DNA from: Chlorokybus atmophyticus
Lineage: Eukaryota; Plantae; Mesostigma and Chlorokybus algae
Direction of reading: 5' to 3'
Length of the DNA: 64,000 nt
NCBI GenBank assembly: GCA_009103225.1
Contig: RHPI01002533.1
Location: 1,369,186 to 1,433,185, forward strand
A program made the position numbers and the translations under genes. This document shows, piece after piece, positions 1 through 64,000 of the stretch. Position 1 is the first letter of the stretch. Each line of letters starts with the position of its first letter. Under the pieces are notes generated by a model. The model saw only the letters and a list, made by a program, of their open reading frames with translations, did not search any database and was not told the origin of the DNA.

Positions 1-36
<36 letters not shown>
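1..36. repeat. (AC)n microsatellite, open at the window edge
   Basis: Perfect AC dinucleotide run from position 1. Confidence 0.98.
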
Positions 37-38
<2 letters not shown>

Positions 39-624
39 GCGCGCAGTTACGTGATGTGATGTGACATGCTCTGTTGCCTCTTGTGAGGACAACCCTGCGT
101 TGGTATCATCCGCATAAGGATGCTTTGCTAAAACAAGCAGACACTGAGTAGTCAAGCGACGTGTTTAATGGTTACCTCTGCTGCCTCAGGTGGCGGAGCA
201 TATCATTGAGGTGAGCACGTGTGAATCTGAGAGCACTTAACGAGCTGGCTGATAAGGTGCTACTCGATCAATACGTGGCCAAGTGGGAAGGCAGCAGATG
301 GGAGTATATAAAGAGATTGCTGGCAGTGTCCAGACAATTACAAGTGTGAGACTCCTTATGCTCACTGCTGTGTGAGGGGTGCTTGGAGGTAGCTGTTTAA
401 AGAGCCTTCCCTGTCACGTGTACCTCTTACTTATCTGCTGGTGAGGGTCAAACACTTTTGCACAAGCAATCTCATTTACAGCATGCCTTGCAATAAGCAA
501 CACCCCACAAGGAGGTAATGGGGAGAGCACCCTTCAACAGCTTCAGCCAGGCACCCCACACACAAGTAGCTCCGCAAGGCCAGCAACTGATTGCCACCAC
601 AAAATGGTAGTTACGCCTGTATTC

Positions 625-1009
625 TGTTAAATGTTGTAGCTTGTTGAAAGTACATGTATAGGCGGCGCCTACATGTAGTTGGCGATCAGCTTAACCTTTA
701 TAGTTACGGGAGTTACGAGAGTTACGAGAGTTACGGGAGTTACGGCAGTTATGGTCAACCATGGTCAACTTTGACTTTAACCGTTGACTTTGACCGTTGA
801 CTAGTGTTGACCAATGTTGACTTTGACCAGAGTTAACTAGAGTTGACTAGTGCTTGGTAGCATAGTATATAAGACACTGTATACTGCTTAATACAGTGGG
901 TCGCACATTGTCTCTATAACTGGCGTGCTTGCCGCACTTGTCCTTGGTGTGTGCACACTTGTATGTAAGAGGCAAATACACACACTAGGCGCATCACTAG
1001 TTCTCAACA
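625..1009 (+). repeat. 5' LTR, Copia family 1
   Basis: TGTTAA...CAACA. Internal AGTTACGRG 9-mers, a GTTGAC/TTGACY array and TATATAAG. Matches 2564-2915, 13231-13587 (-) and 29808-30182. Confidence 0.93.
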
Positions 1010-1131
1010 AGTTATGGGCCCACACTCGCTTGTGCAATCGCTTGTGCTAGTGAGAGAAAGTGTTGAGCATAGGCGCCTACTAGTAGAGTGTTCTTGGGAG
1101 GAGGGTGAGTTGTACTATTGTGTAGCAAGCA

Positions 1132-1918
1132 ATGGTTTTCACAGATAGGATGCCCATTGAGTCCCTTGATCTGCACAACTACGCTTCATGGTCGCTGAAG
1201 ATGCTGTTGGTGCTGATCCGCAAAAAGCTCTGGAGTTTTGTTGACCCCACCTCCTCAACATCATTGCGGCCAAGAAACAGGTGACGCTGGTACCTGGACA
1301 GAGAACTCACAATCAGCTTCTGCACTGATAGGCTTGCACGTCAAAGACTTCCATCTCCCTCTTATTGCGGATTGCAAGACTGGACGTGAGGCGTGGGAGG
1401 TCTTCGACACCCGCTTTAAGGCCAATAGCAACTCGCGCAAGTTGCAGCTGAGACGCAAGCTGACACTTCTGAAGATGGAGCACAAAGAGCCAATCCATAA
1501 GTACATCTCGCGTGCAAGGGAGCTTTGGCAAGACCTTGCAGCAGTGGGCCACGATGTGAAGGAAGAGGAGGTGATGTGGGCAGTCTTAGCTGGCTTGGGA
1601 AAGAGCTTTGCTATGCTAGTGATTGTGTTGAAGTCCTCAGATGTGGTTTTGAATTTTGCTGATGTAGTGCCTAAGCTGCTAGCTGTCAAAGGCAAGTTGG
1701 ATGTTCAAGAGATAAAGAATGGTGGAGAACCTATCGCACTTTCTGCCTCATCTTCTAAACACACACGAAGCAGGAGCAAAGCATGTGGTGGGAAGCCATC
1801 ACGTGACAAAGAGTGTCCCTACTGTCAGATGAAGGGCCACTTCATTCGCGAGTGCCAGAAGAGGATCCACGATGAGGCAACCAAGGAGGAGCACGCCACG
1901 ATGGCGATTGCTTTCTAA
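1132..1918 (+). pseudogene. gag: Copia gag (UBN2/Retrotran_gag_2-like with CCHC knuckle), frameshifted near 1275
   Basis: MVFTDRMPIESLDLHNYASWSLKM... continues into ORF 1238-1918, which ends CPYCQMKGHFIREC. There is one extra A (ccaagaaacagg) relative to the in-frame copy at 10326-11051. Confidence 0.9.
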
Positions 1919-2563
1919 CATTGGTGAGGACCTCAAGGAGTTGCAGTGGATGGTGTTCGTCCGTCCTCTCCCACTGCAAGGGCGCGTGAAGGACATGCGT
2001 AGACGGAGGTCGCAGACACAAAGGTCTGTGAGAGTTACTAGCCTAAGAGTAGTTGCTAGTGTTGAGCTGCATACACTAGAAGTTGCATTGCTGTGGAGTT
2101 GTTTTTTGGTAGCACACAGGTGTGCGGTACTGGTCAGAACACTTCAATTGATTGGCATGCAAGGACTGAGTTGAATAGCTAGCTGACAGGAGATGGGAGG
2201 GATGCTTTCCTTGGTAGAAGGGTCTGATTAACCCTTGCACGGCCTACACTCTGGTACAGCATTGCTAAGGTAGAGAACTCAGTGTAGTTTATAACATGGT
2301 TTGCCATTGAGGGAGTCTTCAAAACCACTTGAGCAAGGTCAGGCGTGGCGTGGTGGAACCTGATGCGACTATTATAAGGAGGAAACAAGGAGTATTGGAA
2401 CCTTGTAGTCTTGCTGGCAGCACGAGGACAAGGATGGTGTCATGGAGACAAGCAGCAAGTCCGTGGGAACAACACATCCGTGGGAGTGTTCAAAGGAGTA
2501 AGTTAATGTGGGTAAGCTTGCGAGAAGATTTTGGAGTTCAAGGTTAAGCTGCTCGCGTGGGAG

Positions 2564-2915
2564 TGTTAAATGTTATAGCTTGTTGAAAGTACATGTATAG
2601 GCGGCGCCTACATGTAGTTGGTACGATCAGCTTAACCTTTACAGTTACGGAAGTTATGAGAGTTACGAGAGTTACGGGAGTTACGGCAGTTATGGTCAAC
2701 TTTGACTTTGACTGTTGACTTTGACCAGAGTTGACCAGAGTTGACTAGAGTTGACTAGTGCTTAGTAGCATAGTATAAGACACTGTATACTGCTTAATAC
2801 AGTGGGTCACACATTGTCTTTGTAGTTGGCGTGCTTGCTGCACTTGTCCTTGGTGTGTGCACACTTGTATATAAGAGGCGAATACACACACTAGGCGCAT
2901 CGCTAGTTCTTAACA
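2564..2915 (+). repeat. 3' LTR, Copia family 1
   Basis: Direct repeat of 625-1009, preceded by a PPT. Confidence 0.93.
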
Positions 2916-3339
2916 TATACTACCTGCTGCTCTCTGTGAGCTGGCATCTGAGAACACTAAGATGGTCACGGTTAATGGGTTGGCGGATGTCACTCTCTGT
3001 TTTCTACTTATGTGGTAAGTAAGAGGGACCAAGTGAGGATCCTGCATGCCATGGTGTGTAGCACTTGGCATCTGTGCTTATGTGGTCAGTAGTAGTCTAC
3101 TTAGTAGCTCGGGCTATATAGATGCACGACGCACTGTATATTAGCACGCACACGGCTGTTCGGTGCCATATGCCCTGCATGACTTGTAGAGTGCCAGTGA
3201 AGTGACGCTGGGGCAGCATATGTGCTGCAAGTGGCAAATTGCGGGTCGGTCATACAATTTGCCAGTATGATGTGTATGGACAGGCGCATGATGGATTCTA
3301 ACATTTTCGCAAATACTTGTCCTGTGTTTGACAATCTCA

Positions 3340-3620
3340 AGGTTTGACCAACCCCGAGGTTGATGTCATGTGATGGACAAGTCCTATGTGGACACAGTCA
3401 GCATGTGCTGCAAGGTCAGCACACAGTGACAAGGCCTTATGCCTTGAAAATTCTGTATGCCAGGTCGGGAGAGCGGCAAGTGGTATATATGCTGAGTAGC
3501 AACCTTTAGTAAAAATCAGAGTGTGTTCACCACTCAAGGGCCACTTGTGTGTGGGGTGCCTGGTTGGTAGCTCTTACAGGGGCTCTCCCCCTCATCCCTT
3601 GTGGGTTGTGCGGGTGGCGT
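3340..3620 (-). repeat. Dispersed unclassified repeat (other copies at about 500-575 + and 44640-44920 +)
   Basis: The reverse complement shares blocks such as gctctcccgacctggca, ccttgtcactgt, gacatcaacctcgg, ggggagagcccc and caccccacacacaagt with 44640-44920. A short piece also occurs at 500-575. Confidence 0.75.
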
Positions 3621-4342
3621 TTGTGGGTGGCTGCACTGTGTGTGTGGGAAGAAACTGTTAGAGGGCTGGCGGTCATCCTCTCCTACCCAACTTTGATTTT
3701 GTGTCTTCCCTCCACGAGGTGCTGCACCAGGGTGTGTTGTGTGTAAGTTGGTGAGGCTCACTTAAAGGCAAGTAAGTGGTATCGTTGCATTGGACTTAGA
3801 GCTTGTTGCCAAGCCTTCCATGCTTCAAGCAAGTTGCCTATCAACTTGTGCACTTGTTAGACGGCACATGCATTGCATCTTTTACTTACATGTGCTGCAC
3901 AGCGGTGTTCTCATGCTTACTGTGCATGTAGTTGGTCACTCCGGTTGCATGCACACTTGCATGCACAGTGCGGGCCATGTTGCACGCTATTTTGTGCATT
4001 ATTTGCGCACGTGTTGCTGCATTTGGCTGCATACGCATTTGCAATTGAGAGTGCGCGTAGCTGCATTTTGCTCCATACACGTCTGCACTGGCGCGTGTTG
4101 CTAAATCCACACTTACTATATGCTTGTGCTATAGCGGAAACCATCAATAATGATTGACGGGGCTGCTAACGCTGCCAACCTGCTCGCGGTTCAGGTTACA
4201 GAGATGCAAAGCTAGGCACTGGCCATCATGATGGCCGCCAACACGTCCACAAAGGAACAACACGACCAGCAGCTAGCCAAGTTGGTTGCTGCAAAAGCCC
4301 ATAAGATGATGCCCTCGCCTCGAATCCTTCTTCGGCACTTAC

Positions 4343-5035
4343 TGTTAAGAACTGGTGTGCATGTATGCGCCCTACCTCAAACATGCGCTCACTAGGGGAA
4401 CACCAAGTGTAACACACAAGCATGTCAACACCAACTATAAATGTATTGCAATTCCATCTGTATGCGCCAAATACAGTGACTTATATACTAAGCTAGTCAA
4501 CAATATCAAGAACTAGTCAACTCTGGTCAAAGTAGACTTCAGTCAACATTGGTTAACAATCAAAGTCGATACCATTCAACACGAGTCAACGGTCAATTTG
4601 ACTATAACTGTCGTAACTCCCATGACTCCCGTTGTAACTGTATAGCATAACCGCCGCACATGGCCTAAGTAACATCAACAAGCTGACTGCACTATAAGCA
4701 TACTATACTTGCAAACCTCATATGCTTAACCTTCAACACTCCCACGCAGGCAGCTTGTCGTCCGCATCTGCACATCAGCATGCACAAGCTCCGACGCCTT
4801 CCTCGTCTTGAATATAATCTAGAACTTCTTGCCCCACCACATGATGCTAGCACCAACCTCAAGCTGCGCGCTCCCAATGCTTGTCAGCATCTTTGCAATC
4901 TGCTCGCTTGCGCATAGTGTACCTCGAGCACGATAGCATGCTGGCAGAGTGTAACCTCCATGCTTCATAGCTTAGCTACTCCTCTCTTATCCATGTTTAA
5001 GCATCACACCCGAGCATCATGCTGTTGAGTAGGCA
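4343..5035 (-). mobile_element. Copia family 2: 3' LTR (4343-4738), PPT and decayed RNase H end, interrupted by the Gypsy element
   Basis: The LTR is homologous to 11543-11952 and 12665-13075. The internal part matches 12380-12660 and resumes at 10078-10135 after the Gypsy insertion. Confidence 0.85.
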
Positions 5036-5399
5036 TGTAACAGTCGAGGCCAAGTTTCATGATTTTAGGACCTTTTTTGGCCCATATATCGAGCACCACG
5101 TTTTTTAACTTATGGCAGATATCGGCGGGTTGTGAGTCTGCCGCGGATATCGACCGGGGACCCAGGACCAGTCCGGAAGGTGCCAAAAGACGGAGGGCCA
5201 GTCAAGAACGGCTCGACCAGATTTTTGGAAGGGCCTGGCGCCAAGTAGTATAACTTGACCACATGAGCACCCATTCACGAGATCTTTGGTGTGCAAGAAA
5301 GGTTCAGAAGTATACTACAAGGTTTTGCAATAACATCTTAGCATCCAATTTTGTGTAGCACGGGAATCGGCTAGACGTACAAGTTCCGTACAGATTCCT

Positions 5400-6179
5400 T
5401 TGGCATCAAGCTCGCGCGTGCATTTAAAGGTGCCAAAGCCCAAGCCATTCAAGGGTAAACGTGATGGAGATGCAGTAGACGAAAGGATTTGTCAAGTATT
5501 GTCTTGGTTGAAGCTTACGGAGGTGCCCACGCATCTGCACGTGGAGGTTGCAGCGACATTGCTTGAAGGTGCAGCACTTGTATGGTGGAGACATCGTTGT
5601 ACGCGTGTTGCAAGTGGGTTGGCGCTACCATTGACCACCATGGAAGAGTTGGCTCTGAAGATCAGGCACCAGTTTGTTCCCGTGGAGAGTGTAAAGGCCG
5701 CACGCGATAAAATTGCAGCCCTTGTGCAAACGGGGTCGGTGACGGCGTACACGGCTACGTTTCAGCGTTTGATGATGTCCATACCCAACATGACCGAGGA
5801 AGAGCAATTGGACAAGTATACACGTGGTTTGAATTCTTCGGGACGCAAAAAAGTAGAGCTACGGGACCTCAAAACTTTAGCGGAAGCTATACGCATCGCG
5901 GAGCGTCTCGACGCGTTGTACTTCAAGTCTTTTGCAACAAACATTGACTGGAGGCGTGGGAGCAAGCAAGAGCGTGGTGATCAGCCTAGGGGAAGCTTTC
6001 AATATGCATGGACACAAAGGGAACCAAGTTCACAACTTGCAAAGAAAGGTGGAGCAAATTTTGGACCATCACCGATGGAGGTGGGTTCCGTTTACACGTG
6101 TACTTGCGTGGCGAAGCACGGTGGACGTGGTGAGGCCGGTAGCAGCGTGCGCAAGTGTTACGTGTGCGGTTCGACATAA
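5400..6179 (+). pseudogene. gag: Gypsy gag (Retrotrans_gag with CCHC knuckle broken by a stop)
   Basis: KVPKPKPFKGKRD, LLEGAALVWW, LVQTGSVTAYTATF and CYVCGST*HLAFSC. Confidence 0.9.
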
Positions 6180-6429
6180 CATTTGGCGTTTAGTTGCTCG
6201 AAGCGGCGCACGCAAAGTGGAGGATCATGGAAACGACTTCCCCCAGTAGGTAAAGAGGCTACTGCTGGGGATGAGAGGAAGCCTCACGCACAAACAAAGA
6301 TTGTGACATCGCAACAAACGAAGAAAATGGAGGTGGCTATAAGCACGCCCATGGTGGTAAGTTATGCAAGCAAGGAGGAAACGAAGTACGTTGGGCTTCT
6401 TGCACGCATTTGAGAAAACCGAGGACAAT

Positions 6430-9360
6430 GAAGGGTGTGCAACCTTATGGTTGATAATGGAGCAAAAAGCAACTTCATCAGTGAGGAGGTTGCACGGCGC
6501 TACGGTTGGCTTTCACCATACGACGAGGAGAAGTGAAATTCGCTGATGGGGAACCACCCTCTAGAGGTACCGGTGCTACTTTTCAATGAAGGAGTTGTGT
6601 GTTCACATAGGGAAGTTGAAGGAGAATATGCGTTTCTGCTGCATCACCATGCGGAACGGGTTTGATGGAGTTTTAAGACTATTGTGGCTGTGGCAACATA
6701 ACCCATCTATCGATTGGAGGAAGCGTGTGCTCACCGGCAAGGGAAACGATGGAGAGTCTATTCAAGGTCTACGCGCGTGCTCCATCGAAGTGGAAGACCA
6801 CTTTTGCGAGGAAAGCAAAAAGTGCTTTGTCATAGTTGCGTCGGACGTCGCTAATGCAAGTATGCGCACGTGTGTTGAGCACCTGCAAGGGGATACAAGC
6901 ACTGGAAAGGCACGGCACACGCAATCAGGTGGGATTAGCATTGCTCAAGTTTCCTATGTGCAATTGAGGAGGCTGCTATCCCCACAAAAAGCGAAAACTG
7001 CATGGTTGTGCGAGGTGCGTTTGAGCACATCAAAGTCAGCACCGAAGCGGAGGGACTGCACTGAGACATCAATGATGGACCCCGAGGTGTGCAAACTTGT
7101 TCTGGACTACCCTCGGATATCATGGTGGACGGACTTCCAGCTGGTCTGCCACCCTCACGGAGCTTTGATCACTGTGTGGAGTTGATTGAGGGCGTGCACA
7201 AGCCACACTACAGGCCCGTACATAAGTTGTCACCTCTTGAGTTGAAGGAGGCCGAGAAGCAGATAGCGGAAAGAGAGGTTACATCCGGCCAAGTAAGTCA
7301 CCTTATGGTGCACCAATACTGTTCGTGCAAAAGGAAAACGGGAGCCTGCGTATGTGCATTGACTACCGAGCGCTCAACACCATTACAAATAAGAACCGCT
7401 TTCCACTACCGCGTATTGACGAGTTGCTGGAGCAGCTACAAGGTGCGCAGTTTACCACACTTGATCTTGCTGGAGGTTATTATCAAATCCGCATCGCACC
7501 TGAGGACGTGGAGAAGACAGCGTTCAACACGCGCTATGGATATCACAAGTGGTTAATGATGTCGTTTGGGCCTGCAAAAGCGCCATCAACATTTTAGACT
7601 TTAACGAACATTGTTTTTGCTGACTTGCTGGGTAAGGGAGTGCTCGTGTACCTCGACGACATTCTGATGTGTTAAAAGACGAAGGAGCAGCATATGAGTT
7701 GTCTACGGCGCGTGTTGCAGCATTTACGCGAGCACAAGTTGTACGCTCAGCTACAGAAGTGCAAGTTTCTGCTACGCGAGGTGGAGTACCTGGCCATATT
7801 ATGTCACACAAAGGGTCAAGCCGGACCCTAATAAAGTGCAGGTGGTGCGCGTATGGTCTGCCCCGACCAACGTGAAGGAGGTAATGTCGCTCTTGGGCCT
7901 TGTGGGGTATCATCGCAAGTTTATGGTGGGATTTTCGCGCATTGCGGCCTTTAACCACCCTACTCAAGAAAGGGAAGTCTTGGAGCTAGGCTACAAAGGA
8001 AAAGCATGCATTTGCTGCGTTGAAGACGTTGACAGAGGCACCCATCTTTGCTCACCCCAATACGGACAAACCCTTCAATTTGGCTTGTGAAGCATCCGGC
8101 ATAGCTGTGGGAGCTGTGTTACAGCAAGACCAAGTCATGGGTCTTCCACATGTAGCGTTCATCAGTAAGAAATTGAGTGGAGCAAAGCTGAACTACCATG
8201 TGCGCGAGAAGGAGCTATTGGTGCAAGTGATGGTGATGCGAGAATGGCGTTGCTTTCTTGAGGGCAAAAGGTTTATGGAGACGGACCATTTCCCATTAAG
8301 ATACTTGCAGACACAACAATGTCTAAACTGGAGACAAGCGCGGTGGTTGGAGTTCTTTCGAGTTTTTGATTTATGATCAAGTACAAGCCCAGTACGTCTG
8401 ATAGTGTGGCCGACGCGCTAAGCCGGTTGAATGCGATTGAAGCACTCGCTCAAGTGCAACCGGAGTGGGCCGACCACATCCGACAAGTGCTTTGCGAAGA
8501 CACAATAGGTAGGAGAGTCTTGCGGGACATCGAGAGCACAGCAACGGACACAAGTGGACATTGGACAAAGCAAGACGGCCTACTATGGCATCATGACCGC
8601 TTGTACATCCCACTGTTGCACATACGCGTTCAACTTGTAAAGGAAGCTCATGACGTACCCATTGATGGCCACCAAGGGGTGGAGAGGACATTGGCAAGCT
8701 TGAAATAACGTTTTTACTAGCGGGAGGTGCATCGCGATGTACGCGATTATGTGGCGTTGTGCGACGCATGTTAAAGGGTGAAAGCAAGCAACTGAAAGCT
8801 AGGTGGGTTGCTACAACCTCTTCCTGTGCCATTATCCAAGTGGGAGCAAGTTACTATGGACATTATTTGGGGTTGCCGAAGACAACAGAAGGGTATGACG
8901 CAATACTCGTGTTCATAGACAAAACCAGCAAAATGGTACGCTTGGCACCGTGTTGTGAGTCTTGCACGGCACCAGATGCAGCAAGCTTGGTTATGAAGCA
9001 TGTCTTTCGTTTGCACGGACTACCACGAAGCATTATGAGCGATTGTGAGCCATTCGTAGTCATCAGAATGGTTTCGGACATGGCGTACAAGTTGCAATTG
9101 CCCGACACTATGCACATACACCCTTTCACATATCCCTGTTGAAATCATATCGAGGAGACCCGCTATTGCGTCCATCGCCTGAGTTGGCACGAAAGGTCAT
9201 ATGAAATACGAAGTGGAGGACATATTGGGTGAGAAGATGGTGCACGACGTGTGCAAATATCTAGTGAAGTGGAAAGCCTACCCAATGCATGAAGCCACTT
9301 GGGGATCGGAGGAGAAGTTGGCAAATGCACAACATATCCTGCAACAAAGATTGCAACGAC
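6430..9360 (+). pseudogene. pol: Gypsy pol (PR, RT, RNase H, partial IN, chromodomain) with many frameshifts and stops
   Basis: PR LMVDNGAKSNF (about 6444). RT LRMCIDYRALN, LDLAGGYYQI and YLDDIL (about 7650). RH ACEASGIAVGAVL and ETDHFPL. IN EAHDVPIDGHQG and VFIDKTSKMV. Chromodomain YEVEDIL..YLVKWKAY..EATW (9201-9350). Confidence 0.92.
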
Positions 9361-10155
9361 AAACAGAGAATCCTCGAGAGCTTTGTGGACAAAGCTCACT
9401 TAGGGGGGAGGAGTGTAACAGCCAAGGCTAAATTTTAAGATTTTAGGATCTTTTTTGGCCTATTAATTGAGCACCACATTTGAAGGACATGTGGCAAATA
9501 TCGGCAAGTTATGAGTCTGCCGCGAATATTGAGTGAGGCCCCAGGACTCGTCCGAAAGGTGCCAGATAACGGAGGGCCAGTCGCGAAGGGCTCGATCAGT
9601 TTTCTAGAAGGGCCTGGCGCCAAGTAGTAACTTGACCATATGAGCACTCAATTTGGAAGTCTTTGGTGCGTAAGAAAGGTCTACAAGTACTACAAGGTTC
9701 TGCAATAACATTTAAACATCTAGCTTTGTATAGCATGGGAATCGTCTAGATAGTAGCATGTGCAGACTGGTAGGTATAAAAGCGACACTCTACACTGTGC
9801 AATATAACCTTTAGCTCCCTAGGTTCTTGTGTGCAAGCCTGGTGGTGGTTAGCAGGGGTTGCTAGCGTGTGTCCACTGGTGTGTGCTTGCTTGTGTGACG
9901 ATTCAAGGCGCTACGCAAGTCGGTGTGTAGCTATGAGCGCATGCACGTGCGTACGCGAGTGGCGGGGCACGCGTGTGGGTGCTTGGCAGAGGGGCAAGGT
10001 TCCGGTGCGAATACCGTGCCTTGATGAAAGTGTTGATTCGACCAACTCATAGGTGACAAGGCACGAGCACCGTCACAAGGCAGCTCCCACGTGCTGTCAG
10101 CACGCAACACTTCAAGTTAAAATACACCACATTTAAAGAACGCTATTAAGACCTG

Positions 10156-11449
10156 AAGATGCGCCTAGTGTGTGTGTATTTGCCTCTGACATACAAGTGT
10201 GCACACACCAAGGACAAGTGCAGCAAGCACATCAACTATAGAGACAATGTGCGACCAACTGTATTAAGCAGTATACAGTGTCTTGTGGCGTGCTCCTCCT
10301 TGGTTGCCTCATCGTGATTCCTTTTCTAACACTCGCGAATGAAGTGGCCCTTCATCTTGCAATAGCGACACTCTTTGTCACGTGATGGCTTCCCACCACA
10401 TGCTTTGCTCCTGCTTCGTGTGTGTTTAGAAGATGAGGCAGAAAGTGCGATAGGTTCTCCACCATTCTCTATCTCTTGAACATCCAACTTGCCTTTAACA
10501 GCTAGCAGCTTAGGCACTACATCAGCAAAATTCAAAACCACATCTGAGGACTTCAACACAATCACTAGCATAGCAAAGCTCTTTCCCAAGCCAGCTAAGA
10601 CTGCCCACATCACCTCCTCTTCCTTCACATCGTGGCCCACTGCTGCAAGGTCTTGCCAAAGCTCCCTTGCACGCGAGATGTACTTATGGATTGGCTCTTT
10701 GTGCTCCATCTTCAGAAGTGTCAGCTTGCGTCTCAGCTGCAACTTGCGCGAGTTGCTATTGGCCTTAAAGCGGGTGTCGAAGACCTCCCACGCCTCACGT
10801 CCAGTCTTGCAATCCGCAATAAGAGGGAGATGGAAGTCTTTGACGTGCAAGCCTATCAGTGCAGAAGCTGATTGTGAGTTCTCTGTCCAGGTACCAGCGT
10901 CACCTGTTCTTGGCCGCAATGATGTTGAGGAGGTGGGGTCAACAAAACTCCAGAGCTTTTTGCGGATCAGCACCAACAGCATCTTCAGCGACTATGAAGC
11001 GTAGTTGTGCAGATCAAGGGACTCAATGGGCATCCTATCTGTGAAAACCATTGCTTGCTACACAATAGTACAACTCACCCTCCTCCCAAGAACACTCTAC
11101 TAGTAGGCGCCTATGCTCAACACTTTCTCCCACTAGCACAAGCGATTGCACAAGCGAGTGTGGGCCCATAACTTGTTGAGAACTAGTGATGCGCCTAGTG
11201 TGTGTATTTGCCTCTTACATACAAGTGTGCACACACCAAGGACAAGTGCGGCAAGCACGCCAGTTATAGAGACAATGTGCGACCCACTGTATTAAGCAGT
11301 ATACAGTGTCTTATATACTATGCTACCAAGCACTAGTCAACTCCAGTTAACTCTGTTCAAAGTCAATATTGGTCAACACTAGTCAATGGTCAAAGTCAAC
11401 GGTTAAAGTTAAAGTTGACCATGGTTGACCATAACTGCCGGTGGGGTGG
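10156..11449 (-). mobile_element. Copia family 1 gag-only element, rearranged copy (partial LTRs, PBS, gag)
   Basis: Reverse-complement LTR pieces at 11175-11449 and 10156-10285. PBS at about 11161-11173. gag is near-identical to 1132-1918. Confidence 0.88.
10326..11051 (-). CDS. gag: Copia gag, 241 aa, open frame ending just after the CCHC knuckle (CAG to TAG)
   Basis: ATG at 11051 is in frame with ORF 10326-10982. CRYCKMKGHFIREC* is present. The copy at 1132 continues for about 22 more codons. Confidence 0.8.
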
Positions 11450-11542
11450 GGTGGGGTGGGGTCAACAAAACTCCAGAGCTTCTTGCGGATCAGCACCAAC
11501 TTTATCTTCAGCGACCATGAAGCGTAGCTGTGCAGATCAAAG

Positions 11543-13075
11543 TGTTGAAGGTTAAGCATATGAGGTTTGCTAGTATAGTATGCTTATGGTACCGTCAGCT
11601 TGTTGATGTTACTAACAGCATGTGCGGCCGTTGCGCAATGGGAGTTACAGTCAACAAGAGTTACGGGAGTTACGAGAGTTACGGTCAACTTTCACTCTGA
11701 CCATTGACTAGGGTTGACGAGGGTTGACTATGACCGTTGACTAGTGTTGACTAGAGTTGACTTTAACTAGGGTTGACTAGTCTTTTTGGTGTTGACTAGC
11801 TTAGTATATAAGTCACTAAATGTGGCGCATACAAGTGGAACTGCAATAGAAACATACTTCTCTTTGTTGTTGACATGATATTGCACTTGTTGTTCCCCTA
11901 GTGTGAGCGCATGTATGAGGTAGGGCGCATACATGCACACTAGTTCTTAACAGGTTATGGGCCCACACATGCTTAGAGTGTAAGTGTATTGTCGTCGTGT
12001 GGGAAGTTGTGGTTGCTTAAGGGGAGTACGTTGCGGGCTCTTTGTGTAGCAGAAGGACAACCAATGCCAAGGAAGCATGGACAACATGAAGATCACGATT
12101 GAGCCACTGGACGTGGATAACTACAGCACCTACGGGAGCACCAATAGCAAGAAGGGTGAGAGAATTGCACTCTAGGGCTATGATGTAGGTTGGAGAAGGA
12201 GGAGGAGATGGTGGCAATCTCCTTGTAATGAAGCTGGGAATATCTAGCTTCGTGCCGAGTGCGAGCAGTACTTGGTGGAGGAGGCGTCCTTCATACGTGG
12301 GAGCTGGTGTATTTCAGCTTGAAGTGTTGCAGTGCGTGAAGTACTTGCGGGGCGTGCCAAGAGCGCGTGGTTGCTGTCTACTCAATAGCATGGTGTTTGA
12401 GCGTAATGCTTGAACATGGATATGAGAGGAGTAGCTAAGCGCGAAAAGCGTGGAGGTTACACTCTTCGAGCATGGTATAGTGCTCAAGGTATACTATATG
12501 CAAGCGAGCAGTTTGCAGGGTGACAAGCATTGGGAGCGAGCAGCTCGAGGTGCTAGCGTCATGTATTGGAGCGAGAAGTTCCAAGTCAACTTGAAGGCAA
12601 TGATGGCATGGGAGCTTGTGCATGCTGATATGCAGATGCGGACAACAAGCTGCCTGCGTGGGAGTGTTGAAGGTTAAGCACATGAGGTTTGCTAGTATAG
12701 TATGCTTGTAGTACCGTCAGCTTGTTGATGTTACTTGGTCCATGTGCGGCGGTTACGCAATGGGAGTTACAATCAACAGGAGTTACGGGAATTACGCTAG
12801 TTACGGTCAACTTTGACTTTGACCATTGACTAGGGTTGATTAGGGTTGACTTTGAGTGTTGACTAGTGTTGACTAGCGTTGACTTTGACTAGGGTTGACT
12901 AGTCTTTTCTAGTGTTGGCTAGCTTATTATACAAGTCACTGTATGTGGCGCATACAAGTGGAACGGCAATAGGAACATACTTCTTTTTGTTGTTAACATG
13001 CTATTGCACTTGTTGTTCCCCAAGTGTGAGCGCATTTATGAGGTAGGGCGCATACATGCACACTAGTTCTTAACA
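11543..13075 (+). mobile_element. Copia family 2 miniature element (TRIM-like, 1.5 kb) inserted in a family 1 gag
   Basis: LTRs at 11543-11952 and 12665-13075. PBS GGTTATGGGCCCA at 11953. PPT GCGTGGGAG. TSD CAAAG/CAAGG. The interior holds only the gag start (MKITIEPLDVDNYST) and an RNase H remnant. The flanks rejoin to the family 1 sequence gcagatcaagggactcaatgg. Confidence 0.9.
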
Positions 13076-13587
13076 CAAGGGACTCAATGGGCATCCTATT
13101 TGTGTCAGCCATTGCTACACAATAGTACAACTCACCCTCTCCCCAAGAACACTCTACTAGTAGGTGCCTATGCTTAACACTTTTACTCACTAGCACAAGC
13201 AACCTCACAAGCGAGTGTGGGCCCATAACCTGTTGAGAACTAGTTATGCGCCTAGTGTGTGTATTTGCCTCTTACATACAAGTGTGTACACACCAAGGAC
13301 AAGTGCAGCAAGCATGCCAACTATAAAGACAATGTGCGACCCACTGTATTAAGCAGTATACAGTGTCTTATATACTATGCTACTAAGCACTAGTCAACTC
13401 TAGTCAACTCTGGTCAAAGTCAACACTAGTCAACACTAGTCAGTGGTCAATGTCAACGGTTAAAGTCAAAGTTGATCATGGTTGACTCTTCTTGTAATTC
13501 TCGTAATTTTAAAGGTTAAGCTGATCGTACCAACTACATGTAGGCGCCGCCTATACATGTACTTTCTACAACTTATAACATTTAACA
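13076..13587 (-). mobile_element. 5' half of a Copia family 1 element (LTR 13231-13587, PBS, gag start), host of the TRIM-like insertion
   Basis: Reverse complement of LTR, GGTTATGGGCCCA and the gag 5' region. The other part of the gag lies at 11455-11542. Confidence 0.85.
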
Positions 13588-13599
13588 CGCATCACTAGT

Positions 13600-16030
13600 T
13601 CTCAACAACCCTCGAGACCATCACCCCACGCCTACTCAGGACGAGCACCGCGCATCCACTGCATGCCATGATGAGGCTGCAGCACAATCCAACCCACGCC
13701 CCAACAACAATAATGGTGGTGCGAAGAAAGGGACGCGTGCTTGCCATTACTGCGATAAAGAGGGACACCTAGAGAAGGATATTGAAAGTTGAAGCGCGAT
13801 TAGCAACACAAACAAGGTTCTGACAGGCAGGCAGTAACTTGCTGCACAACTGGTATCGAAAGCGCTTGGTTGTTCGAGTCTGCGTGCACACAATATATGA
13901 CCCCACACAGACATGAGTTTTAGGAATACTATGCTCTGAGCAATGCTGCTGGTGTAAAAGTGAGCTTAGATAATAAGATGCACTTGCAAGCGGTAGGAGT
14001 GGGTAGAGTCATTTTACACACTATGGTGGCGGGTGCTACACATGATGTGGCCCTAAAGGAGGCAATTCTTGTGCCAGGATTAGCTTCCCGCATGTTCTCC
14101 GTATGAAGAGCTACAAGCGCAAGCGCAAAAGTTGACTTCACTTTAGCAGTGTCAAGTTACGGCGAACAACATTGTTTTGATGAAGGGCATACTGCAACAG
14201 AGCTTGTGTTGTATCACACTAGATTGGCAGAATGCGTTGTCTGCAACAGTCACACTATTGGCTACAGCTCATCTCAGGCATCAAAGACTAGGACATCTTG
14301 GGTGGGACAACCTCACAAGACTGGTTGCTAAAGACATGGTGGAAGGGATTGGCATTGAAGTGGAGGACATCAAGGCAGCAACATGTGATGTTTGCGATAC
14401 ATACGTGTTGAGCAAGATGCCTAAACAGCCTTTTCCCAACTACCCACACTAGTTCAGCACTCTTGCAGGTTGTGCACATGGAAGTGTGTGGTCCCATACC
14501 AGTCGCGTCCATTGCCACTTTCCTAAATAACTTCAGCAAGCTATGAGCCATTGTTCCGGTTGCTGCCAAGTCAGATGTTGCTGTTGGTGTGAATAGGACG
14601 CTCACCTCATGTGCAACACAAGCAAAGACAAAGGTATTGGCATTGAGGAGTGGTAGGGGTTCCGTGTACCTCAACCAAAACCTTAAAGCACTTGGAGGAG
14701 TACGGCATCAAGCATGAGACGGTGGCACCCTACATCCCGGAGCAAAACGGTGCTGATGAGCGCCTCAACCGCACACTTGTAAAGCGTGTGCGTGCCATGC
14801 AGAGCTTGACAAAGCCTTACGAGCTAAAGCAAATCACGGCCAACTACATCCACAATAAGTCACCTACGAGCTTCAAGGTCAAAACCCCGTGGGAGTTATT
14901 GTATAGTGAGAAGCCTGATGTAATGCACATGCATGTGTTTAGAGCCGAGGCGTATCCACACATCCTAAAGCACCTGAGAAAGCTTGAGGGAGACAGGCGC
15001 GTCTTTATCGGATGCAAGCCCAACTCCAAGGCATCTATGATCTTGCTCGAGGGCGGCAAGATTGTAGTTTAAAGGGATGTTATCGTTGACGAGAACACGA
15101 TGTAATACCAACAACACCTTCAACACCTGTGGCAAGTAACATTGCAGCTAAGCTAGAGGTTAGCACTACCAATATGGTTGTTTTTGGGAAGGTCATTCTT
15201 GAAGCGGTTGTTCTGAGATTGCACCACACCTCGAGGAGAAGGAAATTGTACCTACGAGAGAGCAAAATGGGCGCTACCCTATGAGACACAAAGCGCCACC
15301 ACACTTCACACAGTGGTTTCATTCCTTAAGCGCTACACCAAGTAATGGGAAGGAGCCGAGCACCTACCATGAGGCCATTACAGCTCCAGATGCAGAGTTG
15401 TGGCGCAAGGCTATGGACGAGGGGATTGCTTTAATACACGTCAACAAGACTCGGGTACTTGAACAGGTTCACCAGTGGACCACTGCCACCGCATGACACC
15501 TCTACAAGTAAGCTTCGGCTTATAATAGAGAAAACAATCATGATGACCAATAGCTTTACGAAGCCACGCAGCACCATGTGGATGATGAAGAGACGAGAGA
15601 CCTTCGCCAATAAATGGAGGGTCAAGCGCGACAACAAGTAAAGGGAAGGAGCCGAGCACCTACCATGAGGCCATTACAGCTCAAGATGCAGAGTTGTGGC
15701 GCAAGGCTATGGACGAGGGGATTGCTTTAATACACGTCAATAAGACTCGGATACTTGAACAGGTACATCAGTGGACCACTGCCACCGCACGACACCTCTA
15801 CAAGTAAGTTTCGGCTCCTTGATAGAGAAAACAATCGTAATGACCAATAGCTTTACGGAGCCACGCAGCACCATATGGATGATAAAGAGACGAAAGACCT
15901 TTGCCAACTAATGGAGGGTCAGCTTCGAAGACACGAAAGTGCTGCAAGTTAGCGTATACCCTCTTCCCCTTTTGCATGCTGAGCTCACCCTCGTGATCGC
16001 CTACGTTATGCTGCTTACCATTCTGCCAAA
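13600..16030 (+). pseudogene. Degenerate Copia gag-pol interior (knuckle, PR, GAG-pre-integrase, IN, RT start)
   Basis: CHYCDKEGH, WLFESACTQYMT, RHQRLGHLGWDNL..CDVC, HMEVCGP, HETVAPYIPEQNGADERLNRTL and EPSTYHEAI..WRKAMDEG. Confidence 0.88.
15347..15930 (+). repeat. Two-copy tandem duplication, 296-bp period, within the Copia RT start
   Basis: gggaaggagccgagcacctaccatgaggcc occurs at 15347 and 15643. Confidence 0.9.
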
Positions 16031-16132
16031 CCATTTATGGGGACCGCCATAGGCACCATTAGGAGCGCGCTATCATTATGGAAGCACTCCAATGGGCAAA
16101 GGAAGCCGCCACCAGGTATATCCCAACTTACA

Positions 16133-19100
16133 AAGCATCAAGCCCCAGCATGCCCAGCACCTCGACAATAGTCTTTTCCAGTGTTGACTAGCTTAATATA
16201 TAAGCCACTGTATGTGTTGCATACAGGTGGAACTGCAATCGGAACATACTTCTCTTTGTTGTTGACATGCTATTGCACTTGTTGTTTCCCTAGTGTGAGC
16301 GCATGTATGAGGTAGGGCGCATACATGCACACTAGTTCTTAACATGGCTTATAGCATGGTTTGCCATTGAGGGAGTCTTTAAAACCACCTGAACAAGGCC
16401 ATGCGTGGCGTGGTAGAACCTGATGCGACAAGTATGAGGAGGAAACAAGGAGTATTGCAACCTTGTAGTCTTAATAGAATTAGCACCTGCGCACTCATTT
16501 CTTTACCGTCCAAGGTGCTTAGTTGCAGAGGGAATTTGACCTCTTGCTTAATTGTCACTTTATGATCATCGCCGCGCCAACCGTGCTCATCCACAAGCTA
16601 ATAGGCTTGCAGCACAAATGGTGCAGATCGTCAGGAAGGCCTTGCGGCGCTATTGCTCTCACCTTTAGAGAGATTTGGATGACTTTCTGCCGTGGATTGC
16701 GCTCGGATGCTGCTATATAAGATGAGCTGCCTGCACTTTTTCATCCCTTACATCCTCATATTTGGACAAGAGCTTGCGCTTTCCTCTGTAATGAACATGC
16801 AAGTGAGGCCGTCAAAGACATCCTCATCAAACCCACCCATATACTGGAGGTATTAACGGCGCGTGCCGTCCTGCTTAACACGTCGGACCCTTAGCGTTCG
16901 CCAACCTTCAAAACCGTGCGACGCCAAGACCAGCATTATTATGACAATGTGCGCCGCAGCAACCGCGTGCTTCAGACTCGTCGATTCCACAAGATGGACT
17001 ATGTTTATCGCAAAACGCAAACCACCAACACTCCGGACCACGCCAACCATGGCATTGTGTACAAGGTGGTGCAGGTGCGCAGCAAAGGCACTCTGTTGCT
17101 GTGTTACATCGCGGGCCACTCTTTAACGGACCACGTGGAGAATTGCTTTCCCTATTACCTGCCATAAGTAGGCGGCCTTGGCAAGCCTTGCCTCAGGGTG
17201 CGCTTCACGAAGTGCACCGGGTGATCAACTGTAAAGAAGTGTAACACTTGTTGGGAGTAGTGCCATGAAGACCGCAGCTTTGGAGTCACGCCTGCCATCC
17301 TCAACGCCAAAATTGTCACCACCTCGGCGAAACTACCATGGCGCTGCCGCAGGTGCCAGGCTCATTGCAAGGACGCCTAATCATGACTAGGCGTCCATGC
17401 AATGAGCCTGGCACCTGTGGGGGGGCTTGTTTAGTGATCAATACTTTTTACCAAGTTAAGGGGCACTGCTACGCGCAGTGCAGGTGCGGTGTTTGGTCAC
17501 ATGCAAGTTGCTCGATAGCACCACTTGTCCTGAGTACTTGGATACATTATGTACGAGATCCCGATCAAGCATCAAGCCCCAGCATGCCCAGCACCTCGAC
17601 AATAGTCTTTTCCAGTGTTGACTAGCTTAATATATAAGCCACTGTATGTGTTGCATACAGGTGGAACTGCAATCGGAACATACTTCTCTTTGTTGTTGAC
17701 ATGCTATTGCACTTGTTGTTTCCCTAGTGTGAGCGCATGTATGAGGTAGGGCGCATACATGCACACTAGTTCTTAACATGGCTTATAGCATGGTTTGCCA
17801 TTGAGGGAGTCTTTAAAACCACCTGAACAAGGCCAGGCGTGGCGTGGTAGAACCTGATGCGATAAGTATGAGGAGGAAACAAGGAGTATTGCAACCTTGT
17901 AGTCTTAATAGAATTAGCACCTGCGCACTCATTTCTTTACCGTCCAAGGTGCTTAGTTGCAGAGGGAATTTGACCTCTTGCTTAATTGTCACTTTATGAT
18001 CATCGCCGCGCCAACCGTGCTCATCCACAAGCTAATAGGCTTGCAGCACAAATGGTGCAGATCGTCAGGAAGGCCTTGCGGCGCTATTGCTCTCACCTTT
18101 AGAGAGATTTGGATGACTTTCTGCCGTGGATTGCGCTCGGATGCTGCTATATAAGATGAGCTGCCTGCACTTTTTCATCCCTTACATCCTCATATTTGGA
18201 CAAGAGCTTGCGCTTTCCTCTGTAATGAACATGCAAGTGAGGCCGTCAAAGACATCCTCATCAAACCCACCCATATACTGGAGGTATTAACGGCGCGTGC
18301 CGTCCTGCTTAACACGTCGGACCCTTAGCGTTCGCCAACCTTCAAAACCGTGCGACGCCAAGACCAGCATTATTATGACAATGTGCGCCGCAGCAACCGC
18401 GTGCTTCAGACTCGTCGATTCCACAAGATGGACTATGTTTATCGCAAAACGCAAACCACCAACACTCCGGACCACGCCAACCATGGCATTGTGTACAAGG
18501 TGGTGCAGGTGCGCAGCAAAGGCACTCTGTTGCTGTGTTACATCGCGGGCCACTCTTTAACGGACCACGTGGAGAATTGCTTTCCCTATTACCTGCCATA
18601 AGTAGGCGGCCTTGGCAAGCCTTGCCTCAGGGTGCGCTTCACGAAGTGCACCGGGTGATCAACTGTAAAGAAGTGTAACACTTGTTGGGAGTAGTGCCAT
18701 GAAGACCGCAGCTTTGGAGTCACGCCTGCCATCCTCAACGCCAAAATTGTCACCACCTCGGCGAAACTACCATGGCGCTGCCGCAGGTGCCAGGCTCATT
18801 GCAAGGACGCCTAATCATGACTAGGCGTCCATGCAATGAGCCTGGCACCTGTGGGGGGGCTTGTTTAGTGATCAATACTTTTTACCAAGTTAAGGGGCAC
18901 TGCTACGCGCAGTGCAGGTGCGGTGTTTGGTCACATGCAAGTTGCTCGATAGCACCACTTGTCCTGAGTACTTGGATACATTATGTACGAGATCCCGATC
19001 AAGCATCAAGCCCCAGCATGCCCAGCACCTCGACAATAGTCTTTTCCAGTGTTGACTAGCTTAATATATAAGCCACTGTATGTGTTGCATACAGGTGGAA

Positions 19101-20194
19101 CTGCAATCGGAACATACTTCTCTTTGTTGTTGACATGCTATTGCACTTGTTGTTTCCCTAGTGTGAGCGCATGTATGAGGTAGGGCGCATACATGCACAC
19201 TAGTTCTTAACATGGCTTATAGCATGGTTTGCCATTGAGGGAGTCTTTAAAACCACCTGAACAAGGCCAGGCGTGGCGTGGTAGAACCTGATGCGATAAG
19301 TATGAGGAGGAAACAAGGAGTATTGCAACCTTGTAGTCTTAATAGAATTAGCACCTGCGCACTCATTTCTTTACCGTCCAAGGTGCTTAGTTGCAGAGGG
19401 AATTTGACCTCTTGCTTAATTGTCACTTTATGATCATCGCCGCGCCAACCGTGCTCATCCACAAGCTAATAGGCTTGCAGCACAAATGGTGCAGATCGTC
19501 AGGAAGGCCTTGCGGCGCTATTGCTCTCACCTTTAGAGAGATTTGGATGACTTTCTGCCGTGGATTGCGCTCGGATGCTGCTATATAAGATGAGCTGCCT
19601 GCACTTTTTCATCCCTTACATCCTCATATTTGGACAAGAGCTTGCGCTTTCCTCTGTAATGAACATGCAAGTGAGGCCGTCAAAGACATCCTCATCAAAC
19701 CCACCCATATACTGGAGGTATTAACGGCGCGTGCCGTCCTGCTTAACACGTCGGACCCTTAGCGTTCGCCAACCTTCAAAACCGTGCGACGCCAAGACCA
19801 GCATTATTATGACAATGTGCGCCGCAGCAACCGCGTGCTTCAGACTCGTCGATTCCACAAGATGGACTATGTTTATCGCAAAACGCAAACCACCAACACT
19901 CCGGACCACGCCAACCATGGCATTGTGTACAAGGTGGTGCAGGTGCGCAGCAAAGGCACTCTGTTGCTGTGTTACATCGCGGGCCACTCTTTAACGGACC
20001 ACGTGGAGAATTGCTTTCCCTATTACCTGCCATAAGTAGGCGGCCTTGGCAAGCCTTGCCTCAGGGTGCGCTTCACGAAGTGCACCGGGTGATCAACTGT
20101 AAAGAAGTGTAACACTTGTTGGGAGTAGTGCCATGAAGACCGCAGCTTTGGAGTCACGCCTGCCATCCTCAACGCCAAAATTGTCACCACCTCG
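16133..20194 (+). repeat. Tandem array of about 2.8 near-identical 1434-bp chimeric TE units
   Basis: Units start at 16133, 17567 and 19001 (aagcatcaagccccagcatg). Identical ORF sets recur at a 1434-bp period. Confidence 0.97.
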
Positions 20195-20458
20195 CGCCCT
20201 ACCTCATACATGTGCTCACACTAGGGGAACAACAAGTGCAATAGCATGTCAACAACAAAGAGAAGTATGTTCCTATTGCAGTTCCACCTGTATGCGCCAC
20301 ATAAAGTGACTTATATACTAAGCTAGACAACACTAGAATAGACTAGTCAACCCTAGTCAAAGTCAACTCTAGTCAACACTAGTCAACGATTAAAGTCAAC
20401 CCCAATCAACCCTAGTCAATGGTTAAAGGCAAAGTTGACCGTAACTCTCGTAACTGTC
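20195..20458 (-). repeat. Copia family 2 LTR fragment, inverted relative to the LTR piece inside the array units
   Basis: Reverse complement of the 11543-11952 sequence. Confidence 0.85.
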
Positions 20459-20467
20459 ATAAATACA

Positions 20468-20556
20468 GGTTACACTGGTGTAACCGGACACCCCGCGCAG
20501 CGGGGTGGCAGTCCCACCGGACGGCCTCACCGGACGGTTATCGTCCGGTGAGGCCG
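20468..20556. other. Three consecutive perfect hairpins
   Basis: GGTTACAC-tg-GTGTAACC (20468-85), CACCCCGC-gca-GCGGGGTG (20489-507) and CGGCCTCACCGGACG-gttat-CGTCCGGTGAGGCCG (20522-56). Confidence 0.95.
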
Positions 20557-21228
20557 CGAAACCATGACATAAGATAAGCTGCGTTATGGCGCCGTTATGC
20601 ACCGATCACGTTCGTTGGATGGCTTAGGGTTAGGGTGTATAGCGGCACGGGCGGAAGAGCAACGTCTGCCTCTGTCATTAGGCTGCTAGCCTAGCAATGC
20701 TAGCCTAGCAGTACTAGGCCGGCGGTCAAGCCAAGGCGGCTAACTAAGGCGGCTAAGTGCAGCGATGAGAGGCAACAGGCCTGTGCAACCAGGCCAGTGA
20801 TCACGCCTAAGGTCACGGTGGTGGTTGCGCCAGGCCAGGGCTGCGGCTGCCGCCAGGTCAGGTGACTTGTACTTTTTTACTTTTTTGTTTTATGTTTTTT
20901 CCTTTTGGCACCTGCCCTGCTTGACCCAAGCGCCCTACTAGGTCAGAAGGGCGGCAGTAGCAACGCGTCTTCAAACCAGGCGGCCAGGCTTGGGTGTTTG
21001 CCACAGACCAGGCAACAAGGCCAAGTGAGTTGCATTTGTAAAATTGTTGATTTTCTCATTTGTGCTTTTTGGTCTTTTTAACACTCAGCTAAACCTTAGC
21101 GTCCTATTGCAGGCTAGGAGAGCGGCGGCAAACATTAGCACAAGCAATTGAGACAGGGCGGTTGCCGTGCCAGCCATTTCAATTAGGTGACTTGGTTGGA
21201 TGAACATATAATATATGAGTAATTGTAT

Positions 21229-21333
21229 GTTGTGTTTGTTGTTGTTGTTGTTGTTGCTGTTGTTGTAGGTTGTGAAGTCAGGTGTTGCTTGTGTTGTTGT
21301 TGTTGCTTTTGTTGTTATTAAGGTTGTTGTTGT
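21229..21333. repeat. Imperfect (TTG)n microsatellite
   Basis: Direct reading. Confidence 0.95.
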
Positions 21334-23899
21334 GTCCAAGCACAGCATGTTGATCTCTCAGTTTAGTTTCGATATCTTTTATATCAGTCAAGCAAGTTTC
21401 CACAAACGCATGAATGAAGGTCGCGCTCCTCCGCTCTCTTCTTTCTGGCAACATAGACCGCCATCAGCAACGCTTGAGAGGCTGACATCCCCTCGTTTGA
21501 CAATAAGATGATGTAATGCCCCAAGTGTGCTGCGAATGTTGAAATCATGCGCATTGCATTTTTTGGTACCCTCAGAGCGTTGGTCGCACATCGCTGTACA
21601 CAACATCAACGAACGCCACCGCGCAAAAGTCAAGACCGGTCTGCAGTCATTTTCAGACGATGCAGATAGTGATGCGCAGCAGGCGAAGGGGGCCGATGTG
21701 GGGGGAGAAAGTCCAGTTTTATGTATGTAAATCTGTATCTGTAGCAACAGGCCCCTCTGCATTGGATGAGATTTCTTATCACGCTCTTTTTAAAAAAAAA
21801 AGGGGGTGATTTTTAAAAAAAAAAAGAGCGCTATAAGAAATTGTGTCAGGCAGAGGAGAAAGCCAAAAACACAGCATTGGGTTGGCTAGCTCGCGCGCGC
21901 ACAGATATGCTAAATTTGTAGGAAAAGTGTGACGCTCACGTGCAACATGAACGAGAGCGTGATACTTACCAACGCAACAACATTTGGCAGTTGACAGAAG
22001 AGCTCGCAATAGCTCGCTATCAACTGCAGGCGGCGGAGATAGCCAGAGATGAGGTGATTATGCAGAACAGAGTGATTGCGAGTGCAGTGAGGTCGAGCGA
22101 GTCAAGCGTGCAGTACAGTCCAGACTGCGGAGACATTACGCGCGGGCTCGGGCAGTGGCACGCGATTGTGGTTGGGGCTGGTCGGCATGTGTCATGCACA
22201 TCTTAGCCGGTTATCGTTTTGGTGCGGAGTGTAGATGTACACCTTCCAGATGATATCCTTGATGAATAGAGTATAGTGGTGTATGTGATGCATTTGCATA
22301 CAAATTGTATCATCGTATTCTTCCTTTATAATCAACTCACATCCGTATCAGCATCATCACGCATTGCGGAATGTATGTGCAGTATTGTGTTCAACACACA
22401 ATGAACATGGTGGTATATATGTGCAGGTGTTGAGCGTGCCACTCGGCACACGAACTCAGGTGCAATCACCTTTCCATAGCATCGTAGAATCGTGCCTCTG
22501 CGGCGATCTTGTCGCGCACAGTCATCTCTGCCTCTGAGGTACATTCATTGTACTCTGGGAAGGCGAAGACACAACACGGTTGTGCAGGGATGTGACATGA
22601 CAACACATACGCTCACGCGCACGCAGTGACACACGCAAAAATTTGCAGGTTGCAAATATGGAACCAGCCTCCACTGAAGCGAAGCCCGACGAGAAGAAGA
22701 CGGCAAATACAGCGACAGGTGCTGCTAGTTGATATCAACCTTAATACATAATGATAAGGGTCATCTGTATATAATTTCAATGTTAATGCTAGGCTCAAAT
22801 AGTGATGAACGTTATTGATGTTAATTGCGACATGCATTGCGTATTAGATGAAATAGCGGAAGTGGATCGCAAGCGCAAGGCCGAATACCATGATTGGATG
22901 GTCGAAGTCGAGAGCGAAATTGAGAGCGAAGCAAAAGATACAGAGCCAATAGCTGGCAAGCAAAAGCACGACGTGTAAAAGAAGAGGCTCGAAAGCTTCA
23001 ACACGAGACAGGTGGTACTTCACAGCCTCGCGCACCTCACAATATGCCACAATCAAGCTCTCGTGATCGTGGCCGAAGACAAACTTCTTGTCGAGCGCCC
23101 GCACATCCTGTTAACGTACCCAATAAGCCACAAGGTATAGCTATGCATGATGCTGGTCAGTTGATCTTAAAATGCACTTATAATGAACGTGGCTACACCA
23201 TGTGCAGGTTACGAAGCCATGCATGCACCGACGACGCATGGTCTCCCGAGCAGACCCAGCAGCAGATGTAAGCACACAACCTCGTGAGTTGCACTGTAAC
23301 GTACACACCCACTATGACACGCAGAGCATAAGCATAAAACTTATGAACGATTATTGCATAGCAGGTATCCCGCAGTCTCAGGCTTGCACGACACAACACA
23401 CTGCGCAACCAGCAACCTGTGGTTATTATAGAAGGCGTGCACCGAATTTGTTGGCAGCAGGTCATATGACTGACGCCAACAATGAGCCACAAGCCACATA
23501 TGATTTTGTTTCATATTTATCAACATTGGTCATGTCGCTGAATCTGCCGCAGTAGGTCACAATGACGGCTACCGCAAGTGCAGATGGCAAACCCGCGAGT
23601 GCAAGCGCCACACCGCACGAGCCATAAGACAACCCAGCAGCATACGCAAGCACACTACCAGGTGCACATATGGTGAATGTATAGACAACAGCTATTGGTG
23701 CACATAATGACAAGCTTTACAAGCAACACGTAAACGGCAGGTGTAGATGGGACGGAACGTGCTCATGCGACGAATAGCTCGGCATCTAAGGGCGCTGAAG
23801 CCAATGCTTCTGCTGCACCCATTGCACAAAAAGCTCCTGAAGAGCGAGCAGGTGTCATGTTGGGTTCGACGTGATTGTTTTTGATCACCTTGAAGTTGC

Positions 23900-24143
23900 A
23901 GCAACGGTTGCTGGCTTGATAATCACATATGATCCTTGTACAGGTGGTACGACCGGGCTGTGCAATGGCCGAGCCGGCGATGGACGCTGGCGTGTGTTTC
24001 ACTCGACAATGGATGAAGAGGATGCAGTGCGAGCTCAAAGTAATGCAATCGTACCAGATTATGTGTTGGTTGCGGTCATGTATGGGCAACACTCTCCAAT
24101 GGAATTCCCCGGCAAGGACGAGCATCCTGGCTTGTAAGTACAC
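23900..24143 (-). pseudogene. Ulp1/C48 SUMO-protease-like fragment, probably transposon-borne
   Basis: LVLAGEFHWRVLPIHDRNQHIIWYDC...AQPGRTTCTRIICDY reproduces the HW..YD..Q-x5-C-x4-C spacing of C48 peptidases. Confidence 0.55.
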
Positions 24144-24810
24144 TTTGCATCAGTAAAACGATACGAGCTATGCTATTTCATATAATTGTTTGTGTGCATC
24201 GCAATATGACGATCTATATAATTGTACATAAGGCTGTAGGACAAGTGCACGCGACCGGTCTTAAGTGTGGAGAGACAGGTTGCAAGGATGCCCACAAGAG
24301 ACCACAATACATTACTTGTATCCGACAACCCACTTTGTGGTGTGTCTTGCATGCTGCATTTTAAGATATCTTCGCCGGCTAGTAGATGATCTCAAGCAAT
24401 GCATGCTTAAACGACACTGCTTTTAGGAGTGGTGTGCGTTGAGGCAAAGGGAGACGCGCACACGATTTTGGCCCATACCCACAACCGATCATTGCGCAAA
24501 GTTTTTACTGTGGCGAAAAAGTAATACGCTACCCGACCGCCATCAGATGAAACCGGTGCGTTTAACTTACGATATCCATACTCGCATCCAATTCGTCAAC
24601 AATTGACCTACGTTTATTGCAGCATTAAGTATCATGCACAGTGTGCATGTAGTTGATGATGTGTACGTCCGCAATTGACCGTGCAAACGATGAAAGCCAA
24701 CATTGCCGCGCTACGAGATGCCAAGTTGAGGTTAAAAATCAAGTTTTATCTCAATCTAGGACCACAGTTGCACAGCTACGACGTCATCCATAACATGAAC
24801 CGCACAATCC

Positions 24811-25323
24811 TTGAGGGAGATAAAGAGCGGCGCAAAGAGTGATTATATGTTGATCATGTCACCTCACAACTGTGGCATACATGTTATGACACATATGCAA
24901 ACCAACACACATGCACTGTGTGCACCAGCATTGGACGAGGTGTGCACGCAGTTCCACCATGTGGAAGTGGCCAACAAGCATAGTTGGAAAGTGGTGGAGG
25001 AGCTCACGAGAGACCCTCTAGCTACGGACGATGCAGAGGCAAAGCGCCGTAAGAAGGCAATCAAGGAGGCAGCTACGGCGCAGCCCAAGCCCAAGGCGAA
25101 GGCGGCCTACACTCCCAACAAGGGGCGGGGCCAGTACCCCCCCGGCTACTCTGGATCTTATGCATCTGGTGCGGGGCATACCAGTTACAAGACCGCGCCT
25201 ATGCAGTCTCAGGCCGCATCTACGGGGGGCCAGCGCGATGCCCGCACCTGTTATAATTGTAAGGAGACAGGGCACTTGCGTGCCTATTGCCGTAAGCCCT
25301 CCGCAGGGCGTGGCGGCCACTGA
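24811..25323 (+). CDS. DIRS gag-like ORF1 with CCHC knuckle (5' end uncertain)
   Basis: CYNCKETGHLRAYC. A diverged homolog lies on the minus strand at 29127-29580. Confidence 0.7.
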   Translation: MREIKSGAKSDYMLIMSPHNCGIHVMTHMQTNTHALCAPALDEVCTQFHHVEVANKHSWKVVEELTRDPLATDDAEAKRRKKAIKEAATAQPKPKAKAAYTPNKGRGQYPPGYSGSYASGAGHTSYKTAPMQSQAASTGGQRDARTCYNCKETGHLRAYCRKPSAGRGGH

Positions 25324-25815
25324 TTTGGTAGCGCAGCTCTGTAGCTGTTGAGACAGCCTAGTAGCTGTACACTTGCACTGTTCATGCTATAGCCCGATGG
25401 GGCACCTTTTTGTGTTTGCAACTGCTGCTTTAATGAGTCAAATTGCGAGCTGGATGACTGAAAGTGTTGGATTTGTGATCCACTATTGATAACATCGCTG
25501 ACTTGCTTGTAACTTTTACTGGGGGTCTCACCACCCCCCCCCCCCCAAATGGAACTGACACGTTATGACCATTACAATGAGGCCAGTAGCGTTGTGCTGA
25601 ACAAAACAGAACCCAATTTGGACACTGTTTGCATGAGTTGTGGCCATTTTACGATCGTTGTGCCGTTGAGGCTCTGGCCGAGCTCCGTTGTAGAGGACAC
25701 TTCGTGGTCGTGTGCAGTAGCCTACACTAGCACAGAGGAGGACCTTGTTCACGACTGGATGAAGCATAATTAGTTTGCTCGCGTCCCTGCCAACCTCATC
25801 GTTGAAGGGCCTTAC

Positions 25816-27714
25816 ATGCGTCACCAACTGCGTGATGCCCTGCCAGCATGGTGTGAATTTCGCGAGTCTACTATGGTGCTCTCGTGGGTGGAGTACGGGT
25901 ACAAGCTACCATGGGCGGCTGACCCACCCCCCCAATGGGCATTCACCAACCACAAGGGTGTGCATGAGTTTTCGGACTTCACCGCGGTTGCCATCGCCAA
26001 CCTATTGCATAGTGGGGCCGCACAAGAGTGTGTGACACCCCCCCTCTTGGTGAGCCCACTCAACGTGGTCGATGAGGTCCGCAAGTTGCGCCTCATCATG
26101 GACTTGCGCTATGTCAACTCCTATATGGTGAACACGCCATTCAAGCATGAGAAGGTACGCAGCATCCCGGACTTGCTGCAACCTGAGGACTGGTTGTTCT
26201 CTACGGACTTGAAGTCCGGCTATAATCATGTGGACATCCACCCCGCCTTTTGGGGCTACTCGGGGTTCTCGTTTGCGAGCAAGGTGTTCAACTTTTGCTC
26301 GTTGCCATTTGGGTTGATGGGTGATGGGTTGAGCACGGCTTGCTTCGTGTTCATAAAAATTATGAAGCAATTGGTGCGCCGTTGGCGTGTGCAGGGCATT
26401 CGCGTATTGCCATATATCGACAACTTCCTATTTGGTGCTCGCTCCAAGGCAGAGCATGCCTCCACCTTGTCCATTGTGCAAGCAGATGCAGTTTGGTGCG
26501 GGCTGGTGATTAATACAAAGGCGCAGAACGTGCTAAGTGGAGTCATCATCTTCCTCGGCTTCGTGTGGGATACACACGCTGGCACTGTTCGTATCCCCGG
26601 CAAGAAGTGCGATGGTTTGCTTAGAGACTTGCAACGCGCATTTGGTGACAGGCGCCATGTACCAGTGAAGTTGCTGGCCCGCATCTGCGGCAAGCTGCAA
26701 TCTAAGTTCATGGTGTTGGGCCCTGCTGTCAAACTTATGACTTGGCATACACGCCGCCTAATTGAGACCCGCCGCTCATGGAGCTCTCACATGGTGCTAC
26801 GCCACCCTGAGATCACGGAGTTATCGTGGCTGAGAGACCACTTTGAGGAGCTAATCATGGCACCCATGTGGCCTACCGTGCAGCCGGACATAGTGCAATT
26901 TGTGGATGCTAGCGGCACTGGTTGGGGACTAATGCGCCATGGCATAGCTTACCCCGTGGCGAAGGGCACATTCACACTTGATGAGTGCTTGACTTCATTA
27001 ACACATCGCGAGTTATTGGGACTTGAGCGTGCCTTGCTCACTGTCGAGGAGGAGCTACATGGACACACAGTGCTGTGCTATGGCGATGCCCGCAATGTGT
27101 ACTACATTATGCGCAATGGGGGCAGTGAGGCCGAACACTTGCAGCAAGTGGCATGCCGTGTTTTCTTACATTGCCACCGGCATTGCATTTGCTTGCATGT
27201 GAAGTGGTTACCACGTGAACTCAATGAGAAGGCGGACGCGCTCTCCAAAGCACCAGATTGGAATGGGTGGACCTTGCAAACCCCATGGGTTCGCTTGCTC
27301 GCTCGCAAGTGGGGCCCCTTTGATGTGGACCGCTTTGCCACGGATGCCAACACAGTGTATGTGGCCTTCAACTCGGTGTTACCATGTACGGGCTCATCCG
27401 GCAATGCCTTTCATTGTAGCTGGAGTGGTTGCAACAACTGGTGCCATCCCCCACCACACCGGGTTGGCATTGTTCTGCGTCATGCCCGCGAATGCAAGGC
27501 TCGCATGTGCCTTATTGTACCTGAATGGACAACCCAAACTTGGTGGCCCGTGCTCTGCCCTGGCGGCGTGTGGGCACCATTTGTCACAGCCGTTGAGAGC
27601 CTTCCCGGAGGCCCAGCTTGCTCGTGGCCCAGCCCGCAAATCACAGAACTTCACGGGGGCTTGCCCAACAGTCGTATGTGGGCATTGCGAATTGACTTGC
27701 GTCCTGGCCATTGA
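25816..27714 (+). CDS. DIRS RT - RNase H - DNA N6-adenine methyltransferase-like ORF (RT motif YIDN, likely inactive)
   Basis: KLRLIMDLRYVN, DLKSGYNHV, LPFGL and PYIDNFL. FVDASGTGWG and WLPRELNEKADALSK. WGPFDVDRFAT..NNWCHPP..LIVPEWTTQTWW. Confidence 0.92.
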   Translation: MRHQLRDALPAWCEFRESTMVLSWVEYGYKLPWAADPPPQWAFTNHKGVHEFSDFTAVAIANLLHSGAAQECVTPPLLVSPLNVVDEVRKLRLIMDLRYVNSYMVNTPFKHEKVRSIPDLLQPEDWLFSTDLKSGYNHVDIHPAFWGYSGFSFASKVFNFCSLPFGLMGDGLSTACFVFIKIMKQLVRRWRVQGIRVLPYIDNFLFGARSKAEHASTLSIVQADAVWCGLVINTKAQNVLSGVIIFLGFVWDTHAGTVRIPGKKCDGLLRDLQRAFGDRRHVPVKLLARICGKLQSKFMVLGPAVKLMTWHTRRLIETRRSWSSHMVLRHPEITELSWLRDHFEELIMAPMWPTVQPDIVQFVDASGTGWGLMRHGIAYPVAKGTFTLDECLTSLTHRELLGLERALLTVEEELHGHTVLCYGDARNVYYIMRNGGSEAEHLQQVACRVFLHCHRHCICLHVKWLPRELNEKADALSKAPDWNGWTLQTPWVRLLARKWGPFDVDRFATDANTVYVAFNSVLPCTGSSGNAFHCSWSGCNNWCHPPPHRVGIVLRHARECKARMCLIVPEWTTQTWWPVLCPGGVWAPFVTAVESLPGGPACSWPSPQITELHGGLPNSRMWALRIDLRPGH

Positions 27715-27717
27715 CAC

Positions 27718-28365
27718 GTGCTGTATACAGCTGCTATTGAGCGAAGCTTACAATCGCTCATGCCCAACGTCCCCGGATACTACGAAATGGAGCGCCTGCG
27801 CACCTTACACCCAGCAGTGGCAACGGCGTCACGTGCTACTAGCACCCTGCGGGGCTATGAGGGCTACTGGCGTCGCTTTGTGGAGTTCTGCACGCCTCGT
27901 GGTTGGGCTGCCCTGGCAGCAGACCCAGGCATAGTGGCCCTGTTCTTGACTAAGATGTTGGTGGATTCAACCACCCCGGCACCTGTGAAACATGCCTCTT
28001 CGGCCATACATGCTGCGCATGCCATGGCAGGCCAGGCCTCTCCCACTGCGCATGCACTCGTTGCCGTGGTTCGTGAGGCCGCTGCCAGGCTGCTACGCTT
28101 GAACACACGGAAGAAGGACGCTTACATGCCTGAGCTCTTGCGAGCCATGGTCTCGCACTTTGCTCGTGATGGGTGGGATTTGGTGGCCAGGTTGCAAACA
28201 GTGACGGTGTTATTGAGATTTGCGGGTATGATGCGGTATTTTTACCTGGCGGAGGTAAACGCGCAGGACATTATTTTCGCCCAGGCCTTATGGATTTCAT
28301 CATCCCGCGCAGCAAAACCGATCAACGTGGTGTGGGCGCCACAATGCACATAGCGTTACAACACA
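27718..28365 (+). pseudogene. DIRS tyrosine recombinase, frameshifted near 28280 and truncated before the HxxR/Y residues
   Basis: STLRGYEGYWRRFVEFC (SAM-like N-terminus) and LLRFAGMMR. After the frameshift, IIPRSKTDQRGVG. Confidence 0.85.
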
Positions 28366-28550
28366 AATATACAAGTGTATAGATACAGGCTGATCTATAC
28401 ACAAGTCCGCACTAGGGCGCTAGGCTACAACTATGGGAACTACTTCTTCACATCAGGTGCGAAAGTCATGTGCTTTTTTGGTCTTTGACTTGATGATGGC
28501 GCAATGGCTGCTCACGCAGAGGTCGAAGCCTGAGAAGCCTGTACACCTGC

Positions 28551-28764
28551 AAAGTAAACCACACTCGCCACCCACGCCAAGGACGGCGCCGTCGTGCTAG
28601 GGTTTCAAGCGACTAGATTCGTCGTGGGTCACAAGCTCCTTAGCTTGTGACTCACAACTTACTCCAGTTGTGCCCCCAAGTGCCTAGGGCACTAGGGGCA
28701 CAAGAGTCTCATAACTTATTAACGAGTTCTTGAGTTCATGGGCGCGCATTTCATGCGCTTCATG
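28551..28764 (+). repeat. About 210-bp structured dispersed repeat, copy 1 (copy 2 at 42907-43106)
   Basis: Both copies start aaagtaaaccacact. They share tgctagggtttcaagcgact, tgtgcccccaagtgcctagggca(c/t)taggggcaca and gcgcatttcatgcgc. Confidence 0.88.
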
Positions 28765-29126
28765 AACTTATATTACCTTTACAAACATATAACCGCTGAC
28801 TTGCTTTACCTTAATCCCAATTTATTGGGCATGCACATGCATGTGCGCACTTGCACACATGTGCAACCATGCACAACTTGCGGTGCCACCCACTTTATTT
28901 GCAGGCTATACTTATTTACACTATCGCACACGCGATAGCACCCACATATGTAACTTATATAGCTGCTACACACATGCGCTGCAACAAGCACAATAGTATA
29001 ACGATCGCATGTGTCACTATGTATGCTTGATATGGTAATGGTTTAAGTGTTGATGCTTTAAGTGTGCGGTGCCATCCATGGCATAATGGCATAGCAAAGG
29101 CTCACGGCAATAGGCACGCAGGTGGC

Positions 29127-29580
29127 TTAGCTTCCCACAGTTGTAGCAGGTGCGGACATCCCACTAGCCCCTAGTTGAAGCTGCATGAGATTGCATAGGA
29201 GCGGTCTTGTACCTGGTCTGCCCAGCGCCAGCTGCATGGGACCCAGAGTAGCGGGGGGGTACTGGCCCCGCCCTTTGTTGGGATGGTAGGCAGGCTTGGC
29301 CTTGGGCTTGGGCTGCGCCGCAGCCACATTCTTCAACGCCTTCTTCAGGCGCTTAGCCTCATCATCATCCACAACGGGGGGGGCAATAGCTGGCANNNNN
29401 NNNNNNNNNNNNNNNNNNNNNNNNNNGGGGGGGGGGGGGGGGGGGGGGGGGGCGCACCAGCTCGTCCACGACCTTTCAATCATGCTTATTGGCCACTATC
29501 ACATAGTGGAATTGCTTACACACCTCATCCAATGCTGCGCACAGAGAATACATGAGCAACACGTGCTGTATGCTCATACA
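29127..29580 (-). pseudogene. Second, diverged DIRS gag copy in opposite orientation, spanning an N gap and G run
   Basis: DDDEAKRLKKALKNVAAAQPKPKAKPAYHPNKGRGQYPP is homologous to 24811-25323. Confidence 0.85.
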
Positions 29581-29807
29581 GGCTCAAAGCCACCGGGTCT
29601 AGCGCCAAGCGCACCCCCAATCCATTCCCGTACCTATCATATGCATATACGCATGCAAATGCAAACGTGGTGCCTTGTCGTGCTCGTTCCCTTGCTGTGG
29701 GGTAGTCATAATGTGAATTCAGAGGTGAAGATACAATTGTGTTAAGTGCGGGCCCCTCCCCCTCCCTCCGGATATGGGGGGAGGAGGGATGCGGAACATA
29801 TGTAGCT

Positions 29808-31256
29808 TGTTAAATGTTATAGGTTACAGAGAGTACATGTATAGGCGCCTACATGTAGTTGGTACGATCAGCTTAACCTTTATCGTTGCGGGAGTTACGA
29901 GAGTTACGGGAGTTACGGCAGTTATGGTCGACCATGGTCAACTTTGACGCTGACCATTAATTTTGACCATTATTAGTGTTGACTAGTGTTGACTTTGACC
30001 ATAGTGAACTAGAGTTGATTAGTGCTTAGAAGCATAATATATAAGACACTGTATACTGCTTAATACAACGGTCGCACATTGTCTCTATAATTGGCGTGCT
30101 TGCTGCACTTGTCCTTAGTGTGTGCACACTTGTATATAAGAGGCAAATACACACACACTAGGCGCATCATTAATTCTCAACAGGTTATGGGCCCACACTC
30201 GCTTGTGTGATTGCTTGTGCTAGTCAGAGAGAGTGTTGAGCATAGGCGCCTACTAGTATAGTGTTCTTGCGGAGAGGGTGAGTTGTACTATTGTATAGCA
30301 AGCAATGATTGACATAGATAGGATGCCCATTGAGTCCCTTGATCTGCACAACTACGCTTCATGGTCGCTGAAGATGAAATTGGTGCTGATTCGCCAGAAG
30401 CTCTGTAGTTTTGTCGACCCCACCTCCTCTACATCATTGCGGCCAAGAACAGGTGACACTGCTAAGTAGACAGAGAACTCACAATCAACTTTTGCGCTGA
30501 CATGCCTGCACGTCAAAGACCATTTAATCTCCCTTTTATTGCGGATTGCAAAACTAGACGTGAGGCGTGGGAGGTCTTTGACATCCTCGTTAAGGCTAAC
30601 GGTAACTCGCGCAAATTGCAACTGAGATGCAAGCTGAACTGTTTCAAGATCGAGCACAAGGAGCCAGTCCATAAGTACATCTCGCGTGCAATAGTTGCTG
30701 GTGTTGAGCTGCATACATTAGAAATTGCATTGCTGTGGAGTTGTTTATGGTAGCACATAGGTGTGCGGTACTAGTTAGGGCACTTTATTTCATTGGCATG
30801 CAATGACTGAGTTGTATAGCTAGCTAACATGAACTGGGAGGGGTGCTTCCCTTAGTAGAAGGGTCTAATCAACCCTTGCACGGCATACACTCTGGTATAG
30901 CATTGTTAAGGTAGAGAACTCAGTGTAGTTTATAGCATGGTTCGCCATCGAAGGAGTCTTCGAAACCACATGAGCAAGGGCAGGCGTGGCGTGGTACAAC
31001 ATGATGCGACAACTATGAGGAGGAAACAATGAATATTGAAACTTTATAGTCCTGCTGACAGCACGAGGACAAGGATGGTGTCATGGTGACAAGCATCAGG
31101 ATTGTGGGAGCAACACATTTATGGGAGTGTTGAATGGGATAAGTGAATGTGGGTAAGCTTGCAAGAAAAACTTGGAATTCAAGGTCGAGCTGCTCATGTG
31201 GGAGTGTTAATGGTTACAGGTTGTTGAACGTACATGTATAGGCGGCGCCTATATGT
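29808..31256 (+). mobile_element. Copia family 1 copy with gag internally deleted; 3' LTR cut after about 50 bp
   Basis: LTR 29808-30182, PBS 30183-30195, decayed gag start joined at about 30690 to the family 1 3' region, PPT, and LTR start at 31205. Confidence 0.88.
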
Positions 31257-32006
31257 AGTACGGATGTTGATCTTCGGAGTGCATTGAACTTGCTCTCTAG
31301 AGGTTGTGGCTTGATATGACTGCATCACCTCGCCGCCCCGATTGCCAAGACACATCTACACGTGAGAGAATGCAGCGTATGCACACGGGCATTGCTTGTC
31401 ATTTGATGTGATTGTGGTTGCGTGGGTGCACGTTGTGTAGTCCGCATCAGAGTGTGGTATCTACATGTTGCCGCATTCATACACCTCACTTAACAGTGGA
31501 GTTATATTCACCTCATGCAAGGAACTGCATAAGCAGCACTACCTGTAGTGGCTTGTTGACTTACAGTGTCATCCTCCTTGTACAAGTGAGTGTCGTGCAT
31601 CAGCGTGGGTTGCATCTTGGCAACAATGGTGGTTGCATCAGTGTCGTGTTATCATTGTCAGCACATAGTGCATGTCCAAGCACTAGTGTGCTGAGTGGTA
31701 GCGTTGGGGAGCACCGATAAAGTACACACACTCTGCCTCACTCTCTTCGTCGCTCACGTGCAAACTGCATAAGTGAGTCCCCAGCAGTCAGAAAGTCCAC
31801 CCATCCATACGAGCTCCCCTGTTACGGAGGAGACCACCAGCAACATCGACAGCTGGTTGGGCTCAAACCTATCTTACGGGCGCTACGGCGAAGGAGAGGG
31901 CGACAACAGCATCGACAGCCCTCAGTCTTCCCCAAAATCCCGTTCCAAACATACTCAGTCTCGTCATTGAGTTGAAAGCTTCATCGATCAGCTCGACAGC
32001 GACAAC

Positions 32007-33121
32007 ATGGAGGCATCCGACTCCACTCATGGTCTTACTTTCTCCGGACGTCCTGGCACAACACCCCTGGACGAATGGAGCATCAAGTTCGACTCCAGGA
32101 CGAACTACCATGCGATCAAGACTCCAAAGTGGTCAGATGTTATGTCTTTTCGCACGGCTGCAACCTGCTTAGACCACGAGGCACATGAGGTGTGTATGTT
32201 AGTTGCTGCACAGCATGAGATTGGAGGGTACGGAGTTCTGGCAGGCACCGGAGCTCTGCCCATGGAGACATCAACTCCTGGTGTCCCTGTCACGCCTATT
32301 GTTCCAGTTGCCCCACTGCAAGGCCCTACTCTTACTGAAGCTCTTGCCGCAGCATAGTTGACAGCTGAAGCAGACATATCAGCAGTTGATCCTGCATTGG
32401 TCGACCGCGAGTTGGCGGCAGCGCAGCAAGCACGCCGTTCTCAGGTGCAACTTTTGGCTTTCAGACCAATGGTGGAGCAACAAACTGCACTCGAGGAGGC
32501 ACAAGCACGACAACGTGCCCCCGTACCTGATACTCCATTTCAGACAAGGACTCAGGAGATCCGAGACACAGCTGCCGGCAGTACTCTGTCGTCAGGCTCG
32601 ATCAGCATGCGAGAACCCGCGCTCACCGTCAGGGTGGAGCGCACGTTGTCACCGTTACAGGACTTGTACCTGGCGCTCCGGCGCACATTTCCACCACAAA
32701 CCAATCGGAAGGTGGAGGAGTTGCGTCAACTCAGGCGCAAAGCAGGGGAGGACCCTCTGCGCACTTACACGCGGATTGTCAAGCTGCTGAAGGACACCAA
32801 CTATAGAATCCTCAGCGACGAAGCTGCCGCTGTAGTGTTTGTCAGCCAACTAGTGCTTCCATTGCACAGGACGGTGGACAACGCTCTCAACAATACCCGA
32901 CCCCAAGGGTATTCGCTGCTTCAGGCCTTTGAAACAACCCAGGCCATCCATGACCGCCAGGTGTGGATGAGAGCAGTGTTGGATATGAACTCTGGTCCTT
33001 CACGTCCTCCTGCTCCTGCATTAGACCCCAGACGACGTGACCGCAAGTCTTACACCACCAGCATACCCAAACCTCCTGCGAAGTCAGCTCACGCTGCACT
33101 CCCTGACCATGTTGTTTGCCA

Positions 33122-33158
<37 letters not shown>

Positions 33159-33738
33159 TGGTATGGTGTGGTGTGGTGGTGGTGGTGAAGACGTCACGGC
33201 CACAACCAGAAAGACTGCACAGAGGAGTACGCTAACCTGGTGTGCGACCACTGCCACAAGAACGGACACTTGGAGGCAGTCTGCTACGCCAAGCACCCTG
33301 AGCTAAGACCCTCAGACAGCTACGAGGGCAGCGGCGATAACAACAACAACGGCAACAAGGGCAAGGAGCCAGCCAACAACGACTATCGGGGGAAGAACAA
33401 CCCTCCAAAACAAAAACAGAACCACCAAGGTGGACCCAAGGCAGGCAACGCCGCCCACAAGGCGCCTGTCGCAGAGGACACAGAGGTGGTTGCTGCCCTC
33501 ACAGTACGAATGGATGAGCTTCACAAGATGCTGAAGGGCAAGGAGAATGAATATCGCGCGTGCTACACGGTGCGCTTGGCAGCAATGACAGCCAAGCGTA
33601 AGGCAGTTGCCACGCCCACACGCATACAGCCACCACGGCGAGCCCGAGGAGACGCCGAAGTATCCGCCACAGGGGGAGCAGCTGGGTCTGCTAGTCAAGT
33701 GGCAACAACAGCAGCGACCACCGCATCATCGTCACCAG
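32007..33738 (+). pseudogene. gag: Gypsy gag with two CCHC knuckles (TAG at 32355; first knuckle split by a GT microsatellite)
   Basis: ORFs 32007-32357 and 32358-33188 are in frame. CHKC[GT repeat]RHGHNQKDC and CDHCHKNGHLEAVC are present. Confidence 0.8.
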
Positions 33739-36700
33739 TGTTGAGAGTCATTCCTACATTCGATCAGCAGCGACCGTCCACATAGGAGTAGAAGGTCGTT
33801 AGGACGAGCACTAGGTCCGGACTTAGCAAGATGGCGTCGTCGGACCAGACTCCGGACTCCAGACTGGAGCCTTACTAACTGCTTTGTATCTCCGCGTATA
33901 CTTACTCATATTAGGCGTGTAAGAGCTTGCTGGAACTCTGGTTGTAAGGAAGACAAAGCATCTTAGAGCACGTCAAAAGGCTGAGTATAACTTACGCAGT
34001 GCTTGCAAACGTAGACGTGTGTGTAACTGGCTGGTATAAGAACCAGCGGACAACTTGTAATAGATGAATGTGATGTGACTTGTGTATACTCCAATGGCGG
34101 TAGCTCTGTCTCTGTGGGTGGGCCCATAACCTGCTGAAGGACTAGCATGCACATGTAGTTGAGGCAAGCATAGACACACAGAGACAGAGCTACCGCCATT
34201 AGAGCCATGCTCAACGACACAAAAATGGAAGACAGTTTGTGGAAGGAGGCGGTACTTACTGCCAACTACATCCGCAACAGGTCTCCGGTGAGCTCAGAGC
34301 AGAAGACTCCGTGGGAGCACTTCTATGGAGCCACATCAGATGTGAGTGGTATGCGTGTGCTTGGATGCACGGCATATGCACTAGTGCCTAAACAGCTCAG
34401 GCACAAGGTGGAGCCGGTCAGCAAGGAGGGCATCTTCGTTGGCTATGGACCGGGTTCCAAGGCTTACAGGATCTTGCTCGAGGACACTCAGAAGATCATC
34501 GTGAGCAGAGAGGTGGTTTTCCATGAGGGCTTATCACAACCAGAAGCAGGCTTCTTTCCGGGAGATGACGATGAAGTACAACCACAGGAGCATCCTAAGA
34601 CAGTGGAGGCTCAGGGCGAGGCAGTCATCAACAACAAGGGTGAGCGAGACTCAGTTGTAGCAGGCCAGAAGGAGCCGCACCTGCAGCAGGAGCACGCAGC
34701 TCGGAGATACCCAGTGAGGGAGAGAAAGGCACCTGACTTCTTACACAAGGCACACGTCGCCAGTGTGCAGAATGAGGAGCCAAGCACCTACGAGGAGGCA
34801 TTGTTAGCACCAGATGCGGAGCAATGGCAGCGTGCTATGGACGAGGAGATTGCGTCACTCCATGCCAATAACACTTGGTCACTGGAGCAGTTACCGCAAG
34901 GAGTGAAGACCATTCCAGTGAAATGGGTCTTCAAGGTGAAGCGTGATGGTCAGGGCAACATTGAGCGCTACAAGGCAAGACTGGTGGCAAAGGGCTTCTT
35001 GCAGCAGGAAGGTGTGGACTTCAACGAAGTATTTGCACCCGCAAGTAAGCATACCACCTTCCGTGCACTGCTAGCTATGGTTGCTGCTGAAGACCTCAAG
35101 CCGCATCACCTCGACGTGAAGACTGCCTTCCTCTACGGAGAGCTGGAGGAGGAGATCTTCATCGAGCAACCACCTGGATATGAAGAAGGGGAGAGAGGCA
35201 CAGCGTGCAAGCTGATCAAGGCACTGTACGGGCTGCGACAGGCACCGCGTATGTGGCACATCAAGCTCACAAGGAGCTGGAGGCACTTGGCTTCACCGCA
35301 TCCTCTGCAGACCCTTAGGTCTTCATCCATGCAGACAACAAGGTCTGGCTGCTCGTGTATGTTAATGATATCATCATCACCGCCAGGCAGGTGCACCACC
35401 TGCAGGAGACAAAACTTGCTCTACAGCAAGCATTCTCAGTTCGTGATCTTGGAGAGGCCAAGTGGTTCCTTGGCATGGTGATTGAGCGCGACAGGGTTGC
35501 ACGCACAATCAAGATCACTCAGGAGCAAATGGTGAGAAGACTCGTCACCAAGTTTGGGCTCACTGAAGCGAAGATCAAGACCACACCGTTGGCACTTGGC
35601 ACTGCCCTAATCAAAGCAAAGGATGCGGACGAACTCGACAAGGCTCAGTATCCATATAGTGAGCTGTTAGGCAGCATGCTCTATCTGGCAGTGTGCACAC
35701 GTCCCGATGTTGCACATGCTGTGGGAGTACTTGCTCGCTACATGTCTGCACCGAGCATGGAGCACTGGAGAGTAGCAAAGGGAGTACTACGCTATGTTGC
35801 TGGGAGCGCAATAGTTGGCATCAAGTTTGGGAGCGGGAGCACTGAGTTGGAGGGCTACTGCGACTCGGACTTTGCTGGTGACCTCAACAGCGGGAGGTCC
35901 ACTACAGGCTACGTCTTCAAGCTGATCGGAGGCGTGGTGAGCTGGAATAGCAGGCTGGAGCCAACAGCAGCAGCATCTACATCAGAGGCTGAGTACATGG
36001 CAGCGGCAGCAGCAGTGAAAGGGGCACTCTGGCTTCGCAAGCTCATGACAGACTTGGAGCACCCCATGGCGTGCATCGTCATCAACTGTGACAATCAAGG
36101 AGCCATCAAGTTGTTGAAGCACCCTATCGCCTCGGCAAGGACGAAGCACATTGATGTCATGCATCACTTTGTGCGTGACAGAGTCACAAGGAAGGANTCC
36201 AGTACTGCAACATTAAGGGCATGCTGGCGGACTTCATGACAAAGCCATTGTCACCGCTCAAGTTCAAGACTTGTTGCGCAGGACTTGGCATCTGTGTTTG
36301 ACTACAGGAGCAAGCGTTGGAGGTCAAGCTGCTCGCGTGGGAGTGTTGAGAGTATTCCTACATACGATCAGCATCGACCCTCCACACAGAAGTAGAAGGT
36401 CGTAAGGACGAGCACTAGGTCCGGACTTAGCAAGATGGCGTCGTCGGACCAGACTCCGGACTCCAGACTGCAGCCTTACCAACTGCTTCGTATCTCCGCG
36501 TATACTTACTCATATTAGGCGTGTAAGAGCTTGCTGGAACTCTGGTTGTAAGGAAGACAACGCAGCTTAGAGCGCGTAAAAAGGCTGAGTATAGCTTACG
36601 CAGTGCTTGCAAACTTAGACGTGTGTGTAACTGGCTGGTATAAGAACCAGCGAACAACTTGTATTAGATGAATGTGATGTGACTTGTGTATACTCTAATG

Positions 36701-36765
36701 GCGGTAGCTCTGTCTCCGTGTGTCTATGCTTGCCTCAACTACATGTGCATGCTAGTCCTTCAACA
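33739..36765 (+). mobile_element. Nested Copia (third LTR family), gag-PR-IN core deleted, RT-RNase H retained
   Basis: LTRs start at 33739 and span 36344-36765. Perfect TSD ACCAG (33734-38 and 36766-70). Motifs EPSTYEEAL, KARLVAKGF, LDVKTAFLYGEL, KALYGLRQAPR, YVNDII, GYCDSDFAGD and RTKHIDV. Frameshift near 35270-35355. Confidence 0.96.
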
Positions 36766-38989
36766 ACCAGCTGTCACCACTGGGGCCTCAGGATCATTGT
36801 CTGCGTCCGCGGCAGCACCTGCGGATCCCACCGTCTCAACTGCCACGCAAGCGGCCACGACAGCAACTGCCGGTGCGATCGACGAAGGGCTCGCCGCAAC
36901 CATCGCTGCGACCTCGGCCGTCCTCGCTGCCGAGTCGATGGCAGCAGCTTCACCAGCAGCAACCATTGCCGCTGTCAACACAACTGCGCAGCCTATTAGT
37001 ACTGTGGCTACCGCCCAGCTCGGTATCGGTGCTTTGGAAATAACCATGGCTGAACCATCGACGTCCGTGGCTGCCATAGAAGCAGGGCCCTCCACGTCCA
37101 CGACAGCAGAGGCAGCCTCAACCGGCGCAGTTGACGTGCCAGCAGCAGTGCGCCCGCCCGGACAGGGGCCGATCCAATCAGCGGCTGGCATGCCTATCAC
37201 CCCAACTTATGCAGGAGGTGATCAGTTCATGTGGCGCGTTGACGAAAACGCTCTGCTATATGGGGTCAATGATGTCCCTCTCCACCGTCAGAAGCTGGGT
37301 CACGACTTTCGCACCCTTCGCATCACTAACGAGACCCTCACCATGTTTTGGGATCTGTACAACCGTCATTGCTTGGCTCCAGAGCACCCAGTGTTGCTGG
37401 CACCACCCAACCAAGAGCCATCCAACCTGGACCACTTCGACGACTTGGACCCACAGGTGATTCAACTGTTTCGAGCATTTGCTGCGCGCCCGTTGGGCAA
37501 CGATCCCGAGCTAAACACCTCATGGCGTGAGCATTGCCGTCGCTTCTACGCACTGGATCGGGCTCGCCAATTCCGTCAGCAGCAAGAACAGGTGGTCCGC
37601 CGCCGCCAGCGGGACTGCTATGAAGATGTCCAGCGAGACATCGACGAAGCGCCACCTGGAGTCATCATCAACGACACCCGCGCTGAAGCATATGGCAACA
37701 TTTGGGTGAAAAGGCCGCAGTATCCCACAAACGAGGACAGGGAGCGCATTAGGCTTGCTCAAACGAGGGCGTTGAGCAGGTATTTCAGGGGGGAAATCGC
37801 CGCCCTCATCGTTAACATGACCGATACGTGGCCAGCAAATCAGCGTCAACCAGAGAGGGGGTATCTTCAGCAAGGAGCCCACCCTCATCTCGCTGGTCAA
37901 CAAACATACGGGGAGCAATAGTTAAGAACACGGCTACTGCAAGAAGCCATTCGGGGGACGTTGCAACAACAAGGCCCGGAGGGCGCCGCACTCAGAGGGA
38001 TGCTGCGACTGCAGCAAACCATGGGAGAACGGGCTCAGGTACTCACATGGTTGATCAACAACCACCCCGCAGTCCCACTGTTCGCATTCCCATCGAGGCT
38101 GCATTGGATGAGTGCGTTCATGCGCTCTGTACGGCAAGCCTACGATCAGGTGGTAGACCAACTGCGTCCCTACGGCATTCGTGACAGAGTCACTATGGAG
38201 GTCGCCCTCATGCATCTACCAGGCATCGAGGCAGCACGGCAGCTTCGGCGCATCGCTCAGGCCTATGACAGCCAACGTCGACAGCAGGACTCGCCCGACA
38301 CCCTGCGAGGGCGAGCCATGACAATAATCGACGTCGGGATCACCGGAGTTCGGTGGGATACGTACATGCGGAGCATCCTTAAACTACCCACCATTGGCGA
38401 CGCCTTGAGAAGGCAGCTGGTACGCGCCGTCTACCTCACGCTTATGCCTCAGGTGGAAGAATTCGACGACTGGCGTTACCACCCTTCAGCCACATGGGAG
38501 GGTACGCTGGTGCGGGAGGCCGCTCATGCACTCTACTGGACCAACAGGGAGGCAGTGACAATAATGGAACGCGTGCCTCCACCACCACCACCACCAGCTC
38601 CTGGTATGGACCCAACTCCTCGTCGCAATCCACCACCGGCTCCGGCATCACCCAAACAAGGGCTAGGGCAGGGGGGTGGAACCGGACAAGGAAGCGCACA
38701 AGGACAGGGCACCGCTCCTGCTGCAGGAAGAGGAGCCATGGCAGCCTTGAGGTCCGGCACCCTGGAGCAACACCCCACAGCTAACGCTGTTCCTCGACGT
38801 CCCAATAATCGCGCGCGGCTCAACGCCAACGCCGTCATGGTTGCCAACCAGGGCAAGCATGTGCAAATCAACGGACGCGCACCCAAACGCGTCATGTTGG
38901 ACGCAGGGGCACAACCATGTATCATTGGCAGACACTTGGCCAGAGCCTTGGGGCTTATGGCAGCTGTCGCTGGACAGCTGCCCTTTTAA
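36766..38989 (+). pseudogene. Continuation of the Gypsy polyprotein: Ala/Thr-rich linker, unknown helical domain, Pro/Gly linker, aspartic protease
   Basis: Removing the Copia plus one TSD copy restores the frame (SSSP|AVTT). One in-frame TAG at 37919. Ends VMLDAGAQPCIIG. Confidence 0.85.
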
Positions 38990-39099
38990 GATTGACACCG
39001 CCACGGGAGGACGCGAAAGCCCTGCTGGCATCACTAAGAAAGTCCTCACCATCACCCTGACTGGGCTGGACCCCACGCACACCACTCAGCTACAGGACT

Positions 39100-42000
39100 T
39101 GTGAAGGAACAGTTGGAGGCGATCCTCAACAAATGGAGAGCTCAGTTCAGTTTCAACGTAAAGGAGCTGGGCAAGTGTTTAGTGTACCAGATGGACATCG
39201 ACCTCGTCGACGAAGAACCGGTATTCAGAAGATAGTACAAGATGTCCAAGTTGGAGGAAGACTTGGTGGAACAGCGATGCAAGGCATTGCTGGAGGCGGG
39301 ACTCATCGAGGAATCCACGTCTGACTTCGCTGCCGCCACAGTCATGCCCCTCAAGAAGGACTCAGAGGGCAACTGGACAAAACGGCGGATGTGTGGGGAT
39401 TATCGCCCACTCAACAACAAAACCAAGCAGAATCAGTACCCAATGCCAACCGCAGAGGGCATCTTCGACGACGTCGGCTCGTGTACCGTGTTCAGCATTC
39501 TGGACATGCGGCAGGGGTACAACCAGATCGAGATCAAGCCCGAAGACAAGCATAAAACGGCATTTTGGGGCAACCGGCAGCTGTACCATTCGAAGGTCAT
39601 GCCTTTCGGGCTAAAGAACGCGCCAGCAAAGTTCCAGCGCATGATGGACAAGGCGCTGAAGGGGTGCTCCTTCGCGTGGTGCTACATCGACGACATCCTG
39701 ATCTTCAGCCACACCGCAGAGGAGCATCTCCTCCACATCGAGGAGGTACTAAGGAGCGTTCAAGCAGTAGGGATGACTGTGCACCCCGACAAGTGCACTT
39801 TCTTCACCCACAAGGTCCCCTACCTCGGCCACATGATCGTGCCCAACGGCGTATACGTTCAGCAGGCCAAGGTGAGGCTCTGACATCTATTCCAGCCCCG
39901 ATAGGTCTGACTCGACTGCGTGCTTTCCTTGGCCTCGCCAACTACTACAGGAGGTTCGTCAAAGACTTCGCTAAGGTGGCGCGCCCCCTCAACAAACTCC
40001 TCAAGAAAGAGACAGAGTGGAGCTGGAAGGAGGCCCAACAACAGGCTTTCGAGAAGCTGAAGCACAGGCTCACATCAGCCCCCATTCTGCAGCGACCAGA
40101 CTACACCAAGCCCTTTGTTCTCCACACCGACTGGAGCAAACTCGGCATGGGTGCTTACTTGGTCCAGCTCGACGATAACAAGAAAGAACGGGTGGTGTCC
40201 TACGCCAGCCGCAGCAACAACAGCGCTGAAGCCAACTACAGCAGTTACGAGGGCGAGTGCCTTGCCGCTGTATGGGCCATCTCCTTCTTCAGGCCCTTCC
40301 TATTCGGGAGACGATTCTCGCTGATCACCGATCACCAGCCGCTGCGCTGGCTCATGACCAATCAACACCTTACGGGCAAGTTGGCCAGGTGGGCCTTGCT
40401 GCTACAGGAGTACGACTTCGAGATCACCCATTGGGCTGGCCTGGCCAACCAGGACGCGGATGGCCTGAGCCGCAACCCCCACCTCTCCACGAACGACGCC
40501 ACCGGTGCTCGCCATGACTTGGGTCCGTTGGCACCACCACCACAGGTGGCCACTATGCTTGCCGTCGCTGCGCTACGCTCGGGACGAGACACCATCACAG
40601 GAGCAGCTCCGACGATGCTAGTAGCGGACGATATGCCAGCGCTCATCCCTGTCAACACTGACACATCTGAGCAGGCCACACCCGATGATGCCCAACTCCC
40701 AGCGGCGGATCTACGTCAAGACATCTGGCTGGACAAGAACTCCATGGCCTACCTACAGCATGGACATCATATGGCAGGACTGAGCGCGCGTGAACGGGAC
40801 CGCATTAGTCAGCGTTGCCAGAACTATCGATGGGAGGAAGGACTCGTCTTCCAGCGTGTCCACATTCATGACAAAGAGGTTCCGGCGCTGCACCGGCGCA
40901 AGGGCATCATCTCTGCACTCCGCACGGAGCTGGGTCATTTCGGTGTCAAGCGCACCGTCAGCTTGGTGAGTGCCCAATACTGGTGGCATGGCACGCACAC
41001 TCAGGTTCGCACTCTTGTCGCAAGCTGCGCGCATTGCGACCTTGTGCGTGCCAGCCTCAACACTCGTACCAGCACGCTTCATCCGTTGCCTATAGCTGGC
41101 ATGTTTTATTGGTGGGGACTGTACATCCTTGGAGATTTGGCACCCTCAGCTCGTGGCAACAAGTACATCCTTGTCATGATCGAACACTTCTCCAAGTGGG
41201 ATGAGCTGGTCCCCCTTCCGGACAAAAGCAGCAGGGGAACCGCTCAGGCGTTCCTCAACCATGTGCTCAGTCGCTTCGGCTCATGTGCTGAAGTCATTAT
41301 CGACCAAGGGGCAGAATTCCGCGGCGAATTCGACACCTTACTGGATCGCTCCTACATCAACCACCGGCGGACCGCTCGTGACCATCCGCAAACAGATGGA
41401 CTGGCGGAGCGTACTGTCCAAACCATCAAGAAGGCCTTGCGCAAGTACGTCATCGACCACGAGAAACGCACCTGGGACGACTACCTCCCCTTGGATTGCA
41501 CTAGGCTATCGGCTTTCCAAACAGGCTTCCTTGCGCATGTACAGCCCTTACCAGCTGCTGTTTGGCAGGGAACCCTTACTCCCCTTCCGCGCTCAAAAGG
41601 AAGTGGAACGCGTGCTGGACAACCTCGCCGACCCTGTGGCTATGCTGCACGACATGCAGCAGCGCGCCTACCTGTTCGCGCACGTCATCCCCATAGCCAT
41701 GGGCAACCTCCGCATTGCTCAGCACCGGGACACACTGCGCTACGAACGCGTCCGCAGTGGGTTCTACAAGCAGCGCAGCCGCCGTTTCGAGGCGGGCGAC
41801 TACGTTTACCGCATGACCCAGACCAAACACACCCTTGACATCAGTGTCAAACGCGTCGTCTACAAAGTCCTAAAGGTGCTCCCTTCCGGAGTTCTGGACT
41901 TACTCGGCAGCGACGGCGAACGTCTCAAGGACAACATGGAGAACTGTGCTCCATGCCACCTGCCACACGTCGCAGGCTTCGACATCGTTCAGCACCCTCG

Positions 42001-42184
42001 ACCCAATCGCAGCAAGCGTTGCGAGAAGTGCGGTAGTGCCGACAATGACGCACTCATGATGTTGTGTGACGGGAGCAACAACGGCATGCACTGCTACTGC
42101 CTCGACCCACCAAAGGACACTGTGCCCCCGGAGGCATATTGCTGCGAGAACTGTCGTATCCATGGTCCTCCTCATTCCCGCTGA
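39100..42184 (+). pseudogene. pol: Gypsy RT - RNase H - integrase - PHD finger (frameshifts near 39880 and 41490)
   Basis: RMCGDYRPLN, LDMRQGYNQI and YIDDIL. LHTDWSK and ITDHQPL. ELGHFG..CAHC, IIDQGAEF and PQTDGLAER. C-terminal CEKC..CDGS..MHCYC..YCCENC. Confidence 0.93.
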
Positions 42185-42906
42185 AAGCTGCTCACTGGAA
42201 CGGAGGCTTCCCCCGTTCACAGGGGGGGTGGCTTGTTAACTTGCTCTTGTCAGCAACGCAGTTCATGACTCACAGCACGCAGCACCACATCGTATCACAT
42301 GTCATTAACATCATATGTGTTGTCCCCACAAGTAGGTACAGGCAGGGGGGTATCCTTTGCCTCCCGCACTGTGCAGCTACACAATCGACAGCCCACCAGG
42401 CTTGCCTAATTCCCTGTCATCGTAATACAGTTGGGATCGACCCGGAGAGGCACACGACCCTGCCAGGCCCGACAGCTGTCATGCCAGCGGTCCAGGAGGG
42501 GCCAACTTCCTCGAGGATGCCTACAGCCAAGCATCATTCCCGCGCTACCGGCATCACAGCACTTCCCCATCAGCTATGCCTACAGTCAGGCATCAACCTT
42601 GGCTACCAGCTGGGGTCCCGCACGACGCTGAGCAGTTGTGAGTCAGTCCTCGTAGGTACCTAGTATAGCCGAACTAGCTGATCCATTGTGAGTTGACTTA
42701 GGTCTGATCTAGGTCATTTCGTAAACTAGCCATTATTTAGAACTGAACAGTTGTCACTTGACTATAAAGGCTTAGGACTTAGCCTCTGTACGTTGATGAC
42801 ACTGTAAGTGAGAATTGAGAGACTTGGAATAACAAAGTACGGATGTTGATCTGCGACTTGCTCTCTGGAGGTTGTGGCTTGATGTGACTGCATCACCTCG
42901 CCGCCC

Positions 42907-43106
42907 AAAGTAAACCACACTTGCCACCCACACAAAAGATGGCGTCGCCATGCTAGGGTTTCAAGCGACTGAATTTGGGAGCTTGTAACTCATAGCTCAC
43001 TCTAATAAATTATTGTGCCCCCAAGTGCCTAGGGCATTAGGGGCACAGTCTCATAAGTCATGAACAAGTTTTTTAATCCAGGAGCGCGCATTTCATGCGC
43101 TTCGTG
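42907..43106 (+). repeat. About 200-bp structured dispersed repeat, copy 2
   Basis: Homologous to 28551-28764 and abuts the truncated Gypsy 3' repeat. Confidence 0.85.
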
Positions 43107-43479
43107 ATTCGTGATGCACATCCATGATCTTAACGTGGTTATTCACTTAAACCGAAGTCTTTTAACGGGGGTAGACTACTAGTCGACCGCAGCAGGGACG
43201 AACCCTGGTGCGAGCAGCCCGGTCGCTGCCTATGGACCCGTCCGCACTAGTGTTCCCCCTTGATGCGCACGGTTCTGGACAAAGACGATTGCAAATCAGT
43301 GGCCGGCTGCACCATGAATAAACATGGTGCGGACGTCCGCGGCTTACAAACCAGGGGTAATCCACGCCATGCTTGGCGGATTTCATCGGACTATGGTATC
43401 GGCGCGGCCTGCATGGCGTGGCTAGTCATACCAGCCAAGGCTTGGTTTCGTGGAACCCTAGTGCAGAACGGCTTTTAAC

Positions 43480-44000
43480 CGTGACGGACACGTCGCGGCA
43501 ACACATACATCCGTGTCGAGCGCTCTAGCAAGTCCGTGGAGCTGGTGTCGCTGCCAGACAAGTCCTTTTTTTCAGGTGACGCGCGTCTTCTTCTGGTACA
43601 TCCTTGATACATTTCAAGCGTGCACAAAGGTTCTCATCCATTGGAGCATGGAATCTCAAGGCGAGCTGGACGTCTTGCTCAACCATGCATTCATCGACTA
43701 CCGCCGCACCAGCCGCGATCATTCTTAGGCTGACGGCCTCGCCGAGCGTATGGTGCAGACCGTCAAGAAGGCCTTGAAGGCACTACCGCTTGACACAAGC
43801 CCAAGAAAAGTGGCCATGGGACGACTACCTGCGTTGGCTCGCTTGGGTACCGCTGCACGAGACAAGCAAACTTGTGTTCATTCGGCCCACTTTTCCTCAT
43901 GTTTAAGATAGAGCCACTGCTCCCATTGTGCGCCACACTATGCAGGCTCTGAAAGACATTATCGACAAACCCGCACACAAGATGAAATCGCGCCGCGTAA
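43480..44000 (+). pseudogene. Degenerate Gypsy integrase fragment related to the PHD-Gypsy
   Basis: QGELDVLLNHAFIDYRRTSRDHS*ADGLAERMVQTVKKALK aligns with 41330-41450. Confidence 0.8.
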
Positions 44001-46524
44001 TTATTAAGTGTGACGATACTATTACTTACTTGCTGGTCGGGGCTCAACCAAGGCTTCATAAACTTATGCGCCAAGCACCAAAGACTTAAAGAAGAAGTTT
44101 CACCTGCCACGATGCAGCACCTAGCAGGAGGAGTTGCAACAGCGCATGAAGGGCGGAAAGGATGACCACCTGTCAATTGGTGATGAATAAAATCATACAC
44201 CCTTGACGCCTCCTCTCATCGTAGCGCTTTTACTACGATGGCCTAATGGTTGTGACATTGGTATTTAAAGCTTGGGGCACATGTTTAACTGCCTGCCGTG
44301 TGCTGATGCTGATGGGCGGGGAAGGGCGACCATGTTTTTAATCATCCAATCGATGCGCCATCGGGAGTCCCACCGCGTGCGGTGGCGCGATGAGTCGCGT
44401 GGCTTTGATACCTTGCCGGTACGATGCCAATAGTCGTACCGGGACGGATAGGTCGCCGCGGGTCAATGCCGAGAGCAATGTTACGTGGTGAATGTTTTAA
44501 AATTTACACACCCTTGACGCCTCCCCTCATCGTAGCGCTTTTCTTGCGATGGCCTAGTGGTTGTGACACCACCAACCTCTCCACACAACTCCAACCCCAA
44601 GCACACCCACGCCCAACACACCCACACTCCCACCCCACCCCACACCCCACAAGGGATGAGGGGGAGAGCCCCTTCAACAGCTACTAGTCAGACACCCCAC
44701 ACACAAGTGGCCCTTTTGTGGTGAACACACTCTGCTGAACCCTACTCAAGGTTGTTGATAAGTCTTTACATTACTTGATGCTCTCCCGACCTGGCACATA
44801 GGATGTCAAAGGCCATTTAGACCTTGTCACTGTATGCTGACTCATCGAAACAAGCCGACCTTGTCCAACACAAGACATATCCTATACAAGACATCAACCT
44901 CGGAAACATCAAACCACATTGGTTTTTCGTAAAAGTATCAATTCTACCTTGGATTCACAAACACAGGTTCTTCTAAAACGGTATTACTCGCAAATTGCCC
45001 ACCGGCATTGCAGCCTTGCAACTAATACAGTAATGGCAACTTTCACTATTTCATGGTACTACTTGTACATAGTATAGTTCCTGTGGTTTTCCAACATGGC
45101 TCAATCTCTATCCATAAACTTGTCACATCGTATAGCAACCCATAATACATTGGGGCAAAGGCCTCACGCATTTACCAGCTTTATGCTAGCCCTCATGAAT
45201 CCTTGTGTAGTTCATCACACCCCAGGCCATATACCAAGAGTAGACCTACATGAGAGCGCACGTTACAAGCACAACACATGCTTATGCTTGAATAATGTTT
45301 TGTTGACATTTTTTCCATAAATAACACAGACTTGCTTTTGTCAGCCTTATGGGCATGACAAGTTTGCTGCTGCTTGTATGCTGACAATGCAATAGATATC
45401 ATTATCGTAAAGACAAGAAGTTTACGCACTAGATGATTCCCAAAGTGACATCATCGTAATTTTTATCGAGCGCAACTGGTCATAAAACATTTTGCGGGCT
45501 AGAAGTTGGCTGCACGCGCCTTAAGTCAGTAGATTGCGTTGATTGAGTGGCAGAATTTGCTGTAAATCGTGCAATTTACGCGCATATAATTTAACATGAA
45601 TGACCCCTACACTTAACTCAACGAAGTGAATGATAATAAGAAAATAATTGGAAGACCACGTAAAGCTTTGGTCTCTACAGTATCACCAACTGTGTTTAAA
45701 GTATTGTAAGTGGCTACACATACATTAAAAAAGATAATCAGTCTTTTTTGTGGTGCTTAAGTGCACAAGGCATGCAGATGTTTGTAATCCCCTTACATAT
45801 CATCGCTGCAGCGGATAGTGACTCGTTGCCTACCTGCCATACCGCTTGCCGTCCTGCTGCAATCCCCTGCCATACCACGGTTCCGACGATTGCATCGGTG
45901 TGTACTAAACAATAAACCTCTCTTGCCGCAAGTGCATATGGTTTTATCTATACTGCATATGGTTTGTCACCATACTCAGCACACATGAAAGCAACACTCT
46001 TGGCCTGAAAACGTATTTGATAATGTTATGTTGTTTCAAGTACACATGTGGCAGTCAACACTATCATTTTATGTTGCGCATTTGTATTCCTTAATGATGC
46101 CTATGTGTGCCAATTTTTTGCGTAATTTTTATGGTGATCCATATGTTGAAGTCTAAATGAATATGCCACAATTTGCGTAGCCCGTCATATACAGTTTATC
46201 AATTTCCCGTGCACAATCGGTGCAAAGAGTGGCGCAAACTAGCTCGTGCATGCAGCCACATATAGATGTGACATATGTAATACTTAGAATGGACTTGATG
46301 TTTGATTTCTGTAATTGCAAAGGTTCAAACTCGCGTCACTCGTGTTGTGATTCGTCAGCGATCAGTACTATGCAGTGTACTCATAGGTATGAGATATACT
46401 TGCACATGGTTAACTTACCTGGGTGATGCATATTATAGATGGTAACTGGGCAATACATGAGACACGCCCAAATCAAAGCAGGCAGTAGCGGAGCAGCCAA
46501 TATCTAAAGAGGGGTACATCTTAT

Positions 46525-49387
46525 CTAAGCGTAGGCAAGGTCCGACTTCTTTGAGGACTTTGGCTTCAGTGCATCTACAACTGCGGATGACGGTATGCCT
46601 GATAGTTTCCCTGTGGGAGACGTGATTACCGTCACGTCTGCTGCATCTGGCACAAAGCGTGCTGCTGTCTCTGCTGAGGAAAACAGTGCAATGCTGAACA
46701 ACAAAGCAGATGGTCAGTAGTTAAAAAAGAAGACCACAACAGTCTAAGTTTAAGACAACAGCTTGTACCTTGGCACTCCTAGCGCCCTGGCTAGGTGAAG
46801 TACCGCTGTATTTGTGCTGACTACTATCTTGGAAGCGGCGACCAAAGCTGCCACCTGCACCATTATGCCAAAGTCAACAAATTGCTCGAGGCTTGCACAA
46901 GACAGCTGCTCTCACCAACAATACTGCAGCACATGACCATAAGAGCAACAAGGTGTTGACCTGGCTAAAGGAAGGGTTGGCAAACACTGTTGCTGACTCC
47001 GGGAGTCCAGCGGCGGCATCAGCCCGTGCAACAGGCACCACCACAGGTGCGCTGCATCAATTGTATCGACGCAAGATTTAAATGATGTAACCCTTACGCA
47101 AGAACTGTTGGACTCTAGCTTGCAGCCAAGTTTCACAACAGTATCTGACTGAGCCAGCGACACTAAAGTGACTCCGTCGTGTACACACCTTATTTGCTCG
47201 ATGATGGACGACCATGCTGCAACTGGCAGCAGGTTGTCATTGTCGCCAAGCATGGCCAGGGATGTCTGTGGGGATGACGCAAGACCGTGGACCAGTATGT
47301 AACTCTTCTTTGTGATGTTCTTGTCCGCCAAAGCCTGAAGGATATCAAGCATCAGACTGTCATAACAGTCCCATGCACTTGTCAAACAACGAGGGTGACT
47401 ATCTGAACGGTCATACAATGCCAGCACGCAGATCACATGCGGCCTACCTTTTCTGCCCAGCCTTGACTCTTTTCTGAAACTGCTGCCTTCAAGGTGGGAA
47501 CCTTGGCATTCAAGCCTTGCTCGATCAGAGAGTCAAACCTACCAAGTAAAAATCAATGCAAAGCAATTGAAGAGTAAACAAGCCATGTACAATATTGAAC
47601 AGCATAGGGCAGTCTGTGTCCGTCTGTTTGCATACAGCCAAGAAATTACAGTAAGGCAACTTACGCGGTAGCACCAATCGAGAAGATGTCTGAAGAAGGC
47701 GCAATGACGCCTCTTGAGAACAGCCTGGCCATTGAACCAGAACCATCAGGCCTGACATACATGAGCTTATCCCGGACGCCTGCCATGGTGAGAAAGGCGG
47801 ATATGCCTAGACCACCAGCACGTCCAGATACTGCTTTGCCATAGCAATAGCTCTGCCGACATCACAATGCGTTTAGTGTCAACATCGACCACTCGATTGC
47901 CAATTATAAACGGAAGTTGCATGCTGGAAAAACAGACTCACCTTCAGCTTGCCCACCATATCCATGTAGTCATCAGGTGTGACCCCGTCCATGTCAAAAG
48001 GCCATACGCGCCCGACATACGGGCAGAGATCGTAAGCGGGCTTGGCTTCGGGTGGGCAGACAACATCAATCCTGGCCTCTGGGTTTTGCTCTTTCAGCAC
48101 CTGCCAGCAGTCCGCATATCATGGCATAGGTAGTGCTTGTTGTACACTGATTGACTGGCAAGGAAAAATTGTGCAACTGGTAGTGTGCTCCTGCATAAGC
48201 TGTGCACAACATGCAGTACAATTACACAGGACGAGCCCAATCATACCTCAAGCACTGGAAAGAATAGCAACTGCTCGCCAATCCCTCCGGCTGTCACTGT
48301 CAAAACACTGCGCACGCAGCACTTGATTCAGTGCATCTGTTCAAGCACAACCTCCACAAGAACATCAAGAAGCTGCATTGGTTGTGTAAAGGCAGTCTGT
48401 GCTGCGGTATGGCTGAATAGTGAGCACCTGATCCCACAACAACGCCACAACAAGGCAGCCGCATCCACTTGAATGCATGTGTGCTGCAACAAATTAACGC
48501 AACGAGGTACATGTGGCGTGCAATTACTTTTGTGAGTCGCCTCTAAGGTAAACTCCCAGGGTTGCTAGCTCAGGGTTGTACATCTGAGGGAAATCCAGGT
48601 ACCCAGTGCCATCGTTCGACCGCTGCAGACCCTCAAGCGCTGCTGGTTGTTTCTCCACCTGCAAACTCGCTGCTGTCAACAAGCGTGTCTAATGACAGAA
48701 TGCAGCAAGAATCCTAACTTTGAGGTGTTTAAATCTTGCCCAACATTTCAATCTTGATGCTCTCCATGATAACAATAAAAACTAGCCAAACATGCACCAC
48801 TCCACAATGACACCAACAACGACCAGCCAGATATGCACCATAACGCGCTGCTGACTCATCACCGGTGTCAGCATGCAACTTCACAGCTGGCCGAGCTCAG
48901 TAGTTCAAGGTCGCATTGCCTGTGCGGACCGTGTCCAATCCTGTGCAAGTCCGCATTATGTCAAGCGGACTTGGACAGGGTTGTATACAAGTTAGCTTAG
49001 GAAAATACGGACTTGTACACAGTCCTGTACAGTCTTGTACAAGTGTGTTCAGGGTTTGTGTACAAGTTCGTTGGAGACCCAGTTGAAGCAAGCTCCCAAA
49101 ACTATGTAAACATTTTAAAATTGCTATAACACCAGCTTCAACGGCCACGTGGTTGCACTCGCCTTCTGCAGCTTGGCATCCTCGCCGCTTGAGCTCTCGG
49201 CACTGGCGAATGTGACCAGACGAGCGCCCTGCCGCCGCTTGCTCGCGGCAGCATTAGGGTGTGCAATGTGCGAGCCGGGTGCAAGCGAGCCCGCCTTTGC
49301 AGAGCGGCAGCAAGCCACGGGTCTTCCCAGCCCCTTCCATGTGGTCACCGCCGCCGCCGCCATCGCCGCCGCCCCGCCATGCGACAT
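46525..49387 (-). CDS. PnsB1: Photosynthetic NDH subcomplex B subunit 1 (NDF1/NDH48; GT9-like fold), 10 exons
   Basis: Phase-consistent exons 49387-49163, 48658-48528, 48307-48247, 48100-47942, 47852-47665, 47538-47448, 47334-47189, 47051-46961, 46854-46769 and 46693-46525. Peptides GYLDFPQMYNPELA, GGIGEQLLFFP, YMDMVGKLK, YILVHG..LLPVAAW, STNTAVLHLA and IALFSS..RFVP match recalled Arabidopsis PnsB1 blocks. The N-terminus is transit-peptide-like. Confidence 0.92.
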
Positions 49388-50426
49388 CGCCGCCCGCCAC
49401 TATGGTTTGTCAAACGGCCGTTTCGGGAGCTGAACGACCGAGCCACCCAGTCAACTAACGGCGTCGCGCAGCCCGTCCGCCGCACGATCCGCGGTTAGAA
49501 AGGGCTGAGCCGGCGCTTGATAGCGGTTAGCTGGCAGGATGCCCGGTCAGATTAACGGACACAAGGCGTAGGGTTTGAAGTCAGCGAGGTGAGGGAAAGC
49601 AGCGGATAAGGCTGTGGAGTTGTTCGCCGAGAGACACTGGGCCATCGTTGAAGGCGAGCATGAGGATGAGAAGCTGAGTTCAGCAGCAGCTGCTGCTTCC
49701 TCTGTGCATGGCGTACAAGGTCAGGAGGCAACCAACAGACCGGCCAGAAGAAAGGCTGGTAGTGGAGGGAGGGTACAGGGAAGGGGTGTGGTGCATGTCT
49801 CATGCAATGCAATCTCTCATATGCGTGCAATGCTGTGATGTCCACCTGAGAACTCGACTGTGATGTTGTCAGTCTTCGGTGCGCGGGCATTATGTCCTAA
49901 CTGTGGAAGAGGCGCGTTGCGTGCAGCAATACTGGCAAAAGACGAGCCTCACCTTTGATACCGCCACAGGTGTTTGCGGATCACCCTGTGGTTGCTGCCT
50001 GGATGGTACGGACCTTTGCAGGCACTGCACGTCCTTCCCGAGCTTTGCTATCGCAGCAGCGGCCAATGGCAACAGGTAGTGTGCATATACTCAGTTGTGC
50101 TTTATCCTTGCGTTATGTGAACCGACTGTACCAGTGTTGGTAAATGCGGTCGGACGCTTTGCAGCACGCGTCTCACGGTTGATACCATGCCAACTGCCGT
50201 GCCCGCCAGCACACGTGTTACCCAGGTGGGACTCCGCCAATGGATGGTACGCCCCTGAGGCAAGGCAAGCAGAGCGCAACATCTGCATTCGTCGAACAGC
50301 AGGTGGCTGCTCCGCCCACCTCCCGGCAAATGCAATATGAAATTGCAAGTACGTGTTTGGCGAAGTCCTGCCGGCATCTATTGTTATTGGTATGTCGTAT
50401 GTTGACCACAACCGCACAGTGTGCAG

Positions 50427-50556
50427 ATCAGCGCTTGATTGTCAAGTTCTTATTCATGCAGGAGCGGAAGCACATTGAGATTGACGAGCTCACAATTGCC
50501 TAAAGAGAACTTTGACCCGCATTGCATGGATCCCGCGGACTACTACGACGCACTCG
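50427..50556 (+). pseudogene. SAP30BP/HCNGP-like fragment with internal deletion and frameshift
   Basis: DQRLIVKFLFMQERK..IEIDEL/LPKENFDPHCMDPADYYDAL resembles the IDELGTNYPKDMFDP..YYEAL core of HCNGP. Confidence 0.55.
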
Positions 50557-50849
50557 GTATGTCCCTCAATCGCCTTGACTGCATGCACAGCTTTGGATGA
50601 GCTTTGGGGCTGTTGCGGGGAGAACATAAGGACCAAGACAAGGTTGCTCATGAGAGTGAGCAGTTGTTAACACTCTGAGACTTAGCTGGGCTGTGCAGCG
50701 GCCATCCTGCTGAGCATCAGCGACTGCTGAGGTTCTACTGATGAACTATGGTCCAGTGCTCGTTACGCAGTACTTTCACTCTGGATGTGCCATCTCTTGA
50801 CAACCAATAGTGTATCCAAGTGTGTGCAATGGCATAGCTCACTAGTTAC

Positions 50850-51641
50850 TTACAGTCATTGCTTGGCAGCTGCCAGGCAGCGAAACGAAAGGCTGGGCGC
50901 AAGGAAGCACAGCCCAAGCCGGATGAGTTCGTTCAAGGTGATGTCCAGCGCATGGCTGTGGGCGACATGCGCGTGACGCTCTATGGCGCAGAGAGACGGC
51001 CTGGTGTCTCGGCATGCCCCGAGTTGCAGCATTGACAGGTGCGTGTGCAGGGGGCCAAGAGCACATATCTTCGGCGCTGCACGGTCTTGCATCACGTACT
51101 TTGTTGTCAAGGAATTTGAGCCAACCTGTTCAGGTGACTAAGAAGTCATGGCTGTCACTGCAGCTCTTTGAGGGTCCGCGGCAGGTGACACGGTTGCAGC
51201 TGGCGCCAAAGCAGCGGTTGCTGCCAGCAAGTGGGACAAGGTAGCGCTCAAGACTTGATCAGTTGCACACATGGTGCACTCGTCCACCGTGCTTAACAAG
51301 GTCAGCAGATTCGCGTTGATTGTCATCATGTTGGGTTGAGAGCTCAAGCCCGCCACTTCCTGCAGGCGCTCCGGCAGCATGTGTGTTACGCGCAACTAAC
51401 CAATGGCATTCAGTACCTTGGAGTTGAGTTGATCAAGCTTACAACCTGGCAATTGCGGGGTCGTCAACGGCACTAGTTGCTGGTGTGGGGCAGTAGTTCG
51501 TTGTTGTGAATGATGTATTCCTTTTGCTTTTGCAAAGCGTCTGCTAGTAAAAATGAAATAACTACAGGTCACTGCAAAGTGGCGGATAGGCAAGCACTTA
51601 CATGCAGCGACATGATGGTGCCTTTTGGTAATATGAGGCAT
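50850..51641 (-). pseudogene. hAT-like transposase (DUF659-type) remnant
   Basis: Three ORFs lie in one frame, separated by stops. LLSTVDE, EQVG..YVMQDRAA and HALDITLNEL echo the SVD, VVTDNAA and HCIDLMLED motifs. Confidence 0.55.
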
Positions 51642-53399
51642 GATGAAAATTTGAAAACAAATGGTGACTGATATTATATGGTACTATTTTCATTACTTGT
51701 TGAAGATGTATGATTTTAGTAATTGAAGCAATAATGTGATTGTTTAATCAGTATAAAAGCAACAATATTGTCAGATTATGCATGCTTATCCGCAACAATC
51801 AATCACAGGTGCTTACACGAATATACACGCCACAAGCTGATATATGAATGCATTAGCTCCAAGCATTATGAATTTAAGTTTTAAGTTAAGTTTCGTATTG
51901 TCTACTTCTGTTGCCACCTCGCATAGTTTGCAAGCTAAGTTATAGTAAGCAATGTTTTCTCGCACTTTTACTTAAACCCATTTCCCGTTGCAAAAAACCT
52001 GTTACCTTGCTCGGTAAGACATGTTCCTTTGAAACTGTGCCACATGCGGCATTGTTTTTCATCTTGCTCCCCTCTTGTTGCACTGTTCTTAAAGAGAATA
52101 CGACTCAATTCGACTAACCTCACAATTGCTATCCGCTCTTAAGCGCGCAATCTCTCTGAGTCGTTGCACTTGTGCGTGTACAAGCCCAATAATGGCAGCA
52201 ATGCTGAATCCAATATTTATCCGATCATTGTACCCACAGGATGTTAATGCGCTGATCCGCTGTGCTCTTTGATGCAACATCAAGAGGGAGGGTCCTCATG
52301 CCATCAAGCGAGGGAACAACATGTCAGCAACTGCAAATTATCTGCATAAATTACTTCAGCATTATCTGCATTATCTGCATAAATTACTTCAGCATTTTAC
52401 GTGCTTTTACATTTCTTTATCATTAACAACAAGATGAGCTTCGCGTACTGGAGGCGTATTGCTTACGGGGCAAAGTGTGTGTGGCGTCGTATGGAAGACT
52501 AGTGATTCAATTGGTCATATCAAGCACTACAGCATTGAAGACTGTCTCATCAGCATAACATAAGAGCTATATTACTCATATAAGGCCGGTTGATCACTAT
52601 TGTCGGTGCGGATTGCTGCGTGGTGCTGAGTGTTGGCAGTTGATGGGGGGGGGGCGACAACACTGAACTTTTGTTAACTGATTACCTTGTGAAAAGCTAG
52701 ACATGTCTGACAGTAGCAGTGGTGTTGCGCTATCATGTACGCAGCATAGCCGTTTCAAGCGCACACTGACAATGACAATAAAGTGTCATAGCATTGACGC
52801 TAGGCGCACGGGGCATGCGTACCAGTTGACCGTGATCGCAATCCTGTTTCAGCAGCGAGGCGTCTCTGCACAAGCAGCAGAGCACTTTCAGTTACACGCC
52901 TTATTGTTGCCGGTTGCCCGTATGCAATTCCCGCATGCTCGCTGATGCGGACTGAAGTTTGGTGGGACTTTGATGATCTGTGAAGATGAGGTGCAGCTTT
53001 TAGAGTATAAAGAGCGAGTTGCAGCAAAGCCCAGATCAGCTAACCAACAAAGCTTCGCACGCCTGTTTGATTGTGCTGTTGTGCAGCTGCACTGTTGCGA
53101 GCTTGTGGCCAGGTACGCAGCTACACACCCGTGTCTCACCCGCCGCGCTGGTCGTCGTCGTCGTCGACTCCCAGCGCAGCGCAGCGCAGCAAGCGAGTGC
53201 CCGCCGTCGTCGCTCAGCCGCTCAGCTGCCTGCTTCCCCCGCCTCCTCCTCGTTGTCCTCGCCTGTGCTTGCCGCGCAGAAAAGTAGCAGCTGCTAGGCA
53301 GCAACCTGACAAGTCGTTAGTGTCGACCCGACGACGACGACGGCGGCGGTGGCGGTGGCGGCGGCGTCGAGGAGGAGGCCCGTCTTGCAATCTATCGCT

Positions 53400-53863
53400 A
53401 TGCTGCAGCTGCAGGACGCCTGCGCCACGTCCTTGGCCGCTGCTGGTCTGCGGTGCCAGCGGAGACGGACACTCCCCTCTCCGCCCTCGCGACGGCGCCC
53501 GACGTGTGCGTGCGCGGCTGCGTCCGCGCCTCCGTGTGCGTCCGTGGGTGCGGCGGCGGCGTCGACAACCGAGGCGGCGGGCTGCGCGTTGCGCGTCCAA
53601 GCTCTAGAGGTACGCACGGATGACCATGACGAGGTTGTGGTAGTGGGTGTGTTGCTGAGTGTGTGGGCGTGTGTGTTGCGCAGAAGAACTGTCCTTGTCC
53701 CGTGTGCGTGGGTCGCGGCAAGGTGATCTGCAAGATGTGCCGGGGCTCGGGGCAGACGGGAACGCCAGCGCCGGACAGGCGACACGTGCCATGCGAGGGA
53801 TGCTTCGGATCGGGGAAAATCACATGCATACGATGCGCAGGACAGGGGTTCGTCTTCCCATGA
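53400..53863 (+). CDS. DnaJ-type cysteine-rich zinc-finger protein (4x CxxCxGxG, no J domain), probably plastid-targeted
   Basis: Exons 53400-53609 and 53684-53863 (phase 0). Motifs CPVCVGRG, CKMCRGSG, CEGCFGSG and CIRCAGQG. Ala/Arg/Ser-rich N-terminus. Confidence 0.88.
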
Positions 53864-54397
53864 GAGAGCGATGGAGGCATCGACTCAACTCAACCACACC
53901 GCACACAGCACGACCCATGTACAGCAGCCCTCCCCTGACACTACCGTAGTGTAGTGCGTAGCACAATAACCCCTTTCTCAGTCTCAAGGAGTACAAGAGA
54001 TGGTATGCTCTCGTGTTCTACGCATGCGCACTTGGTTGAGGATCACTAGAATAGGGCGCATCCACCATGATGTGTAGGCACAGCAAGTAGTGGCCGCAGA
54101 TGCACATGCTATCAATGCATGTTGTTCGACCATGACACCACACAGGTGTGTATTACCATCATCAGTGCACAGTGTCTGGGGTAGTGTTGTGCTAGATGCA
54201 GAAGCTGTTTAGCCCTAGTTAAGCGCCTTAAGGATGTTAGCTGCCTGCTGTACAAACAATTCGCCACATCATTGTGTGTGAACAATGTATTGAGTGCCGT
54301 GGTTGGTACTATGCATGGCAATTGCACTCCGCATGTTTATACACATGCAACAAGGTACTTGCGTGTCAGCGCCACAGCATGTCCACTACTACAACTC

Positions 54398-56123
54398 TCA
54401 ACTACTCTCATTCGAAGTGGCTGTGGCGAAACTACTATTACTACGGTGGCGCATGGCCAGCAGCGAGTCCAGGCCAAGCTCATCCAATTCATCATCGTTG
54501 TCCACCATTGGCGGTGGCATTGCATTGGCGGTTGCGGATGGAGAAGAGAACAGGCTCATGGGTTGATGGTCGGCAAACGGTGCCGTGTTGTTAATGGTGG
54601 TGGCAGCGGCAGCAGGGGCGATGCTTGCGCGATTGAGGGCTTCCTGCAGCGCCGTGATCTCGTCCTGCTTGCGCTGGATCTCCTCGCCGCGCTGCGTGAG
54701 CTCCTTCGTGTGGATCTTAAACACCTCTGACCAAGCAGCAACAGGACAGACAGTGGTGTGTCAAGAGGCCAGTCTGGCGGGGTGGTGGGGGCCATACAAG
54801 CTGAAAAGAGAGAGAGAGGTGGCGTACCGCTGGTGGATTCAAGCTGTTTTTCAAGGTCTGCAGCATGCTCTTCGGCCTTGCGTTGCGCAAACTGCGCCTC
54901 CTGGCGCTCCTATCACATGCGCATGCAACCACCGACCCAAGTCATCACAAACGTCGTGAGAGGAAGTTCTCAGGCAAAGATCATGCATGCTGTCTGGTCA
55001 ACAACCCACACTGATGGTCGCAATCGTGCTTGCTCTTGTAACATACCCTGCGCGCGACCTGCGCAGCGGCCAGCGCCTCGTCTAGCTCTCTGCCCAGCAC
55101 GTCCACCTTACGCTCCAGCTCCTGAACACACCAACAGCATCAAGCAGCAACCAAAATACAGCCCCTACCCTGCAATATGCAAACAGAGCGTGCAGAGTAT
55201 CTCCCCCCCCCCCCCCCCCCCTCCCTTCCCCACAGAACGTACTCAAATGCACAAACAGTCCGTATGGGACTGATTACGGGCATGCTGTGACAGTGCACAC
55301 AGGCCAAACCCTCCATGCAAAGTAGAGAGGCAGTAAACGTGCATGCATGTGAGCTGAGATAGTGCAAGCAGTTTCCTGGGTTAGGGTTAGCCTGCCCCTT
55401 ACCCTAATCTTGCGTGCGAGGTCTGCGGCGGTGCGTTCTTTGGCATATCGTCCCTCTTCCAAGTAGACCGCGCCCTCCATCACACGCTGCAACCTCTGAA
55501 ACGCGCGCGACATCTGCACGGGCATCGTTCTCAGCTCGCGTGGAGCACACGAAAGCTTGCGATAACTTGTACGCTTGAGGAAGCCATGAGGCAAAGAGCA
55601 ATATGGCAACTGTGCAGGATTTACGCACACCACAAAACTGTGGCTTGCAAAGTAGCAGCATGCTTCATGCATGACGAGTCATACGGAAACGCCTCACTGT
55701 TGTGCGATTGCATGCAATGCTTGGTTAAAGGAGGCAGACGCACCTCTTCCACATTGTCGACGGCGTCGTGCCACCGCTCGCTGCTGAAGCCTTCGCTGCC
55801 CGCCGCCGCGCAGGCGTTGTGGGCAGGCTGCTGAGGCTGTCTGAGGCTGTTCGCGTTGGCATGCTGCTGCGTGGGGCGGTAGTCCTGGGAGATTGACGAC
55901 GACGGCGATGGGCCGCCTGCGTCGCTGCCGCCGCCGCCGCCGCCGCCGGGAGCTGTGTATAAAAACTGCGCCGACCACAACAGTCAAGTAAACATGACGA
56001 TGCTGGCGGCTGATCACACAGGACAATTCTCACCCTAAATCCTGGGTCAGTGGATGGGATGGCGGCACCGCTGCCGCTGGCACTGCGACGATGATTGGGC
56101 CTGGCCGCCGCCGTCCCCGCCAT
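54398..56123 (-). CDS. Hypothetical coiled-coil protein, about 6 exons
   Basis: Phase-consistent exon chain from ATG 56123 with donors at 55744, 55403, 55059 and 54828, acceptors at 55573, 55121, 54909 and 54726, and stop at 54398. Heptad-like ELERKVDVLGRELDEALAAAQERQEAQ. Confidence 0.7.
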
Positions 56124-56947
56124 CCCTGCCGCCCTGTCCTCCTCCGCCTACGCTCCCCCCCCACGGAACCGACTTGTCGTCGTCCAACTTCCTTCAATGC
56201 TACTCCCTACCTTTCGCTGTTCAGGAAGCTTTCGCACACCCTGTTGATGACACGACGCAATCTCTATTCTAATTCAAATTCAGAACAGCACAGTGCCACG
56301 GCCTCCGTTTGGTTGCAACGCAGTTATACCTCAAGTCAGTTAATGGACTCTTTGCATGGTGCACCCTGTTCACAGCGGGCAGCCCAGCCCAGTTTCGTCT
56401 AACGGGGATGGTTGAACTCCCTCCCCCCCAGCGCAACTTGGTTAGCTACGTGAAAACGGGGTACGGCTGTCGTTGTGCGATAGGATAACCACAACCGTTT
56501 CCCGCGCAACTTGTCCCCGCCATTCCGCATTGCGTTGTGGTGTGTGCTTGGTACCGATCAGGCACATTGGTTGCCGCCGCCCGCCGCCGCCACCGTCTCC
56601 TCAGCATCGCCGGGGACAGCCTCCTCCTCCTCCTCCTCCACCTCCCCGGATCGGCCTCGTCTGCATCGCGCTGTCGCTGCGCAGCCCGAGACATACTGGC
56701 CCAGTCAAGCAGCGCCAGAGAGAGTCACACTCCGCCTGTCACTGTCATCCCCAAGGCGCAAGCTCGCCTTGGCCTGCCTTGGCAAGCACAGCGTGCGTGC
56801 GTGATGGCAAGGCGACATCGAACCTAACCTCCCATCACCATTTTCATCATCACCCATCAGAGTTGACGTCTAGCACGCATCGGCCGGGTGCGGCACCTCA
56901 CACGATCTGGCGGCGCTGCCGAGACCGCCATCACCTCCAACTCAGAC

Positions 56948-58378
56948 ATGGTGAGTGCACTGCATCACAGCCGCCGCCACTGGTATGTACACACAGGGCT
57001 GAATGCGATCACGGGGTGGCTGTGACACGTTGATGTTGACAAGGGTGGTCTCAACTCGATCTGCTGTCTACTACTGCATGGTGATCTGGCATCGCACGCG
57101 CACAAACAGCACATGCCGGGTCTTGTCGCCATGTATGTGAAACCCATACAACAATATATACACTGGTCGAGGCTTGGTGCTAACAGAATGTCACCTCGGA
57201 GCGTCTGTTGTCACACGATCCCTTGCTCCATTCTTTCATCACCAATGACGCATGTGATGTGTTCATGCTTGCAGAACCTGTCTGTTCGTTTGCGGGAGCG
57301 GGAGGGTCCCCTCGCCCGCCTCAAAGTCCCCTTGACCGTCCCTCTGATCGGTCTCCGCCTCGGCGTGGGCGCGACGGCCGGCGCCTCCGAGGGCGTATCC
57401 TTGCACGCGGGCGGCTTCTTCTCCGGCATCTCCTGGCGCGTGCAGGCCCACCCGTCCTCATCCTCCTCATCCTCGGCGTTGCGCGTGTTGGCGAAGACGG
57501 CGTTGGGCGGCAGCGACGGCGGGAATGCTTTACGATTGGCCGCCGAGTACGACGTGAGGTCCAGACAGACAAAGGTGACGGTGAGGTTCAAACCGAGGCT
57601 GGGAGCGCTGTCGTTACGCCATTCGCATTGCACGGACTGCGCGCATGGAGGAGTCGCAATCAAGTCACCCACACCGCACAACGCACCCAAACCCGCGACA
57701 CAACAAGATCTGAGACACATACACATGCATGGAGCGGAGACCAGCAGTCAGGGGCTTGTGCGCGCAGCACCCACGCCCACCACGCGGCCGGTCGGGGCCA
57801 CGGGAACAGCAACCACAACGACACCTCATGTGGACAGCCACACACCCTCCACGTCTGGATCGTCAGGTGGACTGATGCAGCTTGCGACGACGGGGTTGAA
57901 TCGTACCGACTGCTGCCTGCACCTGCACAACATCGTGCCGCTCGGAGACCGCGCGTGGTTCAAGATCAGGTGGGCGGTCGCCATGCCGACGGAACTGCTC
58001 TTTGGGGGACCAAACAGCCAAACACTCGCGAGGTGACACACGCACACCCTCTCGCGCTTTTGCTGTCGCACACACGCGCACGTGAACACACACGCATGCT
58101 TGCAGGCGCGCGTGGGTGGGGCTCACGAAGAACGCGTTCGTGAGGCTGGACAAGGTGTCGCTCGTGCACATGAAAGACAGGTGAGAGTCAATCGCATCGC
58201 TGCAAAGATGTCGCGTGTCTAACGTGTTTGTGTTGATGATGTCAGGAGCATGGCGAACCAGTTGTTGTGCACTCAATGCACCGCGTCTCCAGGCGTGCGC
58301 GAGATCGCGCCGTCGGGTCAGCCGTTCGACCATCTCGCAAAAACATACCGCAGCATGGTAAACGCCATTGGACTCTGA
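56948..58378 (+). CDS. OEP40: Chloroplast outer envelope protein 40-like beta-barrel pore
   Basis: Exons 56948-56950 (ATG only), 57275-58032, 58106-58180 and 58246-58378. NLSVRLREREGPLARLKVPL, RFKPRLGALSL, KIRWAVAMPTEL and FVRLDKVSLVH align with recalled At3g57990 blocks. Confidence 0.75.
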
Positions 58379-58588
58379 CAACCGCACATCAGGTTGGTCA
58401 TAGGTCATAGGGTCATCTTCTTAACGCGCATCGCAGGAAGTTTGTTCACAACACAGTATGCACGTTGATAGGCGGTACAGTGTCAATGAGGTCCTGCTGC
58501 TGTGGGTCAAGCCAAGGCCGTCTGTGCGCTGCTATAGTATAGTCGTCCCCTGTTCCTAGATGATCAGATAGTGCATCTCAAGGATGCA

Positions 58589-59644
58589 ATGGGTGCAAGC
58601 AATCTGACATTCGTGAGTGACTGCAAGCGCAGCCAAAGTCATCACAAATTGCATTGCATCTGCAAGCTCATCACCAGCAACGTCTGGTGAAGCTGGCAAT
58701 CAACTTTTGTGTTCCGCATGGGCTGAACGCAATGCAGCATGCGTCGATTCTGCTAGTGGGTGACAAGTACTGTGATGAATGACACACATGCAGTTCGCCA
58801 GTGTAGTACTAGAAGAATGCATCGCAAGTCACATGCGTGTAAGAGTGCATCTTTGCTGACGTGCATGGGTCTGTGCGCAGCGCGCCCCGGGTCCGCTGCG
58901 TAGCGTGCGCAAAGACCTCCTCCCCGAGCTCAAGGTAGGCGCGAGCATGCATATGCAGTATGCGGATGGAGCCACAGCCTACCCTGTCTCAGACCTTTGA
59001 AGCTGTTGTGTGTTCAGGCGGTGACATTGGCGCAGTGGCTGCTTGAGAGCGGTCGCGGGAACAGCCGCCTCTCCGCACACCACTGCAACTACGGAGGACT
59101 CAAGTGGAGACAAGAAATGGGTCAGTGGCTCTGCTGCCTGTTGTGGATCAAAGCACAACAACTCTACTTCAAGAGCAAAGCAGTTGCTGACTGAGTTTGG
59201 TGTGCTTTAGCGGGGCTAGCCATTCCAATTAGGTACGGCGCGCACGACGGCCACGACCTGTACTGCAGCTTCCACAGCAACAAAGACTTCATCAAGGGAT
59301 TCTGGAAGGTGGTGATGATGATGATGATGATGATGATGGTCATGGGAATTGCCAACCGAGAGATGACTGACATTGGCGTACTTGCAGTTCCTTGCAAAGC
59401 GACCATACACTGGCTGGCAGAAGCACATCGCATCAACCACCCGTACCAATGTGAGCCAGGCCTTCATCGAGCTCATCCACAGGTAAAAGGCGTAAACACG
59501 CAAGCTCTACAGGTATTGACCGTCGTTGTTGTTGCTGCTTGACATCTCTGCCTGTGCAGACGTGGATATGCCACCGACCCGCATTATGTGAACAAAGTCA
59601 TACAGCAGCTGCCAGAGGCTCGCAGGCTGCTGGGCCAAGTGTAG
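58589..59644 (+). CDS. GH73 (FlgJ/glucosaminidase-type) peptidoglycan hydrolase with spliceosomal introns
   Basis: Exons 58589-58612 (tentative first), 58881-58934, 59018-59120, 59211-59308, 59388-59482 and 59560-59644, all GT-AG and phase-consistent. The protein contains AVTLAQWLLESGRG (catalytic Glu), NYGGLKWR, YCSF..FIKGFW and YATDPHYVNKV. Confidence 0.88.
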
Positions 59645-60099
59645 TGTATAGATATGCACGTGACGTATGCAACATGCACGACACATGCATGGACACTTAA
59701 CCACAATCACACTCACCTCTATCACGACCACCGGGCTAGGTGCACACTACTGTGCTTCTGTAATAGTCAGTTGGGAAAGGTGCCTGGGCCTTTGCGTGAT
59801 AGTATGCAAATGGTACGAGTGGCCCTGTGTGGCACGACTTAAGTACATAGCAACTGTGTACAGTAGCCTTCAATTGATCGTGATACACCCTGCCGAGTGC
59901 ATAATATATGCAATGCTGTGCATGTGGCAGTAGTGCTAGGCGGTGTAGGATGTGCCTTTTGTCAACAATGGTTGATTTTGCGTGCTTACTGAGATTGTCT
60001 TGAAAGTTCGCTGTGGGACGCACTATGCCCTGCGGGATGGTGGAGCATAGCAGAAAGTGCACGCATGCATGCGCGTCCTCATACACGGCACAAACAGCA

Positions 60100-60680
60100 T
60101 GGCAATATTGCAATGGCGCTATGGATGGGCTAGTAGACTTGGTGATAGCTTCTGGTGCTCATGCTATTACGAGTTTGTAATGTTCCAATTGCCCTGCTAC
60201 TGCTGGGTAGCTCGTAGCCGTGGATGCCGTACAAAGGCAGCGCCTGCACTGCAACGACCACATGGACCCAACTCTTCAGTACGGTGTACACACCAAGCCA
60301 CATTTTCCCGCATGCGCACGCCTAGAGTTACTGGTGAGTACCATGAGGCCAGGGTACTCAACAGTAACGGGCGTGTCGGCCACGTTAGCTTGGTGTCTGT
60401 CCATTGCGGACAACAAGCACGTGCATGCGCAGCCCACACACACGCACACCTTGAACCAGGTCGCAATGACTGCTGTGGCAGCGTTGAAGCCAGTAGCAAG
60501 CTGTGGTGTGGGACGCGTTTGGCACACGTCATTGCCAATCTCAGCAAGGATAGATATGTTGCCGATGACGCGGTTGTCTCACCATAGCCGTCGCACATGT
60601 TGTAGAGGTCGATCCAGAACCCTGCTACCATGATGAAGTGTTGGGAAACCCGGCTGGAGAAGGCTGTAATGCCAGCGACG
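60100..60680 (-). CDS. Probable multi-exon gene of unknown function (partial model)
   Basis: GT-AG phase-consistent chain ...GFWIDLYNMCDGY...PGS|RHQANVADTPVTVEYPGLM|ALPLYGIHGYELP...*. The 5' end is unresolved. Confidence 0.35.
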
Positions 60681-61285
60681 ATGCGCTGTTGTCAATGTAC
60701 ACGCCGCTCAAGCTCGCCTCACCAGCACAGGAAACGGCATGCTGACTAAGTTGGAAGCACAGTTGTCACACCAATGGTTGGGAAAAAAGTGTCAAACCTA
60801 AGCATAAGCTTACTGTCAAGCGAGTTGTGTATACAACACGCACACACATACATACGCGAGCACTCACATGTGCACGCAGGGATTCTTTGATATCTCACTT
60901 TCCCATCTCCAACCCTAAAATAACTCGAACCCAACAATCAAGCTTGCTGTTCTGCTGCTTACACATAGGCGCATGTGGAAACAACTGACAGGAGAGCAGA
61001 GTGACCTAACAACTCTGTCTGCATGCCATGCACCACACGAGTGCAACAGATAAGCATGCAATGTACAAGGGGCTCACACAGTGCATGTTTCCGCCAGACG
61101 GTAGGCAAGTAAGTTCAAGACAAAACGCGTACCTACCTGTGGAGGACAGAGCTCGTTCGTCACAGGCTGACCAACGCGCTGCCACCCGCAATCCCCAATG
61201 CTACGCGGAAGCCTGCCAGCGGCTATTGACCTGCAGTGCCCTGCTAACTCAAGCTCCTACCAATGGCACTTACATTTCTCAACCA

Positions 61286-62570
61286 CTAAGACAATGTGGT
61301 GCTCCTCATACATCCTTTGATGGTGGCCTGACGCGCCTCTATAAGCTCCTGTTGCCAGGGAGTAAACGCGCGAAACCTTTTCTGCCAGGAGGCTGCAGGG
61401 CAGCGCAGGGCTGATGAGGCTGCCATGGGAACCGCATGCTGTCGACAGAACAACAAACGGTCGAGCGCATTGTCTCTACAAGCAAGTGCCATGCGCCATG
61501 TCGACACTGACCACTGTGTTCGCTCCACCTCCATTAACTCAGCAGCTAGCCGTTTAATGCGTGTTTGTACTCGCTCACATGACATCACAACAACCACATC
61601 TGGATGATACACAAAGATCTGCATGGCAAGGGTGCCTGTTGCCAGTCTGTAGGACTTGAAGGCGTCAAGAAACATCTGAAGCTGGCTGCGCACGGAAGCA
61701 TTGTTGTTGCAAAAAGCTGTGGGCATCGTTTCAGCAACGTAACCATTTGTGCATGATCGACTGCCAAAAACGTCTGCCAGGCACCAGATTATTCAGCAAC
61801 AGCATCCGCCATGTACTTCAGCATCGTGGGAGCTCTGCGCAGCATAGTGCAAAGGTCCGTGTCACTGATGCTTAGAAGCGTTTTGAGCCTGGACAGGCTG
61901 CGTGCAAGCAATTCAGGATTTCGCGGTAAGAGTGCAGGCCTTGCCACCGCTGCTGTCGTCACACCAGGAAGCAACTTCCGCATCTGTGATGTGACGTGCT
62001 TAACCACAAGCAGCCGTACCGTAACCGATCGAGACAATTGCCACAACATACCTCATGAAGTCTTCGCTCCAGCTCCTTGGGACTGGGGTAAAGTGACAAG
62101 GACATGCGTTTTGCCAACAACGTCGCCACTTGTTGCGGAGGAAGAGATAACCCCTCCCAGAACCGGCGCACAGCTTGCTGTTCAGCTTCTGACCATGGGG
62201 CCAATGGTCCCATGTTCCCATTGCCGGCCCACCCCTCTTGCCTGCAGCTGGCCAACACACAGTGCTGAGTAAGCAGCGCCAACAGCTCCAGAGCAAGCAT
62301 CAGCATGGCTGTGGGAGCAGTGGATTACTTTGTTACTTTGGTCAACAGCATTGTCAGGAATCGTTGCCGCTTGCAAAGCGCAGTTGCGCCGCAAATGTGC
62401 ATTACAACTGCCTGCAACCAATTGAGTTGTGCGGTTTGCCAGTTTTGTAGATAAAACCAACCGCGGCAAAGCAACCTGGCCCTTGCCTGTACAAAGAGTT
62501 GTAGAAGCGGGGCGCAGTGGCGCTAACCGTGTCAGCTCGCGTGAGGCGCATGAGGGAAAACATCATTTGT
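61286..62570 (-). CDS. mTERF-like organellar helical-repeat protein (apparent 1-nt frameshift at 61711-61715)
   Basis: Repeats VATLLAKR..LYPSP, LLPRNPELL, TMLRRAPTML, TLLKRCPQLF and VYHPDV. Boundaries of the 5' exons are uncertain. Confidence 0.65.
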
Positions 62571-63299
62571 GCCCTGGGCACAGTCACAATCAACAGATTT
62601 GGCCAAGAGTTGATTCTACAAGATGGCAGGAGTTGTGAAAGCTGTAGGTGCTGCCTGCGCCTGGGAAACGCTAATATTCACGTTGTTGCCATGATGACAT
62701 TGGTGTGCAGTGGTTTGCAGCAGCCTAGTCAAACAAACGTCGCCGCCGACAAGTCACTAAGCTGTAAAGGTGGCACTGTTGTTTTGAGCTTGACAGGCAG
62801 CAGGTGCCACAAACACGATCACCTAGCGTTAGTACCGACGTAGTAACCAACGCAAGTCTCGCAGGTGAACAATCACGACCACTAGCATGGTGCCACGTGA
62901 ACACATTCGCTGATGGCATGTCAACATGTGCGCTGGTCCCTTTGGTGAGCTTGGCCACAGCTATTGTTGCAACTGAGCAAAAATGGCAACAGACACACGG
63001 TAAACACAGCTGAAGCATTCTGGCTGAGCCAGAATGCTGCATAAGTTGAGGCTTGCAGCGAAATAATCAATGCCAGAAAGCAACACTTGCCGTTGGCAGG
63101 CAAGGCACAAGTGCACTGCCCGGACAACCCTCTAGACATGACCACAATGTATGCGAATTATAAGTTTTGTATTTCAAGTACATAGTGCTTGACTAACGCC
63201 TGTTCTTCCACCGGACAAGCTTGACGGTGGCCAATGCATGCATACAATTGGAGTACGGGAGTGCAATCATGCTAGCAGTGGGCAACTACACGCAACACA

Positions 63300-63997
63300 T
63301 CAACTTGAGTTCACGACCTACCGTCTGCACAACGGAGCCGTTTCTGGCCGTTGCTCCCGCTGGCACCAAACCCTATGCACGCTGCTGCCGCCGTCGCCTC
63401 TGACGAGCTGCACCAAGCAGCATGCTTGCATGCATGGTTGCCTGCAGCACCCACGACACGGCGCTAGCCACGAGATCTACAACGCGGACCACGACACGGT
63501 GGTCACCTGCAACGACGCCCTCAACCACCACAGCCCTCACCACCACCATCGCCGCCACCCCCGCAGCTCAACCAGGCGTCATGCTCGCCGGACATCCCGC
63601 ACCTAGCGACGACCCATGTCATGCGTTGCCCACGTGGAACCGGTGTCACAGCGACACACGACGCAGTGAAGTACGAGGTGGGTGCCATCATGAGAGAAGC
63701 CGGCTTCAGAGTCGCTTACGAAGTGTCCGGACTACTGCCGCTGCGGGAGGGGAGACGCAAGGCCGACGCGTCGACCTGCTTGTGACGGAGCCCGGATCCG
63801 ACGGTCGCATCCTGCTGGATGTCGTGGTGAAAGCATTTACCGTGGAGTCGGGAGCGGCCGCACTGCAGGCGGAGGCGACGAAGCGCGGGAAATACTCCGA
63901 TGCCCATCGCACGGATACGTTTATCCCGCTCGCATGGCGCCTTAGGGGAGGCATTTCATGGGCTACTGCGACGCTGTGCGGCGCGCGTCGTCCGTGA
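63300..63997 (+). mobile_element. C-terminal remnant of an RLE-type non-LTR retrotransposon (CRE/R2-like)
   Basis: HVMRCPRGTGVTATHDAVKYEV..EAGFRVAYE, a frameshift, then RRVDLLV..LLDVVV..AALQAEATKRGKY..FIPLA, matching the PD-(D/E)xK endonuclease pattern. Confidence 0.78.
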
Positions 63998-64000
63998 AAG

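Follow-up and report, generated by a model that had tools for sequence, protein, structure and literature searches.

We report that a nuclear gene of the streptophyte alga Chlorokybus atmophyticus, Chrsp1S03051, encodes at positions 58881-59644 of the window (the whole 64,000-nt stretch of DNA that was analysed) a C-terminal domain of the GH73, or endo-beta-N-acetylglucosaminidase, type. Transcript contigs join 58392 to 58881, which makes the domain the 3′ part of a longer unit of transcription beginning upstream of 58000 (Table 1). A sequence-only reading of this DNA had proposed a stand-alone protein of ~150 residues, which the contigs do not bear out; it had also allowed for a longer 5′ end, and the contigs do extend the domain upstream via exon 58246-58392. 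As to function, we favour a peptidoglycan glucosaminidase that would act on the wall of the plastid, with antibacterial defence as the main rival. We give a probability of about 40% to the full reading, in which the enzyme is made as an in-frame fusion and is anchored by its front part.

Table 1. Parts of the Chlorokybus transcription unit, in window positions
Feature	Positions	Strand	Evidence and remarks
Start codon, end of 5′ exon	56948..56950	+	donor ATG/GTGAGT; public model P0025 begins M/NLSV, Mesostigma P0026 MNASL
Large front-part exon	57275..58032	+	beta-rich N-region, low-complexity linker, start of second region
Front-part exon (…GLTKNAFVRLDKVSLVHMKD)	58106..58180	+	junctions 58032/58106 and 58180/58246 in X1 and X2 contigs
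Junction exon as observed	58246..58392	+	contigs join 58392 to 58881
Linker exon (RAPGPLRSVRKDLLPELK) into GH73 domain	58881..58934	+	contig junctions 58392/58881 and 58934/59018
GH73 exon with catalytic Glu (AQWLLESG) and NYGGLKWR	59018..59120	+	PF01832 E 1.8e-5
GH73 exon, beta-hairpin (…IRYGAHDGHDLYCSF…)	59211..59308	+	in contigs; gapless against bacterial relatives
GH73 exon with 6-residue insert	59388..59482	+	in contigs; insert from alignments
Last coding exon (RGYATDPHYVNKV…)	59560..59644	+	stop TAG 59642-59644; PF01832 positions 103-117 and FlgJ C-terminal motif

The transcript evidence consists of spliced contigs from two runs (X1 and X2) of two studies. The span of the X1 contig gives a 5′ leader of at least ~400 nt. 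The large exon 57275..58032, whose donor 58032/58033 is present in the contigs, encodes a conserved beta-rich N-region, a variable low-complexity linker and the first part of another conserved region; its product is 100% identical to EukProt Chlat1 Chrsp1S03051 and has its homologue in Mesostigma at residues 1 to ~330, and its GC3 in the front-part frame is 0.84 and 0.80. For exon 58106..58180 the GC3 values are 0.96 in the front-part frame vs 0.36 in the GH73 frame. Within exon 58246..58392 the front-part frame ends at TGA 58376-58378; the GH73 frame, which is −1 to it, is open from an AUG at 58276. The five exons that follow, from 58881 to 59644, have GT-AG borders and consistent phases; junctions 58934/59018, 59120/59211 and 59482/59560 are contained in spliced contigs of both studies' runs, and junction 59308/59388 is implied by the continuous numbering of the contig records. 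The 3′ UTR reaches at least 59750 (contigs end at 59741-59750, with more pieces to 59921).

Four of the five GT-AG introns proposed from the letters of the DNA are found in the spliced contigs of the two studies, and the first is absent. The exon placed in front of it (58589-58612, + strand, MGASNLTF) occurs in none of the contigs and sits inside the 488-nt intron 58393-58880, from which the transcript contigs hold one low-depth 170-nt piece only (58632-58801). The public model already merges front part and domain, with an unsupported acceptor; it skips exon 59388..59482 and most of exon 59211..59308, and this deletion of 57 residues of the catalytic domain is now corrected.

Membership of the GH73 family is established by several comparisons. 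When the Chlorokybus spliced protein was scanned exon by exon against PF01832 (curated cut-off 30.2 bits), exon 59018-59120 taken singly matched profile positions 17-44 (25.8 bits) and exon 59560-59644 matched its more distal positions (E 0.043, 14.9 bits), and the two matches follow one another as they do in the profile; the whole-protein scores are 31.8 bits for the exon-skipping public model and 41.5 bits for the Mesostigma orthologue. A subfamily profile made from 91 bacterial and phage relatives gives the spliced exons 58881-59644 a score of 173 bits. BLASTP aligns the spliced product with the N-terminal module of a GH73-amidase protein from Rhizobium at E 6e-44 (127 residues, 51% identity), gapless at every exon junction, and exon 59018..59120 by itself is 67.6% identical to a Rhizobium plasmid gene. 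The catalytic general-acid Glu of the ESG motif, invariant in 91 of 91 relatives, is kept (LLESG in Chlorokybus, MHESS in Mesostigma) and falls opposite the LESG Glu of Salmonella FlgJ in the profile alignment. The groove Tyr of YATD, conserved in 90 of 91 relatives, is kept as well (RGYATDPHY) and aligns with YATDP of FlgJ and TM0633. The GH73 domain read from the DNA is real. In all, the Chlorokybus domain retains 36 of the 42 subfamily-conserved columns, and its five exons carry neither a stop codon nor a frameshift, with an in-frame GC3 of 0.64-0.83.

The structure model of the Mesostigma orthologue agrees with this assignment: residues 371-529 have pLDDT 84-98, the top Foldseek matches are all GH73 or GH73-like chains, and the high-confidence part (pLDDT >90) matches the GH73 structures of FlgJ, Auto and AtlA. 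A phmmer search of the PDB with exon 59018-59120 alone matched no solved structure. Among characterised GH73 enzymes (FlgJ, 5DN4/5DN5 and 2ZYC; Listeria Auto, 3FI7; Enterococcus AtlA, 7QFU; Thermotoga TM0633, 4QDN) the fold is the same (Foldseek probability 1.0, target-normalised TM-score 0.52-0.65) and the catalytic Glu of ESG and Tyr of YATD are identical, whereas sequence similarity is marginal (best profile E-value 7e-7). The beta-hairpin is present in the Mesostigma model (strands 441-448 and 451-458, its tip formed by HD). The second acidic residue of the GH73 hairpin, which we take to be Glu223 in Salmonella FlgJ, has no clear algal counterpart; alignment of the hairpin to the EYE motif of FlgJ is uncertain by one or two residues. 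The nearest acidic residues are the Asp of AHDG, retained in Chlorokybus, and a Glu after the hairpin Tyr, which is common in bacterial relatives and kept in Mesostigma but is Gly in Chlorokybus.

The domain falls in a subfamily from bacteria and phages whose members normally form the N-terminal module of multi-module wall lysins, with Amidase_2 or Amidase_3, sometimes M23 or LysM, as partner modules. All scanned bacterial relatives have a second wall-hydrolase module, which bears out the proposed likeness to amidase-associated glucosaminidase domains; it is Amidase_2 or Amidase_3 in all but one of them, the exception having a weak M74-like match instead. Members include proteins of Rhizobium leguminosarum pRL10 (QIJ44785.1, WP_168304197.1), the endolysin of Thiohalocapsa phage LS06-2018-MD04 and the metagenomic P0131, P0148 and P0123. 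They share TLAQWxLESGRG, NFGGLKWR, AHDG-x-x-YC-F, GYWxF and YATDP-Y with the algae, are 45-53% identical to the algal domain over its whole length and likewise have no signal peptide. In contrast to these lysins, in which the domain is N-terminal, the algal GH73 domain is C-terminal, lacks the amidase and comes with a 6-residue insert, introns and an unrelated front part of ~320 residues; a tblastn search with the Rhizobium proteins found no amidase module and no second GH73 copy in the window. In the tree, the nearest relatives of the algal pair are GH73-amidase lysins, at least one of them on a phage-like contig, and the pair does not fall inside a cyanobacterial clade. An endosymbiotic, cyanobacterial origin, which had been considered from the sequence, finds no support in this grouping.

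Mesostigma viride encodes, by gene prediction, a protein of the same two parts, with a beta-rich front part at its start and a complete GH73 domain behind it. The proteins of Chlorokybus and Mesostigma align end to end, front part included (E 4e-108), are sisters in the tree (100/98) and have in common the 6-residue insert of exon 59388..59482, which is found only in these two; the linker exon (RAPGPLRSVRKDLLPELK) matches Mesostigma RMGFPCLKGISSSQLHDLK. The algal GH73 gene is an old, retained acquisition, as Mesostigma carries the same domain joined to the same front part, and from this shared architecture we infer that uptake of the domain predates the separation of the two lineages.

The point at which front part and domain meet deserves particular attention. 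The Chlorokybus contigs of both runs use donor 58392/58393, which breaks the frame between the two parts. A second possible donor, ATG/GTAAAC at 58357/58358, is of phase 0 and joins in frame to 58881; it is intact in Chlorokybus and coincides exactly with the passage from front part to domain in Mesostigma (…YKKM/RMGF…). Because the contigs use 58392/58393 and the front-part frame then stops at 58376-58378, they show no fusion isoform for Chlorokybus. Of the 93 tree rows, 60 have a motif FxxLAxxY ahead of TLAQW, at a distance of 21 residues (20 in two rows); it is present in the front-part frame of both algae and missing from ORF2, the frame opened at 58276. HMMER did not extend the bacterial profile across the 58357/58881 junction, owing to an insert of ~10 residues, and continuity there is suggested only by this short motif. 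Separately, −1 frameshifting in the overlap of the two frames was considered and rejected on reading the sequence, as the sole A-run, GCAAAAACA, does not fit the canonical slippery heptamer. Whether a fused enzyme arises at all depends on the splice choice so exposed.

The front part, a green-algal, beta-rich region, matches no Pfam family; a word-index search with it returned the gene's own public model only, and phmmer against the 175 collected relatives gave no match. Neither a signal nor a transit peptide was found in it. Its N-terminus is conserved and predicted to form a strand from residue 2, and is therefore unlike a cleavable presequence. Its low-confidence predicted fold retrieves almost only membrane beta-barrels (TamA, BamA, OEP21, VDAC, Tom40), and its language-model features suggest DUF7781 and families of organelle barrels. 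These results weakly suggest a membrane-type beta-meander or barrel, and this is only a lead because pLDDT is 36-55 in the two predictions, Foldseek E-values are no better than 9e-3 and TM-scores are 0.2-0.33.

In the reading that we favour, a lysin domain would have been taken up before Chlorokybus and Mesostigma diverged, lost its amidase module and become joined behind the green-algal region. The working protein would be the in-frame fusion of ~460 residues made via donor 58357/58358, and it is predicted to cleave the GlcNAc-beta-1,4-MurNAc bonds of peptidoglycan, with the Glu of LLESG as the acid and the beta-hairpin (AHDG) closing the groove. The front part may anchor the protein in the outer membrane of an organelle, and so placed the enzyme would trim the alga's own plastid peptidoglycan. 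A more specific version seems rather doubtful to us: the front part would be a beta-barrel holding the glycan-cutting hydrolase in the plastid outer envelope, and the two Chlorokybus donors, 35 nt apart, would switch between a barrel-only and a barrel-hydrolase product and in this way dose a potentially self-damaging enzyme.

The strongest competitor, still on the unlikely side, is antibacterial defence, in which the domesticated lysin module would attack the walls of bacteria on or in the alga and the front part would be a targeting or binding module instead of anchoring the protein to an organelle. Lysis is the job of the nearest relatives, the lysins just described and bacterial multi-module wall hydrolases, and some relatives are located in bacterial conflict islands; a spread over two algal genera only would fit an accessory trait. 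Such a use would have parallels in other peptidoglycan hydrolases that came to eukaryotes from bacteria. Among these are the GH25 lysozymes of plants and insects. Another reported case is the PF01832-NlpC/P60 protein of the rumen fungus Neocallimastix (PMC7379824), like the algal gene a bacterial wall-lytic domain kept as a nuclear gene by the eukaryote that acquired it; the algal domain differs in being fused to a lineage-specific beta-rich region, in having no secretion signal and in being common to two anciently separated algal classes. Against defence stand this lack of a signal peptide, with a conserved N-terminus predicted as beta-strand, and expression in the ordinary culture transcriptomes of two studies; the two-part architecture, kept since the Chlorokybus-Mesostigma split, also looks more like that of a housekeeping protein.

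Less probable is a bicistronic mRNA in Chlorokybus, from which ORF A (322 residues, the front part only, with its stop at 58378) and a separate GH73 protein (183 residues from AUG 58276, in the −1 frame) would both be translated. The X1 and X2 contigs, which cannot prove a single molecule, do carry ORF A together with the GH73 frame; ORF2 is open from 58276, and its Arg-rich 39-residue extension, with 10 basic residues and 1 acidic, could serve as a presequence for an organelle. Green algae have documented polycistronic mRNAs (PMC7896298, PMC11291117), which resemble the Chlorokybus case in having two long open frames on one spliced transcript. In Chlorokybus, however, the two frames have 103 nt in common, the first of them is long, and an alternative donor would fuse both. 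Nine AUGs between the start of ORF A and 58276 argue against leaky scanning. The extension is unlike selected coding sequence, since the shared exon has a GC3 of 0.51 when read as ORF2 vs 0.71 when read as front part, and GC-rich coding DNA read out of frame yields Arg-rich peptides anyway. Mesostigma, moreover, is annotated as a fusion.

We consider it improbable that the domain is a recently silenced remnant, uncoupled from the front part by a shift to donor 58392 and now lying untranslated in the 3′ UTR with its decay yet to come. The only isoform seen does have a stop codon upstream of the domain, but the uninterrupted exons, their coding-like GC3, the conserved columns with catalytic Glu and Tyr, and the intact in-frame donor all speak against this reading. 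Bacterial contamination or an assembly chimera, suggested by the ~50% identity of the domain to bacterial proteins, is already refuted by the spliced transcript contigs, in which five spliceosomal introns are removed and an algal exon upstream is joined to the domain; with a Mesostigma orthologue, a best identity to any prokaryotic sequence of only ~53% and the full match to the EukProt Chlorokybus protein, the nuclear location claimed earlier is confirmed.

For the favoured role on the plastid wall, the biological setting is suitable. Glaucophytes, streptophyte algae and mosses are known to have peptidoglycan in their plastids. To our knowledge, the enzymes that turn this peptidoglycan over are barely known, and no cutter of glycan strands has been assigned among them. 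The gene set for peptidoglycan synthesis is present in all streptophyte algae (PMC7455551). No homologue of the GH73 gene was found in other streptophytes or green plants that keep this synthesis, in searches that carry length and word limits; within the same limits the gene was found only in Chlorokybus and Mesostigma. The suggested co-occurrence with Mur/PBP genes across lineages is thus not seen, Mesostigma being the only other eukaryote in which these searches found the gene, and a general plastid role is unlikely given the lack of homologues in other peptidoglycan-keeping green plants.

The gene is not the only candidate hydrolase of the plastid wall, as DipM, a LytM-type peptidoglycan hydrolase required for chloroplast division in Cyanophora and Physcomitrium, is already known (PMC4015805), although a glycan-cutting counterpart is not. 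DipM resembles the proposed GH73 enzyme as a nucleus-encoded, bacterial-type wall hydrolase in lineages where plastid peptidoglycan is kept. It is a peptidase of cyanobacterial descent, present in glaucophytes, charophytes, mosses and a lycophyte, whereas the algal GH73 protein would be a glycosidase, is not demonstrably cyanobacterial and is seen only in the two algae. We found no paper mentioning both GH73 and streptophytes, in line with the earlier statement that no GH73 was known to have been described in the turnover of plastid peptidoglycan.

If the role is defence instead, the gene would be an old green-lineage case of a bacterial wall hydrolase adopted by eukaryotes. On the reading that we prefer, the conserved and expressed GH73 domain of these earliest-branching streptophytes is a candidate for the cutting of glycan strands and, if this is true, would be the first glycosidase of plastid-wall turnover.

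The GH73 domain that the sequence-only reading had recognised is correctly placed. Its six-exon model, which we rebuilt, comprises 459 nt encoding 152 residues and has GT-AG introns throughout. In an exon-by-exon scan, exon 3 matches positions 17-44 of the Pfam profile PF01832 (Glucosaminidase, GH73; E 1.8e-5) and exon 6 matches positions 103-117 (E 0.043); the NCBIfam models for GsmA and FlgJ match the same two exons. A tblastn search of plasmids with exon 3 yields two Rhizobium leguminosarum genes (68% and 63% identity), whose proteins of 388 and 354 residues begin with a GH73 module and end with Amidase_3 or Amidase_2. The spliced product aligns with the first of them over 127 residues (51% identity, E 6e-44), gap-free at all four internal exon junctions, and scores 173 bits against a profile built from 91 bacterial and phage relatives. 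These comparisons place both the domain and the splicing proposed 3′ of 58881 far beyond chance.

Spliced transcript contigs of 1,345 and 1,949 nt, obtained from two runs in two studies (2013 and 2021), show zero differences from the window. They bear out four of the five proposed introns. Three of the junctions within the GH73 part were seen in the contigs, and the fourth is implied by the continuous numbering of the contig records; it is not directly listed because the microsatellite in intron 4 (gtggtgatgatgatgatgatgatgatgg…) was masked as a repeat in the read data. The first intron and the proposed first exon were not found in contigs of either run, and the 5′ end given earlier was thus wrong: the contigs join the GH73 exons directly to an upstream exon, so that these exons constitute the 3′ portion of a larger transcription unit. 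Past 58392, no contig of either run terminates or runs on unspliced, and an upstream gene with a 3′ end of its own is therefore not visible.

Coordinates of features in the window and in bacterial loci
Feature	Position	Remark
Upstream junctions	58032|58106, 58180|58246	in contigs
Junction to GH73 exons	58392 to 58881	in contigs
GH73 junctions	58934|59018, 59120|59211, 59482|59560	in contigs
GH73 junction	59308|59388	implied
Exons of the six-exon model	58589-58612, 58881-58934, 59018-59120, 59211-59308, 59388-59482, 59560-59644	first exon not in contigs
(GAT/ATG)n microsatellite	59309-59340	start of intron 4
Observed donor	58392|58393	35 nt downstream of fusion donor
In-frame fusion donor	58357|58358	GTAAAC, phase 0
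Stop of front-part frame	58376-58378	TGA, with observed donor
First AUG of ORF2	58276	GH73 frame
Acceptor of Chrsp1S03051	58292|58293	unused in contigs
Donor of Chrsp1S03051	59232|59233	inside exon 4, joined to 59560
Open −1 frame	57184-59641	spliced as observed
C-run and telomere-like motif	55200-55232 and 55378-55412
Neighbouring gene	~55400-56120	minus strand
Ankyrin-repeat protein gene	L086:8001-11246	bacterial
Rhizobium plasmid region	L002:1-6096	DUF3616 gene directly downstream of GH73-amidase gene
Rhizobium plasmid region	L001:1-6102	DUF3616 gene one gene further

The upstream exons carry a front part predicted to be beta-rich. GC3 across the successive exons is 0.84, 0.80, 0.96 and 0.71 in the front-part frame, as opposed to 0.36-0.58 in the GH73 frame, and this contrast identifies the front-part frame as the upstream coding frame. 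A search with 57275-58030 gave a single protein match, at 100% identity: EukProt jgi/Chlat1 Chrsp1S03051 (399 residues, PF01832 recorded), which identifies the window as Chlorokybus atmophyticus DNA. This public model links both parts through an acceptor that adds 34 off-frame residues, and its donor inside exon 4 removes 57 GH73 residues, the beta-hairpin included; both the acceptor and the 59232-59560 jump are contradicted by the transcript contigs. If 57184-58032 is intron-free, the −1 frame, counted from that of the front part, is open for 501 codons, which is probably a side effect of high GC3 in the true frame; such an open frame can lead gene finders astray into single-ORF models. Between the GH73 gene and the neighbouring minus-strand gene lie a C-run of ~20 nt and a short telomere-like motif, gggttagggttag, facing its near-complement, ccttaccctaatc.

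The public model's GH73 region, used as a query, retrieved the Mesostigma viride protein Mv18370-RA.1 (529 residues). Its first ~384 residues share homology with the front part in Chlorokybus, which is conserved from residue 1, and its last ~145 form a complete GH73 domain (PF01832, 41.5 bits). The Mesostigma junction between the two, …YKKM|RMGF…, has its exact counterpart in …YRSM at the fusion donor of Chlorokybus, and a Chlorokybus model using this donor (460 residues) matches the Mesostigma protein end to end (E 4e-108). The two domains are 61-64% identical and have in common a 6-residue insert that is present in no prokaryotic relative.

With the observed donor, the front-part frame stops early, leaving ORF A (front part only, 322 residues), and GH73 lies in the −1 frame, where ORF2 encodes 183 residues with a 39-residue Arg-rich extension. 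The mRNA might then be bicistronic, yielding ORF A and a separate GH73 protein, and polycistronic mRNAs do exist in green algae (PMC7896298, PMC11291117); however, nine AUGs precede that of ORF2 and GC3 of the shared exon is only 0.51 in its frame, so efficient bicistronic translation looks unlikely. As the contigs retain the dominant path only, a minor fusion isoform would escape detection. The in-frame fusion is in our view the conserved product; for Chlorokybus we infer it.

Prokaryotic relatives conserve 42 columns at ≥85%; 36 of these are kept in Chlorokybus and 34 in Mesostigma, including the catalytic-motif Glu of LESG (91/91 relatives) and Tyr of YATD (90/91). The placement of the FlgJ-type second acidic residue in the alignment is uncertain; the Asp of AHDG lies at the hairpin tip, and the Glu neighbouring its position is Gly in Chlorokybus. 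The predicted Mesostigma structure (pLDDT 84-98 across the domain) has FlgJ, Auto, AtlA and TM0633, all GH73 structures, among its matches, as well as a type VI effector.

An exhaustive profile search gave 1,776 proteins with E ≤ 1e-3, 207 of them reaching E ≤ 1e-30; Mesostigma is the sole recognisable eukaryote among the 150 matches listed. Scanning one genome per prokaryotic species produced 149 loci, mostly from Cyanobacteria (Nostoc, Scytonema, Symploca and others) and Alphaproteobacteria (Rhizobium, Bradyrhizobium, Methylobacterium, Caulobacter, Sphingomonas). All scanned bacterial relatives carry the domain at the N-terminus, ahead of a second wall-hydrolase module, Amidase_2 or Amidase_3, sometimes plus M23 and LysM, the exception being one Nostoc protein with a weak M74-like match only.

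In a maximum-likelihood tree (93 rows, 140 columns) Chlorokybus and Mesostigma form a sister pair (100/98) with a long stem and join three metagenomic GH73-amidase proteins, P0148, P0131 and P0123 (96/86). The P0148 contig has PHROGs matches to an HNH endonuclease, a resolvase and a methyltransferase; P0131 is surrounded by small unannotated genes, all in the same direction; and both proteins match PHROG endolysin families. The best match among deposited phages is a Thiohalocapsa phage endolysin (37% identity). The algal pair falls outside any cyanobacterial clade, so the endosymbiotic transfer offered earlier as an option is unsupported. A lysin of phage or bacterium is the most likely source, a tentative call given 140 columns and long branches. 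The motif FxxLAxxY occurs 21 residues upstream of TLAQW (20 in two rows) in 60 of the 93 rows; both algae carry it in the front-part frame (FDHLAKTY, FASIARDY), ~10 residues farther out, and it is missing from ORF2. This suggests that the transferred segment starts upstream of the front-part/domain junction; the HMMER alignment with the bacterial profile does not reach across the junction to the motif.

Several features of the bacterial relatives were also observed. In a tight Nostocaceae clade (L047, L048, L051 and 15 other loci; 18 rows, 100/100) the AHDG hairpin motif is replaced by PSEPQP-like residues, and one scanned member has a C-terminal weak M74-like endopeptidase match instead of an amidase. 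Locus L086 encodes a 1,081-residue protein with Amidase_3, two GH73-subfamily domains and ankyrin repeats; its neighbours (S8 and trypsin-like peptidases, two caspase-like C14 peptidases, CHAT and a TIR_2 protein) look like a conflict or cell-death island, and ~10 more representative proteins (1,065-1,216 residues), matched in two stretches at comparable positions, may be built alike. Both Rhizobium plasmids have a DUF3616 gene near the GH73-amidase gene, and one has an S8 peptidase upstream of it; none of these proteins at L001 and L002 has an obvious signal peptide.

A 2012 CAZy survey recorded GH73 in 0 of 42 eukaryotes (PMC3541169), and an acquired PF01832 domain has been noted in Neocallimastix (PMC7379824). 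The known plastid-wall hydrolase, DipM, is a peptidase (PMC4015805). Our literature search found no paper combining GH73 with streptophytes and none pairing glucosaminidase with Mesostigma or Chlorokybus. The Pfam tag on the public annotation already makes the domain visible in databases; we found no published description of the domain, the conserved fusion or the splice problem. The GH73 domain is real and expressed, and its acquisition is ancient.

The front part matches no Pfam family, finds no relative in the collected protein set, and has neither signal nor transit peptide. It is predicted, at low confidence (pLDDT 36-55), to be all-beta with long strands, and this model retrieves nearly only membrane beta-barrels, including the chloroplast channel OEP21, VDAC and Tom40, all weakly (E ≥ 9e-3, TM-score 0.2-0.33). 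By language-model features it resembles DUF7781, a green-plant family, and organelle barrel families, all of them scoring too low to be anything but leads; the features of one Chlorokybus exon alone gave no barrel or DUF7781 signal. Antibacterial defence is the main rival to a plastid-wall role, and the finding of the protein in two genera only, Chlorokybus and Mesostigma, speaks against the latter. Membrane beta-barrels of eukaryotes are known only from organelle outer membranes. Streptophyte algae encode a complete peptidoglycan synthesis set (PMC7455551), and together these two points make it a coherent reading that the hydrolase is anchored by a barrel and faces the plastid wall. With modest confidence, and as a reasoned lean, we rank this role first: the front part would anchor the hydrolase as a membrane barrel, with the GH73 domain facing the plastid wall.
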